Source of the DNA: Escherichia phage vB_EcoP_WFI101126
Length of the DNA: 64,000 bases
Reading direction: 5' to 3' (one strand)
Sequence record: NC_070991.1
Positions 1-64,000 of the stretch are shown here, one piece after another. How positions within the stretch are numbered: the first letter of the stretch is position 1; each line of letters opens with the position of its first letter. The notes under the pieces were generated by a model. That model saw only the letters and a program-made list of their open reading frames with translations, was not told where the DNA came from and ran no database searches. Position numbers and translations under genes: made by a program.

Positions 1-64
1 AGCCTTTCTCTCACTCTCTAAAGGGGAACTAAATAAACGGGTAGCTAATGAATAGGATGGTATA

Positions 65-101
65 CACGGGGAAATAATTACGGGGAGTAGGCACGGGGAA
101 A
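65..101. repeat. Three closely spaced copies of YACGGGGAR (65-74, 79-87, 92-101) in the non-coding left end; ACGGGGA recurs at 323-329
   Basis: Read directly from sequence; 13-14 bp spacing. Confidence 0.5.
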
Positions 102-495
102 GGTGGAACGTTGAAAAGGAAGGTAAAGGCATTGCCAATAACCCTTTTTTAAATGAGGACTCCCCCTTTTTAGGAAACACGCGGGAAGCGGCTAGCCCCA
201 CTCGGTCAAATCAGAATTTTAAACTCTTATATATAAGGTTGAAAGAGAACTTATGTGGAAAATTAAGTTAATCATTAAGCAATTCAAATGTGATCACGAG
301 TACTATCGGATACGCAAAGCTTACGGGGATGAAAGAGTTCACACCCTTTATAAGTCCACTTGGAGATGTAGTAAATGTGGCAAGCTTAAACACAGCACAT
401 GGATGGACAGGCCTTAATGGAATGGATATTCTGGTTAGTAATAGTTTTCTGTTTATTCATCTGCTTCTCTATAGCGAGATGTATCAAGTATGACT

Positions 496-610
496 AATGA
501 CATGGCCTTAATGTGATAGTGCCTTTATGACATGCCCTTTACTTCAGCGTACACGGGTTGTTGGTGTGAGGGTGCCTTTACGGGTAGGTCTTATGATGTG
601 CCCTTTATAC
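496..610. repeat. Cluster of short direct repeats TGCCYTTTAY (520-528, 533-542, 573-581, 599-608) and ATGACATG (498-505, 527-534) upstream of first plus-strand gene
   Basis: Read directly from sequence. Confidence 0.5.
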
Positions 611-632
611 TCTTATTCAGAGGAGAAGAATT

Positions 633-899
633 ATGAATTTAGTATTAGACTTTTTATCAGAGATGGTGCCTCGGTTTAGAACGGAGAGATGTGCCTTCAT
701 TAAAGAATCCTCTGATAAGTATGGAGATGGTGAGATGATGGAACTCACTTGCATCGGTCGTCTAGTTGACTTGGATGACGATGAAGATTTTGATGTTACG
801 ATGGATGTTAGCAGTTTAGGTTGGCTATTCTTCAGAACATTCGTATCGTACAAATATGAAACATTTAAAGATTACAGTAAGGGAGAGACAGATGAATAA
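633..899 (+). CDS. hypothetical acidic protein (88 aa)
   Basis: ORF track; AGGAGAAG Shine-Dalgarno 5 nt upstream of ATG 633; stop overlaps next start (ATGAATAA). Confidence 0.45.
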   Translation: MNLVLDFLSEMVPRFRTERCAFIKESSDKYGDGEMMELTCIGRLVDLDDDEDFDVTMDVSSLGWLFFRTFVSYKYETFKDYSKGETDE

Positions 900-1587
900 T
901 CAAATAATCGCAGTTAATATGGAAGGTATTTATGGAGGTAGCTTCCCTTCTGGCTCTCCTTTCCACATCAAAGCAATGGACCTTAACGAGTATAATTCAC
1001 AGCTGTGTCGCTCTGGTTGTAGCTTACAACATTTAGAGACTATGGGAAATGTTTCAGGACTGGCTGTACAAGATTTATATAGTGGAAGTATTCTTAAACC
1101 AAATATTACGGAGAAGAAAGATATGATGAGTTTAGTAGAACAATACCGTGGACTTCAAGTCGGTACTATTGGTGATAAATATGAGAACTACTACAAAGAT
1201 CGCTCAAAAGTACTTGAAGAAGTTGCACGGGCTAAGCCTTCTACTCTGGAAGTAGTTGAATACGAATCTACTAAACATGATCACCTCCCTGACTATGCTC
1301 GTGCAATGATTGAGATGATTGAAGAAGCTGAATATGAAATGCTCCATGATTACATTACCTCCAAAGATGAATGGCATCGTGATGTTCGCATCGAAGAGGA
1401 TGGTACAGAAACAATTACGTGGATTCACAAGAGTGAGCTAGTAGACGACGCACTGCGAGACTACGAAAAATTTTTGGTCGACGGCTCTATTCTTTTAGAG
1501 GAAGAGAAGGGTGCAGAACTTCCGTGGGAAGGTGAGACGATTGCTCTAGGTAAGATGTTTAACCTGTCCGTTGGTGATTGTAAGTAA
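892..1587 (+). CDS. hypothetical protein (231 aa; track ORF starts at 856 in same frame)
   Basis: ORF track 856..1587; ATG 892 preferred because GGGAG precedes it and it overlaps the upstream stop. Confidence 0.5.
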   Translation: MNNQIIAVNMEGIYGGSFPSGSPFHIKAMDLNEYNSQLCRSGCSLQHLETMGNVSGLAVQDLYSGSILKPNITEKKDMMSLVEQYRGLQVGTIGDKYENYYKDRSKVLEEVARAKPSTLEVVEYESTKHDHLPDYARAMIEMIEEAEYEMLHDYITSKDEWHRDVRIEEDGTETITWIHKSELVDDALRDYEKFLVDGSILLEEEKGAELPWEGETIALGKMFNLSVGDCK

Positions 1588-1592
1588 TGTTT

Positions 1593-1614
1593 GCCTCCTT
1601 TGGGAGGCTTTTTG
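1593..1614 (+). terminator. intrinsic terminator: GCCTCC/GGAGGC stem, 4-nt loop, T-run
   Basis: Hairpin plus TTTTTG read directly, 6 nt after stop at 1587. Confidence 0.55.
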
Positions 1615-1643
1615 TGTTGTTGATAATGTAGAAGGAGTATAAA

Positions 1644-2117
1644 ATGTTTGGAGAAAACGGAGAACTCACGCCTGCACAGGTAGCTGAGGTTACAGGAAGA
1701 TTACCCGGAGTAACGGAAGAACTCGAAAGCCGTGGTATGAACCCAAGCAATGGGAAGTTTCAAAAGGGAAATAAATTCGGACGACCCAGAGGTAGTAGAG
1801 GTAAACTGACACAATTAATGTTGGACCGTGTTGCTGCAAGTCATTTGTCTCCTGATGAAGTGTTAATTCAAATTTACGAAGATCCTAATATTCCACCCGA
1901 TCTTAGATTCAAGGCTGCATCAAAAGTTGCAGATCTGGTATATCCTAAGGCGGCCTCTGTTGAAGTTAAGATTGAGGAAGAGAATGTAATCAACGAAGAA
2001 TCATTGAATGCACAAATCAAGGACTTCTTGACTGGAGCACTTGGTATCGACGTTATGCCTCCAGAAGAAGATAACTCTGAGGACGCTGAAAAGGGGGAGG
2101 AAGCGGACGAGAGTTAA
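1644..2117 (+). CDS. putative terminase small subunit (157 aa, acidic C-terminus)
   Basis: Position immediately upstream of large terminase; AAGGAG before ATG; no diagnostic motif. Confidence 0.4.
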   Translation: MFGENGELTPAQVAEVTGRLPGVTEELESRGMNPSNGKFQKGNKFGRPRGSRGKLTQLMLDRVAASHLSPDEVLIQIYEDPNIPPDLRFKAASKVADLVYPKAASVEVKIEEENVINEESLNAQIKDFLTGALGIDVMPPEEDNSEDAEKGEEADES

Positions 2118-2186
2118 GTAAAGGAAAGAAGGGGAGGTTCTTTGACGAAGGGACTTTCCCTTTTCTATTTTTAAACTGGAGGAAGT

Positions 2187-3728
2187 ATGTCATTAGATAA
2201 ACAAATTTATGAAGCTCTAACTGGTAACAATCTTAGTGTAGAGGAAAAGAAAGCACTATTGAATATGTTGAAAGAGCGTGACCAATGGAGGAAGTATAAT
2301 AAGATTTTGTCTTTCAAGGCGTATGACTTCCAAAAGAAATTTTATGCAGCAGGATTGAAGCATCGCTTTAGATTCTTGTGTGCAGCGAACCGTGTTGGTA
2401 AATCTTACAGCGAGGCATACGAGTTTGCTTGTCATGTCACAGGTCGCTACCCAACTTGGTGGACAGGATATAAATTTAAAAGACCTATCTTAGCATGGGC
2501 AGTTGGTATTACAGGGGATTCCACAAGGAAAGTATTGCAAAAGGAATTGTTTGGTACACCTATCGGAAAGGATACAAACTTATTGGGGACAGGTGTCATT
2601 CCTCGTGATGCTATCGTCATTGACACGATAGAACGAGATGGTAACAAACTTCAAATCGTACAAATTAAACATCAAAATGAAAGAGGAGAGTTTGACGGTT
2701 TAAGTACATTAGAATTCCGTTCAACCCAACAGGGTGAACATACATTGATGGGTGCAACAGTTGACTACATTTGGTTAGACGAAGAAGATCCATACGAGTC
2801 TATGGCTATATTCGCACAGTGCGTCACACGTACACTCACAACTAAAGGTCTAGTTACAATTACAGCTACACCAGAGAACGGTTTAACTGAACTGGTAGAT
2901 AAATTTATGAAAGGCGAAGGGGATGAGAACACAGGTTCTCTATATTTCCAAAATGCTTCTTGGTGGGATGCTCATGCAGACCTAGGTGGACACATCACTG
3001 ACCAAGATATAAAAGATATGACTGAAGGTATTCCAGCGTGGCAGTTAGAGATGCGTTCGAAAGGTATGCCATTGTTAGGAAGTGGTTTGATATATGATGT
3101 ATCGGATGACACAATTAAATGTGAACCATTCGAAATTCCGGATACGTGGAAACGTGTCTGCGCAATTGATATTGGTATCGATCACCCAACTGCTGCTGTT
3201 TGGACAGCTTACGATGCAAACACGGATACTATCTATGTTTACGACTCATATAAAGAAGGTGGCTTTACTCCAGTGTATCATGCTCCAGCTATTAATGGTC
3301 GTGGTCAGTGGATTCCTGTCATCCTACCGCACGATGCGGACAATATTGAGAAAGGTAGTGGCTCATCTGTTGCTCAATTCTATAAGAATGCAGGAGTTAA
3401 CGTACAGAGTGAGACCTTCTACAACAAAATTGGAATGGATGGTAAAAAGAACTTCTTTGTAGAACCGGGAATCACAGATATCCGAGAAAGAATGATGAGT
3501 GGACGCTTTAAAATCTTTAACACAGCCGCTAACGCTAAGCTATTCGAAGAGAAAGCTAGATATCACCGTAAGGTTGGTAAGATTATTAAAGAACATGATG
3601 ACTTAATGGATGCAATGCGCTATTCAGCGTGCTCTGTTACACATCGTGGTCGCTCTAAACATGATGTTAGCTACGGAAGTGCTTCTCTGTATGAGGCAAA
3701 CGTAAGCAGATGGAATCAGAGTTACTAA
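2187..3728 (+). CDS. terminase large subunit
   Basis: 513 aa; P-loop-like AANRVGKS, acidic WLDEEDPYE (Walker B-like), C-terminal nuclease-like region with conserved Asp (CAIDIGIDHP, HDDLMDA). Confidence 0.85.
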   Translation: MSLDKQIYEALTGNNLSVEEKKALLNMLKERDQWRKYNKILSFKAYDFQKKFYAAGLKHRFRFLCAANRVGKSYSEAYEFACHVTGRYPTWWTGYKFKRPILAWAVGITGDSTRKVLQKELFGTPIGKDTNLLGTGVIPRDAIVIDTIERDGNKLQIVQIKHQNERGEFDGLSTLEFRSTQQGEHTLMGATVDYIWLDEEDPYESMAIFAQCVTRTLTTKGLVTITATPENGLTELVDKFMKGEGDENTGSLYFQNASWWDAHADLGGHITDQDIKDMTEGIPAWQLEMRSKGMPLLGSGLIYDVSDDTIKCEPFEIPDTWKRVCAIDIGIDHPTAAVWTAYDANTDTIYVYDSYKEGGFTPVYHAPAINGRGQWIPVILPHDADNIEKGSGSSVAQFYKNAGVNVQSETFYNKIGMDGKKNFFVEPGITDIRERMMSGRFKIFNTAANAKLFEEKARYHRKVGKIIKEHDDLMDAMRYSACSVTHRGRSKHDVSYGSASLYEANVSRWNQSY

Positions 3729-3733
3729 AGTAA

Positions 3734-3763
3734 GGGGGAGGTTTGTCCTCCCTTCTTTTATTT
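3734..3763 (+). terminator. terminator-like hairpin GGGAGG/CCTCCC with T-rich tail between terminase and portal
   Basis: Read directly; may act as attenuator. Confidence 0.45.
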
Positions 3764-3789
3764 AAGCTATCAACCGAGGGAGAGAATCG

Positions 3790-6033
3790 ATGGCTAAGCA
3801 AAAATATAGTGAAGAGGTGTTGGACGAATTACGTGTTGACCTTCAACGTCGTTTTAATTACGCTCAAGGCTACGTAGATATGGCTGTTAAGGGCTATGCT
3901 CGTGAAGCTTGGGAATATTTCTATGGTAACTTACCTGCACCAGTAACTGCTGGCAGCTCTAGTTGGGTAGATCGTACTGTTTGGGAATCTGTTAACGGTA
4001 CATTGCAAGATATTATTAACGTATTCTGTTCTGGTGATGAAGCAGTTACTTTCGTAGCTGACAACCAACAGGATTCTGATGCTGCTGATGTAGCAACTAA
4101 ATTAGTTAACCAAATTCTTCTGCGTGACAATCCGGGATACAACATTATCTCTTCTGCTGCACAAGAATGTCTGGTTACTCGTAACTCTTTTATCAAGTAT
4201 TATTGGGATGAACAAACTTCTACTCAAACCGAAGAGGCTGAAGGTGTACCACCGGAAGCATTGGCTGCATATGTTCAGGGATTAGAAGCTGGTGGACTCA
4301 AGAATCTGGAAATCTTCACTGAAGAAAATGAAGACGGTACAGTCGATGTTAAAGTTACTTATGAACAAACTGTTAAACGTGTGAAAGTTGAATACGTTCC
4401 TTCAGAGCAAATCTTTGTTGATGAACATGCTACCTCTTTTGCAGATGCACAATACTTCTGTCACCGTGTACGTCGTTCTAAAGAAGATCTGGTTGCTATG
4501 GGCTTCCCTAAAGATGAGATTGAAGCATTCAACGACTGGACAGACACGATGGATACCACTCAATCTACAGTTGCTTGGTCTCGTACTGACTGGCGTCAGG
4601 ATATTGATGCTGATATTGGTACAGATACCGAAGACATTGCTTCTATGGTTTGGGTTTATGAGCACTACATCCGTACTGGTGTTCTAGATAAGAATAAAGA
4701 GTCTAAACTCTATCAAGTTATTCAAGCTGGTGAGCATATCCTTCACACTGAAGAAGTAACTCATATCCCGTTTGTAACCTTCTGTCCTTATCCGATTCCG
4801 GGTTCCTTCTATGGTCAATCAGTCTATGACATTACGAAAGATATTCAGGATTTACGTACCGCGTTAGTTCGTGGTTATATTGATAACGTCAACAATGCTA
4901 ACTATGGTCGATACAAAGCTCTTGTTGGTGCATATGACCGTCGCTCTCTGCTTGATAACCGTCCCGGTGGAGTGGTTGAAATGGAACGTCAGGACGCTAT
5001 TGACCTGTTCCCATACCATAACCTACCTCAAGGTATTGACGGACTCCTAGGTATGTCTGAGGAGCTTAAAGAGACACGTACAGGTGTAACTAAACTTGGC
5101 ATGGGTATCAACCCTGATGTGTTTAAGAATGATAACGCTTATGCAACTGTAGGCTTGATGATGAATGCTGCACAGAACCGTCTCCGTATGGTATGTCGTA
5201 ACATCGCTCACAACGGTATGGTTGAATTGATGCGTGGTATTTACAACCTTATCAGAGAGAACGGTGAAGTACCTATTGAGGTACAAACCCCTCGTGGTAT
5301 GATTCAGGTTAACCCGAAACAATTACCAGCTCGTCATAATCTTCAAGTTGTTGTAGCTATCTCCCCTAACGAGAAAGCAGAACGTGCACAGAAACTGATT
5401 AGCTTGAAACAGCTGATTGCAGCAGATGCACAGTTAGCACCTCTCTTTGGTTTGGAGCAAGACCGTTACATGACTGCACAGATCTTTGAGTTGATGGGTA
5501 TTAAGGACACACATAAATACCTTCTGCCTCTGGAACAGTATCAGCCTCCAGAACCTTCTCCGATGGAAATCCTCCAGCTTGAGATGACTAAAGCACAGGT
5601 TGAGAACGTACAGGCTTCTTCTCAGAAGATGATTGCTGATGCATTCGACCAACGTGAACGTACTACATTCGAACAGCAGAAAGCTGCGGATGAATTAAGT
5701 CTGCGTCAGGAAGAGTTGCAGTTCAAGCAAGAAAATGCAGCAGATGCTATGACTCTGGAAAACCGTAAAGAAGATAACAATGCTACTCTGGAACAAGCTA
5801 AACACAAATTAGCTCTTATGCAACAGCAGGTCCGTCAGTATGAATCTGTACTGAAAGAATTGCAGATGGTTATGTCTCATCAGGTAGACCAAGAGAAGAT
5901 TGTTCAGCAATCTCGTGTTCAGGATAAAACTTTGGAACTCCAAAAGAAAGAAGCTAATGTACCTAAGAAAGAGCAACAAGCTACTCTCAAAGATTCACGG
6001 ATTCCAGGCAAACGTCTTGGAAGTAAAAACTAA
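3790..6033 (+). CDS. portal protein
   Basis: 747 aa directly downstream of large terminase; Q/E-rich coiled-coil C-terminus; call by position and size. Confidence 0.7.
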   Translation: MAKQKYSEEVLDELRVDLQRRFNYAQGYVDMAVKGYAREAWEYFYGNLPAPVTAGSSSWVDRTVWESVNGTLQDIINVFCSGDEAVTFVADNQQDSDAADVATKLVNQILLRDNPGYNIISSAAQECLVTRNSFIKYYWDEQTSTQTEEAEGVPPEALAAYVQGLEAGGLKNLEIFTEENEDGTVDVKVTYEQTVKRVKVEYVPSEQIFVDEHATSFADAQYFCHRVRRSKEDLVAMGFPKDEIEAFNDWTDTMDTTQSTVAWSRTDWRQDIDADIGTDTEDIASMVWVYEHYIRTGVLDKNKESKLYQVIQAGEHILHTEEVTHIPFVTFCPYPIPGSFYGQSVYDITKDIQDLRTALVRGYIDNVNNANYGRYKALVGAYDRRSLLDNRPGGVVEMERQDAIDLFPYHNLPQGIDGLLGMSEELKETRTGVTKLGMGINPDVFKNDNAYATVGLMMNAAQNRLRMVCRNIAHNGMVELMRGIYNLIRENGEVPIEVQTPRGMIQVNPKQLPARHNLQVVVAISPNEKAERAQKLISLKQLIAADAQLAPLFGLEQDRYMTAQIFELMGIKDTHKYLLPLEQYQPPEPSPMEILQLEMTKAQVENVQASSQKMIADAFDQRERTTFEQQKAADELSLRQEELQFKQENAADAMTLENRKEDNNATLEQAKHKLALMQQQVRQYESVLKELQMVMSHQVDQEKIVQQSRVQDKTLELQKKEANVPKKEQQATLKDSRIPGKRLGSKN

Positions 6034-6042
6034 GGACGTCGA

Positions 6043-6279
6043 ATGAACATTAGACATCAATTTAATAAAGAGCACGCCGCCGCTTTGGCGGCTCTCAACC
6101 TTAACGGCAGTCTTGACGCAGCATTAGAGGCATTGAAAGAAAGACTCATGACAGAGATAGTTCAAACAGAACCTCATGAGAATAAGAAACGCGAAGATTG
6201 TTATCAAAAGTATAAAATGGTTGGTAGCTTAAAAGAGGTCATAAAAGCTGCTATCAATAGTGCAGGAGATGTTTCATAA
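6043..6279 (+). CDS. hypothetical protein (78 aa)
   Basis: ORF track; between portal and scaffold genes. Confidence 0.4.
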   Translation: MNIRHQFNKEHAAALAALNLNGSLDAALEALKERLMTEIVQTEPHENKKREDCYQKYKMVGSLKEVIKAAINSAGDVS

Positions 6280-7364
6280 TGCCACAAGATAATTATATTG
6301 ACCCGAACGATTTTAAATCTTTCCTCCAACTGGATGACCTGAAAGGTTCTTTCAAAGAAGAACTCGGTCGATTAGAATCTGAACAAGAACCAGAAGTGGA
6401 CATTGACGATGAGTTCCCGGAAAAAGACGGTGACGATTTCGACTTTGATACCGACCTTCTCGGTGAAAGCGATGTGCTTAAGTTCGAAGATGAAGATGGT
6501 TGGGAAGATCATGACGAGGAAGGCGAAGTCGAAGAAGATGAGGACGACTCCGATGAAGGTGCTGAAGACACTGAAGCAGATGAGGAAGACTCAAGCGATG
6601 CAGGATATGAAGATGATTCTGCTGACGGTGATGGTGAAGTCTTTGATGTAGACTACGAAACCGTTATCACCCTTCCTGATGGACGTGAGATGACTATTGA
6701 AGAACTTTCTAATGGCTATCTTACTGGTGCTGATATGACAGAACGAGAGACTACTCTTCAGCGTCATATGGAAGCATTCGAGGAACGTGTAGTAGGTTTG
6801 AAGGATGTATTAGAACTAGCGTCTTTAGAAGCAGACCGAGTAATTGAAGATTATAACGGTTTTGATTGGGACAAGCTTGCAGTAGAAGATCCTCAAGCGT
6901 ATGTTGAAAACAAACGTTTCCTAGAGAAGTACACAGCTCGCCGTCAACAGCTTGAACAGGCTCAGGTCCGTATTAAGCAGGAAGCAGCAGCTAAAGAGCA
7001 GGAAGCTTTCCAAGCCAAGAGCATTGAATGTGTTAATATTCTGAAACGTGAGATTCCAAATTGGGATGAAAACTTATATCAAAACTTAATGCAATACGCA
7101 ATTGACTTAGGTGCTACTGAAGAAGAAGTATTGAAGGAAAACCGTCCGTCTATTTTCCTAGCTCTCCATAAAGCATACCAATTTGATAAAGGTAAGCAAC
7201 AGGTGATGGCTAAGATTAAACGTCCCGGTGCTCCACGCAAGGTTGTGAAGTCTGATGCTGCAAAGTCTCGCACTTCCAATAAGCCAGACAACGCTAAGGT
7301 TGCCAAGGCATTCGCAGAGGGTCGCGTTAGTCACGAAGACGCATTCAAATTCCTCGTAGATTAA
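6279..7364 (+). CDS. scaffolding protein
   Basis: 361 aa; extremely D/E-rich N-terminal third, coiled-coil-like remainder, located between portal and capsid genes. Confidence 0.6.
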   Translation: MPQDNYIDPNDFKSFLQLDDLKGSFKEELGRLESEQEPEVDIDDEFPEKDGDDFDFDTDLLGESDVLKFEDEDGWEDHDEEGEVEEDEDDSDEGAEDTEADEEDSSDAGYEDDSADGDGEVFDVDYETVITLPDGREMTIEELSNGYLTGADMTERETTLQRHMEAFEERVVGLKDVLELASLEADRVIEDYNGFDWDKLAVEDPQAYVENKRFLEKYTARRQQLEQAQVRIKQEAAAKEQEAFQAKSIECVNILKREIPNWDENLYQNLMQYAIDLGATEEEVLKENRPSIFLALHKAYQFDKGKQQVMAKIKRPGAPRKVVKSDAAKSRTSNKPDNAKVAKAFAEGRVSHEDAFKFLVD

Positions 7365-7405
7365 TCGACAAATTAATTATTTAATAGTATAGGAGCTAAC
7401 ATAAC

Positions 7406-8464
7406 ATGGCTAATCCAACTTTATTTGTATCGTATGACCAGAATGGTAAAAAACTTTCTTTTGCTAACTGGATTTCTGTTCTGTCCCCTCAGGATACCCC
7501 GTTCGTATCCATGACCGGTAAAGAGTCTATCAACCAGACTATCTTTAGCTGGCAGACCGATGCATTGGCAAGCGTTGACGCTAATAACGCACACGTCGAA
7601 GGCTCTCGTGCTGAAGACGGCGAAATGAAACCGACTGTTATCAAATCTAACGTTACTCAGATTCTGCGTAAGGTTGTTCGTGTTTCTGATACTGCTAACA
7701 CCACCGCTAACTATGGTCGTGGTCGTGAACTGATGTATCAGCTGGAGAAGAAAGGTAAAGAGATCAAACGTGATCTCGAGAAGATCCTTCTGTCCGGTCA
7801 GGCTCGTACCGACGTTCTGGCTGACCAGTACCTGACTAACTCTGCAACTGATCCTGATGTTGTTGGTCTGAACGACACCCATGCAGCTCGTAAGACTGGT
7901 GCTTTCCAGTTCCTGTGTGCTCACGGCGGTCTGTCTGGTGGTTTTGTTGACAAGACCAAAAATGGTCCTGCTGACCCGGATACTGGTGCAGTAACTGTTA
8001 AAGTTGCACAGAATGCTTCTAACCCGACCACTAACATTGGTTTCGACGAAGCTGATATCTTTGATATGACTCTGCAACTGTACACCGCTGGTTCTGAAGC
8101 AGATATCATCATGATTAACCCGGCTCATGCTAAGATCTTCGCTGGCCTGCAAGAAAATACTCAGGGTTCACGTAAGCGTATCTTTGAGAACACCAAGCAG
8201 TTCATCTACGAAGTTAACAGCATCACTGACCCGCTGGGCCAGAGCTACAAAATCATCGTTAACCGTTGGATGCCTACCGATGCAGTTTACTTCTTCCGTA
8301 GCGCTGACTGGACCCAGATGGTTCTGCGTGCTCCGAAACGTACTGAACTGGCTAAAGATGGTTCTTACGAGAAGTGGATGATTGAGATGGAAGTTGGTCT
8401 GCGTCACCGCAACCCGTACGCTTCCGGCGTTCTGTTCACTGCTGCGGGAAAGGCGGCGGCGTAA
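7406..8464 (+). CDS. major capsid protein
   Basis: 352 aa; position after scaffold; followed by Ig-like ORF and strong terminator. Confidence 0.8.
   Translation: MANPTLFVSYDQNGKKLSFANWISVLSPQDTPFVSMTGKESINQTIFSWQTDALASVDANNAHVEGSRAEDGEMKPTVIKSNVTQILRKVVRVSDTANTTANYGRGRELMYQLEKKGKEIKRDLEKILLSGQARTDVLADQYLTNSATDPDVVGLNDTHAARKTGAFQFLCAHGGLSGGFVDKTKNGPADPDTGAVTVKVAQNASNPTTNIGFDEADIFDMTLQLYTAGSEADIIMINPAHAKIFAGLQENTQGSRKRIFENTKQFIYEVNSITDPLGQSYKIIVNRWMPTDAVYFFRSADWTQMVLRAPKRTELAKDGSYEKWMIEMEVGLRHRNPYASGVLFTAAGKAAA
8446..8452 (+). promoter_or_regulatory. candidate -1 ribosomal slippery heptamer G_GGA_AAG in capsid frame
   Basis: GGGAAAG with codon phasing G|GGA|AAG, 13 codons before capsid stop; -1 frame open into the 8476..8988 ORF. 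Confidence 0.5.
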
Positions 8465-8475
8465 CAGTAGACAGT

Positions 8476-8988
8476 GTGACTGTTAGCCCTGCGTCTTTAG
8501 CAAGTCTAGAGACAGGGGCTACTCGGCAGTTCACTGCAAGCGCGGAGAAAAGTGATGGTTCTACCGAAACAACTGGCTTTACTTGGTCAGTGACAGGCGG
8601 TGGTTCTATCACTCAGTCGGGTTTGTATACTGCTCCGAGTGCGTCTCAATCCACTGATGTATCCATTACTGCAACTTTAGAAGGTGTTTCTGGTACAGCA
8701 ACCATTTCTGAAATTGTTGCTCCTGCTCCTACTATTGTAGCTAAGGGTCCAATTACGGGTAAAACTGGTGGTTCCTCCACTAATTTCACTACCATGTTTA
8801 CTGTAACTAATTCTGCTGCTGCGGATTACACGTTTGTTGTAACTCCTACAGAAGCTGGTACAGTGAGCGCCGCTGGTGCGTTAACCTTAGATGCTGCTGC
8901 AAGTGGCGAAGTTACTGTTAAAGCAAGTCTGACAGCTGACCCATCCATCAATGCAACATGCACTTTTACTGGTGTAACACCTGCTTAA
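8476..8988 (+). CDS. Ig-like (Big_2-type) domain; predicted C-terminal extension of capsid protein via -1 frameshift rather than an independent gene
   Basis: GTG start with no Shine-Dalgarno; in -1 frame relative to capsid; VTVSPASLASLETGATRQFTA resembles Big_2 domain starts. Confidence 0.55.
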   Translation: MTVSPASLASLETGATRQFTASAEKSDGSTETTGFTWSVTGGGSITQSGLYTAPSASQSTDVSITATLEGVSGTATISEIVAPAPTIVAKGPITGKTGGSSTNFTTMFTVTNSAAADYTFVVTPTEAGTVSAAGALTLDAAASGEVTVKASLTADPSINATCTFTGVTPA

Positions 8989-8994
8989 AACTAG

Positions 8995-9019
8995 ACCCTG
9001 CCTTCGGGCGGGGTTTTTT
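8995..9019 (+). terminator. intrinsic terminator: 8-bp stem ACCCTGCC/GGCGGGGT, TTCG loop, T6
   Basis: Read directly, 7 nt after stop at 8988. Confidence 0.7.
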
Positions 9020-9047
9020 CGTTTTAAGACCTATACAAGCTAGTGTG

Positions 9048-9057
9048 TAATGTATAT
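9048..9057 (+). promoter_or_regulatory. TAATGTATAT motif, about 33 nt upstream of ATG 9090
   Basis: One of at least six near-identical copies upstream of gene starts on both strands. Confidence 0.4.
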
Positions 9058-9089
9058 TCTTTGTCTACATATAACAAGGAGGACAACCT

Positions 9090-9842
9090 ATGGCAATGCC
9101 AGATGTTCAATACCCCATCAATACCTATGGGTGGCTAAAGAAGGCCGTGGCCCTCTGGGCAGATAGGGACGATGACGAATTTGTTAATCAAATTCCAAAC
9201 TTTATTAACTTTGCAGAGAAAGAGATTTATCGTAACTTACGTATCCCTCCTCTGGAAAAAGAAGTATATCTCAGTATTAAAAATGGAGTGGCTTTTATCC
9301 CTCCGGATTATTTACAAGCTCAGTGGATGATGAGAGCTAAAGATGGAGCAATATTCCAAGTAACTTCTCCAGAAGAGATAAGCTATCGTAAACAGCATGG
9401 AACAATTAACCCCTCTCACTGGAATAATCAACCTGTTAATTTTGCTCGTTTCGGAAGTCGTTTCTTGTTCTATCCACTGATTGATGCTGATACCCCTGTT
9501 TACCCTGAAGATGGAAGTCCTGCTATTCCAGCAGAGAACTCTGTAATTCTAAGCTATTATGCAGATCCTCCGGAGTTTCACGCAGACGAAGATACTAGTG
9601 CAATACTTACGATTGCTCCAGAACTTCTTCTATACTTTACCCTTAGGCATGCATGTCTTTTTGTTCAGGATGATAACGGTGTTCAAAAATGGTCTGCGTT
9701 AGGTAAGGCTATTCTTGATGAGATGGTTGAGCAAGATAAGAAACAGGAGTACTCAGGCTCTCCTATTGCGATACCTAATAATATGACCAGACTTCAGAGT
9801 AGCCTACCGGATATTTATGGAATACGTACCTCTAGAGTATAA
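9090..9842 (+). CDS. virion structural protein (possible head-tail adaptor)
   Basis: 250 aa; AAGGAGG Shine-Dalgarno; position between capsid and tailspike. Confidence 0.5.
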   Translation: MAMPDVQYPINTYGWLKKAVALWADRDDDEFVNQIPNFINFAEKEIYRNLRIPPLEKEVYLSIKNGVAFIPPDYLQAQWMMRAKDGAIFQVTSPEEISYRKQHGTINPSHWNNQPVNFARFGSRFLFYPLIDADTPVYPEDGSPAIPAENSVILSYYADPPEFHADEDTSAILTIAPELLLYFTLRHACLFVQDDNGVQKWSALGKAILDEMVEQDKKQEYSGSPIAIPNNMTRLQSSLPDIYGIRTSRV

Positions 9843-9851
9843 GGAGATTTT

Positions 9852-12800
9852 ATGATCAGTTACAACAACTCAGCACCTAATGCAGTTAATAACGTAGGTC
9901 AGTTTGGTGCTACAGAAGGCTCTATCGGTGCTTACAAATCAGCAGCTGAATATGCATCTGATTCCAAGTATTGGGCGATGCTTTCTCAAAAGAACTATAA
10001 CAACATTGGTGAGATTCTTAAAGAAGTAGAAAGACTTTATGCAGAAGGTAATTTATTAAAAGAAGATATTGAACAACTCAAATCTGATTTTGAAAACCAA
10101 AACCAAATACTTCTCGGACTCATTCAGCAAACCGGTGAAGCCATTGACAACACTAATACTGCTATTGGCGAAGCTAATGCAGCAACAGATCGAGCTAACC
10201 AAGCAGTGCAAGATGTTCTTGCTCAATTAGATAAGATTTCTAACATGTCTGTTGTTGCTACAACCCTTCCTCCGGGAACCCCTGCAACTGGGAGTTTTGA
10301 TAACAGTACAGGTGTTTTCTCTTTTGGTATCCCCGAAGGACAACCCGGTAAAGACGGCAAAGATGGAACGGACGGTACAATCTCTGATATTGGGGATGTT
10401 GCCATAAGCACCCCTGTGTCTGATGATTACGGATTCTTTGTGGATAAAGATGATGGTGGTTTGTATCGAACTCCGATGAGTGAGATCGCTAAGTTAGTTC
10501 CGGCAGTGACCAGTTTCAATGGTCGTACTGGTCCTGTTGTTCCAGCTGCTGGAGACTACACAGTAAGTCAAGTTACTGGCGCAGCTGCTTCTGGTGTTAA
10601 CAACGATATTAACCAGATTCGCGGGTTAACCACTGCCTTATCTGTAGCTCAGGGTGGTACAGGTGCTAAGAATGCAGATGACGCTAGAACTAACCTATCT
10701 GCAATGCTTGACTCTAAAACAGGGCTTGACGGAACAACAAATCTCAATGACTTAAATGGATTAAAAGCTGGGTTTTATTACCAACCTGCTTCTGCTAATG
10801 CAAAACCAGAACTTAACTACCCTACACAACTGGCAGGTTCTTTAGTAGTAGTCAAGACAGGTGCAGGTACAGGATATTCATGTAAGCAGGTTTATAGTTT
10901 ATACAACAACCCTAACGTAACCTACTCTCGTGTACTTAACGCCAGTGCAGGCCCAACCTCTCCTTGGTCTGAATGGGTAAGACATGTGGCCCTAAGTAGA
11001 GTAGAAGAGGGATCTTCCGCTACTTACATGTACTCCTCTTACGCTCCGGATGCTCCTAGACTTCAGGTTTGGACTAGTGGTTTGTGGGGGTGTCATAACG
11101 GTACTAACTGGGTTCCTTTGTCCTTAGCTCAAGGTGGCACTGGAGCAACATCAGCAGCTGGTGCTCGAGCTATTTTAAACTTGGATAGGTTTGTAGCAAC
11201 AGCATCAGAAACTCAGATGCTCTCCTCTTCTGGAGACAAGAAGGTTTTCATTAACAGTAATAATAACACATGGGGATGTTATGACATTACCAACTCTCGC
11301 TTTATCCCACTAGGGATCAATCAGGGAGGTACTGGAGCAACCACTGCTGATGCAGCTCGTATGTCTCTTGTTGCTGCTAAGAGTGGTGCTAACTCTGACA
11401 TAACCTCTATGACTAATGTGGTTAATTTCACTCAGTCTCCAACAATCCCCGATGCAGTGTCTTCTAATGAGCCTGTTGCTCTTGGGCAACTTTCCACAGA
11501 AACTGCCGCTTTGGATACGAAGATAACAGAAGCTAAGGATGCTGCTGCTGCTGCTAACACTAATGCTAATAGCAGAGTTCTCACTTCACAACTATCAGAT
11601 ACATCTGAAGTTGCTCAAGGGGACGCTTTAGTGGGGGTTATGGCTCCTTTTACTGGTGCTACTGCTCGTACTCAGCATGATAAAAACCTTGATGTGATCT
11701 CTATAGCTGACTTTGGTGGTGGTACAAACTGGTCAGATAACGGTCCAGCTCTTCAGAGAGCAATCACATATGCAGCTTCTGCATCTGGTAACAACCGTGG
11801 TATGGTTTATATCCCTCCGGGAGTGTGGAATTTCACTTCTGGCGTAACTGTTCCGGGTAACGTTTCTATTAAAGGGGCTGGGGTTGGTTCAACCCAATTA
11901 AAAATAAATTCTGCTAACTTAGTTTTATTTGATGTTGGTAACGGAACCAATAACCCGAACAACGTCAGTATCTCTGATTTACATGTTCTTGTAAGTTCCA
12001 CTTGCACAGCAAACCCTTTATTCCGTTTTAGAAATGGATATAATTGTGGTATTGATAACATCCGTGTTGATGGGCCTTGGTATGACCTTATCCACTTCCG
12101 TGGTGGTGCTGCTCAGTTCGTCTACCGAGTCTCGGATAGTATCCTAAACGGTACTTCAGCTAGCCGTCATACGATTACCATTGGTGAATCTTCATCAGAC
12201 GGTGTTGTTCAAGATGTTTTCTTAACAAACTTAGTCCTTGGTGGAAGAACTACCGGATACGGTGTTTATGAAAAATACTCTTCTGGAGTTTATGCGACTA
12301 ATGTTGATTCTCTCAACGTTAACGTAGGTTGGGCTTGGGAACCTGCTACTGGATGTTACTGTAAAGGAAGTTTCTACACTGCAATTCTTGGTGATACTAA
12401 CTCTACAGCTGGTCTTAGAATTAGACCTCAGGCTGGTACAACAGTTAATGACTTAACTTTCAATGGATGTTGGGTAAGTTCCGCTGGGTCTAACAGTTCT
12501 CATCATGGTTTGATCATTGATAGTTCTGCTGGTACTGTAGCAAACATTAGCTTTAATGGTTTAACTGCTGTGAACAACAAAGGTCATGGTGTCTACATTA
12601 ATGGATCTACTACTGGATACGGTTATGAGTTCACAAACCTTAGTGTCTCTAATAACAGTCAAGCTGGTGCTTCTCTGTGTAGTGGTATGAAAATTGTAGC
12701 CGGTTCTTCTCACATAAACATTTCTAATGGTCATGCGGGTGGTACTCTTGGTTTAGGTACAAACAACCAAGCCTATGGTATTGACGTTGAGGCTGGTACT

Positions 12801-13142
12801 GGCAACTCTATTAAAATTGTAAACATGGAGATGCACAATAACAAGCTCGGGGCTATGAATTTTGGGGCAACCGGTCCTTACAACAGGATTGAAGGGTGTT
12901 CACCTTTTAGAACCAGGATGAAAGGGGCAGTAGAGCTTAAAAATGGTACATCCTCTATTACAGTAAACCCAGGTTTGAACAGACCATTTGGTGGTGCTGA
13001 TGTTCAGGTTACTCCTACTACAGATCTAGGCGCTTTGCGTTATTGGGTTACTCAGAGTGGTAACAGCTTTACTATCAACACCAACGCTAATGTCAGTGGG
13101 GGTCAATGGTTCTCTTGGGCTGTTGATGCATCTTATAGTTAA
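9852..13142 (+). CDS. tailspike / tail fiber with pectate-lyase-like beta-helix domain
   Basis: 1096 aa; N-terminal coiled coil; three repeats around QGGTGA (LSVAQGGTGAK, LSLAQGGTGAT, GINQGGTGAT); IADFGGGTNWSDNGPALQRAI...GMVYIPPGVW typical of beta-helix depolymerase tailspikes. Confidence 0.75.
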   Translation: MISYNNSAPNAVNNVGQFGATEGSIGAYKSAAEYASDSKYWAMLSQKNYNNIGEILKEVERLYAEGNLLKEDIEQLKSDFENQNQILLGLIQQTGEAIDNTNTAIGEANAATDRANQAVQDVLAQLDKISNMSVVATTLPPGTPATGSFDNSTGVFSFGIPEGQPGKDGKDGTDGTISDIGDVAISTPVSDDYGFFVDKDDGGLYRTPMSEIAKLVPAVTSFNGRTGPVVPAAGDYTVSQVTGAAASGVNNDINQIRGLTTALSVAQGGTGAKNADDARTNLSAMLDSKTGLDGTTNLNDLNGLKAGFYYQPASANAKPELNYPTQLAGSLVVVKTGAGTGYSCKQVYSLYNNPNVTYSRVLNASAGPTSPWSEWVRHVALSRVEEGSSATYMYSSYAPDAPRLQVWTSGLWGCHNGTNWVPLSLAQGGTGATSAAGARAILNLDRFVATASETQMLSSSGDKKVFINSNNNTWGCYDITNSRFIPLGINQGGTGATTADAARMSLVAAKSGANSDITSMTNVVNFTQSPTIPDAVSSNEPVALGQLSTETAALDTKITEAKDAAAAANTNANSRVLTSQLSDTSEVAQGDALVGVMAPFTGATARTQHDKNLDVISIADFGGGTNWSDNGPALQRAITYAASASGNNRGMVYIPPGVWNFTSGVTVPGNVSIKGAGVGSTQLKINSANLVLFDVGNGTNNPNNVSISDLHVLVSSTCTANPLFRFRNGYNCGIDNIRVDGPWYDLIHFRGGAAQFVYRVSDSILNGTSASRHTITIGESSSDGVVQDVFLTNLVLGGRTTGYGVYEKYSSGVYATNVDSLNVNVGWAWEPATGCYCKGSFYTAILGDTNSTAGLRIRPQAGTTVNDLTFNGCWVSSAGSNSSHHGLIIDSSAGTVANISFNGLTAVNNKGHGVYINGSTTGYGYEFTNLSVSNNSQAGASLCSGMKIVAGSSHINISNGHAGGTLGLGTNNQAYGIDVEAGTGNSIKIVNMEMHNNKLGAMNFGATGPYNRIEGCSPFRTRMKGAVELKNGTSSITVNPGLNRPFGGADVQVTPTTDLGALRYWVTQSGNSFTINTNANVSGGQWFSWAVDASYS

Positions 13143-13150
13143 TTCTAATA

Positions 13151-13169
13151 ACCCTCTTCGGAGGGTTTT
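13151..13169 (+). terminator. terminator-like hairpin CCCTC/GAGGG with TTCG loop and short T-run
   Basis: Read directly, after stop at 13142. Confidence 0.45.
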
Positions 13170-13238
13170 AGTAGTACTTAAGTGCTACAGCTAATGAATT
13201 CAATATGGATGAAAGGTTAATATATAGGAGACACTAAG

Positions 13239-13457
13239 ATGAAAATGATGAAACAAGCTGTATATGGTTTAGTTTGCTTAGGGGCTGGGGTTGCTGTATC
13301 AACAGCAGTTCCTGTTAGTGCAGTCCATCCATTAGTCACTACCCCTGCTCCAGTGGAGAAACTTAGTTCACAATGCAAGCAGCGAACCATTCAAAACAAC
13401 TTGGTTGTTATTTGCCCTGATGCTGAATCTAACGCTCTGAGAAAGATACTACCTTAA
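13239..13457 (+). CDS. small protein with N-terminal hydrophobic segment, directly upstream of endolysin (lysis-associated candidate)
   Basis: 72 aa; single hydrophobic stretch LVCLGAGVAVSTAVPVSAV; GGAG Shine-Dalgarno. Confidence 0.4.
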   Translation: MKMMKQAVYGLVCLGAGVAVSTAVPVSAVHPLVTTPAPVEKLSSQCKQRTIQNNLVVICPDAESNALRKILP

Positions 13458-13486
13458 TTTAAAGGGACCATGAAAGGAGGTTAGAA

Positions 13487-13978
13487 ATGGATAACGTCGC
13501 ATTGCCACCTGTACAACTAAACTTAAGCCCAGCTGGAATGGAATTCATCATGAAGCATGAGGGTATGAGAACCAAGGCTTATAAAGATTCCGCAGGTATC
13601 TGGACGATTTGTGTAGGGGCTACGCGCGATATGAATGGTTATCCGGTTAGGCAAGGATTAACATATTCTATAGAGGATTGTCTAGCTCTGCTAGATAGAG
13701 ACACACAAGACTCTGTTCGTGCTACTCAGAAAAATATAAAGGTTCCTTTGCTCATTCATGAGTTCGATGCACTCACCTCTTTCAACTTTAATGTTGGTAG
13801 TGGGGCACTGAGCACATCTAAGCTAAGGAAAGTTATCAATGGAGATGTTAAGGGTGATATATACTCAGAATTTCTACGTTGGGATAAAATTACGGTGAAA
13901 GGAGAGAAGCGGAGAAGTCAGGGTCTTCATAACAGAAGGGTTGCGGAAGCTGATCTTTATACCGAAGGTAAATATTAA
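13487..13978 (+). CDS. endolysin, T4-lysozyme-like (GH24) muramidase
   Basis: 163 aa; FIMKHEGMRTKAYKDSAGIWTICVGAT matches the lysozyme E...D...T catalytic region; no N-terminal signal-anchor. Confidence 0.85.
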   Translation: MDNVALPPVQLNLSPAGMEFIMKHEGMRTKAYKDSAGIWTICVGATRDMNGYPVRQGLTYSIEDCLALLDRDTQDSVRATQKNIKVPLLIHEFDALTSFNFNVGSGALSTSKLRKVINGDVKGDIYSEFLRWDKITVKGEKRRSQGLHNRRVAEADLYTEGKY

Positions 13979-13990
13979 TGGAGGTGCCTT

Positions 13991-14794
13991 TTGGCTATTG
14001 AAACTAATGCGGTCGTGATTACCGACCTGAACCCGCTCTATCCCAGAGATAGGGATTATATCTACGAAGGGGCGGCCCAAATCCGCCTCATTAAACAAAC
14101 ATTAAAGAACACATTCCCTAATGTCACTGAGCCTGTTGAGATTGATTCTGATACCTTTAAGATTATGTCAGAGAAACTCAAATTCACTGGTGATGCGATG
14201 GATGTTGGCGGTCTTATGATTAAGAATGCTGCTCCGGGAACTGGAGATAAAGATGTTGTTACTAAAGGCCAGATGGAGGCTTTTATGAACAACTGGATGG
14301 AAAATAAAGTATTCCGTATTGGGTCTTACTATATCACTGAAGAAGATGTTAATCCGGGTGATTCTATCTCTCTTGGGTTTGGCTCTTGGGCTAAAGTTAC
14401 TGGCGTTATCATGGGTACTGGTGTGGTCAACCCTGATGGTACAGTTCCTAATGCCTCTAGGGTTGAGTTTACTTCTGGGGCTACTGGTGGTAGGATCTTC
14501 AACACAGTTCAGACAGAGAACTTACCGTTGATGACTATTAATGGTTCGAGCTTTTCTGTTTCCAGTAACACTCACGCACACAACATTAACTTTGGTCGTG
14601 GGGATGCTAGCGGTCACAACAGTTCCCCTAACTGGTATAGTCCCGGTTCTGGATTTACCCACAGAACAGAGTCTGATACTCACACCCACACAATATCTGG
14701 TTCTGTTAGTTTTGGACGTGACGACATATCTCGTCAACCTATTAACACTTTGCCACCATTCAGAGCGGCTCACATTTGGAGACGTATTAGCTAA
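13991..14794 (+). CDS. tail fiber-like / tail-associated protein (TTG start)
   Basis: 267 aa; GGAGG 6 nt upstream of TTG; Gly/Ser/Thr/Asn-rich, fiber-like composition. Confidence 0.5.
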   Translation: MAIETNAVVITDLNPLYPRDRDYIYEGAAQIRLIKQTLKNTFPNVTEPVEIDSDTFKIMSEKLKFTGDAMDVGGLMIKNAAPGTGDKDVVTKGQMEAFMNNWMENKVFRIGSYYITEEDVNPGDSISLGFGSWAKVTGVIMGTGVVNPDGTVPNASRVEFTSGATGGRIFNTVQTENLPLMTINGSSFSVSSNTHAHNINFGRGDASGHNSSPNWYSPGSGFTHRTESDTHTHTISGSVSFGRDDISRQPINTLPPFRAAHIWRRIS

Positions 14795-14803
14795 GGAGGA
14801 ATT

Positions 14804-17800
14804 ATGGCGTTGTATCCAATAAAATCACTCGGTGCTGTCGGTGTTATTGCTGACCAAGCACCTACTGATTTAGCTCCTAATGCTTTCACTAACGCTATAA
14901 ACGCTCGGTTTGTTGAGCAGAGAGTTTTTAAGACGGGGGGCAACGCCCCTCTTTCTTACGTAGATGAAGATAAAGACTTAACCCCTCTGTCTTTCATATC
15001 TATGCCTTTCGATTACTATAGTGCAGGTAATAGCTTTCTTATTGTAGGCACTGACAAGAAGCTATATAAACTGACAGATGAAAGCTTGACTGATATCAGC
15101 AGAAAAGTCGCTACGGTGACTAAAAAAGCCTCTGCTACTATCAAAATATATCCTGTGGTCTCTAGGATTACTCCTAAAGAGTCTACTATTTCCATGAACT
15201 TCAATCAAACTAAATCTTTAGAAGTTACAATCTCTCCGGAAGATGCTAATAACCCTGAACTTGTTTGGAGTGTTAGTAACTCTTCTTACGGTCAGATTAC
15301 TGTAGACCCTACTGACTCCAAGAAAGCCTCTTTAACCTCTTTGAATAAAGAAGGCAATCTCGTAGTTACAGTTCAGACTAAAGACGAGTCTGTATCAGCT
15401 CAAATTGCTGTCAACATCATCGATGGAGATTCAGGTATCTTCTTGAGTCAAGATACTGTAACAGTTCGTAAAGGTGGTAATACCACAATAACTGCGGTGA
15501 CTGGTAAAACTCCTGTAAGTTGGTCCACTACTAACGGTTCTATCGTTTCTGTGACTCCTAATGCTAACACACTCACGGCAGTGCTTGTTGCTAATGGAGA
15601 AGGAACAGCAACTATCACAGCGGATAACGGAACTAAAACTGCATCATGCGTTGTTAATGTAATACCACAGATTGACAGTATCACTCTGAGTCAAACAGAT
15701 GTTACCATTAACAGAGGGACTCAATATATTCTTACAGCTACAGTATCTCCAACGAATGCTCCTAATAAAAACATAACATGGACTTCCTCTAACCCGAATA
15801 TTGCTACAATATCTGGTACAGGTACAGAGGCAACCATTACTGCGATTACAGCTGGCTTCACTGAGATTACCGCTACTACTCAAGAAGGCAGCAGAACCGC
15901 TGTCTGTACAGTTCGTGTAGATTTGTCTGGAAGGATGATGAGAACCTCTCTTATGGCTATGTCTTCTACTGAACCAGATGCTCCAGAAGTGGTTGAGGAT
16001 GTAGTAGTTCCTGAGTCAGAAGAGGTTTTGTATTTTGCATCACCTTCCTCTGGGATAGATACTACTGGAATGTCTGAAGGGAATAGCTTCTATGATTATT
16101 CAAACGTGGATGACATGGAGGGTTTTGCAAGAGCTTCTCTTTTTGCCACCCCTTTAGATTCTGTAACGTTAGATGTAGTTAGTGCTTCTTTGGATGTAGG
16201 AGAGGAGATTGTTATTACAGCTACAGCTTCTCCAGAGGGTGATTATTCTTACTTGTGGTCTGTTGATAAGACTGGGTATGTATCGACTACTTCTGTAACT
16301 GGCAAGTCTATCAAACTTACAGCTCTTCGTAAAGGTGAGATTAACATAACATGTTCTGTCAGTCAAATGACACAGAGGGATTATGATGCGTTTGATGATT
16401 ACCCTTGGTATCATGCTGTTATATCAAACTGTGTTGTTGCTACTACTCACTATGAAACCCCTCAAGTAAAAGAGTTCGAATCTGAATATTTTACCGATCT
16501 TCCGGGATGGGGAGAACAAACAGTAGTGGATAACGATGGGAACCCCTCGGTTAAGAAGTTCAACTGGAAGTGTGAAAGGGTTCGCTCTTTTAATAACAGA
16601 CTCTTTGCTCTGAATATGAGGGAGTCAAACGCTTCTGGTGTTACAACTAACTACCCGCTCCGTCTTCGTTGGTCTAATTTTGCTAATGAGAACAAAGCTC
16701 CTACACTGTGGGATGACTTTGCCTATGATCGTTTAGTAACATCTGACTTAGCTTCGAATATAGTGGGACAGACTGAGGCTCTGGAAAATGGTTATGCTGG
16801 TTACATTGATTTAGCAGACTCTAACGGGAGTTTAATTGATATCCTACCTCTTAAAGATTACTTGTTCGTTTACACAGAGTTTGAAACGTACATTGGTTCT
16901 CCAACTAATAACACGTATCAACCACTGATGTTCAAGAAACTCTTTAATGACTCTGGTATCCTTGCCCCTGAGTGTGTAGTAGAAGTTGAAGGCAGTCACT
17001 TCGTTGTTACTCAGAACGACGTGATTCTACACAACGGTGCAACTAAGAAGTCAATTGCTTCCAACCGTGTCAAGAATATGTTGATTAATGAGATATGTCT
17101 GGTCAACCCGTTAGCTACCAGAGTTCACTTACATCAAGATAAAAAAGAGGTTTGGATTCTTTATGTAGGTCCGGGAGAGCCTAAGGAAAGCTATGCTTGT
17201 ACTAAAGCTGCTGTATGGAATTACGAGTTTGATACTTGGTCTTTCCGTACAATACCTTACGCTCAGTGTATTGGTTTGGTTGATCCCCCTGTTCTTGAGA
17301 GAGGTCCAATCTGGGCTGATTTCCAAGAAATCTCTTGGGATGATCCGTCAATAAAAGAGCTAGTCTGGAGGAAAGATGCAACAAACTTCCGTCAGAGGAT
17401 AACCATAGTAGGTTCTTTCTTACGTGGATTCTATCAAGTGGATATTGGTGCTTTAGATTATTTCTATGATAGACTCAATGATACTGTTATAGAAAAACCC
17501 TTGGAGATGAGGTTAGAGAGAACAGGCATTGATTTTGATAATGTCACTAATGAATGGAATCAGAAGCATGTCAACAGATTCAGACCTCAAACAACAGGTT
17601 CTGGAACTTATGTATTCGAAGCAGGAGGCAGTCAATTCTCAAACGAATATGGTCATCCACACACATCTAAAACATACACAATCGGTGTTGATAGGCATGT
17701 CTCTGTGAGACTGAACCATCCATACCTTTTCTATAATGTTATAGATAATGATGTTAACAGTAATGCTGCTATCAATGGTTTAACGATAGAGTTTGCTGTT

Positions 17801-17815
17801 GGCGGGCGGAGATAA
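14804..17815 (+). CDS. large tail structural protein with multiple bacterial Ig-like (Big_2) domains
   Basis: 1003 aa; repeated Big_2-like segments (e.g. ITLSQTDVTINRGTQYILTATVSPTNAPNKNITWTSSNPNIATISGTGTEATITA). Confidence 0.65.
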   Translation: MALYPIKSLGAVGVIADQAPTDLAPNAFTNAINARFVEQRVFKTGGNAPLSYVDEDKDLTPLSFISMPFDYYSAGNSFLIVGTDKKLYKLTDESLTDISRKVATVTKKASATIKIYPVVSRITPKESTISMNFNQTKSLEVTISPEDANNPELVWSVSNSSYGQITVDPTDSKKASLTSLNKEGNLVVTVQTKDESVSAQIAVNIIDGDSGIFLSQDTVTVRKGGNTTITAVTGKTPVSWSTTNGSIVSVTPNANTLTAVLVANGEGTATITADNGTKTASCVVNVIPQIDSITLSQTDVTINRGTQYILTATVSPTNAPNKNITWTSSNPNIATISGTGTEATITAITAGFTEITATTQEGSRTAVCTVRVDLSGRMMRTSLMAMSSTEPDAPEVVEDVVVPESEEVLYFASPSSGIDTTGMSEGNSFYDYSNVDDMEGFARASLFATPLDSVTLDVVSASLDVGEEIVITATASPEGDYSYLWSVDKTGYVSTTSVTGKSIKLTALRKGEINITCSVSQMTQRDYDAFDDYPWYHAVISNCVVATTHYETPQVKEFESEYFTDLPGWGEQTVVDNDGNPSVKKFNWKCERVRSFNNRLFALNMRESNASGVTTNYPLRLRWSNFANENKAPTLWDDFAYDRLVTSDLASNIVGQTEALENGYAGYIDLADSNGSLIDILPLKDYLFVYTEFETYIGSPTNNTYQPLMFKKLFNDSGILAPECVVEVEGSHFVVTQNDVILHNGATKKSIASNRVKNMLINEICLVNPLATRVHLHQDKKEVWILYVGPGEPKESYACTKAAVWNYEFDTWSFRTIPYAQCIGLVDPPVLERGPIWADFQEISWDDPSIKELVWRKDATNFRQRITIVGSFLRGFYQVDIGALDYFYDRLNDTVIEKPLEMRLERTGIDFDNVTNEWNQKHVNRFRPQTTGSGTYVFEAGGSQFSNEYGHPHTSKTYTIGVDRHVSVRLNHPYLFYNVIDNDVNSNAAINGLTIEFAVGGRR

Positions 17816-17820
17816 CAACA

Positions 17821-17848
17821 AGGGGCTTCGTGCCCCTTTTATTGTTTT
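17821..17848 (+). terminator. intrinsic terminator GGGGC/GCCCC with T-rich tail
   Basis: Read directly, 6 nt after stop at 17815. Confidence 0.6.
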
Positions 17849-17858
17849 GGAGGAACTT

Positions 17859-18869
17859 ATGGGTGCAGGTGGTTTTCGTAAGAACACAGGTCGCAACAAC
17901 ACCACACTCCCGTACAACGTTGGGTTTCTCAATAATGTACAGGATACAGAAAATTATAACGTGGCTGTGTATGATGAACTACAGAAAGTAAGCACAGCTA
18001 CTAATCAGATGTTCCAAGCTATAGATGAGATTCATGATGAAATTGATGTTCGTATCAAAGCTCTAAATGCGATGAATCTACAGTTTGATGAACTTGAGAA
18101 TAGAATCACTACAGAGATTGAAACTGCTATTGCAGATATTCAAACACAGATGGGTAATCTATCCACTGATGACATTTGGGATAACTCAGTACAACCACCT
18201 GTCAAGCTTGAAAGTTCTATTTCAGGGATTAAGACGAGCATTGAAGGGAATGACTTAAAGATTCAAACTGTTCAAGGCATCGTCAATGATCAAGGGGAGG
18301 AGATAGCTCTAGTCCAAACAGAACTGACTTCACAGGGGCAACAGATTACAGATGTTGATGGAAGAGTTACTACAGTACAAAACTCTCTTTCTCAATATAT
18401 GAAGTTATCCGAATATGAAGCCACTTGGGGTGTCAACTCTTCTGTAAACGGAAAATATGCTGGGGTTAAATTGACTAACAATGGAGTTAACAGCAAGTTC
18501 CAAGTAACAGCAGATAAGTTTGTTGTTGGTAATGGAACAACAGGGAACACTCCTTTTGTTTTTGAAAATGGTAGAGCAAAGATGGAGTTTGCTGATATAA
18601 AAAATGTCAACATAACTACTGCTCAGGTCGCTAATGCTAGAATACAGTGGGCCCAAATTGATAATGTCAACATCACAAACGCACAAATTCAGAGTTTGTC
18701 CGCTGATAAAATTACAGCTGGTTCTATGAGTGGGTCTAATTGGAGACTAACTGTTGGTGGTGATTTTGTCTTGGGTGGTACGGGTGGTTCTCAATTATGG
18801 ATGAATGGAAGCAGAATGGATTTTTATGATGGAAGTGGTGTTCTCAGAATAAGAATAGGGAGTTGGTAA
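17859..18869 (+). CDS. tail fiber-like structural protein (start corrected from track 17793 to ATG 17859)
   Basis: GGAGGAA Shine-Dalgarno before ATG 17859; track start lies inside upstream gene and terminator; coiled-coil N-terminus. Confidence 0.5.
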   Translation: MGAGGFRKNTGRNNTTLPYNVGFLNNVQDTENYNVAVYDELQKVSTATNQMFQAIDEIHDEIDVRIKALNAMNLQFDELENRITTEIETAIADIQTQMGNLSTDDIWDNSVQPPVKLESSISGIKTSIEGNDLKIQTVQGIVNDQGEEIALVQTELTSQGQQITDVDGRVTTVQNSLSQYMKLSEYEATWGVNSSVNGKYAGVKLTNNGVNSKFQVTADKFVVGNGTTGNTPFVFENGRAKMEFADIKNVNITTAQVANARIQWAQIDNVNITNAQIQSLSADKITAGSMSGSNWRLTVGGDFVLGGTGGSQLWMNGSRMDFYDGSGVLRIRIGSW

Positions 18870-18870
18870 C

Positions 18871-19905
18871 ATGGCTTATGGAATATGGACAAGACCTGCT
18901 GGACCTGGACCTGCGGCAGCTTCTGACATTTATATTGACAGCAATACAACTTTCCCACAACTTAAGAATAGGGTTAGTGGTAATTATAACTTTAATGGGG
19001 GCAGTAGAGATTTCCCTATTTCTGGATGGGATGGCTCAGGCCAAATCGTTGTAGTCCCTACCGGCTCTTTGTGTTGGCAATGGGAAGTCCCTCCTAACCT
19101 CGTCCCTGATGTGTATGTTGTAAACAATATCAGTATTGTAAATAACTCAACTTTCAGGGTTAGCATAAACATGAATCCCGGAAGTAACCCGCTGTTTGAC
19201 GTGGCTTTCAATGTATATCAAATATGGCCTAGAGCCAATAGAAACTATGGTATAACCTTTTCAAACACAGCTGATTACTTCTCTATATCAGATGCTGGAG
19301 TTGTTGGTCAATGCATTTGGGCTTGGGAAGGAAATATTAATGGCTCTATGCAAGTTCCTGCCATTAGTGGTTTTGATATGTCAAGAGCTTCGGTATTTGC
19401 TAACTGGTCTGGAGGGCAAGGTTTACTATACGATGCAGGTAGTCGTAATATCAGAGTTTATCAAAATAGAACATACGACAATGGAAACAACAACCAAACA
19501 GGTACAATTAACAATGTTAGGGTTGCAGTATTCTGTGATGGGGCTGGAGTCCCTACGCACAACGGTGGATTGAATATCTACTCACCTAATGGTTCTCAAT
19601 GCGTATTTTCTACTTACAGGACGCCTTTTATAGTTGATCGTTTTATGGCTATGAGTGGAGGGGATACTGGATTATCATACCCTATGATTCCTCTGACAAA
19701 TGGGGCTGGTTCGATTAGAGGTCAAGCTGGTAGTTGGTATTTCCAACACGCAAGATCCCATATAATGAACGGGTCTTCTTTTGGCACAGGGTATGGTCGA
19801 TATATGTTCCAGTGGGATAGAAGTTACGATATGGGTGGTGGTGGAGCTATCTCCCTTCAGGTTCCAGTGCTAGATGCTAGGAAGATTTTTAGAAGCATAC
19901 AATAA
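18871..19905 (+). CDS. virion structural protein (possible receptor-binding/tail tip)
   Basis: 344 aa; Gly/Asn/Ser-rich; position within tail gene block. Confidence 0.45.
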   Translation: MAYGIWTRPAGPGPAAASDIYIDSNTTFPQLKNRVSGNYNFNGGSRDFPISGWDGSGQIVVVPTGSLCWQWEVPPNLVPDVYVVNNISIVNNSTFRVSINMNPGSNPLFDVAFNVYQIWPRANRNYGITFSNTADYFSISDAGVVGQCIWAWEGNINGSMQVPAISGFDMSRASVFANWSGGQGLLYDAGSRNIRVYQNRTYDNGNNNQTGTINNVRVAVFCDGAGVPTHNGGLNIYSPNGSQCVFSTYRTPFIVDRFMAMSGGDTGLSYPMIPLTNGAGSIRGQAGSWYFQHARSHIMNGSSFGTGYGRYMFQWDRSYDMGGGGAISLQVPVLDARKIFRSIQ

Positions 19906-19914
19906 GGAGAACTT

Positions 19915-20697
19915 ATGGCAATTAGAATGGGTATAGAAGAACTAGACCCGATGGTTCAACAGGCTTCAAAGAAGTATGGTATACCAGCTGCTTTGATTCA
20001 TGCTGTAATTCAAAGGGAGTCTAGTGGTCGTCCTAAGGTGGCTTCCGGAACTGGTCCTGTTGGTTTGATGCAGATCAGTAAAGGGTTAGCCAAAGATTAT
20101 GGTTACAAGCTAGAAGATAGGCTTGACCCAGCCAAGAATATCGATATGGGTGCTCGTTACATCAGAGATAACCTGAAAGCTTTTAATGGTGATGTTAGGA
20201 AGGCAATGGTTGGCTACTCAGAGGGAACTGGTGGTGCTAAGCAGATGTTCGCTGGTAAGAAAGGATTTACCCCTCAGGCTCTTGACTCAATGAACAACAA
20301 ACACTTTCTTCCTTTCTATGGTGATGCAGCTTCTCAGATTGCTAACCCTATTGGGGCTTTACAAGCTGTTCAACCAGTTAATCAGTTTAATCCTGACTTG
20401 TTAGACAGAGAGAAGGCTGCACAAGCTCCAACTCAGGCAGAGATTGCTGCTTCTAAGACAGGTGCTTTAGGAGGTAATCCTGTAGAGTTCTACTCTGATG
20501 AAGTGCAGGAAGGAGAAGATCAGAAGCCTCAACAGAACTTTGGTAATGCAGTATTAGGGGTAGCTGCTATGCTTGCTGGTAAACCTCCTACTTCTCAAAC
20601 AGTTCAGAGGGCAAGTGCACCACATGCAGCAGGTTCTCAGTACAGTCCACAAACACAAGCAGTGCTCAGACGTTTGGCTAGCATTGGTGTAAAGTAA
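19915..20697 (+). CDS. virion-associated lytic transglycosylase (SLT domain)
   Basis: ALIHAVIQRESSGRPKVASGTGPVGLMQI matches the SLT E-S...GLMQ catalytic motif. Confidence 0.8.
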   Translation: MAIRMGIEELDPMVQQASKKYGIPAALIHAVIQRESSGRPKVASGTGPVGLMQISKGLAKDYGYKLEDRLDPAKNIDMGARYIRDNLKAFNGDVRKAMVGYSEGTGGAKQMFAGKKGFTPQALDSMNNKHFLPFYGDAASQIANPIGALQAVQPVNQFNPDLLDREKAAQAPTQAEIAASKTGALGGNPVEFYSDEVQEGEDQKPQQNFGNAVLGVAAMLAGKPPTSQTVQRASAPHAAGSQYSPQTQAVLRRLASIGVK

Positions 20698-20716
20698 TAA
20701 TCTTTAAGGAGGACTT

Positions 20717-21769
20717 ATGTCTTTATTTGGAAAATCAGCTTCTAGCAAAACCACAGTGGCTCCTTCCTCTCAGGTTGATGCCCTGCTGAAGCAGATTGTT
20801 GCTAATGCTCAGAATATGCAGAACAACGATCCGGGATTCATTTCCCAACAGCTGGCTGGGTTTAATGGCAACCAACAGGGTGCTCTGAATAATTTGGCAG
20901 CTTCTACAACTCAGAAGCAACTAGCTGATATGTACACGCCTCGTACTCAGCAAGGGTTGGACCAACTAAACTCTCTTGCCCAACAGTATCAGGATATCAT
21001 AAACGGTGGCGGTATAACTGCTGATGGTGTTAATAACTTTAATAAAGGGTTGAATAATTCAGCTCTTGCTCAAGCCACTAGTAAAGCAGCTTCCAACGTA
21101 TCTCTCGGGAATGGCTCTGATTCAGGTTCTCTTCGTAGAGCTGCTGCTCAGGGTGCTGCTTTGAATGGTGCTAATACAAACCTAGCTCGAACTATCAATG
21201 GAAAGAATATGGGAATTAATGCCCTTCAACAAGACCAAAACTTCCAGAGAGGCTTACTTGGTGCTCAGTCGGGGTTAGCTGGACAGAACCTTAATCTTGG
21301 TGCACAAGGTGTTCAGGCAACCCAACAAGCTATCCAGAATCAACTCTTGGCTGGTAATTTACAACAGCTACAAGATCAAGCTCAAGCTGACATTAATTGG
21401 CAGAATGCTATTGGCTCTAGGCAGTATGGATGGAATCAGCTTAACAACCAGCTTAATGTATTAAACAGTGTAAGTCCAATGGCTGGATATACAATTAAGA
21501 ATGCCGCTCCGGGTGTTAACACAGGACAGCAGATTCTTGGTGCTGGTATTACCGGATTAGGTATTGCAGGTCGTATGGGCGCTTTCTCTCCTAACCAACA
21601 GACTCAAAATGCTTGGAGTTCCTATAACAACTCAGGTGGTCAATCTGGAATGGCTGGTCCTATGATTGGAGGTTCTAATCTCTCTCAACAGAGAAGTCAG
21701 TCTAACTGGTTATCCACAGCAGGTAGTAATATCTTAGGTGGCGTCTTAGGGGCATTCGGAGCAAACTAA
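20717..21769 (+). CDS. Q/N/G/A-rich internal virion protein
   Basis: 350 aa low-complexity; N-terminus MSLFGKSASSKTT similar to next gene. Confidence 0.5.
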   Translation: MSLFGKSASSKTTVAPSSQVDALLKQIVANAQNMQNNDPGFISQQLAGFNGNQQGALNNLAASTTQKQLADMYTPRTQQGLDQLNSLAQQYQDIINGGGITADGVNNFNKGLNNSALAQATSKAASNVSLGNGSDSGSLRRAAAQGAALNGANTNLARTINGKNMGINALQQDQNFQRGLLGAQSGLAGQNLNLGAQGVQATQQAIQNQLLAGNLQQLQDQAQADINWQNAIGSRQYGWNQLNNQLNVLNSVSPMAGYTIKNAAPGVNTGQQILGAGITGLGIAGRMGAFSPNQQTQNAWSSYNNSGGQSGMAGPMIGGSNLSQQRSQSNWLSTAGSNILGGVLGAFGAN

Positions 21770-21781
21770 AGGAGATTTAAT

Positions 21782-22750
21782 ATGGCTTTATTTGGAGGAG
21801 GGAATAGTAAAACTACTTCCCAAATGATTCGCCCTGAATACATTCAACAGTATATTGACCAGCTTAATAAGCAGATTGGTAATACCAGTTCAGGGGATTA
21901 TGTTTATCGAGACAATGTAGGGTTTAATAACAACCAGACGGAGGCACTTAACAACTTAGCACAATCTGGTGCTCTAGGAACTCTCTCACAGCAATATATG
22001 GATGCAGCAGGTCAAGGGTTAGGGTATCTGGATAATGCCTATAAAGGTTATCAGAGCCTCTCTGGACAAGGTGGGATTACTGGAGAACAGATTGGTGCTC
22101 TCGCTGGTCAACTGTATGATGACGATGCTGTGCAAGCAGCTATTACAGCTAATAATGAGCAGGTTCAACAGAACTTGGCACGTAATGCGCTTCCTCAGTT
22201 AGCTCAACAGTTTGCTGGTCAACAAGGCTCAGGTGCTCGTATGGCTAAGTCTTTTGCCCAAGGTGATGCTCTGAATCAGATGCAAGGGCAAGCAACAGAT
22301 ATTACCAATAGTGCCTATAACTCTGCTATTAGCCAAGCTGAAAGTATCCTCTCTGGTAATAGGCAGAATCAGGCAGCTGCTCTCTCAGGTCTTTCTAATA
22401 TTGGTTCTAACCTTTCTAACCTAGGTCAGCAGGGTGCTAATTTGTCTCAACAGCAAATGATGAATCAATGGAATGCAGGGTTGCAGCAACAACAGCAACA
22501 ACAGAATGAATATGATAATGCCTACCAGAATGCTCAGAACGCAGCTAATTGGGGATGGCAGGATATCAACAACCAACTCGGTGCAGCAGGTGTACTTAAC
22601 GGTGCTCTCGGACAAACTACAACTACTAAAACATCTGGTGGCAAAGGTGGTTTCCTTGGTGGAGCTATGAGTGGTGCAGCAGCAGGTTCTTCCTTTGGGC
22701 CTTGGGGTGCATTAGCTGGGGGTGTAATCGGTGGGTTGGCTAGTACTTAA
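21782..22750 (+). CDS. Q/N/G/A-rich internal virion protein, paralog of 20717..21769
   Basis: 322 aa; N-terminus MALFGGGNSKTT; shared LNNLA...Q motifs. Confidence 0.5.
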   Translation: MALFGGGNSKTTSQMIRPEYIQQYIDQLNKQIGNTSSGDYVYRDNVGFNNNQTEALNNLAQSGALGTLSQQYMDAAGQGLGYLDNAYKGYQSLSGQGGITGEQIGALAGQLYDDDAVQAAITANNEQVQQNLARNALPQLAQQFAGQQGSGARMAKSFAQGDALNQMQGQATDITNSAYNSAISQAESILSGNRQNQAAALSGLSNIGSNLSNLGQQGANLSQQQMMNQWNAGLQQQQQQQNEYDNAYQNAQNAANWGWQDINNQLGAAGVLNGALGQTTTTKTSGGKGGFLGGAMSGAAAGSSFGPWGALAGGVIGGLAST

Positions 22751-22763
22751 TTAGGAGATAAAT

Positions 22764-23855
22764 ATGCAACAGACAACTTACGCTCAGGTTAGAAGTCGTG
22801 ACCCGAGAAATACTTTCTATGGTGTTAATCCGGGAGCGGCTTCGGCCTCTCCTTATATGGCTAGACCGACTCAGACAGCAGACATTTCTATGTACCAACG
22901 TCCTGCTGTACCTTCATCTCTTGCGGGTCTTGTCTCTCAGGCAGAAGAAGATCAGAATGCTATGATTAATCCGGGATTTCAGCAACGCCTTATGGAACAG
23001 CAGAGTCAAGGAATCCCTACCAGTCTTCAGGGTATTGATATTGGAGCACCAGCCCCTGTAGCGGCTAATCCTAACCTATCCACTGATCAAGGTTTACAAG
23101 ATGCAGGGCTTATGCCTAGTGACCCTCTTCCGGTAACACCTCCCCCTAAACCACTAGAAGCCGGTCCTATGGAATTTACTCCTTCTCAGGTGGAACAGGC
23201 ACAAGGTGTGATTAACACTCTTGCTCAAGGACAAGACACTGGTGATGGGATGACTGCTGCTACTCGTGCTAAAGATCAGGAACGTGTTAACAACGATATC
23301 TTGCAAGTTGCGAAAGCTAAAGACCCTTCGGAAGCTTGGAACAAACTACAGAAAGAACCGTTCTATCAGAACTCTAGTTTCTATACAGGTTTGATGGGTG
23401 TAGGTCTTTCAATCATGTCAGATAAATCTCCTATCGAAGCTTTCCAGATTGGTCAGGGAATGGCTAATCAGGATGAGACTAAGAAGCAACTGGAAGCTAA
23501 CCGTGATGCCCTGATTGAACAAGGTTTCTCTCAAGACTCAATCGCAGCTGCTATTGCTAACGGAGATCCTTCTCTGCTGAAGATGAAAGCTGTAGACCCT
23601 GCTCAGAAAGAAGCGTTGTATGCTGCTCGTGAAGAACGACAGAATGCTGAATGGGACAGACGTCAACAGATTCAAGAGCAGACTATGCGTGAGCGTGCTG
23701 AGGAAACTCGTCGTGCCGCTGAAGAAAGAGCTAATATGAACTTTGAACGTCAGAAAGAGTTGATTGGATATCGTGATCAAGTTAAGGCTGAACGTGCTGA
23801 ACAAGCTGCTCAGAGTTTTAACTTCAACCCGAAAGAAGTCCGTCTTGCGTGCTGA
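22764..23855 (+). CDS. internal virion protein, N-terminal portion of a gene split by a 55-bp tandem duplication
   Basis: Stop TGA 23853-23855 lies in second repeat copy; shares AEQAAQSFNFNPKEVRLA with next ORF. Confidence 0.5.
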   Translation: MQQTTYAQVRSRDPRNTFYGVNPGAASASPYMARPTQTADISMYQRPAVPSSLAGLVSQAEEDQNAMINPGFQQRLMEQQSQGIPTSLQGIDIGAPAPVAANPNLSTDQGLQDAGLMPSDPLPVTPPPKPLEAGPMEFTPSQVEQAQGVINTLAQGQDTGDGMTAATRAKDQERVNNDILQVAKAKDPSEAWNKLQKEPFYQNSSFYTGLMGVGLSIMSDKSPIEAFQIGQGMANQDETKKQLEANRDALIEQGFSQDSIAAAIANGDPSLLKMKAVDPAQKEALYAAREERQNAEWDRRQQIQEQTMRERAEETRRAAEERANMNFERQKELIGYRDQVKAERAEQAAQSFNFNPKEVRLAC

Positions 23856-24474
23856 ACAAGCTGCTCAGAGTTTTAACTTCAACCCGAAAGAAGTCCGTCT
23901 TGCTCAGAATACAGCTGAAGGTACGGTTGCTAAGCAGTGGGCAGAGAAAGGTGGCTTGTTTAACCAGTCCAATAAAGACTTGGACTTGGCTGATAAAGCT
24001 GTTAAGGACAAAGATTATCAGACGGCCCGTTCTGCTTACATGCAGGCTATCATGAACTCCGCAAGGGCTGAAATCGGTGCTACTCGTTCTCTTACCGAAG
24101 AAGACTTGGGACACTTTGCAGAAGACCCATCAATCTTCGTTCGTGTTGGTAACAAGTTTGCACTTAAATCTGGATGGCGTCCTACTGATTCTGCTCTTGC
24201 TTATGCTCGTAAGCAGGCTAACGTTGGTCACACCTCTGCAATGAAAGGTGTTGCTGATGCTAAGAGAGCTACGATTGAAGCTTATATCGGTTCTGGTATG
24301 GATAAGAAGAGAGCTACTGCATTGGTCAACCGTGCAATCCCTTCTGGTGGTTTCTATGACCCTCTAGGTGTTTTCTCTGAACAAGCGGAGGAAGCAGTTG
24401 GTGGTGCAGCAACCAATCCTAAGCTTAATGGTGCTTTATCGGCTGTAGAAGATACTAGCTGGTTCACGCAATAA
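23764..24474 (+). CDS. C-terminal portion of the split internal virion protein (track ORF, TTG start; first ~47 codons probably not native)
   Basis: Frame continues from second repeat copy to 24474; would join upstream ORF if one copy were removed. Confidence 0.45.
   Translation: MDIVIKLRLNVLNKLLRVLTSTRKKSVLRAEQAAQSFNFNPKEVRLAQNTAEGTVAKQWAEKGGLFNQSNKDLDLADKAVKDKDYQTARSAYMQAIMNSARAEIGATRSLTEEDLGHFAEDPSIFVRVGNKFALKSGWRPTDSALAYARKQANVGHTSAMKGVADAKRATIEAYIGSGMDKKRATALVNRAIPSGGFYDPLGVFSEQAEEAVGGAATNPKLNGALSAVEDTSWFTQ
23794..23903 (+). repeat. perfect 55-bp tandem duplication (23794-23848 and 23849-23903)
   Basis: Read directly; the two units are identical base for base. Confidence 0.85.
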
Positions 24475-24481
24475 GACCTAA

Positions 24482-24516
24482 GTCCTGCCTTCTATAATGT
24501 ATATAGGGGGTAGGAC
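24482..24516 (+). promoter_or_regulatory. 8-bp stem hairpin (GTCCTGCC/GGTAGGAC) whose loop carries TAATGTATAT (24495-24504); T-rich tail follows
   Basis: Read directly; about 38 nt upstream of ATG 24542. Confidence 0.4.
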
Positions 24517-24541
24517 ATTTTTATTTATAAAAGGAGACGTT

Positions 24542-27500
24542 ATGGCTAACATTAAACCGTGGGAAGAAGCTTCCAAAGCTCCTGCGTATCTGAATGCCTC
24601 TCCGGAGCAACAAGCTCAAATGAGAGAACAATATAAGGCAGCAGGTGGCTCTATTCCTGAGGAACAACCAGTAGCACAACCACAACAAGAAGAACGTGGT
24701 GCTATAGGTGAGTTTGCTCAAGGTGTGTCAAATGCTCTTCAATCTGGTGGTGCAAATATTGCAGCTAGTGCTGCTAAAGGTATTGGTGGTTTAGTTGAGA
24801 TTGGTGAGAATCTAGCTGGAACACAAACTAGTTATGGTAAGCGTATCCAAGAGAACTCTCAGAACCTTCTGAAAGAACGTATGGATAAGATTGAGGATGG
24901 GGTTGGTAAAACTGTTGGTCAGTATGCTGGCGTTGCTGGTGATATTGGTATGACTGTTGCTAATCCATTGGCTGCTGCTGCTATCATCGCAGGTCGTGAG
25001 ACAGGTCGTGCGTATGCAGACCAAACACCTGAAGAGGGAGAAGATAAATCTATTCTAGATGCGGCCTTAGTTGGTGGTGCTAACTATGCGGCTCAGAGAA
25101 TCCTTCCGGGTGCTGTTGGTACAGCTGAGTCCACACTTGGACGTATCGGTCAGAACGTTGCTAGTAACGCAGTGGCTGGTGCTAAAGGTGGCGCTCTTGT
25201 AGGTGCTGCTGAAGCTCAGAACAAGCATGGAGATGATACAACCTTTGCTAATGTATTAGAGGGTGCTATCGAAGAAGGTGCTATGGGTGCTGCATTTGGT
25301 GGTGCAGTTGGTGGGGTTCATGGTTTGATTAGCCGTCCAGACTCTGCTGTCTTCAAGAATACTCCAGAGTATGCGAAGACTGATATTGCTGCTGATGACG
25401 AACTAATTCGCAGTGCTAAGAATATTGATGAATTGAAAGAAGCCTACTCTAAAGCTGAAACTGCTAACGCTGCTTCTGCTCTGAATCTTCTGGATGAGAA
25501 TGGATTCCGTATTACAGATGCTGTTGCTGTAGATTCTCCTGCTGCTCAGCGTATTCTCAATACTGACCAAGCTCGCGCTGAGAAAGCTGCTTCCATTCAG
25601 AAAGAACATTCCAACATTCCGGGCCTTAACCCTTTAGCTTCTCCTGCTAAGACTCGTGGTAAAGCATTCGCTGATAACGAGCACAACCAGAAGCAGGCTG
25701 TTGCTATGAAGGATGCAATGGCTGATTACACCAAAGACAACACGAAAGCTCTTACAGATGTTCTAGATAATCTAGACCGTGAATTAACATCTCTCCGAGC
25801 TTCTGGTGATTTTACTGGTAGTCCGATTGATATTAAGAATCGTACACAAGCCGACCGTGACTTCATTGATGCTTACAAGACTTTCTACAACGAAGCAAAT
25901 CGATTCAAAGCTCGTGATGGTGAAGACTTTAATAACTTTGTAGAGAAAGCTGCTGAACTACAGAAGATGGCTGATAATGTTTCTCCAGAGATGAAGAAAG
26001 CTATTGGTGGGTTGAAGAAACTGAAAGGTATGCCTGAAGGTTTTAATCCTATCCAAGATGCTTACACTCTGAACAATACAGCTAAGTTCATGAGCAACCA
26101 AGATCGTGGTTGGACTTCCCTGACTGATGATGGATTCCGTGAGGCTTCTTCACCTAGTCTGGTAATGAACACTCTTGGTGCTGCTAAGTATGCTCTGAAT
26201 CGCTTCTCTTCTCAGCGTGCTCGCTCTCAACGTGTTAAGCAACAAGAGTCTAACAGTGAAGCTATCCGCTCTCTTGCTCGTGGTGATTTGGAAGTTGCTC
26301 GTGCTAAATCTACTGCCGAGGAAGCTCGTGCTAGGATGGAAGAAGAACCAGTTGTTGATGACATTAAATTTAAGACGCAAAATGACGTAGAAACCGAACC
26401 GGTTCGGGAGCCTTCTTCTAGTACTGTGACGGAAGAAAATCTTCCTTCTTCTGCTCCTCAAGAAACTCCTCTTACAGCTCGTGATTTAGTTGCTCAAAGA
26501 CGTGCTATCCGTCAGGCTGAACAGCGTCGCGCTGAAGAAGAGGCATTGGCTGCTCAAGAAGCTCCGGTCGAACAAGCTCCACAGGCTGAACCTCTCCCTG
26601 CTCGTAACCCTTTAGAGGAACGTCGTGCAATGGAACAGCAACGTGCTCAAGAAGAGGCCGCACAGGCTCCAGAACCCACCGTAGAGGAACCAACAGTCAA
26701 AGCTGAGCCATTACCTGCCCGTGCTCCTAAAGCTCCTAAGGAGGCTGTACAGGACGTTAAACCGGCAAGTGGTGTAGAACGTTTAGCTGCTATGTCTAGT
26801 GCTGCTCGTCAGGCTACCAAAGATCGTGCAGAACGTTTTGCTCGTTCTCTGTACTCTAAGGCTGCTAAGGCTAAAGCTACTGCTGAAAACTTCTTGGCTT
26901 ATAAAGGTGATCCTAAGGAATTGATGCGTCGTATTCGTCAGGAAGATAATGCTATCAACACTGAACGTCATGAAGAAATGGCTCGTAACCAGCTGGCTTC
27001 TCAGCAAGGTATTGCTACTGCTAAGAACAACACTGTACGAACTAATTTTGCTGAATGGGTTAAAGAACGTGGTCTGCCAGAAGACATTGCTACTAAGGCA
27101 TTACGTGCTGAAGAGAAAGGTTTAGGTGGGAACGTAACTAACTTGGATAGTCTGAAACGTCGTGCTGAAAGGTTGTATCAGAAGCAGCGTGAGGATGAGT
27201 TTGATAGACTGTACCAACAAGCTCTAGAAGAGAATAAAGCTTTCGATAACAAGAATGCTCCTAAGCTGGCTGACCAGAAGAAAGAGCTTCAGTCTGAGAT
27301 TGATGCTTTGATTGATTCAGAACCTTTACGTCCTGCTCAGAAAGATGCTATGCGTAAGCTGATGAATGATTTTGTAGATGGGAAGTTTAAATCTTCAGAG
27401 AAGGCTGGTAGGGAAGAGGCTTTGGAAGTTGGTCAGATGAAGGATATTTGGGATGGGTTTATTAATACCTATAACAGAGAGGTGAATGCCTTCAACAAAG

Positions 27501-28963
27501 CTAACAAGAACTCTCAGTACGAAGCTGCTGCTAAGCATTTACAGGCTCGTGAAGAACGTCTTGCTACACTCAGGAAAAAGGCTCAGGCTCGTTCGGATGC
27601 TAAAGCTGCTGTTGAGAATGAACGTAAAACTCTAGAGGCTATTGCAGCTCAGAAGAGTGAGATTGAGAAGATGATGGAGGGTTTACCTAAACCTGTTCGT
27701 GAGGCTCAGGAATCTCGTACACTGAAACAGTTGGCTGCTCACCACGATAAGAACTCTCCAGTTCCTCCAGAGAAGTTCCGTAGTTATATTGAACGTATTC
27801 ACAACGCCGAGTCAGATTACCTTGATCGTCAGCGTCGTTTAACTGATGCAGAGGAAGATGCTCGTCAGGCTAAGTGGAATAAGATGTATGAGCAAGCGGA
27901 AGAGATGAACCGTAAGTTTGATGTGGACAAGAGAGTTAAGCGCAGTGAAGAGCTTAAAGCGGCCCAAGAACGTGAGAATGACCTTATGGCAGTACAACGT
28001 CAACGTGATGACATTCATCGCCGCCTGATGCGTACTATGGAAGATAAGGGCATATCTAGAGAGGATGCTGAAGCGTTTGCTGGTTCCTACATGGATAACC
28101 GTTATGCACTTCTCGAGAAGCCTATGACTCCAACTGAACATCAGAATGCTCGCTCTCGTATTGAAGCTGATGTTGAGAAGTTCGCTAAGAAGTATGAATC
28201 AATGACTCCTATCGAGAAAGAGATTGTTAAGGTTACTGGAGATACTGAAGGTAAGCTTGATAACTTGGATGCGGATACTAGGAAGGCTATTGAGGAGGCT
28301 CAGAAGGTTGACTCTGATATTAAGAAACTGCAAGAGGAAGAGATGGAGATGGAGAAGATTCGTTCTGCTCTGCCTGATGATGAAAGATCTCAAGCAAATT
28401 CTGATATCTTGGAAAGCATTAAACAACAGGAAGAGGTCTTTGCTGATAAAGTAGAGAAAGCTTTCTTGAGTGGGAAAAGCTTGGATGAGTTGGTTAGTGT
28501 GGCTGAAGTTTTAGACAGGGTTCATGGTGCAGATAAGGCTGGTAACAACCGTCGCTTTGTACGTGCATTGCAGACTGCTGCTGAAAACAAGAAGAAGTAT
28601 GGTGATAATCCAGTAGCTTGGTTTAGTGCTGATGATTACTCTGCCATTGCTAAACTTGGTGCTTCTTCCGCAGGTGGTAACAAATCCAGAGCACTGGAGA
28701 AGATCTTTGGTTCTACAGCTGAACAGGCTAAGAGTAAGTTGCTTGGTAGGGATGATGTAGCGAAGATGAGACGTGTGATTGAAGAAAACCCTGATATCAA
28801 GATTCCTTCTTACAAGACAACGAATCGTACTGAGTACTTGCAGTTCTTGGAGAAGTTTAATGACGAAGGGAAGCCGAAGATTAAACGTGGCTCATTGTCA
28901 GAGAAGCTTGAACGCAGTAAGCGTCAATCGAGACTCCGTGTAAGAGTTCGACCTAAGGAGTGA
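24542..28963 (+). CDS. large internal virion / ejection protein (1473 aa; start corrected from track 24497)
   Basis: AAAGGAG before ATG 24542; Ala/Glu/Lys/Arg-rich, long coiled-coil-like regions; last gene of virion block. Confidence 0.6.
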   Translation: MANIKPWEEASKAPAYLNASPEQQAQMREQYKAAGGSIPEEQPVAQPQQEERGAIGEFAQGVSNALQSGGANIAASAAKGIGGLVEIGENLAGTQTSYGKRIQENSQNLLKERMDKIEDGVGKTVGQYAGVAGDIGMTVANPLAAAAIIAGRETGRAYADQTPEEGEDKSILDAALVGGANYAAQRILPGAVGTAESTLGRIGQNVASNAVAGAKGGALVGAAEAQNKHGDDTTFANVLEGAIEEGAMGAAFGGAVGGVHGLISRPDSAVFKNTPEYAKTDIAADDELIRSAKNIDELKEAYSKAETANAASALNLLDENGFRITDAVAVDSPAAQRILNTDQARAEKAASIQKEHSNIPGLNPLASPAKTRGKAFADNEHNQKQAVAMKDAMADYTKDNTKALTDVLDNLDRELTSLRASGDFTGSPIDIKNRTQADRDFIDAYKTFYNEANRFKARDGEDFNNFVEKAAELQKMADNVSPEMKKAIGGLKKLKGMPEGFNPIQDAYTLNNTAKFMSNQDRGWTSLTDDGFREASSPSLVMNTLGAAKYALNRFSSQRARSQRVKQQESNSEAIRSLARGDLEVARAKSTAEEARARMEEEPVVDDIKFKTQNDVETEPVREPSSSTVTEENLPSSAPQETPLTARDLVAQRRAIRQAEQRRAEEEALAAQEAPVEQAPQAEPLPARNPLEERRAMEQQRAQEEAAQAPEPTVEEPTVKAEPLPARAPKAPKEAVQDVKPASGVERLAAMSSAARQATKDRAERFARSLYSKAAKAKATAENFLAYKGDPKELMRRIRQEDNAINTERHEEMARNQLASQQGIATAKNNTVRTNFAEWVKERGLPEDIATKALRAEEKGLGGNVTNLDSLKRRAERLYQKQREDEFDRLYQQALEENKAFDNKNAPKLADQKKELQSEIDALIDSEPLRPAQKDAMRKLMNDFVDGKFKSSEKAGREEALEVGQMKDIWDGFINTYNREVNAFNKANKNSQYEAAAKHLQAREERLATLRKKAQARSDAKAAVENERKTLEAIAAQKSEIEKMMEGLPKPVREAQESRTLKQLAAHHDKNSPVPPEKFRSYIERIHNAESDYLDRQRRLTDAEEDARQAKWNKMYEQAEEMNRKFDVDKRVKRSEELKAAQERENDLMAVQRQRDDIHRRLMRTMEDKGISREDAEAFAGSYMDNRYALLEKPMTPTEHQNARSRIEADVEKFAKKYESMTPIEKEIVKVTGDTEGKLDNLDADTRKAIEEAQKVDSDIKKLQEEEMEMEKIRSALPDDERSQANSDILESIKQQEEVFADKVEKAFLSGKSLDELVSVAEVLDRVHGADKAGNNRRFVRALQTAAENKKKYGDNPVAWFSADDYSAIAKLGASSAGGNKSRALEKIFGSTAEQAKSKLLGRDDVAKMRRVIEENPDIKIPSYKTTNRTEYLQFLEKFNDEGKPKIKRGSLSEKLERSKRQSRLRVRVRPKE

Positions 28964-28970
28964 TAAAAGA

Positions 28971-28998
28971 AAAGCCCCAACCGAAAGGAAGGGGCTTT
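28971..28998. terminator. bidirectional terminator at the convergence of the two gene blocks
   Basis: AGCCCC/GGGGCT stem with T-rich tracts on both sides. Confidence 0.6.
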
Positions 28999-29153
28999 AT
29001 TTGTTTCTAAGTTTTAAAAACCATCAAATTCGTCATACATCCCAATTTTCTTCAGAGGTCTGGACGTTCATCTTCAAAGCACCCTGAGATTCCTCCGTAG
29101 AACCAATCTGATTTACTTCCAAGAATAACAACCTATTCATTCATATAACCCCC

Positions 29154-29315
29154 TTAGATTGTGTTTATAAAATTAATAAGCTTCTCTTCACTTTCATCAA
29201 AAGCTTTTCCAGCTGCTTCCATCTCCCAAGTATTGGCATTGTCAATAAAGCTCTGAGCTTCTAATAGATCGTGGATTAAGTCGAAGAGTTTATTTTTATC
29301 TGCTTGTGTGATCAT
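29154..29315 (-). CDS. hypothetical small protein (53 aa)
   Basis: Hand-translated; AGGAA Shine-Dalgarno; below ORF-track size cut-off. Confidence 0.3.
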   Translation of the reverse strand: MITQADKNKLFDLIHDLLEAQSFIDNANTWEMEAAGKAFDESEEKLINFINTI

Positions 29316-29323
29316 GTCAGTTC

Positions 29324-29551
29324 CTAGATTAAATCGTAATACTGAATAATGTCAGAGAGTTTGAACTCTCGAATCTCATCTTTCTCTACATCTATCGCTG
29401 TCATAATCCAACAAGGTTTGCCACCGTTATGAAAACGGGAGCTAGCAACGGAGGTTCGGAGTGGAATAACGGACCGGTCAGCAACCTCGCCTCTCCAATT
29501 GCGATAGCGAAAGCGAAGCACTTGTTGCGTAGATTTTTGATCATCACTCAT
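29324..29551 (-). CDS. hypothetical protein (75 aa; internal start of track ORF 29324..29692)
   Basis: ATG 29551 is 2 nt upstream of the HNH stop codon (8-nt gene overlap); longer track version would overlap the HNH gene by 149 nt. Confidence 0.4.
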   Translation of the reverse strand: MSDDQKSTQQVLRFRYRNWRGEVADRSVIPLRTSVASSRFHNGGKPCWIMTAIDVEKDEIREFKLSDIIQYYDLI

Positions 29552-29945
29552 TTCCTTTTTTGAATTGTTTTCTTGCATCATTCTCTTCTTTTGTTTTAAT
29601 CTTATGACAAGGGTCTTTACACAGAACCTGAAAACCTTCTTTCTCACACAGAGCACGAGAGATGATTTCATCCCAAGTTGCTTCATGGTCAAGAGGAACT
29701 ATAGGCTCTATGTGGTCAATAGCCATATCCTTTACAGGGTGGTCAGAACCACACATGGCACACTTAAAGTGCATTGCCAGTCTACCTGTCTTTGGATTAA
29801 TCTTCTGCTCTGTCTTGGCGTCTGCTAGTGCATCGAACATGGGCTTCCACTTTCTAGTCAGAGAACGAATCCCTGACTTGATGAAAGAATTATAACGAGC
29901 TTCAGTCCACATTCCACTACAGCGAGTCTTCTCAGACTTCGCCAT
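29544..29945 (-). CDS. HNH endonuclease
   Basis: CAMCGSDHPVKDMAIDHIEPIV...CKDPCHKIK: Cys pairs flanking H-N-H core. Confidence 0.7.
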   Translation of the reverse strand: MAKSEKTRCSGMWTEARYNSFIKSGIRSLTRKWKPMFDALADAKTEQKINPKTGRLAMHFKCAMCGSDHPVKDMAIDHIEPIVPLDHEATWDEIISRALCEKEGFQVLCKDPCHKIKTKEENDARKQFKKGNE

Positions 29946-30111
29946 AATCAGCTTCTTCCCAAACTCGTTTGTTTACACGATGGCTCACCTTACCCTCACG
30001 AGGAATACGACCAGTTCTCTGATCAAACAGTTGATGCTTGATCTTTTGATCTTTACGAGATTCACGATTGGAAGAGTTTTCATCATATGAACGATAATCA
30101 AATTTACCCAT
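29932..30111 (-). CDS. hypothetical small basic protein (59 aa)
   Basis: Hand-translated; AAGGA Shine-Dalgarno; overlaps HNH start by 14 nt. Confidence 0.3.
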   Translation of the reverse strand: MGKFDYRSYDENSSNRESRKDQKIKHQLFDQRTGRIPREGKVSHRVNKRVWEEADYGEV

Positions 30112-30124
30112 TATAATATCCTTA

Positions 30125-30943
30125 TTACCAAGATTTATCTAACCATGTCCAGTCGAACAGGTCTTCCGGAGTCTGACCAACAAAGAGCAGACGAGCATTC
30201 TCAAGCATCTTCTCTTCATCTTCAGTATCGAACTTCTTATAATATTCCATTCGTACTATATGATACATGGTCCACTTATCTGTAACACCAGCTAGTAATT
30301 TAGCTGCTGCCTTCTTCCCTATGCCTTGACGTCGAAGCTGAAGCTTACCGCCCCACATAACCTCTTTACGTTCCCCACATCCGGGGATATTATCCGTACC
30401 GTCTCCAATCAACATTTGATAGAAGAAATTTTGCCATGAAACTAAATCGGATACGTAGTGAGGGGGAACCTCTTTTTGCCTTTCTCCACAAGCCCAACGA
30501 TAATGCCATCCGGGAGTTATCAACAAATCTTTGTCTCTAGTACAGATGATAGTGTTCTTATCCCTACGTTGCCTTTCAGCTAGTGCATCATCAGCCTCTC
30601 TCCCAAATACATCTATGTATTCATATTTACCTTTAATGTAATCACCAACGTTTTGCCAGTGAAAAGGTCTTTCTCCGGGAGGTCTGTTTGCCTTGTAGTC
30701 TTGCTGTTTAGCAACATCGAAACGGAAGTTACCACCTTCGCTGAAGTAGAACACGATCTTGCTACAACCCGAGCGAGCTATGATTGTATCAATCTTATAC
30801 TGAAGTCGTTCAATCATGAAATTGTAATCAACTGGAACACGTCCTGTGTCAAGGAAGGGATGCTCCTGAGTAAGAGCACCTACTTCATATCGAAGAACGT
30901 CAGCATCCACTATAGCTACTTCAGGGAGCTTAACGTCTTCCAT
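30125..30943 (-). CDS. 5'-3' exonuclease / flap endonuclease
   Basis: FGREADDALA (classic GxEADD active-site motif) and LIGDGTDNIPG helix-hairpin-helix. Confidence 0.8.
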   Translation of the reverse strand: MEDVKLPEVAIVDADVLRYEVGALTQEHPFLDTGRVPVDYNFMIERLQYKIDTIIARSGCSKIVFYFSEGGNFRFDVAKQQDYKANRPPGERPFHWQNVGDYIKGKYEYIDVFGREADDALAERQRRDKNTIICTRDKDLLITPGWHYRWACGERQKEVPPHYVSDLVSWQNFFYQMLIGDGTDNIPGCGERKEVMWGGKLQLRRQGIGKKAAAKLLAGVTDKWTMYHIVRMEYYKKFDTEDEEKMLENARLLFVGQTPEDLFDWTWLDKSW

Positions 30944-30944
30944 A

Positions 30945-31471
30945 TTATTCTCCTAACAGCTTACGTATTCCATTGCGGAAATTATCGTACTCTTCAGGGT
31001 ATTCAAACCCACACTCAAGAAGAGCATAGTGAACAACCTTCAACAAATCCTGAACCTTATTCTTATCTTTGTGTCGATAAGCATATTTGATCATATTGGT
31101 TTGTTGGAAGTTCAACTGTGGGTTTGCATGATAAAACTCAATAGGTTGAATGATTTTAGATTCCGGGTTATAGTGTGCACCGCCAACCATAGTGTCTAAA
31201 GCTGGACTTCTTTTGCTGGTTTGTTTAGTTGTGGACTTAAAACTGACCACAGGAACAGAAGAGTAAACTATATACTCTTCCCCTACTGGTGGTTTTATTC
31301 TTAGTCCGCGCATGGCATATTCAATCTTCGTGTCAGTGGAACCTGAAGCAATCTCTTCAACAGACTTGCGATAGCTGTCAATAACTGCCCGTAGCATAGA
31401 GATTGTTTTGGTCATATCTTTTACTTTCTCATTAAGTACAACAACCTCTGATTCTTTGAAATCAAACAAAT

Positions 31472-31481
<10 letters not shown>
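30945..31481 (-). CDS. hypothetical phage protein, DUF3310-like
   Basis: GGAHYNPESKIIQPIEFY...NMIKYAYRHKDK...DLLKVVHYALL fits remembered DUF3310 pattern; recollection only. Confidence 0.45.
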
Positions 31482-32765
<1,284 letters not shown>

Positions 32766-33058
32766 AATGCATCTCTTTATAAACAGTTTCCGTGTTCTTC
32801 TTCCAGTTAGATAAACCGGTAAGAACTCTCTGAGCAACTTCATCAGCTGCCCTACTTCTTTCAATCTCTAACTCTTGTTGATGCTTTTCTTTATCCAGAT
32901 TGTTACTGTCTGTTCTGTACTCATTAAACTTCATGCCACCAAAGAATACAAGAGCTGAAAAGATAACAAATCCTAGATTATCACTTAAAGTGCTTTGCAT
33001 ATTGACTCCAACGAAAAAAGCCACCCGGAGGTGGCTAAGCTATAACAAGGAGAGTTAT

Positions 33059-33472
33059 TTATATGAATTTCTGCATACCTTTGATACGAGGGTTATCATC
33101 ACCAACTCTCGATTTACAGTAAGCGATAAAAGATTCAGTATTGAGGTTATCCTTTTGAGAACCCCACTGGAGATTGTCTGCTCTATTGTTGCTCGGATTA
33201 TCATCCAGATGCATAACAACAGCGTTAGGAAAAGGTTTCTCACCATGAAAAATCTCACACACTAAGATATGAATCCTTTTCTTAAACTTTCTTTTCCTGT
33301 TTACAAACACCATTCTTCCATCTTTCTCTCTATATCCGCTATATGGTTTTCCTACGAAAAGCCTAACTCCACCATTATTCGTTATGGCTGTGAAAGGCTT
33401 AATCTTAACTCTACCAAAAGATGATACGGAAAGGAAATCATAATAGGGGTGATCTTTCCAGACTTCTTCCAC
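33059..33472 (-). CDS. HNH homing endonuclease (NUMOD4-like N-terminus)
   Basis: HLDDNPSNNRADNLQWGSQKDNLN matches HNH_3 homing endonuclease core. Confidence 0.65.
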   Translation of the reverse strand: MEEVWKDHPYYDFLSVSSFGRVKIKPFTAITNNGGVRLFVGKPYSGYREKDGRMVFVNRKRKFKKRIHILVCEIFHGEKPFPNAVVMHLDDNPSNNRADNLQWGSQKDNLNTESFIAYCKSRVGDDNPRIKGMQKFI

Positions 33473-33481
33473 TATCTATCC

Positions 33482-34228
33482 TCAAAATGGGCTATCGTTG
33501 TCGTCTTCGTAAGTAGAGGCAGGCTCTTTATCAATCGTAGGGATTGAAGGAGTAGCTTCTTTCTGCTCTGTTTCAGAAGCACGAGTAATTTCACGACCAG
33601 CCAGAGGCATGTTCTTAGCGTCATTAGCTTGAGTAAGCAGGTTGCGCTGGAACGGGAACATCAGTTGATAAGATGCTACGTTCTCATCGGTTTCAGCATA
33701 CGGTTCGAAGAATACCAGAGGACTACGAGCTTCACCAACTGCTGCACGATATTTGGTTGGGATTGGAGAAATGGTCTTGATGGAGTTTTTAACTTCACCA
33801 GCTTTGTTAGTATAAGAGTTAACCAGAATGTTAACAGGCTGGCCTAACAGAACATCCTTGAACCAAGACAGATCACCTTTCAGTGCTTGAATACTTGGGT
33901 CAATCATCTTGCAAAGATCAAGAATACCAGAGTTCTTAGCTCGTGGGTTTACATCATAGCTCTTGAACTGGCAAGCCGGACGTGGTTCTAATGCCTTACC
34001 ATCGGAATCTTTACCAGTAGCATCAACACCAATCAGCTCGAAAGCTAAATCCATACGGAAAGCTGGATTCTTAGGAGTTACTGCTTTGGTCTTCGGGTCA
34101 ATCCAAGGGTCACGATTGTGAACACCCAAACCTACTACACGAACGATACGTGCTTCGTACTCACCATCAGGGATTACATCGTAGTTGGATTTACGGGAAG
34201 CAGTTGCGATAGTTGGAATCATAGACAT
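33482..34228 (-). CDS. single-stranded DNA-binding protein
   Basis: 248 aa; acidic C-terminal tail ending DDNDSPF, typical of phage SSBs. Confidence 0.6.
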   Translation of the reverse strand: MSMIPTIATASRKSNYDVIPDGEYEARIVRVVGLGVHNRDPWIDPKTKAVTPKNPAFRMDLAFELIGVDATGKDSDGKALEPRPACQFKSYDVNPRAKNSGILDLCKMIDPSIQALKGDLSWFKDVLLGQPVNILVNSYTNKAGEVKNSIKTISPIPTKYRAAVGEARSPLVFFEPYAETDENVASYQLMFPFQRNLLTQANDAKNMPLAGREITRASETEQKEATPSIPTIDKEPASTYEDDNDSPF

Positions 34229-34279
34229 ATTTTAATTTCCTTATTTAATTTGAAAGATTGTTGCTCTCTTTGAGCGGTT

Positions 34280-34296
34280 ATGTATAGTATACATTA
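34280..34296 (-). promoter_or_regulatory. palindrome ATGTATAGTATACAT containing TAATGTATAC on the minus strand (34296-34287), about 60 nt upstream of the SSB gene
   Basis: Read directly. Confidence 0.4.
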
Positions 34297-34359
34297 CGCT
34301 TATACCGATAAGAGTACTATATAATATAAGTATCTTTGGTAGTAGATATAACACACTAG

Positions 34360-34369
34360 TAATGTATAT
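34360..34369 (+). promoter_or_regulatory. plus-strand TAATGTATAT copy in the 416-bp intergenic region
   Basis: Read directly; no plus-strand gene nearby. Confidence 0.3.
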
Positions 34370-34464
34370 ATTGTATAGCTGATAAAGTTATTGCAGGCTT
34401 GTATATTGGGCAATTCACAGAATCCCTTGCAAGTACCGAAGGGCAGGAGCCACCTGCGAGATAA

Positions 34465-34530
34465 AAATAGAGAATTAAGGAATCCTTGATTTAGGTTGTA
34501 GGGACTCCTAGGGACTTTGATTCTCTATTT
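34465..34530. repeat. 11-bp inverted repeat (AAATAGAGAAT / ATTCTCTATTT) enclosing 44 nt that include a direct repeat TAGGGACT x2
   Basis: Read directly; no clean U-tail on either strand. Confidence 0.5.
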
Positions 34531-34774
34531 AAAAGAATATTAATTACTTATTACCTAAATAATTAACTAACTTACTTAAACCAAATTCAAGAATAATAGA
34601 TAAAAAGATTATTCCTAAGAAAGCTAAAAAGTAAAGGATATAAGTTACCATTCAAGTAAACCTTTAAAGTTAGTTTGTTCTACTATCCTCTGATAACGAA
34701 GATTAGAATCAGCTTGTTTCTTTAACATCTCATTATATTGATCTCTGATAGAGTCTTTATATACTACAGGTTCT

Positions 34775-35278
34775 TTAAATAATGAGATCTTGTTCTTTTC
34801 TTCTTTCATCAAAGACCTTCCTAATCTCTTGCAGAGAAACAGCTTTATAGTTAATTTGCTCCATTGATGTACAGAAATATCTCCAATCATCAATTACATG
34901 GTTATGAGTATGAGCATAAATATTAAACTTCCCTCTCATCTCGTCAGTGTGAATAGGAATATGAGTTACCCAAAACTCTTTATATTTATAATCACCAGAG
35001 ATTCTACGGAATACTTTCATCATATCGGGGAGAAGTTCTAACCTGTCATGGTTCCCCAAGACCAGATGCTTCTCTCCTTTTACTTCAGCGATGATATCAA
35101 GGGCATACTTTTCAAACACCCAATCACCGGTAAAGAAGATTTTATCACGCTTAGTTACATGATCAAATGCAGCTAGGATTGCTTTGTCATGCTCTTCAAT
35201 GTTTTTAAATTGCTTACGAAAACTACAGATGTTGCGATGACCTAAGTGACCATCTCCTGCAAAATAAACTTCAGCCAT
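34775..35278 (-). CDS. calcineurin-like metallophosphatase
   Basis: GDGHLGH...FTGDW...VLGNHD...HTHNH metallophosphoesterase motifs. Confidence 0.7.
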   Translation of the reverse strand: MAEVYFAGDGHLGHRNICSFRKQFKNIEEHDKAILAAFDHVTKRDKIFFTGDWVFEKYALDIIAEVKGEKHLVLGNHDRLELLPDMMKVFRRISGDYKYKEFWVTHIPIHTDEMRGKFNIYAHTHNHVIDDWRYFCTSMEQINYKAVSLQEIRKVFDERRKEQDLII

Positions 35279-35287
35279 AAAGACCTC

Positions 35288-35503
35288 TTAGATAGTGCAC
35301 CCGTCACAAGTTAAATCACCTAGAAGGGATAGAGAAAGTAATCTGGATTGCTCATCACTGTATAGTTGATCAATCTCTTCTTTAAGTTTTGCCAACTCCA
35401 TGAAATTGATAAGTTGACCATGTTCAAGACAGTCTGTTTTTAGTATAAACAAAACTTCAGCGTCTGTTGAATCTTCACTTGAATATTTATCAATGTATTC
35501 CAT
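35288..35503 (-). CDS. hypothetical acidic protein (71 aa)
   Basis: ORF track. Confidence 0.4.
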   Translation of the reverse strand: MEYIDKYSSEDSTDAEVLFILKTDCLEHGQLINFMELAKLKEEIDQLYSDEQSRLLSLSLLGDLTCDGCTI

Positions 35504-35518
35504 TTTTACTCCTATTAA

Positions 35519-35662
35519 TTATGACCAAGATTTAGCTTTCACTTCGACGTATGTTTTAACTTCACCTTTCAAAACTTCCTGAGAAGCATTTGCACTTTCC
35601 TCAGAGTGATGTACAACGGTGATCTCTTTCTTTCCAATCTTATAAGTGTGAATCCAAATCAT
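35519..35662 (-). CDS. hypothetical small protein (47 aa)
   Basis: Hand-translated; ATGA start/stop overlap with upstream gene; AAGGAAG Shine-Dalgarno. Confidence 0.35.
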   Translation of the reverse strand: MIWIHTYKIGKKEITVVHHSEESANASQEVLKGEVKTYVEVKAKSWS

Positions 35663-35826
35663 ACTTCTTCCTTATATTCCCAATTTCTTTCATAATATCC
35701 AGAGTTATAGTTTAGGGCGCACTTCTCGGCCTCTTCTATGTCGTCAGTGTTTAGGATATTTACCCATCCTCCAACTTCATCAAAACCTTCCTCTACTTCG
35801 TTAAACCATACACTATATTTCTTCAT
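35659..35826 (-). CDS. hypothetical small acidic protein (55 aa; internal start of track ORF)
   Basis: ATG 35826 overlaps stop of upstream small gene (ATGA). Confidence 0.4.
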   Translation of the reverse strand: MKKYSVWFNEVEEGFDEVGGWVNILNTDDIEEAEKCALNYNSGYYERNWEYKEEV

Positions 35827-35999
35827 CGAGAAGTTCTTCCCCAATCTTTTACATAGCATCGACCGTTAACCCACTTCGTCTCTGACTTAAATTCTTGAGA
35901 CAATCTCACTTCACAGTCTTCTCTACTGGCATCCCCTCCGATATCAATCAGATATAGGAATAGAGCTATACCTAAAGCCCAAAGAATTATCTTCTTCAT
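35823..35999 (-). CDS. small protein with N-terminal hydrophobic segment (58 aa)
   Basis: Hand-translated MKKIILWALGIALFLYLIDIGG...; ATGA overlap with upstream gene stop. Confidence 0.4.
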   Translation of the reverse strand: MKKIILWALGIALFLYLIDIGGDASREDCEVRLSQEFKSETKWVNGRCYVKDWGRTSR

Positions 36000-36388
36000 C
36001 GAATCACCAAAGGCTCCTCAGAGTACACAGGAGCGGCTATTTCTACAGGAGGTGCTGCCCTAAGGTCATTAAGTCTTACACCCTTCAGCATCCCATCTAG
36101 GTGGTCCTTTTGGGGGATTCCAACAGGGAAGTCGTCAATCCAGATATCTACAAAGAAACCTAGCTGCCGACATACCTCATCCTTTTGTACACCATTGCAA
36201 AAGATGATAGGAATCTGCAAACACTCTGCATCAATCTTAATATCGTGATTATCATACCCATTAGGCTCTGCAAAGCGATAAGTTACAAAACGTACATCAT
36301 AGCCCTTTTCTTGCATTAAAGCCACCACAGAGCGCCACAGCTTTTTATCTGAGGTGTAAGTGTCATCGTAATCTAAGCCAATATTCAT
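35996..36388 (-). CDS. hypothetical protein (130 aa; track gives TTG start at 36406)
   Basis: ATG 36388 with AAGGA Shine-Dalgarno; TTG start would sit inside the upstream terminator hairpin. Confidence 0.45.
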   Translation of the reverse strand: MNIGLDYDDTYTSDKKLWRSVVALMQEKGYDVRFVTYRFAEPNGYDNHDIKIDAECLQIPIIFCNGVQKDEVCRQLGFFVDIWIDDFPVGIPQKDHLDGMLKGVRLNDLRAAPPVEIAAPVYSEEPLVIR

Positions 36389-36402
36389 GTCAAATCCTTT
36401 AG

Positions 36403-36428
36403 ACAAGAAAAGCCGCCCGAAGGCAGCT
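36403..36428 (-). terminator. minus-strand intrinsic terminator: GCTGCC/GGCGGC stem, UUCG loop, U-rich tail
   Basis: Read directly from reverse complement. Confidence 0.55.
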
Positions 36429-36434
36429 TCTTAT

Positions 36435-36632
36435 TTAACTGTTCACTTTAGCTTCAAGTGTTTCGTTTTCAATACTCAAGTCAATCACTACACCAGTAAG
36501 CTCAACGACTGCTTGGCGAAGGGCATCTTTACCCATAGAGTGTACTTGAGATAAGAAGAAAGCTTTACCTTCTTCAGTGGATAGGGTTTCTTTCAGTTCA
36601 GTTGCAGTCATTCTTTTCCTCTCTCTTTCCAT
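36435..36632 (-). CDS. hypothetical protein (65 aa)
   Basis: ORF track. Confidence 0.4.
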   Translation of the reverse strand: MERERKRMTATELKETLSTEEGKAFFLSQVHSMGKDALRQAVVELTGVVIDLSIENETLEAKVNS

Positions 36633-36788
36633 AGTTCAGCCAGTTCTAAATAATATTGTGCTTCATCAGCACGTCCTTGTTCACTACAGATGGCGCTTTG
36701 ACGATAACACCAATCCGATGGCATCTCTTCCACTTCAATCTCCTTGTTACGAACCAATCAATAAGAATAGTTCATTCGTCTTATTTGT

Positions 36789-37025
36789 TCACTCTGCCAA
36801 TGCAGGTATCTCTAATCTCTTAATTGTGAATGCTTTGTCTGGAAACTTTCGAACTAGCTCCACTGCTTTGCTAATTGCTAAGTTCTCTGTTTCAAAGATA
36901 CAGAATTGACCATTCAGCGCGGTAATAGTGGAGCCACCACTGAAGATGGCCCAAGATTTATAATAACCACGAACGCTCATAACCCACCTTAGTGCGTATG
37001 CATCCAGTTTAGTCCAATCTGACAA
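36789..37025 (-). CDS. hypothetical protein (78 aa)
   Basis: ORF track. Confidence 0.4.
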   Translation of the reverse strand: MSDWTKLDAYALRWVMSVRGYYKSWAIFSGGSTITALNGQFCIFETENLAISKAVELVRKFPDKAFTIKRLEIPALAE

Positions 37026-38833
37026 TCAGAAGCCAGAGGACATTCCATGTTCAAATATTCACCCGCTTTCTTAACACAAAGCTCAGTGTGTTCTTTGAGT
37101 TTCTGTACATCATTACGATTCACTGAGAATTGGCCCTCATCGTGCATATCAATTACCTTAGCACAACGAACCCTATCCCTCTCAATCCACTTGTTTAGGA
37201 ACATCATAGCATATTTCATAACAACAGCACCAGCACATTGCAGGAGAGTGTTAAGTGCTTTATGAACCATAACCTTACCAGTGGCATCTCGTCTCATTGT
37301 AATCTTACGACCATCAACACCAATCAAGTATCCTTGAGCAGCTTTCTCTGTCATACGATCAATGAGGATTGCAATACATGGGTTCTCTGCCAAGAAACGT
37401 GCTCGCATCACTGAACCTTCGTCAGCCCCACCACCTACAATTGAACCAAGCTTAGCGTCTCCAGCACCGTAGTTGAATGCATAGATAAACGTTTTAGCAT
37501 TGTCACGAGTAGGAAGACCAGCAAGTTTCTGGTTGTGGGAGTGGATATCGCCTTCAAGGAGGATATCACGATACATAATAGCAGAAGCTAAACCACGTTC
37601 TGCCAGAGCTTTCTTAGCTGGATTGTTTTCTTCTATCGCTTCAGCAAGCATATCCCTACACTCTTTAATGAGGTAGTGAGCGAGCATACGAAGCTCAAGT
37701 CCAGAACCATCATACCCTAAGAATACTTCTTTACCAGCGGGTATGTAATATTTGTAAGCACCTACAGGTTTGTCTTTCTTCCCCGGCTTACCTTTCTCGT
37801 AAATTACGTTAGTACCTTTTCGTATATAACAACCATCAGGAACAACGTTAGTAATAACGAAAGGACGAGAATGATCACTGTCTGAGTTATAGTCAGACTC
37901 AAACAGACTGCGACACTCGTGACCAAACAGACCACGGGAGGGAATATTAACCACGATACGATGTTTGAATCGAAAAGTCGGAGTAGCGCAGCTGTTAGCT
38001 TCTGCCGAAAGTTTACCATCTTCGCGTTCCTTTGCTATGAGTCCACTGATAAGACCTAGCCTGTGAGCCGCTACAACGCGTCTCTTAAGCAAACTTCCGA
38101 CACTCCCTAGCTCACCCCCTAGCCCCTCTTCAAGAGTCTCCTCGAGGTTTGTAGGAGCTGTAGGCCACTTGTTTGATGTGGCTAGTGCTTTCTTAATCTC
38201 ATCAAACGTTACAGGATTACGACGATTAGGGTTCAATCCCAAACCAAATACGTAAGCCTTCATATAGTTCTTAGTCTTAAACCTGAAATGCTTTTCTAAG
38301 AACTTCTTAATATCAGCGTCAACCATCTCGGCTGTCTGCTTCTGTTTAGCATTGCCTCGCATCCAAGCAGTGTACCATGCTTGATACGTTCCATACTTTC
38401 TCATATCTTTCTTAATTTCGAAAGTATTCCAAGGCTTCTTAGATACATTAAACTCTGGAGGAAGAAAGCCCTCATCCATAAGAGCTTCTTTAACTCGAGC
38501 ATCTTTCGATGGGTCAAAGTCTACGTATTCAACACAGGTGAAAGCTCCACCAATATCTTCTCTTTTCAGCCCAACCCTATCACAATAGGCTTGAGGCCAC
38601 TTCTGTAAAGCTCCAGACTTCTTAAACGGCTTCATATAAGTAGAGCCGTCTAATCTCATCTTAGGTAAGAGAGGAATCAACTCTCTGTCAATATTAACAA
38701 TAATCTCTTTAAGGAGGTGAACATACCACCGAGCATTTCTTCGGTTGAAACTCACTCCGTGCTTTGCTTGCTTAGAGATTATATCAGCGACAGTCATCTC
38801 TGTCAAAAATGGAAGAGCGTCCGGGTTGCTCAC
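36989..38833 (-). CDS. DNA polymerase, family A, polymerase domain only
   Basis: 614 aa; RDNAKTFIYAFNYGAGDAKLG (motif B) and VIDMHDEGQF (motif C); no exonuclease motifs in this ORF. Confidence 0.85.
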   Translation of the reverse strand: MSNPDALPFLTEMTVADIISKQAKHGVSFNRRNARWYVHLLKEIIVNIDRELIPLLPKMRLDGSTYMKPFKKSGALQKWPQAYCDRVGLKREDIGGAFTCVEYVDFDPSKDARVKEALMDEGFLPPEFNVSKKPWNTFEIKKDMRKYGTYQAWYTAWMRGNAKQKQTAEMVDADIKKFLEKHFRFKTKNYMKAYVFGLGLNPNRRNPVTFDEIKKALATSNKWPTAPTNLEETLEEGLGGELGSVGSLLKRRVVAAHRLGLISGLIAKEREDGKLSAEANSCATPTFRFKHRIVVNIPSRGLFGHECRSLFESDYNSDSDHSRPFVITNVVPDGCYIRKGTNVIYEKGKPGKKDKPVGAYKYYIPAGKEVFLGYDGSGLELRMLAHYLIKECRDMLAEAIEENNPAKKALAERGLASAIMYRDILLEGDIHSHNQKLAGLPTRDNAKTFIYAFNYGAGDAKLGSIVGGGADEGSVMRARFLAENPCIAILIDRMTEKAAQGYLIGVDGRKITMRRDATGKVMVHKALNTLLQCAGAVVMKYAMMFLNKWIERDRVRCAKVIDMHDEGQFSVNRNDVQKLKEHTELCVKKAGEYLNMECPLASDCQIGLNWMHTH

Positions 38834-38849
38834 TTTATACTCCTTTGAA

Positions 38850-39272
38850 TTATTGGTAAAGTAAATCTGTAAATGCTTGGTTATCTTCTACCACACCTAA
38901 CATGGTAGCTTCATCACTATAAGCTCTAACCGACCCATTGACAACTGTCCAAGGAGGGGGCGGAGGAGGTATATGTGTAGCTCTGGCTTCACGAGGTTGT
39001 TCTCGTACCAGATGAGCCACAACTCTCTGATTAGCAACCTCTTCCCTTTCTCGAATAGCTCTTTGAATGTAAGCCAGCTTCATACCCCAAGCTTCTTCAA
39101 ATTCTTGAGGGTGCTTATCGCTGATAACCACATACTGACGTTCAGGAATACCAGAGCGAATCTCTGATAATAATTCATGGAACAGGTCCAGTTCGTGCTC
39201 AGTGAGATTCATTTCAATATCATCCCACTTGAGAACTAGGAAACGGTTTTGGTGTCTAGCTGGTAATGGCAT
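38850..39272 (-). CDS. hypothetical protein (140 aa)
   Basis: ORF track. Confidence 0.45.
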   Translation of the reverse strand: MPLPARHQNRFLVLKWDDIEMNLTEHELDLFHELLSEIRSGIPERQYVVISDKHPQEFEEAWGMKLAYIQRAIREREEVANQRVVAHLVREQPREARATHIPPPPPPWTVVNGSVRAYSDEATMLGVVEDNQAFTDLLYQ

Positions 39273-39435
39273 CCTACTCCACCTCTACTTCAATGTAAGT
39301 TCTCTCGCCAACATCGTCTTTTAAGACCCATGACTTGGCATCTTCTTCCGACTTAAAAGCTTTCACAACGCTGTATCCGCCTTCCCATTCATCACCGAAC
39401 CAGCGCTGTCCTACGTAAATGTATTCTTTCATCAC

Positions 39436-39720
39436 TCAACCTTTCGGGAATGGCATTAAAAATTCTACAGCAGATTTGATTTCGTTATTGATTCGTGAAT
39501 CACGGTAAGAGATAAACTTACCTTTGCTGTCACGTAACATCACATGGGTTCTGGCTGTTTTGTGAGGAAGCAAAGTGATACTGGTTGGGATAGTATCAAT
39601 TCCTACAGAGAATGAATTAATAGTCTTACTTTCTACTAGCAGATAAGACCAAGTACGGGGTTTCTGCTCCGGGCGGTTGGGGTATGTATCTCTAATCTGA
39701 ACCATAGCTAACTTATTCAT
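39436..39720 (-). CDS. hypothetical protein, tandem paralog A
   Basis: Shares ARTxVxLRxxxGKFxSYxxxxxxxxxxxAxExLxPFPKG with adjacent gene. Confidence 0.5.
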   Translation of the reverse strand: MNKLAMVQIRDTYPNRPEQKPRTWSYLLVESKTINSFSVGIDTIPTSITLLPHKTARTHVMLRDSKGKFISYRDSRINNEIKSAVEFLMPFPKG

Positions 39721-39721
39721 A

Positions 39722-39976
39722 TTAAACTCCTTTAGGGAATGGGATGAGGTTTTCTATTGCAACACGGAAAGATTTTTCTACATCTTTGTTTTTATAAGAA
39801 AGGAATTTACCATCAGCGCCACGAAGGATTACGTTAGTGCGAGCTGTATTTGGGTTTTGTTGAATCATAGAACGAATGATGTTCTCTGAACCTCTGTGTT
39901 TATTGGTGAATTTCCAACTGATAGTTTTACCGGTACGAGTTACATCAATGATATTTACAGATTTTACAATAGACAT
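39722..39976 (-). CDS. hypothetical protein, tandem paralog B
   Basis: See paralog A. Confidence 0.5.
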   Translation of the reverse strand: MSIVKSVNIIDVTRTGKTISWKFTNKHRGSENIIRSMIQQNPNTARTNVILRGADGKFLSYKNKDVEKSFRVAIENLIPFPKGV

Positions 39977-40045
39977 ATTTATTACCTAAGAAGTTTAATT
40001 TGGTTTATATAAAAGAAAAGGCCACCTGATTAGGCAGCCTTTGTT

Positions 40046-40339
40046 CTAGAGACGAAGACAAGTTTGGTAGTCGGCTTCAGTGTAATGGTTATTTCGAGAA
40101 TCGTTTTTCATTTCCTTAAGAGTAGCCCTCAAGTCAATGTTACGCTCTCTCCTTGTCCTATTCGGGTCTGTATCTTCTAATAGATGGGAGTGATCACTAC
40201 AAGAGTAGTGCTTATAGTGGTCCCTGTATCCCCTACTTGGAGAATACTTGGTCATTAAAGTTGCAACTCTTTTTACACCCTCTGATTTACAGAATTTACA
40301 ATAAGTGTGAATTGTACATCTTTTTGTTTCTGCTGACAC
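40046..40339 (-). CDS. Cys/His-rich small protein
   Basis: ORF track; CTIHTYCKFCK...HYSCSDHSH. Confidence 0.45.
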   Translation of the reverse strand: MSAETKRCTIHTYCKFCKSEGVKRVATLMTKYSPSRGYRDHYKHYSCSDHSHLLEDTDPNRTRRERNIDLRATLKEMKNDSRNNHYTEADYQTCLRL

Positions 40340-40349
40340 TATAACCTCT

Positions 40350-40664
40350 TTATGAGCTTAAAGCTCCTTTGCGTGCTCCAGCTGCTTTTCCAGCTCGATC
40401 ACCACTTTTGCCGCCGTTTGAACGGTTTGAGCTGACTGATTCAACACGTAAGTTGCTTGACGCATTAGAACCTTCAGACTTGACAGCTCGTTTGTGTCCA
40501 ACATCTTTACCTCTGACAGCAGCTTTTCCATCGCGCTTTTCAACGATGCGACGTGCACGGTGGCGCTGAGCATCTCCGCTCTTGCTCCCAACGCCTGTCT
40601 CACCACGGGCAATTGCGGTACGTCTTTCTTGTGCATAATCTCTCTTTCCTACATGATCTGCCAT
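40350..40664 (-). CDS. basic Gly/Lys/Arg-rich protein (104 aa)
   Basis: AAGGAG 6 nt upstream of ATG 40664; a second overlapping ORF (40358..40636) is open in another frame. Confidence 0.4.
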   Translation of the reverse strand: MADHVGKRDYAQERRTAIARGETGVGSKSGDAQRHRARRIVEKRDGKAAVRGKDVGHKRAVKSEGSNASSNLRVESVSSNRSNGGKSGDRAGKAAGARKGALSS

Positions 40665-40699
40665 TTAAAACTCCTTAATATATCAGTGTACACTAAGGA

Positions 40700-40709
40700 G
40701 TATACATTA
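40700..40709 (-). promoter_or_regulatory. TAATGTATAC motif, 35 nt upstream of ATG 40664
   Basis: Read directly. Confidence 0.4.
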
Positions 40710-40718
40710 TGAATGGTG

Positions 40719-40967
40719 TTAAAACTCTGCTAAGTACTTAATATCAGAGGCATATACCTCATCAAAGGAAATAGGCTCTCCGTTGTAGAGGAGTTCTATT
40801 TTCAGTATACCAGAGCATTTAGTGTCTTTAGAGTCAACTCTGATAGAGAGTTTATCAACTATCTGAGCTTTAATCTCTTCTATTACTGACTCTTGAGTAT
40901 TACTCACTCCACCCTCCCGGTGGTACAAAATCATCAGGAACGTCAATGATAGTAGGTTCTCCATCAT
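40719..40967 (-). CDS. hypothetical protein (82 aa)
   Basis: ORF track. Confidence 0.4.
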   Translation of the reverse strand: MMENLLSLTFLMILYHREGGVSNTQESVIEEIKAQIVDKLSIRVDSKDTKCSGILKIELLYNGEPISFDEVYASDIKYLAEF

Positions 40968-41081
40968 TCATGCAGGTGTCTTCATTGAACTCTTCACACT
41001 CAAAACATGCTCGTTCGATATTTTTGTAGAAGTCGATGGTTGCTGAACCATCACCACAATCTCGAATAACTAGAGCTACTT

Positions 41082-41825
41082 TCATTTATCTTGTTCCTTT
41101 TCCATAGCCTTAACAATAGCTTTACAGAAACCAGAACGAACAATGTCATCCGATTCGCCGTCTACAATCTCAGCGAACTCATACAGATCATGTTCATCAA
41201 TAAAGTTGGTAGCCCAAGTAAGACCGCTCTCACGACCACGCATATCATGCTGGTTAGTATCACCCATGCAGAACAGCTGAGAGGTTTCTCCCAATCGAGT
41301 CATGATTGAGAAGGCTTCATCTTTAGTGGTGTTCTGGAACTCATCAACAATAACAATAGCATCATTGAAAGAACGACCACGGAGATACTCCAGAGGTACA
41401 AATTCAATGTTACCATTTCCGATTTGGCATTCATAAAACCCTTTACCATATCGCTGAGTAATAACATCAATGATAGGCATCAGGTAGGGTTCAAACTTCT
41501 CACGCATCCCTCCCGGAAGCAACCCAAGAGAGTTGCCCATACCGACTGAAGGACGACTCAGGATAATCTTCTGAATCTTACCACTCTTCAGTGCATCAAT
41601 AACTGTGGAAGTGATTACAAAGGTCTTACCACAGCCCGCAGGAGCGTCTGTGAACACAACTTGTTTAGTCTTGATAGCATTTAGTAGTTCAGACTGAAAC
41701 TGGTTCTGAGGGACTACAGGCTTCGCTAAAACCACTTCTTCAAACTCTCGCTTACCTTTACGAGTGACAAGTGCTTCCCGACGAAGATCTTTCCGTGATT
41801 CTTTCCGTGATTGACGACGACTCAT
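41082..41825 (-). CDS. phoH: PhoH-like ATPase
   Basis: DAPAGCGKTF Walker A, PLEYLRGRSFNDA, IVIVDEFQN Walker B; PhoH family pattern. Confidence 0.8.
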   Translation of the reverse strand: MSRRQSRKESRKDLRREALVTRKGKREFEEVVLAKPVVPQNQFQSELLNAIKTKQVVFTDAPAGCGKTFVITSTVIDALKSGKIQKIILSRPSVGMGNSLGLLPGGMREKFEPYLMPIIDVITQRYGKGFYECQIGNGNIEFVPLEYLRGRSFNDAIVIVDEFQNTTKDEAFSIMTRLGETSQLFCMGDTNQHDMRGRESGLTWATNFIDEHDLYEFAEIVDGESDDIVRSGFCKAIVKAMEKEQDK

Positions 41826-42019
41826 TTACGCTCTCCAATTTCTTCGTAATGACATTCAGTAGTTAAACAATCTTTACAGATTGCTGTGTAAACTCTGACG
41901 TTAGTAAATCGTTTGTTCTTCCCTTTGGTTGGAGAGCCTTTGGCAAGCTCTCTGATAACCTTGTTACTTAAGTGAAGGTTTGTCCCTTCACATTTAGAGC
42001 ACTTCACCACAAAGTCCAT
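41822..42019 (-). CDS. small zinc-ribbon protein
   Basis: CSKCEG...CKDC Cys pairs. Confidence 0.45.
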   Translation of the reverse strand: MDFVVKCSKCEGTNLHLSNKVIRELAKGSPTKGKNKRFTNVRVYTAICKDCLTTECHYEEIGERK

Positions 42020-42204
42020 TCAGTAAGAGACCACAGAGAGTCACCTATGTTGGCATTGTCATTCCTGATGAGGTCTTTGATTTTATCAACATCAGTTAAG
42101 TGAGTCACATTCAAAATATCCTCAACATCCGGGGCATATTTAAATATGGCAACAATACTGTTGTGATCTTCAGCATATCTTTCTAGAACATAAACTGAAC
42201 TCAT
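42004..42204 (-). CDS. hypothetical protein (66 aa)
   Basis: ORF track. Confidence 0.4.
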   Translation of the reverse strand: MSSVYVLERYAEDHNSIVAIFKYAPDVEDILNVTHLTDVDKIKDLIRNDNANIGDSLWSLTEWTLW

Positions 42205-42345
42205 TTGAAATCCTCTAACTTAGTAGAGAGTTTAATGATGCTGTTAATACTAATAATCTGATCTTGAGAAAGAGTTCTACCTTTCATTTTACGGGACATC
42301 TTTCTTTTTGATTGTCTTTCTTGATAGAATCGGTTCTTTAAAGTC

Positions 42346-42669
42346 TTAACCATGACGTACACCTGTTTTAAGTCTGTAAACAGATAGGGCCATACAGGCC
42401 ACTGTTTCATTGTGTGGGAGATGCATTCCTGTAGAACCATCCCAATCTTTGAACTCGTTGTCAAAAACTCCGGTAGGTTCTGGATAGAGGTCTTGCAACT
42501 CAACCAAATCGTTAGCAACTTGTTGCCATTTATCATCAGACCAGATAGGGTCATCCAACCAGTAATACAAATAGGAATGGATGATCAATTGCCTTCTATG
42601 CCGATTGATTACTTCAGCGGGACTTATCTCACTTCCATTTGAAGTCCTAAATGTATTACTGTCAATCAT
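42346..42669 (-). CDS. hypothetical protein (107 aa)
   Basis: ORF track; overlapping 42201..42554 ORF judged less likely. Confidence 0.4.
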   Translation of the reverse strand: MIDSNTFRTSNGSEISPAEVINRHRRQLIIHSYLYYWLDDPIWSDDKWQQVANDLVELQDLYPEPTGVFDNEFKDWDGSTGMHLPHNETVACMALSVYRLKTGVRHG

Positions 42670-42920
42670 TTCACAACCTTAAATTTGAATGTTGTTGGGT
42701 GATAATAGTGCAACCTGTTAATGGTGTGCTTTGTTTCAAGATATATCCTACAAGAGTGACACATAACATGAGATAAACCAGTCACAGGGTTGGGTTTGAA
42801 GTTGGCGATAGGCTTCTCTTTCTTACAGAAACTACAGACTTTCTTTTCCATCTTTTCTCCAGTGGTCAACGAATTGCTGAAACACTTTATGGTCGAATGT
42901 GAAACCTCGAGCAATCCCAC
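42666..42920 (-). CDS. hypothetical Cys-rich protein
   Basis: CSFCKKEK...CHSCRIY. Confidence 0.4.
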   Translation of the reverse strand: MGLLEVSHSTIKCFSNSLTTGEKMEKKVCSFCKKEKPIANFKPNPVTGLSHVMCHSCRIYLETKHTINRLHYYHPTTFKFKVVK

Positions 42921-43214
42921 ACTCTATGAAAGTAGAAGGCATATAGTCTACATCATCTTTAGATGTATGACCATAAACTTGAATAAGCTTTTTAATCCTA
43001 TCCTTCTCTCTTCGAGGAAGCATTCTAAATGCCTCCTGAATATCTGTAATGTGTTTGATTTTCATCAGAAATTCCTGCTAATCCTCTGAGTTGTGGGAAC
43101 AGCAATATTCACATACTCCACAACAAGGGCAAATATCTACACTTGGGTCGTATGCATCATCAACTGTCATCCCACACTTGGTGCAGAACACATCATCATC
43201 TTCCTCTTCCAATA

Positions 43215-43469
43215 TTAGCCCTCCAAACAAGAACCATTAGACAGTAATTCCACGCTGTCAAGTGTGTAATAATAACCAAAGAATGGGGATGTTAACTTGG
43301 AAACCTTTTTATCAAAAAGAGATTGAGAAACACTCTCTTCTACTCCAACATCTTCAAGCTGTTGTTTTGTAGGATAGTCAGTGAAAGAGCAAAGCACTTC
43401 TATGTCCTCCCCTATGTCCGTGTCTTCAACACGGCTCAGAATCCAAATATCCTTCTTAACCATTTCCAC
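43215..43469 (-). CDS. hypothetical acidic protein (84 aa)
   Basis: ORF track. Confidence 0.4.
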   Translation of the reverse strand: MEMVKKDIWILSRVEDTDIGEDIEVLCSFTDYPTKQQLEDVGVEESVSQSLFDKKVSKLTSPFFGYYYTLDSVELLSNGSCLEG

Positions 43470-44121
43470 TCTCCAAAGTTTTCTTCAGAGCTGCCCACGA
43501 GATAGGGTAGAGCTTCGCCATCTCTTCGTCTACGGATTTAGCAAATACTCGAACTTCGTATTGAGCGTGAGAGGAGAGTCGCTGACGACACAACTCAAAC
43601 CATCCATACAAAGAACCAGTCCACACCCACTCAGTGATCATCCCCTGAGGGAGTACAAATCGGGCTTGCTCTGGTGCAATAAATTCAATCAACTTGTCAT
43701 ATGCTGCTAGAGAAGCTTCATATGCATCGTTAATTAACATTAATGCTTCAGCTCGCTCTCCGTCGATGAGCTGAACCCCTGAACCTGCATGGAGGTCCGA
43801 AGGTCTCGCAAAAATCTCTTTAGGGATGAAGACTTCAACTGCTCCATCTTTATACCGCCGGGACATTTCGTTCCACGAGAATCCAACCTGATGCTTGCCC
43901 AGCTGTCTCGCAATTGCGATAGGTGCTTTGCATCGGAAACTGACTTGCGGGTGTCGGAATGGGGTAACATGCTTCTCTCTTGCGAGGAAGTTGATGAGAC
44001 GTTCATCACGTTCATTTAAATCACCTTCACGGGTTACGCCAAAGGAAACTCGAGCTGCGTTTACTACGCTACGATCACTTCCCATAGCTTCGATTAATGT
44101 TGCTTGTAATTGTTCATTCAT
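43456..44121 (-). CDS. thyX: flavin-dependent thymidylate synthase (ThyX family), divergent motif
   Basis: AARVSF...TPFRHPQVSFRCKAPIAIARQ...NEMSRRY...SHAQYE resembles ThyX; canonical RHR appears as KHQ. Confidence 0.65.
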   Translation of the reverse strand: MNEQLQATLIEAMGSDRSVVNAARVSFGVTREGDLNERDERLINFLAREKHVTPFRHPQVSFRCKAPIAIARQLGKHQVGFSWNEMSRRYKDGAVEVFIPKEIFARPSDLHAGSGVQLIDGERAEALMLINDAYEASLAAYDKLIEFIAPEQARFVLPQGMITEWVWTGSLYGWFELCRQRLSSHAQYEVRVFAKSVDEEMAKLYPISWAALKKTLESGNG

Positions 44122-44136
44122 CCGTGAATTTCCTTA

Positions 44137-44346
44137 TTAATATTCCTTGATTGGGGATACCACAAAACCACCAAGAGGTGAGGTAAAAGATTTATGTAAG
44201 CTTATTTTGCTATAAATCTTTGGAGCCATCTTAAGAGCCTTCTTAAAACGACGAGCATCTTTACGAGTAGCAAAATGCTCTGTAACAGGTATAGAATGGT
44301 CTTGGTAGATATAATACATCACCGTCCAGTATTTTCCCATAATCAA
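44137..44346 (-). CDS. small basic protein, member of a 4-gene paralog family
   Basis: Shares F.TR..AR..KK ... S.H ... KV.Y pattern with 46201..46816 genes. Confidence 0.5.
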   Translation of the reverse strand: MIMGKYWTVMYYIYQDHSIPVTEHFATRKDARRFKKALKMAPKIYSKISLHKSFTSPLGGFVVSPIKEY

Positions 44347-44615
44347 ACACCTAGTGCAGTAGTTAAAAATGCTTTCAGGTTTGCCTCAGTCTGCATACCA
44401 GAGAGGCTGTAGTGTGCACCACTGTTACGGTCAGGTACGACGAAAGCAGGTATGCTTCGTACACCATATTTAACAGCTTGTTCACGACCATCTCCTTCAA
44501 GGATGTTAATCTCTTCCACTTCTACATCAAACTCCCTAACAACCTTCTCAAAGGTAGGAGCCATTGCTTTACATGGAGCACACTGATCACTATAAAACTT
44601 AATTACTTTACTCAT
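44343..44615 (-). CDS. thioredoxin (start trimmed to ATG 44615)
   Basis: FYSDQCAPCKAMAP: CxxC active site in thioredoxin-fold context. Confidence 0.7.
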   Translation of the reverse strand: MSKVIKFYSDQCAPCKAMAPTFEKVVREFDVEVEEINILEGDGREQAVKYGVRSIPAFVVPDRNSGAHYSLSGMQTEANLKAFLTTALGV

Positions 44616-44805
44616 TCTATTCCTTGTTAATAAACAGATTGATATGACGCTGGGTAGCAGGAACAACAATAAAAGATTTATACTGACCTTTTGCTAAGTC
44701 ATGAGCAATCTTCTTTGTCTGACCAAGACCCATCACACAGCCACTAACGATAATGGCATGTGCTTGTAATTCTTCAGGTAGGTTTAGTTTCACTCTTTGG
44801 GTTCC

Positions 44806-44991
44806 TTATAGCATACAAAGAATAATAACAAGAGGTAGTGTTATAGCAAAATGTACCAGAACAACACTACCTAGCTTGATAGCTTTAACATCCTCTTCTG
44901 CTGGGTTTTCTTTAATTGCTAAATTTCGAGCTTTATATATAACAGTACCAACTATTAACGACCACACGGCCCACACAATCAGTGAAATCAT
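44806..44991 (-). CDS. small two-TM membrane protein (61 aa)
   Basis: MISLIVWAVWSLIVG...; paralogous to 45001..45180. Confidence 0.45.
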   Translation of the reverse strand: MISLIVWAVWSLIVGTVIYKARNLAIKENPAEEDVKAIKLGSVVLVHFAITLPLVIILCML

Positions 44992-45000
44992 ATCAAATCC

Positions 45001-45180
45001 TTATGCAGTCAGGAGGTGAAGCAGGAATGGGATAACAACAGCTACGATAACCATGATAGTTGATGCTGTTTGAATCTCACCTTTCTTATCAGGAGTTTCT
45101 TCAATAAGCTTACCAGAAGCCCAATAAATACCACCACCAATAAAGATAGCCCAAATACCCCATACGATTGCTGATAACAT
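45001..45180 (-). CDS. small two-TM membrane protein (59 aa), paralog of 44806..44991
   Basis: Hand-translated MLSAIVWGIWAIFIGGGIYWA...; AAGGA Shine-Dalgarno. Confidence 0.45.
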   Translation of the reverse strand: MLSAIVWGIWAIFIGGGIYWASGKLIEETPDKKGEIQTASTIMVIVAVVIPFLLHLLTA

Positions 45181-45241
45181 ATATCTATATCCTTATAAAT
45201 AAGTTCGCCCCACCTCGGGTTAGGAGACAGGGCGGAGGTTT

Positions 45242-45853
45242 TTAGTAAGACACGTCACCACTTGAATGGGACATGTTGCTCTTGACGAAGTAGCAATACT
45301 TGCCAAGACCTTCATTAATTTCTTGAAGCATACTCTGATCGACAGGGTAGGATGCTAAATCGCCATCAAACTCATCCATCTTCTCAATAATACACATCAA
45401 GGTCATGCACATATCAGAGAGCATACCGTCCATATCCAGATCAGCATTACCCTCTGAGAACCAAGCATGGGAGAGGTAGTTAGCTGCTGTAGCATCCACC
45501 TTAACACAATGGTATCGCATACGCTCAGCAATACGATCTCCTACTTGTCGTGCGTAATCTTCCAGCTCATCAAACATACCATGAACACCCTGAAATCCTG
45601 CACCAGAGACATTCCAGTGGTAGTTCTTAGCTTTGATATGCAAGAGTTCCATGTTAGTTTGTAAGCAGCTTAGGATGTGTTCTAGGCTGTTTCCACTAAT
45701 CATACCCTGCATAGTTTCAAGGCGAGAGATTGAAAGCTCAGACCGGTCTAACATGTTATATTCTGCACGACCCATCTCAGGTAAATCAAAGACATTCTTA
45801 TGCATTTGGGTTTTCTCCATCAAGTTCAACTGAGTTAGCAACGTTACGTGCAA
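45242..45853 (-). CDS. Dps/ferritin-like protein (true start possibly 45820 or 45805)
   Basis: HWNVSGAGFQGVHGMFDELEDY matches the Dps ferroxidase-site pattern HWN..G..F..H..DE. Confidence 0.6.
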   Translation of the reverse strand: MHVTLLTQLNLMEKTQMHKNVFDLPEMGRAEYNMLDRSELSISRLETMQGMISGNSLEHILSCLQTNMELLHIKAKNYHWNVSGAGFQGVHGMFDELEDYARQVGDRIAERMRYHCVKVDATAANYLSHAWFSEGNADLDMDGMLSDMCMTLMCIIEKMDEFDGDLASYPVDQSMLQEINEGLGKYCYFVKSNMSHSSGDVSY

Positions 45854-46127
45854 TATTATCCATTACCTGCTGGGTAATTACGATGCAGTTCTGTGGGTCT
45901 ACTGACTTAGAACGCCCCATTTCAGGGTCATACACCTTAACTCGCTTAGCAGTTGAACCTGTAACCTGAAGAACCTTCAACAGATATCCCTGATTACCAA
46001 TAGACCAAGCAACAACATCACGATTCTTGATAAAGCGACCAAGCATATCACGATGATAAAACTGTTGCATCACCTTGGATTTTGTAATCTCTTCAGTGGG
46101 CGGGGCCACTTTACTCAAATCTAACAT
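45798..46127 (-). CDS. hypothetical protein (109 aa)
   Basis: ORF track. Confidence 0.45.
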   Translation of the reverse strand: MLDLSKVAPPTEEITKSKVMQQFYHRDMLGRFIKNRDVVAWSIGNQGYLLKVLQVTGSTAKRVKVYDPEMGRSKSVDPQNCIVITQQVMDNIARNVANSVELDGENPNA

Positions 46128-46165
46128 AACTCTCTCCTGTAAAAATACAAATTCTTATTGTACTC

Positions 46166-46175
46166 TATATACATT
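46166..46175 (-). promoter_or_regulatory. AAATGTATAT motif variant, about 39 nt upstream of ATG 46127
   Basis: Read directly. Confidence 0.35.
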
Positions 46176-46200
46176 TGAGAGTTACCATATCTACTACCAA

Positions 46201-46410
46201 TCAGTAATAAATTACTTTAGACATAAAAGAACCCGAGCTAGGGTCTTCGTACCAGCGATGAATGTCAGCACTTTTAACAGTTCCTATTAGAGCTTTCATG
46301 TTCTTTTTAGCGACACGAGCCTCTTTGCGAGTGTTAAACAGTTTGATATTATCTTTACCTAAGTGTTGTTTCTGTTCCCAAACAACACGAACAGCCCACA
46401 TCTTTTTCAT
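46201..46410 (-). CDS. small basic protein, paralog family member
   Basis: Tandem with two further copies; conserved TR..AR..KK and C-terminal KV.YY. Confidence 0.5.
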   Translation of the reverse strand: MKKMWAVRVVWEQKQHLGKDNIKLFNTRKEARVAKKNMKALIGTVKSADIHRWYEDPSSGSFMSKVIYY

Positions 46411-46619
46411 TAGTAATGTACCTTTCCGCTGATATAAATACGACCAGAAGAATACTCTTTGGCCTTATGGATACTGATACTGTTGACCACGTCACCAATA
46501 AGCATAGTCTTTTTAAAATCTCTAGCTTGTTGGCGAGTGGGCAGTGCAGTCATAGTCATACCACCTGATGCCCACTTAATCTTTGCTAACCAAAATTGTC
46601 TCATAGTGATTGGTCTCAT
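46410..46619 (-). CDS. small basic protein, paralog family member
   Basis: As above; 1-nt overlaps between consecutive genes. Confidence 0.5.
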   Translation of the reverse strand: MRPITMRQFWLAKIKWASGGMTMTALPTRQQARDFKKTMLIGDVVNSISIHKAKEYSSGRIYISGKVHY

Positions 46620-46816
46620 TAATAATAAACCTTGCTGTTGGCAAAAAGAGCACCTTCGTTATTCACAATAGCTTTTCCTATTGTAATCTTACCTGACAGA
46701 CCTATCCCCTTAAAAAGCTTCTTAATTCGACGGGCGTGCTCTCGAGTATTAACAAAATCTACAGATTTTATATCACCTGTCTTGTTATCATGTACACGAA
46801 CAATCCACTTTTTCAT
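46619..46816 (-). CDS. small basic protein, paralog family member
   Basis: As above. Confidence 0.5.
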   Translation of the reverse strand: MKKWIVRVHDNKTGDIKSVDFVNTREHARRIKKLFKGIGLSGKITIGKAIVNNEGALFANSKVYY

Positions 46817-47019
46817 TTTACTAAACCTTTCATATAATCATAAAGAGCATTAGAAGCTTTACCCCATTCAAGGTGCTTCTTATCCATATAACTCTTACAG
46901 GTTTCTTTACTGCTTTCATCACAAATATCAAATCGATGACATGCTCGACCAAATACCATGGCTTTTAACTGAACATCGGTAGTTAGATATTTAAGTTCTT
47001 GAAACTCTTCTTTAGTCAT
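46813..47019 (-). CDS. hypothetical protein (68 aa)
   Basis: ORF track. Confidence 0.4.
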   Translation of the reverse strand: MTKEEFQELKYLTTDVQLKAMVFGRACHRFDICDESSKETCKSYMDKKHLEWGKASNALYDYMKGLVK

Positions 47020-47553
47020 TTACACACCTTTAGATGCAACTACACCTTCAGAGTTATTATAACGACCCTTCACTGCATAGGAGTGTTCCCCTGCATGAGA
47101 GTGCTCAAACATGACCATCTGACCAACACGCATACCAGCACGAACTCGTAAGCTATGATGCTTGGTTACGTTATGGAACTCAAATGTCAGCTTACTGCTG
47201 TTAAACCCTGCGTCTGCCCACCCGGCGTGGAGATGGTTCAAACCACAACGAGCCATAGACGAACGCAGAACAAACAGACTTGAGATGTTATCTGGAAGAT
47301 TAAACTCCTCCATAGAGTGAGCCAAGAAAAACTGACCCGGAGTGATAACCAAACCCTCTTCAGGAATCTTTACTTCTTTCCACTGAAGATTCTCTTTCGC
47401 ATCAATATCAACGATGCCATCAGCCTGTTCTTCAACAAGGATAGTATCACCAATACGGATATCCACACTAGCAGCGTTAACATACTTATGCTCCGCATCC
47501 AGATAGCCATTGTCAATTACATCGTGCAGTTCAACACTTCCTAGTAAACTCAT
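47020..47553 (-). CDS. dCTP deaminase / dUTPase-family enzyme
   Basis: ASVDIRIGD...HAGWADAGFNSSKLTFEFHN...RVGQMVMF matches dCTP deaminase/dUTPase trimer fold motifs. Confidence 0.7.
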   Translation of the reverse strand: MSLLGSVELHDVIDNGYLDAEHKYVNAASVDIRIGDTILVEEQADGIVDIDAKENLQWKEVKIPEEGLVITPGQFFLAHSMEEFNLPDNISSLFVLRSSMARCGLNHLHAGWADAGFNSSKLTFEFHNVTKHHSLRVRAGMRVGQMVMFEHSHAGEHSYAVKGRYNNSEGVVASKGV

Positions 47554-47562
47554 TCTTATTCC

Positions 47563-48873
47563 TTAGTTATTTGTTTCCATGTCAAAAGAGATTCCACGAC
47601 CCGCTTCATCGGCAAACCGATCATCGAGACTGTGACTGACAGTATCAGCAAGTTCTTCATGAGAGGGAATGTCAAGACTACCTACCACATCTTGAGCAGA
47701 AGCTTCATCAGTCCAGATAACACGAGAAGGGGCGTTGATATCACCAACAGCAAAACCCTGACCAGAGAACTGGTGACGGCTAACAGTCAAACCATTTGAT
47801 CGACTACGAGAAGGACTAGACATCCATCTCTCCATAGAATCACTTGTAATGCCAAGAGCTTCTTCAAAAGATGTTCTACGAGAAGAGCTTAGATTTCGTG
47901 CTTCATTTGCTCGGCGTCTTGTAGGGGCTACAAACACCCCTTCGATTGCGTTATGACGACTAGGCTCTTCTTCTCTACCAAGCAAATCACCACCCGTGTT
48001 AGTCGTTAAATTTGTCAACCCTTCAGACCAATACGCATAAATTTGACCAGACCCATGAAGACTTGACATAATCTGAATCTCTTCATAGGGGATTCCAAAG
48101 AATCGACTCATGTCACGGTTAACGCAATACTGAGCACTTGTTGTATCCTCAATAAGAGAAACCTGACCTAATCCATTAACCAGATGACTAACTGGCTGAG
48201 GTGTAGGAAGGTATCGAGTTTGGGCCATATATTGATATGCAACAGATGGAGCTGAGAATCTTAACACTTGTGAATTAGGCCACTTTTTGTGAACGTATCT
48301 GATTTCACGACTAGAAACAACCACAGGGCAAGGAGCGGTCATAGCTAAATACCCATGAGGGGTCATGAATAAGTTGTCAAGAGTCATCGCACCACGGCAC
48401 ATCATAGGAAAATTATCCAGAACCTCTTCAATAGAAGTAGGATAATTAAACATGAATTGGATACGAACCCCATTCCACTGAAACTCAATAATATCAGTGA
48501 ATGTTAATTGAGAACCCCCAGCATAGGACTCGTTTGTAGCCTCAGCAAGAAGAGATGAATACTCAATATCTTGTGACTCAAGCCATTCCTTCACGTTACT
48601 TTCAATTTCTCTTCCAAGAGCTTGCCAATGATCAGTTGATGTGAAAGTATTTTGGGTTCTTGGTGTTTGTCCTCTGACAATAAAGATATCAATGTCATGT
48701 GGAGCTGTGTTGTTAAGGACAGCATCACGAACAGCCCCACCAGTAATGATGGGACAGATACCGTCTGGAATCAAGTTGTTGTTAATCAACTGTTCAATGA
48801 AGTGACGACCAACAGTGATATCAGGTTGTTGAGCAACCTTATCTTCAATTCGGTTAATCGGGATAACAATCAT
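47563..48873 (-). CDS. pol-beta superfamily nucleotidyltransferase with CCA-adding-enzyme-like head motif
   Basis: ITGGAVRDAVLNNTAPHDIDIFIV (GGxVRD...DxD); remainder has no recognisable CCA body; start set to ATG 48873. Confidence 0.55.
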   Translation of the reverse strand: MIVIPINRIEDKVAQQPDITVGRHFIEQLINNNLIPDGICPIITGGAVRDAVLNNTAPHDIDIFIVRGQTPRTQNTFTSTDHWQALGREIESNVKEWLESQDIEYSSLLAEATNESYAGGSQLTFTDIIEFQWNGVRIQFMFNYPTSIEEVLDNFPMMCRGAMTLDNLFMTPHGYLAMTAPCPVVVSSREIRYVHKKWPNSQVLRFSAPSVAYQYMAQTRYLPTPQPVSHLVNGLGQVSLIEDTTSAQYCVNRDMSRFFGIPYEEIQIMSSLHGSGQIYAYWSEGLTNLTTNTGGDLLGREEEPSRHNAIEGVFVAPTRRRANEARNLSSSRRTSFEEALGITSDSMERWMSSPSRSRSNGLTVSRHQFSGQGFAVGDINAPSRVIWTDEASAQDVVGSLDIPSHEELADTVSHSLDDRFADEAGRGISFDMETNN

Positions 48874-48874
48874 T

Positions 48875-49432
48875 TTACATTTTCCAATATAATGAAGGTG
48901 GGTCGTAAGGGTCAAATCCTGTGAGTTCACACAAGAAAAGATAAACCTTAACAGTTAAGTTAACGTCCTGTTCACAATAAGTAAACATATCTTCAGTGAA
49001 AGCATCCCATGCTTCCTCTTGCTCGCCATAATCGCCCTTAAGTTCTCCTAAGAACTCACCCCACTGCTTCAAACCATGACCTCTTGGGCCACGTCTAGGG
49101 TCGCCTTTCGGATACTCAGGACTGTCACCAATACGGTCAGGTTTAAGATATCGACTAAGACATAAAGTGTCAAAGACGTTAAAACGATATTCAATTAGAT
49201 TAGGATACATTTTCTTCAGAGCACAAAGGTCGAAGTCAATAATATTATGACCCACGAGCACATCTGCTTCTGTCAGTTTACGAATCCCGTCTTCGATTTG
49301 GTGAGGCCGATAGCCCCACCTTTCACCAGTTTCAACATCGAAGATATAAATACACCATACTTTAGTTATGTCATCGTACAGTGCATTACTCTCGATATCG
49401 AATGCAAACACTTTCTTCTTTTTCTTTACCAC
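48875..49432 (-). CDS. DEDDy 3'-5' exonuclease, separate from polymerase
   Basis: [10 protein letters not shown] (Exo I), HNIIDFDL (Exo II), YCEQD (Exo III). Confidence 0.75.
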
Positions 49433-59619: not shown

Positions 59620-60813
59620 TTATTTTCCTAAAAATAATCCGCTCATAACACCATCCCACTCAGAGGACGGAATCACTGAATACTCCGAACTTTGGTCCAG
59701 AGTTCCACTACTAAATCGCTGAACAATGTTGTAGATGTTGAACAGGTCTTTAGCCTCGGCACGAATGCCGTAGATTAACCTGTTAGCTGTTCTCTCATTT
59801 TTAGACACGCGACGGGTAAAGTTAACCAAAAGATTATCACCTTTAAGTATCTCTGACCCATCTTTTACTAGATCGGGGTGCATCACTGGCAAGAACATTG
59901 AGTTGTTAACTCGCAATTCTGCTGTTTCGTCGTTCTCATAATGAATCCACTTAAAGTCTTCATCACGAAAGTGACCGCATCCATCTCTGTATGACTGTTG
60001 ACGCCAAGGCACTTGAAATGCTTCAGCGTATTTATCAGCCATGCCAACCGTAAATAGTGACGCTGGGAAAATACAAGCATCCCAATCGTTACCAACCAGA
60101 GTTGCTTTCGTTTCTCCCAAGAGGTTGGTGTAAGTGCTAACCATTCGTGAATAAACGTAAGCCTGAAGAATTGTCCAGCCTTCAACCAACCATTTATGAA
60201 GGAAGGTTTCAACTTGACTCTCTTCATCTTCACAATAGAAGGTTCGATCTAACATCAAATAGAACAGACAACGATCAGCAGGAACATTCTCAGTTGCTAC
60301 CCCCATAAAACCTTTCTCGTGCCAGCGTAAACAGGAGGGACGATCTTTGTCCACAAATGCTTCCATAGCTTCCAGTACAGCACGAGGTGTGGTTCGATGT
60401 TCAGGGTTTTTGTCGTTCCAACGTTCGATGTTATTTTTAAGCTCGCCTTCGTAATCAATAGCACCCCAACCTAAAGCTTCGGATACATGCTCTGCGTCAC
60501 GCCAACGTCTAAAACCTAACATCTTCATGTGAGTTCCGGAGTTCCAGATATGCTTGATTTTACACATATCCATCTCTCGGCTTAACAGGAACTCTTCCCC
60601 ATCAGCACTACGAACGTTAGCTTCTTCATGCCACACTCGAACGTGCATATTCCACCCATGAGTTGCCTCATACATGTTAGGGTCGAAGTATTCATCTTCG
60701 TCATCATCTTTATCAACGCCACCGTTATAGTTGCGAAGCTGAAGGAACCCATAACAAGGAGGGTTGACCGTTAAAACATTACCTTCAGTATCTTCTAATG
60801 TTACTGGAAACAT
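59620..60813 (-). CDS. hypothetical protein (397 aa), first large gene of the ligase operon
   Basis: ORF track. Confidence 0.45.
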   Translation of the reverse strand: MFPVTLEDTEGNVLTVNPPCYGFLQLRNYNGGVDKDDDEDEYFDPNMYEATHGWNMHVRVWHEEANVRSADGEEFLLSREMDMCKIKHIWNSGTHMKMLGFRRWRDAEHVSEALGWGAIDYEGELKNNIERWNDKNPEHRTTPRAVLEAMEAFVDKDRPSCLRWHEKGFMGVATENVPADRCLFYLMLDRTFYCEDEESQVETFLHKWLVEGWTILQAYVYSRMVSTYTNLLGETKATLVGNDWDACIFPASLFTVGMADKYAEAFQVPWRQQSYRDGCGHFRDEDFKWIHYENDETAELRVNNSMFLPVMHPDLVKDGSEILKGDNLLVNFTRRVSKNERTANRLIYGIRAEAKDLFNIYNIVQRFSSGTLDQSSEYSVIPSSEWDGVMSGLFLGK

Positions 60814-60824
60814 TATACCAACCT

Positions 60825-61187
60825 CTATTGGTTTTTAATCAACTCAATCGACTTACGGATATAAAGGATATCTCGGAAATTTCGATAGTTGTTCATAAAT
60901 TGATGCTTCTGGAAAGTAGCTTCTTCCAGAGCTTTCTTTGCTTCTGCGTAGTTTTTACGGGCAAGATGTACAACCCGCTCGGGTAACACATTTGCATGAC
61001 GGATGACATACTTGTGAGCTTTCATGTTGCTTTGCTCACGAGCAATCTTACCTTTAGCAACTTTGATACCATTTGCAATCCAAGCAAGTTCTTGCTCAAG
61101 CTCATCGTTGGACATTCCACCGAGATTTGATGCAACCTTGTTCAGAGTTTCAATATTAACGTTGCCCTTAATGGGACGTGTATTCAT
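60825..61187 (-). CDS. hypothetical coiled-coil protein (120 aa)
   Basis: ORF track. Confidence 0.45.
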   Translation of the reverse strand: MNTRPIKGNVNIETLNKVASNLGGMSNDELEQELAWIANGIKVAKGKIAREQSNMKAHKYVIRHANVLPERVVHLARKNYAEAKKALEEATFQKHQFMNNYRNFRDILYIRKSIELIKNQ

Positions 61188-61189
61188 AC

Positions 61190-61342
61190 TTACTCCTGTT
61201 GTTTACACTCGTCAATAACCCACTGATAAGTGGATTGCCCAGAAAAGAAACACTGAATAAATCCAGATGTTCTCTGCGTTACCAGTGCTAGTGCACAAAT
61301 CACTACCGCTGCTGCTAGCAGTTTTAAATCTAATTTAGACAT
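61190..61342 (-). CDS. small protein with signal-peptide-like N-terminus (50 aa; internal start of track ORF)
   Basis: MSKLDLKLLAAAVVICALALV; GAGG Shine-Dalgarno before ATG 61342. Confidence 0.35.
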   Translation of the reverse strand: MSKLDLKLLAAAVVICALALVTQRTSGFIQCFFSGQSTYQWVIDECKQQE

Positions 61343-61578
61343 ATTTCCTCTCATTGAATTTAAAAAAGGACTCTCCGAAAAGAGCCAAGCTTTAAATCCA
61401 AAAAAGATATTACCCAATATCTGTGGATAACCTGCTCTTAAAATATCTATCCGACGGATGTTCGAGGATTGTTCCTCTCCCTAGCATCGGCCCCATACGG
61501 GAAATATATTAAGATTAGGTTAGTTGAGTCAGAATAACTCACATAGCCCTCCGAAGAAGGCTATAGGCGTTACTACAA

Positions 61579-61794
61579 CTAAAAATCACTTGATTTTACA
61601 AAATCATCACTAAGGATTTCGTCAATCTCTTTGCTAGTCAAATCTTTCCTGAACCAGCAACAAGGAACATCCACCCATTGACCAGAGTTGTTTTCTACAG
61701 AGCATCTATTGCCTGTCTTACTCTTGCACTTATAGGTTTTCCCTTTGTCTAGACGATAGTGTATTCTGTAAACGATCGACACAAGTGCTATCAT
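61579..61794 (-). CDS. hypothetical Cys-containing protein (71 aa)
   Basis: ORF track. Confidence 0.4.
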   Translation of the reverse strand: MIALVSIVYRIHYRLDKGKTYKCKSKTGNRCSVENNSGQWVDVPCCWFRKDLTSKEIDEILSDDFVKSSDF

Positions 61795-62051
61795 TACTCT
61801 ATCCTAACTGAAGGGCAGTATTTCTCTTTCTTGCTGCGATACATCACAACAATCCAGTTTGAATCACGACGCTCTTTCTTACGTCGTTTCTTTTCAGCAC
61901 GAGTTTCATATGTGCTAGTTCGGTGGTCACGGTATATTCCACGAAGTTCATGAAATGCCCAACTACCACCAAACACTACACCAGCCAAAGCAGCCAAAGG
62001 TAAGGCACCAAGAGCAGGGGCAGTGAACCATGTCCACCAATTGAATGACAA
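61794..62051 (-). CDS. membrane protein (TTG start), possibly the 3' part of a frameshifted gene
   Basis: Hydrophobic N-terminus; overlaps 61976..62257 in a different frame around a T5 run. Confidence 0.4.
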   Translation of the reverse strand: MSFNWWTWFTAPALGALPLAALAGVVFGGSWAFHELRGIYRDHRTSTYETRAEKKRRKKERRDSNWIVVMYRSKKEKYCPSVRIE

Positions 62052-62257
62052 AAATTCTCATGTCCAAGGAGAGAGCCACCAATCATGGATAGTGCAGCGT
62101 ATACAATCCCTAACAGCAGCGTCAGTGCAATGAAGTGCATCACTGTACGCCAGAAGTATTCGCAAAAGTTAGTCATATTATCCCAATGAGGGTTGGGTAA
62201 ACCTGACATGGTTTTGTTTAACTTATGCAACCATCCGTTCTTGTTAATCTTGATCAT
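61976..62257 (-). CDS. membrane protein (93 aa)
   Basis: ORF track; hydrophobic segment HFIALTLLLGIVYAALSMIGG. Confidence 0.4.
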   Translation of the reverse strand: MIKINKNGWLHKLNKTMSGLPNPHWDNMTNFCEYFWRTVMHFIALTLLLGIVYAALSMIGGSLLGHENFCHSIGGHGSLPLLLVPYLWLLWLV

Positions 62258-62490
62258 TACTCACCTTTCTTGGCACGATCTTTGGCAGTTTTACCAGTGC
62301 GGATGCGATGGGAAACGTTAACCAGAGTACCACCATCAACTACGGTAACGCTCTTGTTTTTAGCCAGATCAAACACAGTCTTCTCTGTGCCACCCAAGCG
62401 AATTTGCTTAGGCTCACTGAAGGTTTGGGTTGATTTAGATTGGAACTGGAACGGTTGACGGATTGCATCGATTGCGCTTACTTTAGACAT
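62257..62490 (-). CDS. hypothetical protein (77 aa)
   Basis: ORF track. Confidence 0.45.
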   Translation of the reverse strand: MSKVSAIDAIRQPFQFQSKSTQTFSEPKQIRLGGTEKTVFDLAKNKSVTVVDGGTLVNVSHRIRTGKTAKDRAKKGE

Positions 62491-62724
62491 AGGGGAAATT
62501 CCTTAAAAAGTTATGGCTGCGTAGAGGGAATTCCCTACGCAAATTGGGACGCCCACAGAGAGGCGTCATAGTACTAAAAGGAGGAGAGAAGAGGGATTAT
62601 TTAGCTACCTTTTTCTGTCCATTTACGAACCAGATAATTGAACCGTCAGGCTGTCGTTGACCGAAGCCTTTTTGGTTAATCATATCGTCATAAGAATATG
62701 CTTTACGTCTCATTTGTTTTCCTA

Positions 62725-62937
62725 TTAACAGGCGTAGTTACGTAGGTATACATGCCGATCTCTCAGCACCTCACCAAGAAAAGATTTGTAATCTTCTGTT
62801 ATGCCAGAATAAAACTTCTCTTTAGCTTCTTCTTCGGACACTTTCCACAACTTAGAAAGTTGGTTGAACAAGATTTCCTCTGAGGAAAACAGTAGATAGG
62901 CATTCTGTATGAGTATGTCTTTCTCTTCTTGAGTCAT
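62725..62937 (-). CDS. hypothetical early protein (70 aa)
   Basis: ORF track. Confidence 0.4.
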   Translation of the reverse strand: MTQEEKDILIQNAYLLFSSEEILFNQLSKLWKVSEEEAKEKFYSGITEDYKSFLGEVLRDRHVYLRNYAC

Positions 62938-62946
62938 AGACCACCC

Positions 62947-63192
62947 TTACATTAGAGTTAAGATGATCTCTGCTTTGGCAAACTTCTCACCAACTTCAAG
63001 AGTGTCAGAAACAGGACGAGGTTCGCCTGTGCCTAAATTAACTGCTCTGCGATATCCACCAGATAGAGGCATCATCAAATAAATGACCTGACTGTCATCA
63101 TCTTTTAAAGTAAAGATGTCAGCGGTTGACAGATCTTTAACAAAGAGTTTCTTTTCTTCTTTGTTGTGAACCTTGATATGTATCGTGCTCAT
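62947..63192 (-). CDS. small early protein, possible member of paralog set
   Basis: ORF track; loose similarity to neighbours. Confidence 0.45.
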   Translation of the reverse strand: MSTIHIKVHNKEEKKLFVKDLSTADIFTLKDDDSQVIYLMMPLSGGYRRAVNLGTGEPRPVSDTLEVGEKFAKAEIILTLM

Positions 63193-63194
63193 AC

Positions 63195-63446
63195 CTACTC
63201 CTGAACCACAGACATACGAATCATCTCTACCTGATCATCAAGACTTTTAACAGATAGTACACCTGTAAAAAGGTTTACCACAGGAACCCAACCACTAGCT
63301 ATACGGATGTTACCAGAAGCATTTTCAACCCTCATATAATATTGAGGAGAAGCACTTCCGTTCTGAACTACGAAGGGGTTTCCGGGAATGATTGTTTCCA
63401 ATCGTACCGTATTATCCTTTTTCTTAGGGATGATTTTCATTAGCAA
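63195..63446 (-). CDS. small early protein, possible member of paralog set
   Basis: ORF track. Confidence 0.45.
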   Translation of the reverse strand: MLMKIIPKKKDNTVRLETIIPGNPFVVQNGSASPQYYMRVENASGNIRIASGWVPVVNLFTGVLSVKSLDDQVEMIRMSVVQE

Positions 63447-63515
63447 TCACTCACTAAAAGTTCTGCCGACACAGGAATAACTTGGCACCAGCTAGACGGT
63501 GCTGTTACGTTACCA

Positions 63516-63686
63516 TCAGATAGACGGAGAGAGTACTCGATCAGAGTTAACGGTTACATTAGGACTTTCAGATACAGTCCCTTTGACATAGAGAGTAGCA
63601 CTCTCGGGGAATTTAAATACTGCTCCGCTGGGAAGGGTGTTGAGATCAACCTTGGTCACTTCTTCTTTCTTGTGAGTAATCTTCAT
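63516..63686 (-). CDS. small early protein (56 aa), paralog of 63683..63937
   Basis: Hand-translated MKITHKKEEVTKVDLNTLPSGAVFKF...; ATGA overlap with upstream gene stop. Confidence 0.4.
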   Translation of the reverse strand: MKITHKKEEVTKVDLNTLPSGAVFKFPESATLYVKGTVSESPNVTVNSDRVLSPSI

Positions 63687-63937
63687 TTAGAATCCTTAAT
63701 AACGTTAGCTTCAACCTTAACAGGAATAACAGAGATGCCCTCAACGGGGCCACTTAAGTGTCCATCTTCCAGTCTGACACACACGACTCGATCTCGTGCA
63801 ACTTCTACCCAATTAGTAGATGCCGCAGTACAGACCATATGAATTGGACCGTTCTCTTCCAGCCGGAAGGTAGCGCCCTTCTTCAGAGTGTGGAGTTTCA
63901 CAGTCTTGATAGTTTTGTTCAATTCGTTAACTTTCAT
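63683..63937 (-). CDS. small early protein (84 aa)
   Basis: ORF track; MKVNELNKTIKTVKLHTLKKGATFRL similar to 63516..63686 product. Confidence 0.45.
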   Translation of the reverse strand: MKVNELNKTIKTVKLHTLKKGATFRLEENGPIHMVCTAASTNWVEVARDRVVCVRLEDGHLSGPVEGISVIPVKVEANVIKDSK

Positions 63938-64000
63938 ATTGATTCCTATTTAAGTTTCAGGCTAATATTAAGGTGCATACATGCCCTGTTCTGTACAGCA

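Follow-up and report, generated by a model that had tools for sequence, protein, structure and literature searches.

A tandem array of small, diverged paralogs with a predicted SH3-like fold in the early block of a Kuravirus-group Escherichia phage

Clusters of many small early open reading frames (ORFs) are found in several virulent phages, as in the host-takeover module of SPO1, the pre-early genes of T5 and the early ORFans of T4 and N4. In phiEco32, the block that holds gp95-gp97 has been described as an experimentally defined early class (PMC8948821, PMC9965538); in SU10, CDS 69-125 form the early class (PMC4281155); and gp82-122 of YF01 have been classed as early (PMC9965538). The sigma-70 early promoters of these phages lie at the far end of the early block (PMC8948821, PMC4281155, PMC9965538). 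Proteomics of a PEG-precipitated preparation of SU10 did not detect the products of the genes that correspond to those considered here (PMC4281155), and paralogs are mentioned neither in that paper nor in the study of YF01 (PMC4281155, PMC9965538). Early genes of this group are worth testing because phenotyping of the BASEL collection found that these phages resist restriction-modification (RM) systems without carrying any known inhibitor (PMC11990801). A prophage small RNA that limits Kuravirus infection has also been reported (PMC12803456) and has no bearing on the genes described below, of which the literature searched contains no study and for which it reports no function.

The DNA analysed, called the window in the following, is the 64,000-nucleotide stretch of Escherichia phage vB_EcoP_WFI101126 given in sequence record NC_070991.1. 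Close to its right edge lie four small ORFs, A to D (table 1), which a preliminary description, made from the letters alone, had presented as a cluster of early genes, at least two of them clearly paralogous. All four are present on the minus strand where that description placed them, save for the start of gene C: the ATG at 63440 is used in all relatives, instead of the TTG at 63446 offered by the ORF list. The values of dN/dS (Nei-Gojobori, orthologs from nine genomes) are 0.04 for A, 0.20 for B, 0.20 for C and 0.19 for D and, therefore, all four are real protein-coding genes under purifying selection. A purine-rich stretch resembling a Shine-Dalgarno sequence precedes each of them, the stop of A overlaps the start of B (ATGA) and only 2 nt separate C from D, such tight or overlapping junctions being packing for translational coupling.

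Table 1. Features of the array and places of the family in the early arm. Positions are those of the window, except where genes of phiEco32 are named.
Feature	Position	Strand	Remarks
Upstream gene, 3' end (gp99-like 'D5-like transcriptional regulator')	63946-64000	minus	cut by the window edge
Gene A	63683-63937	minus	84 aa; intact family member; PHROG 7832; AGGA 7 nt upstream
Gene B as present	63516-63686	minus	56-aa ORF: the 52 initial residues of an 82-aa member plus 4 frameshifted residues
Frameshift site in gene B	63527-63533		reads GAGAGAG on the plus strand; a CT repeat in the coding direction
Out-of-frame rest of gene B	63440-63529	minus	encodes LRLSDGNVTAPSSWCQVIPVSAELLVSDC followed by the stop; TAATG overlap with the start of gene C
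Gene C	63195-63440	minus	81 aa from ATG; PHROG 7431; ortholog of phiEco32 gp96 (95% identity)
Gene D	62947-63192	minus	81 aa; PHROG 12612; strong AGGAG upstream; ortholog of phiEco32 gp95 (56%)
First array	gp95-98 of phiEco32		after gp99; the array in the window
Middle copies	gp104/105 and gp109 of phiEco32		one or two copies at gp104/105
Second array	gp113-115/116 of phiEco32		

By megablast, 86 phage records, nearly all of them Escherichia phages, match positions 62400-64000. The closest match, Ptacy1532 (77,761 bp), is a phiEco32-like Kuravirus (Mktvariviridae, Gordonclarkvirinae) that shows 98.3% identity over the full length of this interval. The names of the matches had suggested an N4-like phage with hairpin early promoters, a reading that this taxonomy rules out. 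Furthermore, positions 47401-64000 of the window are collinear with Ptacy1532 at 98.2% identity, while positions 2-486 match the end of its record. Because of this collinearity and of the match to the record end, the window is identified as the opening 64 kb of a Kuravirus genome of about 77.7 kb, of which about 13.7 kb follows the right edge.

The four ORFs had been regarded as the first genes to be transcribed from the right end and, hence, as the start of the early block. This placement does not hold. A further gene on the same strand, the gp99-like one, reaches into the window with the 55 bases next to the right edge, which encode its C-terminus (ending in AVQNRACMHLNISLKLK before the stop), and about 14 kb of additional same-strand small genes lie upstream of the array in the 98%-identical Ptacy1532, some 30 such genes being found upstream in both Ptacy1532 and phiEco32. 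A promoter spacer is located, in Ptacy1532 coordinates, about 9-11 kb upstream of A, and a consensus scan of positions 60000-64000 returned 5 weak sigma-70-like sites against 8.5 expected from shuffles, so that promoter-like sites are not enriched there and none stands out inside the array. The array thus has the gp99-like gene, a stretch of early genes of about 13.7 kb and the sigma-70 early promoters upstream of it and lies in mid-operon, in the middle of the early block; that it seems to come first from the right end is due to the place where the window stops. That the genes are early stands on another footing: B, C and D are orthologs of gp97, gp96 and gp95 of phiEco32 (80%, 95% and 56% identity, respectively), in the same order after gp99, and early-class membership of the array is supported indirectly by synteny with phiEco32 and SU10. 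On the basis of the literature on these relatives, the host sigma-70 RNA polymerase would produce a long leftward early transcript that includes the array.

Gene B departs from this orderly picture. Its orthologs measure 79-82 aa, and overlap gene C through TAATG, in Ptacy1532 and in all other relatives examined, while in the window a dinucleotide repeat within B is one GA/CT unit (2 bp) shorter than in Ptacy1532; repair of the frameshift restores a protein of 82 aa. As the sequence stands, B appears to be knocked out by this slip of 2 bp. The break was seen in no other record, as tblastn with repaired B retrieved 50 records, each with one uninterrupted match. The alignment of 16.6 kb with Ptacy1532 contains just one other indel, a 1-bp loss in an A6 run near 62050, in a gene resembling the phiEco32 gp92 'membrane protein' gene (154 aa in relatives; window 61794-62257), which is split into the overlapping ORFs 61976-62257 and 61794-62051. 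Sequencing errors and recent inactivations would explain both frameshifts equally well. For B, we give an even chance to an error of sequencing or assembly, with the true phage carrying an intact 82-aa protein: the only two indels of a long alignment fall in a dinucleotide repeat and in an A6 homopolymer, which are both typical error sites, the remnant of B beyond the deletion is identical to Ptacy1532, and the break is absent from all other tblastn-matched records. However, the same repeat and A6 run are also natural slippage hot spots, and both deletions affect accessory early genes, in which loss is tolerated.

Whether the four proteins belong together was addressed with pairwise and with profile methods. 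A and B are clear paralogs on sequence comparison, as had been proposed. Even the 56-aa form of B aligns with A with a Smith-Waterman score of 71, where shuffles average 23.1 (sd 4.0; z=11.9; score reached in 0 of 2000 shuffles), and with repaired B the score rises to 121 (z=21.9), the corresponding BLASTP alignment extending over 76 ungapped residues at 34% identity (51 bits, E=2e-15). Default BLASTP finds no match between A and the 56-aa B, as seeding fails on a short pair that is 31% identical. For the looser resemblance claimed for C and D, pairwise Smith-Waterman comparison gave shuffle P values of 0.014 for A-C, 0.01 for B-C, about 0.10 for C-D and about 0.31 for A-D, so that on these scores alone C and D are not significant; it was with profiles that this part of the earlier proposal could be sustained.

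A local jackhmmer search over all ORFs of the window and of eight related early arms converged on 75 ORFs, all on the coding strand and coinciding with annotated small genes, with lengths of 56-114 aa from the earliest start, or 72-86 aa after removal of N-terminal extensions that are too long. By BLAST they fall into five clusters, namely AB, C, D, a gp98 type and a large 'upstream' group. Comparison of the cluster profiles by hhalign joins the upstream group to AB with a probability of 97.9% (E 6e-13), to D with 95.6% and to C with 94.6%, while the direct comparisons give 78.8% for AB-C, 66.5% for AB-D and 40.5% for C-D; the profile-profile check that had been proposed thus brings all four ORFs together through the upstream paralogs. 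Among PHROGs, A and B match phrog_7832 (E 1e-26 to 1e-28), C phrog_7431 (2e-31) and D phrog_12612 (2e-36), and these three are weakly bridged by phrog_8365 and phrog_6570, the former of which matches A, B, C and D weakly (1e-7, 7e-4, 6e-4 and 0.028, respectively).

For an independent hidden Markov model (HMM), 68 representatives of the family were taken that share below 40% identity with every member from the Kuravirus group, and the model was searched against 1458 ORFs. Its E-values were 2.3e-18 for A, 1.9e-15 for repaired B and 2.4e-8 for the truncated form, 6.8e-13 for C and 2.9e-6 for D; it recovered all 75 of the members and gave no match off the coding strand. Outside the 75-member set only two ORFs were matched, both within another paralog cluster and both probable extra members. 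These ORFs of about 72 aa belong to the second array (L001 21232-21450, minus; L008 4422-4640, plus; E~7e-4) and may be divergent members. Because this non-Kuravirus model matches all four ORFs, paralogy is confirmed and reaches C and D as well, and A to D are diverged tandem paralogs of one family. The opposite reading, namely that the likeness is one of chance or composition and that there is no family, could draw on the failure of default BLASTP to match A with the 56-aa B and on C-D and A-D scores that stay inside the shuffle range; it is refuted by the BLASTP match of A to repaired B, by the independent HMM and by the hhalign values of 95-98% through the upstream group, besides the structural matches that link paralogs of different subfamilies, and we regard its probability as practically negligible.

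Between 7 and 11 members occur per early-arm stretch examined, in the three places listed in table 1. In the entire 64-kb window the broad family HMM finds exactly four member ORFs, A-D, D being the most divergent of them; the other members of the family lie in the remaining ~13.7 kb of the genome. In the relatives the first array comprises 3-5 copies. C and D are present in nine of the nine genomes, while copies of the A, B and gp98 types are present in some phages and absent from others, the A type or the B type being missing from several relatives. The array occupies the same slot in phiEco32, SU10, Paul, IMEP8, EP335, MN05 and YW01, from the gp99-like regulator to a 38-aa gene, and its genes are annotated in all of them as hypothetical proteins. 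Unlike the phage considered here, phiEco32 carries a gp98-type copy in the place of A, and in none of these seven phages is B frameshifted.

Some neighbouring features and record names deserve mention. In the window, D is followed by a gene of 70 aa (62725-62937, minus strand), which lies outside the family and is found, among the nine genomes, only here and in Ptacy1532, the 38-aa gene directly following D in the others; its sequence looks helical, and its Pfam matches, HMG_box (E 0.009) among them, are weak and below threshold. A family member of 85 aa from phage EcoN5 (P0053) is labelled 'DNA helicase' in its record, which is implausible, as is the same label on phiEco32 gp116 (L002 9723-10019), which adjoins and overlaps a member ORF (L002_9497_9757); 'endolysin' is the name given to IMEP8 gp111 (L004 4513-4746) and to a 77-aa EcoN5 protein.

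Beyond this group of phages the family is large. When 1.84 billion cluster representatives were searched exhaustively with HMMER, 1022 were matched at E<=1e-3 and, among the 150 matches listed, most are proteins of 66-90 aa that are matched end to end, with a few two-domain fusions. A, C and D (81-84 aa) and repaired B (82 aa) have the length of this single domain, which is about 70-90 residues. The family motif reads MKI-x10-L..L..GD.F-x7-YMK-variable-cVNL.tG-x9-V.PV; F24 shows little or no variation in the family alignments, in which G21, G59 and V70 are conserved in at least 90%, while D lacks the first Gly of the motif, reading TADIF. A phage contig of 114 kb (L009) carries two members (8073-8336 and 10001-10237), a contig of 183 kb (L015) has two adjacent members in tandem (9758-9988 and 10001-10231), and in a T4-like contig a member is found beside the genes for RNA ligase 2 and gp23. 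A gene with a YonG_N domain lies near the members in both L015 and L009. Because the 183-kb and 114-kb contigs are unrelated and hold multiple copies, local duplication of the family is not peculiar to Kuravirus.

In Pfam, A-D gave no match at E<=1 except for HTH_22 with D (E=0.13, far below the family cut-off), and none of 99 family members had a match; profiles of KOW, EF-P domain I, Tudor and PWWP domains matched 0 of the 99 members at E<=0.01; NCBIfam and PADLOC, which covers defence systems, returned no match; the best hit of a profile search of the PDB had an E of 0.6; and all of the PHROGs that are matched bear the label 'unknown function'. In a word-indexed protein search A alone retrieved close orthologs only, and a 72-sequence alignment retrieved 14 unnamed proteins. 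With tblastn, the family consensus found no match in the phage collection, probably owing to low-complexity masking, and a real member found Kuravirus-group phages and one Vibrio phage only.

Several longer proteins returned by the searches were set aside. P0057 (RCC1 repeats), P0111 (NHL repeats) and P0058 (Ig-like repeats) are false positives that arise from the summation of repeats. Five multi-repeat proteins (P0094, P0122, P0132, P0084 and P0175; 387-2217 aa) may contain several copies of the domain but are not counted as established members, their single repeats scoring weakly and covering mostly the N-terminal half motif; this half motif (L..L..GD.F) is apparently repeated many times in them. 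P0132 (L010 8001-10040) is found in a large-phage contig beside genes for PARP, GT4-conflict, MT-A70, RlaP and ribosomal protein S21/L12, and P0175 (L012 10001-13435) lies next to a 2097-aa protein in a 131-kb contig.

Structure prediction, the other check that had been suggested, was carried out for A. With an alignment of 30 sequences the AlphaFold model was poor (pLDDT 60.6) and was not used; with 99 diverse sequences an all-beta model was obtained with a pLDDT of 89.5 and a pTM of 0.78, in which A is confidently predicted to be an SH3-like beta-barrel, small, five-stranded and superposable on known SH3-like domains. A Foldseek search of BFVD with this model finds other Kuravirus-subfamily paralogs (73-89 aa) at a probability of 1.00. 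The same probability, with TM values of 0.55-0.8, is obtained for proteins of N4 (gp21), PaP3 (ORF.65), LAMP, Cronus, Hera, Myduc, GAP32, TropicalSun and 7-11; these BFVD phage proteins of 70-90 aa are matched over nearly their full length at 11-30% identity and are uncharacterized. Against the PDB, SH3-like domains rank first, all with E above 0.08. The ribosomal L2 C-domain, domain I of EF-P/eIF5A (KOW-like), PWWP/Tudor domains, the SH3-like domains of DtxR and FeoA, VapX and the Tudor-like domains of UvrD and CarD show no sequence-profile relation to the family, and on an informal look neither the aromatic cage typical of Tudor/PWWP domains nor the hypusine/lysine loop of EF-P was seen in the array proteins. 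Unlike these known SH3-like domains, the barrel of the array is a free-standing protein with a conserved motif of its own.

Paralogs are 18-32% identical to each other and orthologs 56-95%, and because of this difference one scaffold with different surfaces is the arrangement that suggests itself. The residues conserved throughout the family are few (Gly, Phe, Tyr/Trp, Val and Pro) and of types that build turns and cores, the other positions differing between paralogs and being kept within orthologs, so that residue type and sequence identity point to a conserved core and a variable surface. The barrel would be held in shape by the Gly, Phe, Tyr and Val residues that are conserved, and the divergent remainder would give each copy a partner of its own, most likely a host protein such as a takeover target or a defence component. 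Each paralog may, thus, be a small soluble binding module. The absence of A-type or B-type copies from several relatives, and the broken state of B here, suggest that copies are dispensable, and the array may be an accessory, partly redundant toolkit, the content of which turns over between related phages. We consider it fairly probable that the locus is an early-transcribed tandem array of diverged SH3-like paralogs acting in this manner, each as a binding module and most likely on a host partner, and diversified early-expressed binding modules appear to be the most plausible description of these genes. The early position, the 7-11 paralogs, the turnover of copies, the one broken copy and the SH3-like fold fit the preliminary description's guess of host-takeover or anti-defence proteins; no characterized protein and no Pfam, NCBIfam, PADLOC or PDB match links A-D to a partner or a phenotype, and the four array genes are only a few of roughly fifty early genes.

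Two other readings, both of which we hold to be improbable, assign the proteins different partners. As barrels of the KOW, Tudor, L2 and EF-P types do, they might bind nucleic acid, with RNA, DNA or the ribosome as their target, and adjust transcription or translation, of the host or of the phage, at an early stage of infection. The predicted charge gives no family-wide hint, A and C being basic (pI 8.7 and 9.2) and B and D mildly acidic (pI 5.7 and 6.1), and the median pI of 5.7 across the family argues against a general role of this kind. The proteins might, instead, assist the machinery of the phage itself, for instance in the role of adaptors or chaperones of the phage sigma factor gp36, of gp79, of replication proteins or of the downstream amidoligase cluster, and not act on the host. 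The presence of C and D in 9/9 genomes, the 95% identity of C to phiEco32 gp96 and the position of the array directly after a putative regulator gene would suit such a task; however, the family also occurs in N4, PaP3, T4-like and jumbo phages, the transcription and replication systems of which are unrelated, close relatives differ in copy number, and in this genome B is broken with all else intact. A broader proposal can also be formulated, namely that the family is a phage 'binder scaffold', a duplicated and re-surfaced SH3-like barrel of which each copy would neutralize a different host factor, restriction and defence proteins included, with similar work done in N4-like, T4-like, PaP3-like and jumbo phages. 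In our judgement this proposal is rather unlikely.

GenBank already lists the products of these genes as hypothetical proteins, and PHROGs assigns them to families without a known function. What appears to be unreported in the literature searched is that they form one superfamily, that 7-11 copies are found per early-arm stretch examined in this phage group and that an SH3-like fold is combined with a very wide phage range. PHROGs 7832, 7431, 12612, 8365, 6570, 9955, 16423 and 10911 are kept separate in that resource, while the evidence collected here joins them into one superfamily. If this holds, several PHROGs and more than 1000 clusters would become one definable domain that merits a family entry, and misleading names, such as 'DNA helicase' and 'endolysin' on members of 77-85 aa, would be corrected. 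On the practical side, the array is to be placed in mid-block rather than first, with one copy either broken or mis-sequenced. It also offers a compact set of candidates for the unexplained defence resistance of Kuravirus-group phages, and a natural series of paralogs in which to study how a single small fold is adapted to a variety of targets.

The array is a larger description of a known kind, that of small early ORFan paralogs, and not a new kind of system. Like the clusters of SPO1, T5, T4 and N4, it consists of short, tightly packed genes of the sort that are first expressed by the host polymerase, are mostly ORFans and are often dispensable in the laboratory. Unlike those clusters, it belongs to an early region in which a good part of the small early genes comes from one fold family, with 7-11 members in each stretch examined.
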